A stretch of 11,431 nucleotides of DNA from contig JAEOUG010000185.1 in the NCBI GenBank assembly GCA_016839445.1, positions 1 through 11,431 on the forward strand, given 5' to 3'. The notes beneath the pieces were generated by a model. The model was given only the letters and a program-made list of their open reading frames with translations, was not told the origin of the DNA and searched no databases. Shown here in pieces: positions 1 through 11,431 of the stretch. The stretch comes from Candidatus Thorarchaeota archaeon (GTDB taxonomy: Archaea > Asgardarchaeota > Thorarchaeia > Thorarchaeales > Thorarchaeaceae). Numbering within the stretch: the first letter of the stretch is position 1; each line of letters opens with the position of its first letter. The translations under genes were made by a program, and so were the position numbers.

Positions 1-2
1 TC

Positions 3-1151
3 AGGTCCGTGTCCGCGTGCATCAACTGTGGCCTCTGCATAAGCCACTGTCCAGTGGTCGGTGCAGTTGGTCTTGAGAAGTTCAGCGGTCCAAGAAGCAT
101 CGCTGTCGAGCTGAGCCGTTCCCCACCAGAATTCTGGTCCACTGCCGACATCGTCTATCTGTGCACTGGTTGCGGGACCTGTCGCGAGGTTTGCCCGAAA
201 AACGTCGACATTCCAGAGGTTGTGAATCTTGTTCGAGCCAGGATATTCCAGCATCGTCCTGATCTTGTTCCCAAGGCGCTTCATCTTGTTCGAGAGACCC
301 TCCACGAACACAGTCTTGCCTTCGAACCATGGGACGACCTGGAGGAGAAACAGGAGAGTCGAGACGTGCGGCTGGAGCGACTGCAAATCCCTCTTGTAGC
401 AGATCGAGTGAAGAAGGGTGCAGAGGTCCTATTCTACCCTGGTTGTCAGGCTGAAGAGCGGGCGCAAGAGGTTCGTGAGGCGGCGAAGGTGATTCTGGAT
501 TACTTCGATGTTGACTTCACACTACTTGAGAACATGACATGCTGTAGCCTTCCAGCTCGACTCGTAGGTGACGACAAGACAGCTCGCGACCTCTCTCAGA
601 AACTGAAGACGGATGTCAAGGGCCTTGGTGTCAAGATGGTTGTCACTACGTGTGCAGGCTGCACAGGAAACCTATCGCATCTGGTAGAGCGCGACCACTG
701 GGGTATCCCTGCCCTGCACATGCTCGAATTCATGAGGAATGAAATAGGGCTGGACCGGCTCAGAGAGGCGTTGAAGAAGGGGCCGAAGTACAGTGATGTG
801 ACGGTCACGGTACATGATCCCTGTCACCTCATACGTCATGCATCTCGCAGCATCATGGACTACGCTGCAGAGCTTCTATCTGTCATTCCCGGGGTCACCG
901 TGAAGGTGTCCGAAGCTCACGACTCGTGTTGCGGAGGCGGCGGTCTGGTCTCTTATCATGCGCGTAATGCTGCGGATGCAGTGGTCTCTGAGAACCTAAA
1001 GGCAATAGAGAAGACAGGCGCAGAGCGTCTGGTGACTCCTTGTCCTCTTTGCACTGCCCAGATAGAGAGCAATCTCTTCAAGAGCGGCAGTTCAGTGGAG
1101 GTTGACGACCTGACAGTCTTCATCGCCCGTCGACTACCGCGGAAGGAGTAG
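3..1151 (+). CDS. HdrD/GlpC-like (Fe-S)-binding oxidoreductase subunit (2x[4Fe-4S] plus two CCG domains), probably 5'-truncated by the window edge
   Basis: Ferredoxin motifs CINCGLCISHCP and CTGCGTCREVCP. CCG-domain motifs YPGC, TCCS (CCG variant), CAGC, HDPCH, CCGGGG and CPLC. The frame is open back to position 3 and the track's GTG at 9 is only 3 codons before the first Cys, so the true start is likely upstream. Confidence 0.9.
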   Translation, partial: RSVSACINCGLCISHCPVVGAVGLEKFSGPRSIAVELSRSPPEFWSTADIVYLCTGCGTCREVCPKNVDIPEVVNLVRARIFQHRPDLVPKALHLVRETLHEHSLAFEPWDDLEEKQESRDVRLERLQIPLVADRVKKGAEVLFYPGCQAEERAQEVREAAKVILDYFDVDFTLLENMTCCSLPARLVGDDKTARDLSQKLKTDVKGLGVKMVVTTCAGCTGNLSHLVERDHWGIPALHMLEFMRNEIGLDRLREALKKGPKYSDVTVTVHDPCHLIRHASRSIMDYAAELLSVIPGVTVKVSEAHDSCCGGGGLVSYHARNAADAVVSENLKAIEKTGAERLVTPCPLCTAQIESNLFKSGSSVEVDDLTVFIARRLPRKE

Positions 1152-1158
1152 ATGTCAC

Positions 1159-2586
1159 TTGCTTGATGATAAGGTGAAGAAACTCGCACTCAAAAGACTC
1201 GTCAAGATTGTTGGTCCGGAGTATGTCCAAGATCAGGAAACCGACCTGATCTTGAACGCCCATGATGCATGGCCTCTGGCGCAGGCGAAGATACGGGCAG
1301 GGGAAGTCCTTCCTGTTGCAGACCTAGTTGTCTTTCCAGAAACGACTGAGCAGGTTTCCGAGGTCCTCGGTGTGGCCAACGAGATGGAGATACCTGTGAC
1401 GCCAGTGGGTGGCGGTGCAGGAACCTGTGGCGGCACGGTTCCACTCTACGGCGGCATCCAGCTGGACCTGAAGAGGATGTGCAGAATCCACGACATCGAC
1501 CACCAGTCAATGACGGTGCGCGTTCAATGTGGCGTGATAGGAATCGATCTTGAGGAAGCTGTGAACAGAGAAGGATACACGACAGGACACACTCCCACTT
1601 CCCTTAGATCATCCAACGTTGGTGGCTTCATTGCCACACGTTCTGGAGGATCCAGGTCCTCTCTCTACGGCAAGATTGAGGACCTCACTCTTGGCTTGCA
1701 GGTCGTTCTTCCGGATGGCTCCATAGTAGAGTGCAAGGCGGTACCTCGTCATTCAGTGGGTCCTGACCTCAAACAGCTATTCATCGGCTCAGAAGGAACG
1801 CTTGGAATCATCACTGAGGCTACTCTCCGCCTCTTTCCCATTCCTGAGTCCCGCCGGTTTCGAGCCTACACCTTTGCAGATGTCCACAGTGGCCTTGAGG
1901 CCATCAGGCTCATCTTCAGAGCTGGCATCAAACCCTCCATTGCCAGGCTATACGATCCCGAGGATGCGTCGTACAGCTTCTCGATGCACTTCGAGTTCGA
2001 AGAGGGCCACTGTATGCTCCTTCTAGCATTCGATGGGCCTCCGGAGAGAGTCAACCTCGATGAGCGTACGTCTCACGAGATATGTCTACAAGAAGGAGGA
2101 TTTGACCAAGGAGAGGGCCCGTCTCGAAGATGGTGGGACCATCGTTACGACATGTACTACCCCACGAGTCTGACTACAAGCGGGTACGCAATTGTCGACA
2201 CGATTGACATAGTGGCAACCTATGACAAGCTGGAGCAGGTGTACATCGCAATGAAGGAGGCGATGGAGGCACACGCTGGGTTTGTAATCTCTCACTTCTC
2301 ACACATGTACGAGAACGGTGGCAGTATCTACATGATCTTCTACACCTCCCAGCCCGACGCGGATGCTGCTTGGAAGAACTACAAGGCAATCTGGGACGCA
2401 GGGGTAGAGGCGTGTCTTGAGCTCGGAGGCACAATGAGTCACCAGCATGGAGTCGGCGTCACTAGGAGTACATACACCGAAGACGAACTCGGCTCAAGCT
2501 TCGCAGTTCTGAAGGCCATAAAGAGCGTATTGGACCCGAAGGGTATCATGAATCCTGGAAAGCTCGGCTTGGGGGTGAGAAACTGA
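1159..2586 (+). CDS. FAD-binding oxidoreductase, VAO/PCMH family, alkyldihydroxyacetonephosphate synthase (AGPS/ADPS)-like
   Basis: FAD-binding segments VVFPETTEQV, PVGGGAG, GHTPTS..SNVGGFIATRSGG..S.LYGKIEDL, GPDLKQLFIGSEGTLGIITEATLRL and C-terminal LDPKGIMNPGKL. It has the ADPS-type motifs SIARLYD, SHFSHMY.NGGSIY and GGTMSHQHGVG rather than the GlcD-type GEHG. TTG start with GGAG at 1145-1148. Confidence 0.88.
   Translation: MLDDKVKKLALKRLVKIVGPEYVQDQETDLILNAHDAWPLAQAKIRAGEVLPVADLVVFPETTEQVSEVLGVANEMEIPVTPVGGGAGTCGGTVPLYGGIQLDLKRMCRIHDIDHQSMTVRVQCGVIGIDLEEAVNREGYTTGHTPTSLRSSNVGGFIATRSGGSRSSLYGKIEDLTLGLQVVLPDGSIVECKAVPRHSVGPDLKQLFIGSEGTLGIITEATLRLFPIPESRRFRAYTFADVHSGLEAIRLIFRAGIKPSIARLYDPEDASYSFSMHFEFEEGHCMLLLAFDGPPERVNLDERTSHEICLQEGGFDQGEGPSRRWWDHRYDMYYPTSLTTSGYAIVDTIDIVATYDKLEQVYIAMKEAMEAHAGFVISHFSHMYENGGSIYMIFYTSQPDADAAWKNYKAIWDAGVEACLELGGTMSHQHGVGVTRSTYTEDELGSSFAVLKAIKSVLDPKGIMNPGKLGLGVRN
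2574..2578 (+). promoter_or_regulatory. Shine-Dalgarno site (GGTGA) for the 2586 gene, with TGATG stop/start overlap (translational coupling)
   Basis: GGTGA lies 7 nt upstream of the ATG at 2586, which overlaps the TGA at 2584-2586. Confidence 0.65.
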
Positions 2587-3707
2587 TGGATGCCGAGAAG
2601 CTGGCTGAGGATGTCAGAATGTGTGCGGCCTGCTCTAAGATGTGCAGACATGTCTGCCCCACGTTCTTCGCCTGGAGAAGTGACTCTCCTACTCCCCATG
2701 GAAGGGCTCTCCTCATCCACCAAGAGATTACAGGTGCCCGAGAGATAGACGCGCGTGGCATCGAAGTGCTATACCAGTGCTTGGAGTGCAGTCATTGCCT
2801 GACCTGGTGCAAACCCGAGATTGACATCGCAACTATCGTGGAGGAGCGTCGACGAGAGATTGTGGCAGCGGAGCAGAGACCTGATGGCCTCCTGAAGATG
2901 GCTGAAGCAATTCGAAAGGACAAGAATCCGTTTGGCGAGCCCCATGCGCAGCGTAGCAACTGGATTCAGAGAACGGAGAGCAAGAATCCTCCGCTTCTCT
3001 ATTTCACAGGCTGCACTGCGGCCTACAGAGAGAAGGACATCGCAGAGAGCAGTGTGGCTATTCTTCAATCCCTAGGTTACTCTGTAATGGTTTCTCCAGA
3101 TGAGGTCTGTTGCGGCTCCCCGCTCTTCCGGACTGGTGACGACACTACAGGTCGTGAATGCGCTGAGGCAAACGCAGATGTCTTGAACAGCCTTGAGGCG
3201 AAAGAGATCATCGTGACTTGCCCAGGGTGTTTCCGCGCCCTGACAGACGACTACTCCCGGCTGGGAGTCGAGCTCAACAAACCCGTTCGTCATATCAGTC
3301 AGCTGTTGACCGAGCATCTCGATGATTTGCCGAGCCTCTCTGATGCTGGTCCTGTCACCTATCACGATCCGTGCCACTTGGGCAGGCACAGCCAGATATT
3401 CGACGAGCCTCGACGAGTGATTGAACGCATGGCCGGCAGGGAGATATCAGAGATGGAAAGGAATCGTGAGAATGCCAGCTGCTGCGGGAATGGTGCGGGC
3501 TTGCGCACTCTGTTTCCCGAACAGGCGAAGATCATTGGTTCAGAGCGGATTGCACATGCGCTACTCACTGGAGCTCGATATCTCATTACAGCTTGTCCCT
3601 TCTGCAAGAATATGCTCTCTTCACAGGCGCCAGATGAGTTGAGAGTACTGGATCTGCCGGAGCTCTTCTTGGAATGTGAAAAGAGTTCTGACACCAAGAG
3701 TGATTAG
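2586..3707 (+). CDS. HdrD/GlpC-like (Fe-S)-binding oxidoreductase subunit (4Fe-4S dicluster plus two CCG domains)
   Basis: CAACSKMCRHVCP and CLECSHCLTWC, NPFGE, YFTGC, EVCCG, CPGC, YHDPCHLGR, CCGNGAG and ACPFC motifs. Confidence 0.92.
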   Translation: MDAEKLAEDVRMCAACSKMCRHVCPTFFAWRSDSPTPHGRALLIHQEITGAREIDARGIEVLYQCLECSHCLTWCKPEIDIATIVEERRREIVAAEQRPDGLLKMAEAIRKDKNPFGEPHAQRSNWIQRTESKNPPLLYFTGCTAAYREKDIAESSVAILQSLGYSVMVSPDEVCCGSPLFRTGDDTTGRECAEANADVLNSLEAKEIIVTCPGCFRALTDDYSRLGVELNKPVRHISQLLTEHLDDLPSLSDAGPVTYHDPCHLGRHSQIFDEPRRVIERMAGREISEMERNRENASCCGNGAGLRTLFPEQAKIIGSERIAHALLTGARYLITACPFCKNMLSSQAPDELRVLDLPELFLECEKSSDTKSD

Positions 3708-3731
3708 CAAAGACTGAGAAGGTAAGACCAT

Positions 3732-4844
3732 ATGGACGCTGAAGAACTACTAGCGCTCAAGATTCGGCTCTTGACACAGGGAGCTACTCTGCCTGAGAAC
3801 GAGTGGCCGGGACGGCGTGGGGGTGCTGGTCCTGTCGGGGGTCGCTACTTCCTACTACCGAACGGGAGAGCCTGCGGTGTTCCCGTAAGGACTGGTGAAT
3901 CTGCTAGAATCTACAACTCAGCCCCGCTCGAACCGACCGACAGGAAGGATGTGTGGCTCTACGACGGGGCAGTAGAGCTTCGCATGATACCCCGTCCGAG
4001 ATTCTACGACCTTGAAACCAAAGAGGGCGTTCCATATCACAAGATTGCGCTCCTGCATGGCGAGAGCACACTGGCAACTACCGTCTTTCAGGCGTGTAGA
4101 TATTGGTCTCATGGAACACAGTGCAAGTTCTGCACTATCCCAATGTCCGCACATAGCGGAGACTCTATTCTTGAGAAGGCCCCGGAGCAGATCTCGGAGG
4201 TTGTAGAGGCAGCAGAGAAGGAGGGTGTGATTAGCGATGTCCTCCTGACAACAGGTACGCCGGAAACCCCCGACATGGGAGCAGAACGACTGGTCCGTAT
4301 CATTGAGTCAATCAGGAAGGTCAGCAAGGTACCCATAGGTGTCCAATTCGAGCCCCCTTCAGATGAATTGATGATTAAGAGAGTTGCAGACGCAGGCGCA
4401 AGTGCAGTTGGAATCCACATCGAGAGTGCCGATGAGTCGGTAAGAGAAGAGATGTGTCCCGGGAAGCATCAGTACGGTCCCTTGGACCTCTACAAGAGGA
4501 GCTGGCAATATGCGTTGGATCTGTTCGGCCGCGGAAACGTCAGCACCTTCATACTACATGGGCTTGGTGAGTCTCTTGAGAAGACGCTGGCGATAACTGA
4601 TGAGCTGGCGGAGGTGGGTGTGTTGCCGGTTGTCGCGCCTGTTCGCCCGGCCAAAGGCAGCCAGCTATCTGATTATGTGCCTACTTATGTCGGGCATCTT
4701 GATCGCTCACTCGATTTCTACAAGGAAGTTGGCAGAATCCTGTTCAGGCATGGACTTGATCCCTCGAGAACTGCGGCCGGCTGTCACAGGTGTGGGGGTT
4801 GCACACCTGACCAAGAGGCATACGACTGGGCGGCTCGCCAGTGA
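3732..4844 (+). CDS. Radical SAM protein, MSMEG_0568/NitD-like family
   Basis: N-terminal GRRGGAGP (3810-3833), PRFYDL.T.EGVPY.KIALLHG...LATTV.Q.C, expanded CX8CX2C motif CRYWSHGTQCKFC (4095-4133), LLTTGTP, QFEPP, and C-terminal AGCHRCGGC (4782-4802). All are recalled as characteristic of this family. Confidence 0.85.
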   Translation: MDAEELLALKIRLLTQGATLPENEWPGRRGGAGPVGGRYFLLPNGRACGVPVRTGESARIYNSAPLEPTDRKDVWLYDGAVELRMIPRPRFYDLETKEGVPYHKIALLHGESTLATTVFQACRYWSHGTQCKFCTIPMSAHSGDSILEKAPEQISEVVEAAEKEGVISDVLLTTGTPETPDMGAERLVRIIESIRKVSKVPIGVQFEPPSDELMIKRVADAGASAVGIHIESADESVREEMCPGKHQYGPLDLYKRSWQYALDLFGRGNVSTFILHGLGESLEKTLAITDELAEVGVLPVVAPVRPAKGSQLSDYVPTYVGHLDRSLDFYKEVGRILFRHGLDPSRTAAGCHRCGGCTPDQEAYDWAARQ

Positions 4845-4858
4845 ACGGCTACCCGATA

Positions 4859-4867
4859 GATTATAGT
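4859..4867 (+). promoter_or_regulatory. Putative archaeal TATA box for a leaderless or near-leaderless GNAT transcript
   Basis: GATTATAGT is the only TATA-like element in the 48-bp spacer and lies about 26 nt upstream of the ATG at 4893. There is no convincing SD. Confidence 0.4.
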
Positions 4868-4892
4868 GTGGCTCACGTGATGCATCTGCACC

Positions 4893-5402
4893 ATGTCTGA
4901 CCTTCCTCCTGAAGAAATACGCATCATCGAGTTTGGAGAGGAGGACGCGGAAGAGATCTCAGAGTTGCTTCATCAGGTCTGGCCCTTGGCCACTGATTAC
5001 CCAGAGCACTGGCGGGCTATGAGGATGTACTCCCCAGAGGAGATTGTCGAGGATATGAGGAATGGCTACCACTACTTCGGTAGCCGTCTGCAGGGTGAGA
5101 TTGTGGGAGTGTACAAAGCCATCGTCACTGACAAGGGCCTCTACGGAGAGCATCAGACGGTGCGACCTGAGTGCAGGGCCACGGGCCTTGCATCCGCCAT
5201 GTACATTCAGTTTGCCGAGTTTGGTCGGCAGCACGGATGCAAGAGGAATTACTGCAACATTCTGGTGGGGCAGGAGGTAGGAGAGCGTCTGATGAAGCGC
5301 TTCGGTTTTCGGCCTTGGGGTGATCCATACGAGCAATCTGAGGGTATGTTTGTTCAGCTCTATGAGCGGCCTCTGGAAGAGTCCTCTCCGAAAGACCTTT
5401 AG
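4893..5402 (+). CDS. GNAT family N-acetyltransferase
   Basis: 169 aa with GNAT topology: IRIIEF.EEDAEEISELL, GEIVG, acetyl-CoA motif A TVRPECRATGLASAM, and the late motif RLMKRFGF. Confidence 0.85.
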   Translation: MSDLPPEEIRIIEFGEEDAEEISELLHQVWPLATDYPEHWRAMRMYSPEEIVEDMRNGYHYFGSRLQGEIVGVYKAIVTDKGLYGEHQTVRPECRATGLASAMYIQFAEFGRQHGCKRNYCNILVGQEVGERLMKRFGFRPWGDPYEQSEGMFVQLYERPLEESSPKDL

Positions 5403-5438
5403 ATAGCTCAATGTGCCGCGAAGTACCGAGGCTATGCA

Positions 5439-7106
5439 ATGGAGATATTCCCAATCCTTGTTGATGGCGAAGAAGTCGATACAGGACGACACATTCCATT
5501 CCCGGACATGGAACGGGTGACCGAAGAACCGGGGTTGGCGATTGCGCTTCAGATGAGAGAGGCTTCCTCATTCTCACGCTTCGTGTTCCAGCGAGCCCCC
5601 TCACTCATTCCTAAGAACGATCCGAACATGAGGTACCTAAGGGACTATCGCAAGTATCATGGTGTTCCGAAGTTCTCCAATGACGAGATAGACGAAACAG
5701 TCTATGCCAGAGTCTCTCTTGCGCGAGAAGAGGACATAGAACGAGCCATTGCAGCAGGAACACGTGACCATCACAAGCTCTACAATCCCCTCAAGCTCCC
5801 TGGGATGGGCGCTACTCTAGATGAACGCGCAGATGCTCTCTATGAGGCAAGCGTCATGCTGAAGAAGCGTTGGGAGGAATTCAAAGAGATCTCGATTAAG
5901 GAGGGGATGCCCATTGGCACACTCAAGTGGGCGTGGGATTTGGGAGCGTGGAGTGACTATCGCACATCGGTTGATGAATGGGGCAAGCTCCTAGAAGTCG
6001 AGGAAGATCCTGGGCTTGACGGAGGCAAGACATACAGGTTCAGAGAGCCCTATGGCATAGCCGCCCTTTTTCCTCCTTACAACGCACCCATCGCCTTGGG
6101 GATATTCAGCATCACTTCCTCGATACTGGCCGGGAACTCCACGATTCTAAAGCCCCCAAACAAGGTTCCTCTAAGCACAATCTGGTTGGGCAGATCCTAT
6201 CATAGAGCGTTTATGGACAAGGGTCTTCCCCCTTCACTCATCCAGGTTCTCACGGGCGGAGGAGTCAAGATGATGAACCGCTTCATGTCAGACTCGCGCG
6301 TCGGCGCTGTGGTCTGGTACGGCGACAGTGACGTTGGGATCAAGTTGTGGTCCGAGGCTGTCGCGCGCAGAGTCCAGATGGCCCCCGAACTGGCTGGAAG
6401 CGATGCCTGCGTTGTGTGGGGTCGAGACGTGGACCTTCACAAGGCCGCCAAGGGAATCGCTAGAGGACGTCTTCTCGGCGCAGGGCAGGCCTGCCTGTCT
6501 ATTAAGCGACTCCTTGTGCAAGACTCATTGTATGATGACCTCCTACCGCTGCTTGTTGAAGAGATGGAGACGCACAAGGTTGGCCTACCATCAGACCCCG
6601 AAGTCACACTCCCTCCTGTGGGGATAACTCCACTCTATCTCCTTATCGACCAGATGGAGGACGCAGTAGGCAAGGGCGCCAGGGTTGAGACCGGTGGCTA
6701 CCGCATGAACTACCTCGCCGAACCGGATCCCGCGGGAATCTTCTACAAACCTACCATTGTGACCAACGTATCGCTCGACATGCGACTAATGCAGGAAGAG
6801 GTGTTTGCCCCAGCGCTTCCTGTGTATCCGATTAAGACGCTTGATGAAGCCATTGCAGTGGCCAACAACTCGCGCTTCGGGTTGAGGTCGAGCATCATCA
6901 CTAGAGACCTCTCCGCCCGGCAGCGGTGGGTGAAGGAAGTTGAGGCGGCTGGTGTCTTGACAGGCGAGGACCATCTCTACTACGATCCCTACATGCCTCA
7001 CCTCGGCGGATACAAGGACTCGGGAATCATCGGTGCCAAGTACTTCACTACGATGCTTACACGCATGAAGTACGTGCACACTGGACGGGACGACCCGATT
7101 GTCTAG
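5439..7106 (+). CDS. Aldehyde dehydrogenase family protein (divergent, with N-terminal insertion)
   Basis: REPYG, PPYNAP (oxyanion Asn), AGNSTILKP, ELAGSD (general-base Glu), GQAC (nucleophile Cys), EEVFAP, ANNSRFGL and GGYKDSG. Confidence 0.92.
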   Translation: MEIFPILVDGEEVDTGRHIPFPDMERVTEEPGLAIALQMREASSFSRFVFQRAPSLIPKNDPNMRYLRDYRKYHGVPKFSNDEIDETVYARVSLAREEDIERAIAAGTRDHHKLYNPLKLPGMGATLDERADALYEASVMLKKRWEEFKEISIKEGMPIGTLKWAWDLGAWSDYRTSVDEWGKLLEVEEDPGLDGGKTYRFREPYGIAALFPPYNAPIALGIFSITSSILAGNSTILKPPNKVPLSTIWLGRSYHRAFMDKGLPPSLIQVLTGGGVKMMNRFMSDSRVGAVVWYGDSDVGIKLWSEAVARRVQMAPELAGSDACVVWGRDVDLHKAAKGIARGRLLGAGQACLSIKRLLVQDSLYDDLLPLLVEEMETHKVGLPSDPEVTLPPVGITPLYLLIDQMEDAVGKGARVETGGYRMNYLAEPDPAGIFYKPTIVTNVSLDMRLMQEEVFAPALPVYPIKTLDEAIAVANNSRFGLRSSIITRDLSARQRWVKEVEAAGVLTGEDHLYYDPYMPHLGGYKDSGIIGAKYFTTMLTRMKYVHTGRDDPIV

Positions 7107-7153
7107 CACCAAGGACAACATTCAACACACAGAACCTCACTCCTGTTCTGGCA

Positions 7154-8524
7154 ATGAGGAAAGAACAAGCAGAGGCGATTGAAGAAAGCCGTGCTCTCAG
7201 GCGAAGGGCCGTCACAGCTCTGAACGAAGCCAGTATCCGATCCGGAACGCCGCTAAGAGCAGTGATTCGTGAGATGCAGACCGCGTCACCAGACTCTGTC
7301 GAATCAACAAGTGCCTCAGGACAGCTCGCCCTCTCGGTCATGCGGCACAGAAACACGATAGACTACCTGACCCAGCGAGTGACGAGGAGTAATGACATTG
7401 GTCAGTCCGCCACGAACGCTCTTCGGCTTGCAGTCTACGAAGCTCTCTGGCTCAATGTTCCACCGGCCCGCCTCATGCGATACTACTCAGAGTGGTTGGA
7501 CCCGTGGAGTAACGCAGTTAATGAAGCACTTGCAGAGAACCTTGATGACCTGCCAGAGAAGATGCCACTCGTCAATCGTCTGAGTCTTACTCTGTCACAC
7601 CCAACCTTCTTGGTGCAGACTCTACTTGATAACATGAAGAGAGAGGATGCGGTTGGTCTTATGCGTGCGTTGAACGGCCCAAGGCGGTACTACGTTCGAC
7701 CCAACCGGCTACAAGGTGGGGGAGCAAGTGGAGGAATGCCTCTCTCGCAGGCAACACAACTCCATCTCGACAAGTACTCCGCTGCCCCTGTAGTGCTTGA
7801 GCAGGACCCAACGATACCACACATCTGGGAGGTGAAGGAAGGGATTCATCACCTAATCGGTTCTCAGGGGTTCAAGGCCGGTGAAGTCATAGTCCAAGAC
7901 AAGGCGAGCGTCCTTGCTGTTGACTCGCTTTGCGCCGATGTGGGAGATAGAGTCTGGGACGCCTGTGCAGCACCGGGCATGAAGACTCAGCTACTGGCTG
8001 AGAGGGTAGGCCCAGACGGCGTGGTCATTGCATCCGACATCTACGAGTCGCGAATTCACATGGCACGACAAGAGAGTGCCAGATTAGGAGCCACGCAAGT
8101 TCAATGGATACGGGCTGACGCCTCCTCACCGGCCGTATCTGAGGCTGACAAGATCCTGATTGATGCTCCATGCACTTCCACAGGAGTGCTGCAGACGTAT
8201 CCCTCTTTCAAATGGAGGTTGAACAAGAAAACCCTGTTTGCGCTCATGACTGTCCAGAACAAGATCCTTGATGGCATTCTCACGCGCTTCTCTGAGAGGC
8301 CCGGAACTGAGATTGTCTATTCCACATGCTCGATTCTTCCACACGAGGGTGAGTCACAGGTCGACTCGGCGCTGTCGCGTCATAATGTTGAGCTTCTTGA
8401 ACCAGCAGTTCCAGGCAGTACTGGCTATCCTGGCTTTGCATGCTCTCCGAAGGTCCGTAGGCTGTTTCCCCACATTCATGGGTGCAATGGCTTCTTCATT
8501 GCCAGACTCAGGGTCATGCAGTAA
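7154..8524 (+). CDS. RsmB/NOP2 (Fmu/NOL1) family RNA cytosine-C5 methyltransferase with a NusB-like N-terminal region
   Basis: SHP.FLV, VRPN.L, VQDKAS, VWDACAAPGMKT, ILIDAPCTSTG (motif IV PC), YSTCS (motif VI TC) and RLFPH.HGCNGFFIARL. NALRLAVYE is a NusB-like helix. The start codon is uncertain. Confidence 0.93.
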   Translation: MRKEQAEAIEESRALRRRAVTALNEASIRSGTPLRAVIREMQTASPDSVESTSASGQLALSVMRHRNTIDYLTQRVTRSNDIGQSATNALRLAVYEALWLNVPPARLMRYYSEWLDPWSNAVNEALAENLDDLPEKMPLVNRLSLTLSHPTFLVQTLLDNMKREDAVGLMRALNGPRRYYVRPNRLQGGGASGGMPLSQATQLHLDKYSAAPVVLEQDPTIPHIWEVKEGIHHLIGSQGFKAGEVIVQDKASVLAVDSLCADVGDRVWDACAAPGMKTQLLAERVGPDGVVIASDIYESRIHMARQESARLGATQVQWIRADASSPAVSEADKILIDAPCTSTGVLQTYPSFKWRLNKKTLFALMTVQNKILDGILTRFSERPGTEIVYSTCSILPHEGESQVDSALSRHNVELLEPAVPGSTGYPGFACSPKVRRLFPHIHGCNGFFIARLRVMQ

Positions 8525-9452
8525 TCCTTCTCTCCACTGACTCCATGACTCGTCTGGCGAATTCGCGGTCATCCTTGAATGACCATGGGATGCCAAGGAA
8601 CATCTTGTTGGCGCTGACCATGAGGTTCTGGTCTCTGGTGACGAGTATCTTGAAGATCAGCTTGGTCCACTCAAAACAAGGGTGTTCGTTGAACGTCTGG
8701 CTGTTCTGTGGCTTTGACGCGATGGACTTGAGATAGTCCATTCCCTGTTTGGGCCTCCCCAGCATCAGGTCTGATAGGGCCCCCATGCACGCCAGAATCA
8801 CGGAGTTCTTGACCATCCCTGAATCGATGTAGTTCTGCGCTCCCTCCTTATACTCACTAGCCTTCTTCTCGTACAGTGCCCTGCCATGGCTAATGATGAG
8901 GTCCCTTGTATCATCCTTCTTATCGGTCCTCTTCAGCGAAACGCCGCCCAGAACTGCCGCCTTGAGCTCTGATTGCATGTCGGTGATAGGAGCATCCTTG
9001 TTCAGTTTGCGCATTCTCTCAACGATGGACCGTCCTGCCCTCACAAGTTCCTGCTTCACTCTTGGACCATTGAGTGACGAATCTCCTCTTTCGAGCCCAT
9101 TCTCATAGGCAACCCTTGCGGATCTGAAGAAGTCGTAAGCTCTCTCTGTGAGGTCGTTCTTGTTGGCGAAGTTGATGGCCTTGATGTAGGCATTGATTGC
9201 GTTATCGGTCTCTCCTAGGTTGGCAAACTGGCTTGCTGACTCAATGAGCCAGGGGAATGCGTCGGTGCTGTTCTTGTCCAGTGCATCTTGGCCCCTGGCC
9301 AGTGAGCTGTATGCATCAACACAAATGGTTGCCACGTCTGGATGGAAGCACTTCGTGTCAGCTTCTCCATTGGGTACAGCCTGCCCCCTAAGTCTGCAGT
9401 AGTGTTTCGAATCCTCCTGCTTGTACCATGAGCACTTGTCTGACACCGGCAT
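8514..9452 (-). CDS. Uncharacterised alpha-helical repeat (TPR/alpha-SNAP-like) protein with a Cys/His-rich N-terminus and an internal WH2-like motif
   Basis: About 312 aa. GGTGA SD (9460-9464, minus strand) 7 nt before the ATG at 9452 favours that start over TTG 9458. TPR-like helices such as ESASQFANLGETDNAINAYIKA are present. The stop overlaps the convergent RsmB gene by 11 bp. The CDS is well supported but the domain calls are by eye. Confidence 0.8.
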   Translation of the reverse strand: MPVSDKCSWYKQEDSKHYCRLRGQAVPNGEADTKCFHPDVATICVDAYSSLARGQDALDKNSTDAFPWLIESASQFANLGETDNAINAYIKAINFANKNDLTERAYDFFRSARVAYENGLERGDSSLNGPRVKQELVRAGRSIVERMRKLNKDAPITDMQSELKAAVLGGVSLKRTDKKDDTRDLIISHGRALYEKKASEYKEGAQNYIDSGMVKNSVILACMGALSDLMLGRPKQGMDYLKSIASKPQNSQTFNEHPCFEWTKLIFKILVTRDQNLMVSANKMFLGIPWSFKDDREFARRVMESVERRITA

Positions 9453-9495
9453 GACCAAATCACCAGTAGGGCTGGCACTCTACATTCTCGCAGGC

Positions 9496-9533
9496 GTTAA
9501 AAAACCAACCCACGCTGTATCGTTATCTTTAAC
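9496..9533. promoter_or_regulatory. Back-to-back archaeal TATA-like boxes of a divergent promoter region
   Basis: Minus-strand TTTTTTAAC (9496-9504) precedes the 9452 gene and plus-strand TTTAAC (9528-9533) precedes the PDCD5-like gene. Both lie in an AT-rich island within otherwise GC-richer DNA. Confidence 0.5.
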
Positions 9534-9567
9534 TGCTCTCTAGACCGGTTTGGCCCGAGGTCCTCAG

Positions 9568-9969
9568 GTGACAGACGACGACACTGAACTCGCCATGATT
9601 CGAAGAAAGAAGATGGCTGAGATAGTGGCACGTGAGAAGCAAGCACAGGCCCAGAAGGAAAAGCAGGCCAAGTCCAATGTTGAGAGAGAGAAGCTCCTGA
9701 CGCGTTTCCTGGCGCCTGATGCGCTGAAGTACCTCGCCAATGTGAAGGAGAAAGAGCCCGGCGTTGGTCGGCGTCTAGAGGACACAATCCTATACCTGAT
9801 TGTGTACCGTGGAATACGTGAGATGTTCTCACAACTCGATGTGATGTACATTGAGCGACAGATAAAGGGTGAGGGACCGAAGATACGTATTCAGAGAGAC
9901 GGTGAAACCTCAGATTTCGGCGAGTATGTGAAAGAAGCCATCAAGGAGAGCAATAGCAAGACCGAGTGA
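9568..9969 (+). CDS. PDCD5/TFAR19-like (dsDNA_bind family) protein, divergent
   Basis: DDDTELAMIRRKKMAE matches the PDCD5 N-terminal D.EL..IR..K..E helix. It is followed by a Q/K-rich linker, LL..FL.PDA...L..V....P, LE..IL.L and a C-terminal basic strand KIRIQR. GTG 9568, with GAGG 7 nt upstream, is preferred over TTG 9550. Confidence 0.75.
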   Translation: MTDDDTELAMIRRKKMAEIVAREKQAQAQKEKQAKSNVEREKLLTRFLAPDALKYLANVKEKEPGVGRRLEDTILYLIVYRGIREMFSQLDVMYIERQIKGEGPKIRIQRDGETSDFGEYVKEAIKESNSKTE

Positions 9970-10872
9970 TTAGCTTAGTGATCGAGCTCTTGACGCCCAC
10001 TCTCTAACCGTGTACCTCAGGTTCTCTGGGTTATCCTGCTGCTTTCTCCAGTGGTCAGCAGTCCTTCTCATCTGGAATATCAGCGCGCCTCCGCGTGCCA
10101 GTTTCTGTTCGAGAATATCTGCCGACGCCTCAAGTGCTCTCACTATTGTGTCCTGGTCATCCGTGAGCCCCACGAACTCCTCCAACTGGTCGAAGACACC
10201 CATCGGCTCAAGACTTGCCCATTTCTCCTTCGGAACTTCGAGGTGCCGATACTTGCCGCCAGGAATCAAAGTGCTGTCGTTCCTGATTTCGACTTCTCCT
10301 GCCATCTCTAACTCATCCACTAGTACCTTTGCTTCGCCGACACTCATCGCAACTACTGTCGCGAGTTCATCGAGTCTTACGGACTTCCGTCCTAGTATTG
10401 TGCTCAACATTCGGTACTTCGGATTCCCGACTTCTTGCAGGACTCTGCCTAGTGCTTCGAGAGACCCCTCTTCTCCGTTGATGAGCCTAGTAGCGGCTTC
10501 TGAGAATCGCTCCAGATCCTTACGGAGGCTCTCTATTGTGAGCCTTGCAGTGGATAGATCCTCCCTCATTGTCGTGTCTTCTGTTGCTGGCTTCTTCTTG
10601 TTCATCTCTTGTGTCTGCTCGGCTCGGATTCCCTGCATCTCCCGCCCGACGGACTCAAGGGCTGCCTTTGCTCTTGCAAGCTCTCCCCTCAGGAGCTCGT
10701 TCTCCGCCTGCTTCTCCCTCACCTCGGCATCCAAGGACGCGATTCTCTCATTGAACTGGGCAGCTCTTCTCTGCGCCCCTTCAATCTGCGCTTGGAGTGC
10801 CTCTATCTTCTGGTTCAGAGACACAATCTGGATTGTCTTTTCCCGAATTCTCTCCTGTACGTCGTCAGACAT
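9970..10872 (-). CDS. Uncharacterised 300-aa protein: N-terminal coiled coil, central winged helix-turn-helix-like domain, C-terminal helical bundle
   Basis: Starts at MSDDVQERIREK (ATG 10872); the longer track ORF overlaps TatD. Heptad pattern spans about aa 5-130. PKYRMLSTIL.RKSVRLDELA....MSVGEAKVLVDELEMAGEVEI is wHTH-like. The stop abuts the convergent PDCD5 stop with a 0-bp gap. Confidence 0.8.
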   Translation of the reverse strand: MSDDVQERIREKTIQIVSLNQKIEALQAQIEGAQRRAAQFNERIASLDAEVREKQAENELLRGELARAKAALESVGREMQGIRAEQTQEMNKKKPATEDTTMREDLSTARLTIESLRKDLERFSEAATRLINGEEGSLEALGRVLQEVGNPKYRMLSTILGRKSVRLDELATVVAMSVGEAKVLVDELEMAGEVEIRNDSTLIPGGKYRHLEVPKEKWASLEPMGVFDQLEEFVGLTDDQDTIVRALEASADILEQKLARGGALIFQMRRTADHWRKQQDNPENLRYTVREWASRARSLS

Positions 10873-10903
10873 CAAGGTTCCCGCGTGACGCCCATACAGA
10901 TGA

Positions 10904-10912
10904 CAATTAAAG
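10904..10912. promoter_or_regulatory. Putative shared (bidirectional) TATA-like element between the coiled-coil gene and tatD
   Basis: CAATTAAAG reads ATTAAAG on plus and CTTTAATTG on minus. It is the only AT-rich tract in the 80-bp divergent spacer. Confidence 0.4.
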
Positions 10913-10952
10913 GAGTCTCGTCTGTCCCTGCCTGCAAAGGGAGAGAGGCGTC

Positions 10953-11431
10953 TTGCGGCTATTCGATGCGCACACACACATTGACATGAAGCACTTCCAG
11001 AACGATCGGGACCGTGTAATAGAGAGGGCAAGGCAGAGAGGCCTGGTCGGCATGGTGAGTTCGTCCATAGGATCTGGCTCATTTCGCCGCACACTTGGGA
11101 TAGTGTCAAAGCAGAAGGGGTTCATTCATCATTCAGCTGGTTGCTCGGTTTCTCAGCTGACTGCAGACGAGGCAGAGAAAATCATCGCACTTACTCGAAA
11201 ATACTCCGATGATGTCGTAGCTGTAGGGGAGGTGGGCTTAGACTACCACTGGGTCAAGGATGCCAGAGGAAGAGCAGCGCAGGAACCCCTATTCAGGCAG
11301 TTCATAGAGCTTGCCATGGAACTCGAGAAGCCGATTGTCATTCACTCGAGGAAGTCGGAGCAGGAGGCATGTTCAATCCTTGAGAGCACCTACAGCGGTG
11401 ATGTCCTGATGCATTGCTTCGACGGTCCGAA
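10953..11431 (+). CDS. tatD: TatD family metal-dependent hydrolase/DNase, 3'-truncated by the window edge (absent from the ORF track)
   Basis: Manual translation from TTG 10953: MRLFDAHTHID...RDRVIERARQRG...VVAVGEVGLDYHW...QEPLFRQFIELAMELEKPIVIHSRKSE...VLMHCFDG. This contains the DxHxH, GExGLD, HxR and HCF TatD motifs. GAGG lies upstream. Confidence 0.93.
   Translation, partial: MRLFDAHTHIDMKHFQNDRDRVIERARQRGLVGMVSSSIGSGSFRRTLGIVSKQKGFIHHSAGCSVSQLTADEAEKIIALTRKYSDDVVAVGEVGLDYHWVKDARGRAAQEPLFRQFIELAMELEKPIVIHSRKSEQEACSILESTYSGDVLMHCFDGP

Follow-up and report, generated by a model that had tools for sequence, protein, structure and literature searches.

In the minus-strand gene product described here, encoded in a window of 11,431 nucleotides (the whole stretch of DNA that was analysed), a SNAP/TPR-like scaffold bears a linear motif that is real and functional. 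Of the single hypotheses on its role the best is actin binding, which we put forward tentatively, inferring both actin as the partner and the geometry of binding. The family to which the gene product belongs is small and confined to Asgard archaea; the protein is its Thorarchaeota member, and it is best explained as a predicted two-domain SNAP/TPR-like helical adaptor whose domains are joined by a flexible linker. The coordinates of the gene, the parts of its product and the neighboring genes are collected in Table 1.

Table 1 Features of the target gene, its product and the adjoining genes in the window.
Feature	Position	Strand	Remark
Target ORF, 314 aa	8514..9458	−	TTG start at 9458
N-terminal beta-hairpin region with four conserved cysteines (C9, C21, C37, C46)	9321..9434	−	Candidate metal site
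N-terminal TPR-like helical domain, helices spanning residues 40–152	9003..9341	−	AlphaFold2 pLDDT 85–95
Variable upstream linker, residues 153–158	8985..9002	−	Entropy 2.32 bits over residues 146–158
Motif helix, residues 160–170, DMQSELKAAVL	8949..8981	−	AlphaFold2 helix and conserved E164-L165-K166 core
Gly-Gly linker and LKRT tetrapeptide, residues 171–178	8925..8948	−	Half of the motif that resembles LKKT
Variable charged downstream linker, residues 179–185, DKKDDTR	8904..8924	−	Entropy 2.49 bits
C-terminal helical domain, residues 186–314	8517..8903	−	Module in common with distant homologs; AlphaFold2 pLDDT 93–97
RsmB/F-type RNA methyltransferase, NusB-like N-terminus	7154..8524	+	Pfam Methyltr_RsmB-F, E = 1.1e-41
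PDCD5-type dsDNA-binding protein	9550..9969	+	Pfam dsDNA_bind, E = 1.3e-8

An ATG located two codons downstream of the TTG, at 9452, is the likelier start of the gene and would yield a protein of 312 aa. A total of 227 homologs were found, and in a set of 1.84 billion representatives the family amounts to no more than 11 clusters at 50% identity. Full-length copies are present in 73 of the 85 genomes of the host's family. At the N-terminus, AlphaFold2 places strands at residues 12–15, 18–21 and 26–28 with pLDDT above 90, and the cysteines C9, C21, C37 and C46 are invariant in an alignment of 40 sequences. This four-cysteine hairpin may be a metal site.

Residues 160–178 read DMQSELKAAVLGGVSLKRT (nucleotides 8981–8925), with KDAPIT before and DKKDD after them; the letters in which the sequence-only reading had recognized a WH2-like actin-binding motif are exact on the minus-strand ORF. 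Column entropy was calculated over 61 full-length species-level orthologs drawn from 65 genome loci. The mean is 0.86 bits for residues 159–178, against 2.32 bits for residues 146–158, 2.49 bits for residues 179–185 and 1.36 bits for the whole protein, and the linker at residues 179–185 also differs in length among the orthologs, as indels in the alignments indicate. Residues 159–178 are a conservation island in an otherwise drifting linker and more than a chance string, so that the expectation of a conserved motif between drifting flanks is borne out. Among the 61 orthologs no substitution occurs at E164, K166, G172 or L175, conservation of K176 is 90%, the tetrapeptide L[KR][KR][ATV] fits all but three (58/61; the exceptions are LQKV, LKRP and LKPA), and the motif core is present in 65/65 loci. 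The pattern written down in the earlier reading has a single match in the crude host proteome of 2662 ORFs, the target itself, where shuffled sequences expect 0.05; this count carries little weight because the pattern was composed after the sequence had been seen.

The orthologs are 44–77% identical overall, with one at 32%, so part of the conservation is shared ancestry. The motif might then lack a specific function and be conserved merely since the whole protein is conserved in one young clade. This is very improbable, as both flanks have drifted to 2.3–2.5 bits around a motif that stands at 0.86 bits, and the E-L core and the Gly persist in other families at about 12–24% overall identity.

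In the full-length AlphaFold2 model, helices extend to residue 152, a short helix covers residues 160–170 in a block with pLDDT of 64–70, residues 172–191 are below 50, and confident helices appear again from residue 191. The model agrees with the proposal that the motif lies in a flexible insert between two helical blocks, and the motif is not predicted to be buried, as its LKK part is predicted to be disordered. When the motif and the C-domain are modeled as an isolated module, residues 146–190 are all below pLDDT 50 beside a C-domain at 93–97; the motif is therefore without confident docking on its own C-domain.

The scaffold was expected to be neither gelsolin- nor profilin-like, and it proved to be TPR/SNAP-like. 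By VIA-align the N-domain matches the TPR domain of LGN (Z 12.6, 120 residues, rmsd 3.6) and Pins (Z 12.3). Sec17 is the top structural match to the whole model (Z 13.9), with gamma-SNAP at 11.9 and Get4 at 11.6, and the C-domain best matches the C-terminal half of Sec17/alpha-SNAP (residues 172–290; Z 12.8, rmsd 2.7 Å, 117 residues), these Z values being within the range that helical repeats attain through common architecture. The first three helices of the C-domain are also matched by MIT domains (Z 9.0), and the language-model neighbors of the target are SNAP clusters with scores of 0.82–0.87. Foldseek searches of the PDB with the whole model and with the C-domain module gave no match at E ≤ 1e-3, the E-values being 1.6e-3 or worse. 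The target has no match to the Pfam SNAP family (PF14938), whose gathering threshold it does not reach, and 6 of 43 family members match that profile at E ≤ 10, the lowest E-value being 0.021. For the TPR profiles, TPR_11 matches residues 79–101 of the target at E = 0.042 and TPR_8 matches 13/43 members (lowest E-value 0.025), none of these matches reaching the cut-off. A relationship to Vps35, which Pfam matches in 33/43 members (best E = 3.6e-5, below the cut-off), was set aside as generic alpha-solenoid similarity. The SNAP fold joins a twisted sheet of helical hairpins at the N-terminus to a helical bundle at the C-terminus. Alpha- and gamma-SNAP (Sec17) and Get4 resemble the target in their TPR-like alpha-solenoid and in size (about 290–310 aa), whereas the target has a disordered mid-protein LKK linker and a four-cysteine hairpin, both of which SNAP and Get4 lack.

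Many TPR alignments reach residues 171–178 and several of the structural ones extend across them, and AlphaFold2 therefore puts the motif helix about where the next TPR helix would be. The helix could accordingly be read as a structural or regulatory part of the protein, that is, the last helix of the TPR array or a fold-back latch with Gly-Gly-LKK as the hinge. Helices 132–152 and 160–170 are readable as a third TPR-like hairpin, both faces of the motif helix are conserved, and its pLDDT is 64–70 in the full-length model versus below 50 in the module that lacks the N-domain. Nevertheless, we regard such a role of the helix as unlikely. Sequence and length differ among homologs in the loop before the helix and in the linker behind it, no confident docking on the common C-domain is predicted, the invariant Leu and the two basic residues lie below pLDDT 50 and are hard to explain by packing, and the same helix is kept in proteins of three other families (f11, f6 and f32) that have no TPR N-domain.

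These proteins belong to a wider set of Asgard families in which the C-domain occurs without the N-domain. The distant family f11 contains a motif element that precedes the homologous C-domain and reads I-[HL]-x-E-[LM]-[RK]...F-G-x-x-[LM]-K-K-[AVT]-P, with [LM][KRA]K[VAT] in 8/12 sequences; as it is present without a TPR N-domain, the element is not simply a TPR capping helix. The E164-L165-K166 core is kept in all lineages of the superfamily, and the E and L of the helix core are at least 90% conserved in a cross-lineage alignment of 46 sequences. The LKK part has been lost in f11 subgroup A (4/4), f6 (two sequences), f32 (one), f31 (one) and the long form of f30 (two). Upstream of the motif, f11 proteins possess a polybasic N-terminus and proline-rich repeats (17–33% Pro over the 100 aa before the motif, including P runs of 3–5), and a paralog in f30 shows FLEELL...LKKM followed by PPPPP. 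The order of a basic region, a Pro-rich region and then WH2 is that of WASP/WAVE and Ena/VASP (PMC3034019).

A scan with the Pfam WH2 profile (PF02205), the check suggested along with the sequence-only reading, gave nothing at E ≤ 10 for the whole protein, for a 39-aa piece of it or for this locus in the host genome. PF02205 is also absent from the 25 families listed of the 34 matched in a scan of 43 family members, and it matches 0/12 distant homologs. In a six-frame scan of 400 Asgard genomes no genome has a hit above the gathering threshold of 23.1 bits (0/400), and the motif is hit in 17 ortholog-bearing genomes, at 12.4–17.4 bits. Higher scores, of up to 19.5 bits, come from an unrelated conserved ORF of about 740 aa, and PF02205 scores of this size therefore arise by chance. 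The only PF02205 match in the host genome (C119, 12.7 bits) falls within a membrane alpha/beta-hydrolase-like ORF of 613 aa, and the best matches in family f11 are to the conserved coiled-coil ORF of about 740 aa; both were taken as chance. Searches of PDB sequences retrieved no chain of a WH2 protein or actin binder, either with the motif segment, which found designed helical repeat proteins only (E 0.0015–0.16), or with the family profile (best E-value 0.11).

In its N-terminal part, the published WASP-family WH2 pattern (PMC3298513) calls for an amphipathic helix in which three large hydrophobic residues are conserved, [VILM][LM]xx[IL], and then [KRQ]. Applied strictly, it has 0 matches in the host proteome of 2662 ORFs, the target included. 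In the register taken from the f11 alignment (M161-Q-A-E-L165-K166, an 8-residue linker and LKK[ATV]), 9/10 positions fit this published pattern, and in the register of the earlier reading 8/10 positions fit, with a 4-residue G-G-V-S linker that includes the expected hydrophobic residue (PMC3298513). Two of the three WH2 hydrophobic positions are present in either register, position 2 being Q162 or K166. LKRT after G-G-V-S agrees with the WH2 form L-[KR]-[KR]-[VTA] behind a linker of 4–10 residues that holds a hydrophobic residue, and the disorder outside a folded domain that is typical of WH2 is likewise predicted, with residues 172–191 below pLDDT 50 and the helix at 64–70. A permissive ELM-style WH2 regular expression matched the motif in 56/61 orthologs and was discarded as uninformative, since it also matches 888/2662 host ORFs; its matches number 1481 in the host ORFs versus 1767 in shuffled sequences. 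Readings of the helix as a PIP-box, MIM1 or RPEL motif were also rejected, as by eye the key positions of the respective consensus patterns either do not fit or are not conserved in f11. The WH2-like reading has survived in part. None of the three refuting outcomes that were checked (a motif lost in orthologs, a buried motif, a host lacking actin) came about; conservation, predicted disorder and the host's actin support it, while the Pfam WH2 score stays below the cut-off and the strict pattern fails at one or two positions. As a separate observation that runs against an actin partner, Q162 is invariant alongside E164 and K166, and a one-sided WH2 helix would not need these polar residues to be invariant.

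The host was expected to have an actin, and it encodes one of 379 aa that scores 440.6 bits to Pfam Actin and is 59% identical to fish cytoplasmic actin. Its segments LYASGRTTG and SVWIGGSIL.SL.TFQ.MW are near-identical to those of animal actin, and these segments would build the WH2 cleft. Pfam Profilin matched neither the host nor any of 14 control genomes, a result that is silent on the absence of profilin. Like the WH2 motifs of WASP/WAVE, WIP and thymosin-beta4, the target motif is about 20 residues long and predicted to be disordered. As in those motifs, a short amphipathic helix whose conserved Leu precedes Lys/Arg leads, through a linker that contains Gly and a hydrophobic residue, to L-[KR]-[KR]-[ATV], and the host has eukaryote-like actin. 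Unlike them, it remains below the Pfam cut-off, has Gln or Lys at the second hydrophobic position of the helix and invariant polar helix residues, and is placed between two folded helical domains in an archaeon, where actin binding is putative.

The GAB of human VASP resembles the target more than any other validated WH2 peptide that was compared: 5 of 14 positions are identical, and among 2662 host ORFs the target takes rank 19 against it. Its ranks against the peptides of Dictyostelium GAB, WIP and thymosin-beta4 are 1577, 1070 and 1223, respectively. The VASP GAB peptide breaks the same two positions of the WH2 pattern as the target and binds G-actin with a KD of 10.3 uM (PMC3034019). The Ena/VASP GAB is a degenerate WH2-like motif without the second hydrophobic residue and without the basic residue after the key Ile/Leu (peptide from PMC3034019). 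In VASP the GAB stands after a proline-rich region and before an oligomerizing helical part, a layout that recalls the f11 homologs, whereas the EVH1 domain, the FAB motif and the coiled-coil tetramerization domain of Ena/VASP were not detected.

A second comparison is offered by the gelsolins. LKKT-like motifs contact actin in the solved complexes of Asgard gelsolins, and the two-domain Asgard gelsolins have central WH2-like LRRV, LKHV and LVDV, similar to the L-basic-basic-V/T of the target (PMC9433394). Between the two domains of the host's own gelsolin stands LKSV. In gelsolins, however, the actin cleft is filled by the long helix of the gelsolin domain that precedes the tetrapeptide; the target has no gelsolin fold, and its free helix would need to fill the cleft.

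The evidence from conservation and disorder does not single out actin and would apply equally to a different partner. The motif could be a docking site for a small GTPase, for an AAA+ ATPase as in the case of SNAP proteins, or for an RNA-processing factor, with the WH2 likeness being coincidental. The WH2 profile and peptide similarities are at background level, and loose WH2 likeness is cheap, as the 888 host ORFs caught by the permissive expression make plain. The best structural analogs, Sec17/alpha-SNAP, Get4 and MIT, are peptide- or helix-binding adaptors. Gene neighborhoods may be read in the same direction, with an Arf-family GTPase tail-to-tail with the f11 subgroup A genes in 4/4 loci and RsmB/F methyltransferase genes near both the Thorarchaeota genes (64/65) and those of f11 subgroup A (3/3). 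We consider such a partner somewhat less likely than actin. No specific alternative is supported by any test that was run, the proline-rich tracts beside the motif in two other lineages fit the logic of actin assembly better, and the neighboring genes are convergent or divergent and not co-transcribed. At the locus itself, the RsmB/F gene is convergent, overlaps the target gene by 11 nt at its 3′ end and adjoins it in 64/65 related loci, while the PDCD5-type gene is divergent across an intergenic gap of 91 bp and adjoins in 60/65. These conserved neighbors are RNA/DNA housekeeping genes. None of the 65 related loci contains a gene for actin, gelsolin or profilin, which counts against an actin partner.

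Taking actin as the tentative partner, a mechanism may be proposed. The linear motif on the linker, exposed and strongly selected, would capture monomeric actin in a manner similar to WH2 or the VASP GAB; in it the amphipathic helix MQAELKAAVL is followed by a turn at Gly-Gly and by L-K-K-[A/T/V] in extended form. With the helix in the subdomain 1/3 cleft, as in WH2 binding, the Leu of LKK would occupy an adjacent pocket of actin, and the two basic residues would lie opposite the acidic patch of subdomain 1. Bound actin might then be tethered or oriented by the two helical domains, or joined by them to another partner. A broader proposal, which we regard as somewhat unlikely, is that the target is the Thorarchaeota member of an ancient Asgard-wide actin-assembly family that combines a WH2/GAB-like actin-capturing motif with a SNAP-like helical domain, and to which another Asgard family adds a polybasic membrane-binding tip and profilin-type proline-rich repeats upstream.

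The eukaryote-like actin of Asgard archaea is thought to be regulated mainly by profilins and gelsolins (bioRxiv 10.1101/2025.11.30.690169), and in the literature searched Asgard WH2-like elements are described only as a tetrapeptide inside gelsolins. If the actin reading is true, a free-standing WH2-like motif in a new scaffold would be a third class of archaeal actin-binding protein. If it also holds for the relatives that carry the motif behind polybasic and proline-rich regions, WH2-based delivery of monomers would predate eukaryogenesis, and the basic, Pro-rich, WH2 logic of WASP/WAVE and Ena/VASP would have existed in archaea before eukaryotes, beside gelsolins and profilins. Even with a non-actin partner, the family shows cleanly how a short linear motif is conserved in the disordered linker of an archaeal protein.

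The gene under study is a minus-strand ORF of 314 amino acids that opens with a TTG codon. Because an ATG at 9452, two codons inside the ORF, aligns with the start of most homologues, the protein is probably 312 amino acids long, and residue numbers would then be lower by 2. Residues 160–178 read DMQSELKAAVLGGVSLKRT and map exactly to nucleotides 8981–8925. The sequence-only reading had placed a WH2-like actin-binding motif here, and its coordinates, sequence and flanks (…KDAPIT before, DKKDD after) all agree with the ORF translation. The 3′ end of the gene overlaps that of a methyltransferase gene (Table).

Features of the window and of related loci (L-numbers are fetched loci with their own coordinates)
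Feature	Location	Strand	Remarks
CCG/4Fe-4S, FAD-linked oxidase, second CCG, radical SAM, GNAT acetyltransferase and aldehyde dehydrogenase genes	9–7106	+	
Overlap of target 3′ end with convergent RsmB/F-NusB methyltransferase 3′ end	8514–8524		11 nt
Target ORF	8514–9458	−	
Short beta-hairpin region with four cysteines (C9, C21, C37, C46)	9321–9434	−	AlphaFold2, confident
Coiled-coil-rich ORF, 379 aa listed	9970–11109	−	beside PDCD5-type gene, 45/65 loci
Arf-family GTPase genes	L100:7237–7911, L103:7430–8011, L104:7360–8049		also L089–L092
Motif and C-domain, f11 example	L097:1006–1500		

The family is small. A word-indexed search returned 227 homologues, and when phmmer was run exhaustively against 1.84 billion cluster representatives only 11 matched at E ≤ 1e-3. 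We compared 65 orthologous loci, one genome per species and nearly all from Thorarchaeota, with 32–79% identity over the best aligned segment, and the core …Q-A-E-L-K-A-x-x-L-x-G-x-x-L-[KR]-[KR]-x is kept in every one. The prediction that the motif would be kept while its flanks drift was borne out exactly: among 61 full-length orthologues, column entropy averages 0.86 bits over residues 159–178, versus 2.32 bits for 146–158, 2.49 bits for 179–185 and 1.36 bits for the whole protein. E164, K166, G172 and L175 are invariant in this set. The terminal tetrapeptide is LKKA in 28, LKKT in 10, LKRV and LKKV in 5 each, LRKA and LKRA in 4 each, and LKRT, LRKV, LQKV, LKRP and LKPA in one each, so that 58 of 61 satisfy L[KR][KR][ATV]. 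That such an element has no function is a reading to which we give very little credence.

The full-length AlphaFold2 model (43-sequence alignment, mean pLDDT 84) begins with the cysteine hairpin, which may bind zinc or iron; the four cysteines are invariant in 40 orthologues and present too in the full-length forms of two other Asgard family groups, f30 and f31. A first helical domain ends at residue 152 and is followed by a short motif helix (160–170, block pLDDT 64–70), residues 172–191 with pLDDT below 50, and a second helical domain, the C-domain (191–313). Foldseek returned nothing at E ≤ 1e-3 for the whole model or the C-domain module. Exhaustive structural alignment placed Sec17/alpha-SNAP first both for the whole model (Z 13.9) and for the C-domain (Z 12.8, rmsd 2.7 Å over 117 residues, Sec17 172–290), followed by gamma-SNAP, a proteasome lid subunit and Get4, with MIT domains for the first three C-domain helices and the LGN and Pins TPR domains for the N-terminal domain; such Z values fall within reach of helical repeats through common architecture. 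Sub-threshold Pfam matches among 43 members (Vps35 in 33, MIT in 13, SNAP in 6, GET4 in 1) and language-model neighbours, which are SNAP clusters (0.82–0.87), point in the same direction. The scaffold is, as modelled, a TPR/SNAP-like adaptor, in keeping with the proposal that it is neither gelsolin- nor profilin-like. The motif could instead be an intramolecular latch or a structural helix. In a second model of residues 146–314 alone (46-sequence alignment including distant lineages), the C-domain reached pLDDT 93–97 and residues 146–190 were all below 50, so no confident docking of the motif on the C-domain is predicted; we regard this alternative as unlikely.

The most informative result of the analysis comes from relatives outside Thorarchaeota. 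Of 400 genomes of the phylum scanned with a family profile, 104 contained matches. Full-length copies occur in 73/85 genomes of the host's family, f1, in 1/1 of f2 and also in f31, and three of five f30 genomes carry the long form; the motif region and C-domain only are found in f6 (4/4), f11 (16/22) and f32. ORFs were examined at 20 of the matched places, among them those of twelve f11 proteins (L088–L099), which are 242–326 aa as open frames and have no TPR domain. Their N-terminus is a polybasic patch (…PF-KKKKKK…), after which come proline-rich repeats (GPP[KR]…, LPPPPP; proline runs of 3–5; 17–33% Pro in the 100 residues upstream of the motif) and then D-[ED]-I-[HL]-x-E-[LM]-[RK]-x-x-x-F-G-x-x-[LM]-x-K-[AVT]-P immediately before the homologous C-domain. 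This arrangement, a motif beside proline-rich and basic regions, is that of WASP/WAVE and Ena/VASP. The tetrapeptide is [LM][KRA]K[VAT] in eight of these proteins and LEAV, LEHV or LHST in the remaining four, which form subgroup A; subgroup A lacks KK and subgroup B has M[KR]K[VAT]. In a shorter f30 paralogue a Cys-rich N-terminus precedes FLEELL…LKKM, and PPPPP follows. The full-length f30 homologues L083 and L084 (392–399 aa) have lost the LKK motif; an acidic insert of some 80 residues, rich in Thr, Glu and Val, now separates the two domains in its place. Within the helix, E and L reach at least 90% conservation across the 46-sequence cross-lineage alignment, on a par with the best-kept C-domain positions. 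This distribution makes the motif element ancestral to the module that it forms with the C-domain, and places it before the TPR domain of Thorarchaeota. A TPR capping helix therefore cannot be its only role.

The Pfam WH2 HMM scan proposed by the sequence-only reading gave no match at E ≤ 10 to the target protein, a 39-aa piece or the target's place in the host genome. It matched 0/12 distant homologues, and WH2 was absent among the 25 listed of the 34 Pfam families matched by 43 members. In a six-frame scan at E ≤ 1, none of 400 Asgard genomes exceeded the 23.1-bit cut-off. The HMM landed on the family motif in 17 of them (12.4–17.4 bits, model positions 10–26), which is not evidence because the top scores, up to 19.5 bits (positions 4–19), fell on an unrelated ORF of about 740 aa. 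This conserved coiled-coil ORF (L110:400–2601, with equivalents in nine f11 genomes) has its match inside an apparently folded region; we take it as a chance match and use it as a negative control. Run on 2662 crude host ORFs, the strict WASP-family pattern (PMC3298513) matched none, not even the target; by hand, the register read initially (L165…V169, four-residue linker G-G-V-S) fits 8/10 positions and an M161 register (M-Q-A-E-L-K, eight-residue linker) 9/10. Four peptides from G-actin binding assays are printed in PMC3034019. Among the 2662 host ORFs the target ranks 19th against the human VASP GAB peptide, 1577th against Dictyostelium GAB, 1070th against WIP and 1223rd against thymosin-beta4, and sequence similarity alone leaves it at background. 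VASP GAB, a weak actin binder (KD 10.3 µM; PMC3034019), breaks the strict pattern at the two positions where the target does, so failure of the strict pattern does not exclude actin binding.

The host does have an actin, as the actin reading presupposes: a 379-aa protein scoring 440.6 bits to Pfam Actin and 59% identical to fish cytoplasmic actin. The stretches LYASGRTTG and SVWIGGSIL.SL.TFQ.MW, which we take to build the cleft for WH2 helices, are almost unchanged. The contig that carries the actin gene also encodes, about 13 kb away, a two-domain gelsolin; a gelsolin with a single domain lies elsewhere in the genome. Between the two domains of the former (198 aa, L120:1129–1725, contig C182) stands LKSV; published Asgard gelsolins carry LRRV, LKHV or LVDV at this position. 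Pfam Profilin had no match in the host genome, a result that is uninformative because control genomes were equally silent.

No actin-related gene was found near the target at the 65 Thorarchaeota loci. In 64 of them the target converges with an RsmB/F-type methyltransferase gene, and in 60 it diverges from a PDCD5-type dsDNA-binding gene; TatD (53/65) and a coiled-coil protein (45/65) lie further out. The long N-terminal extension of the coiled-coil ORF, listed at 379 aa in the window, looks like an over-extension, and its 276-aa C-terminal part has no Pfam match. Parts of the plus-strand gene run are syntenic in 14–50 of 65 loci. At all four f11 subgroup A loci the gene stands tail-to-tail with a gene for a small GTPase of the Arf family (161–168 bits to Pfam Arf). 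A preprint (10.1101/2025.11.30.690169, section 9) reports co-precipitation of an Arf GTPase with Lokiactin, which makes a loose link. HDAC, CYTH, RsmB/F and PUA (UPF0113) genes also lie near; the CYTH, RsmB/F, PUA set begins on the other side of the gene in two of three extended loci (L100, L103), and one gene intervenes in L104. Subgroup B genes adjoin a DUF123 gene.

The open-access main texts retrieved on Asgard WH2, actin and profilin contain no description of this family; they treat WH2-like tetrapeptides inside gelsolins, or polyproline motifs in general. The case for actin as the partner is built on the motif shape, the host actin, the proline-rich context in relatives and the LKKT-type contacts with actin for which Asgard gelsolins give precedent (PMC9433394). 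Against it stand the failed WH2 HMM, the background peptide similarity, the invariant polar residues of the motif helix, the loss of LKK in several lineages and the lack of association with actin genes. Binding to a partner other than actin is, by our estimate, almost as likely as actin capture. These results establish a real, selected linear motif, predicted to be exposed, in the flexible linker of a SNAP/TPR-like adaptor, and we tentatively propose that this motif may capture actin.
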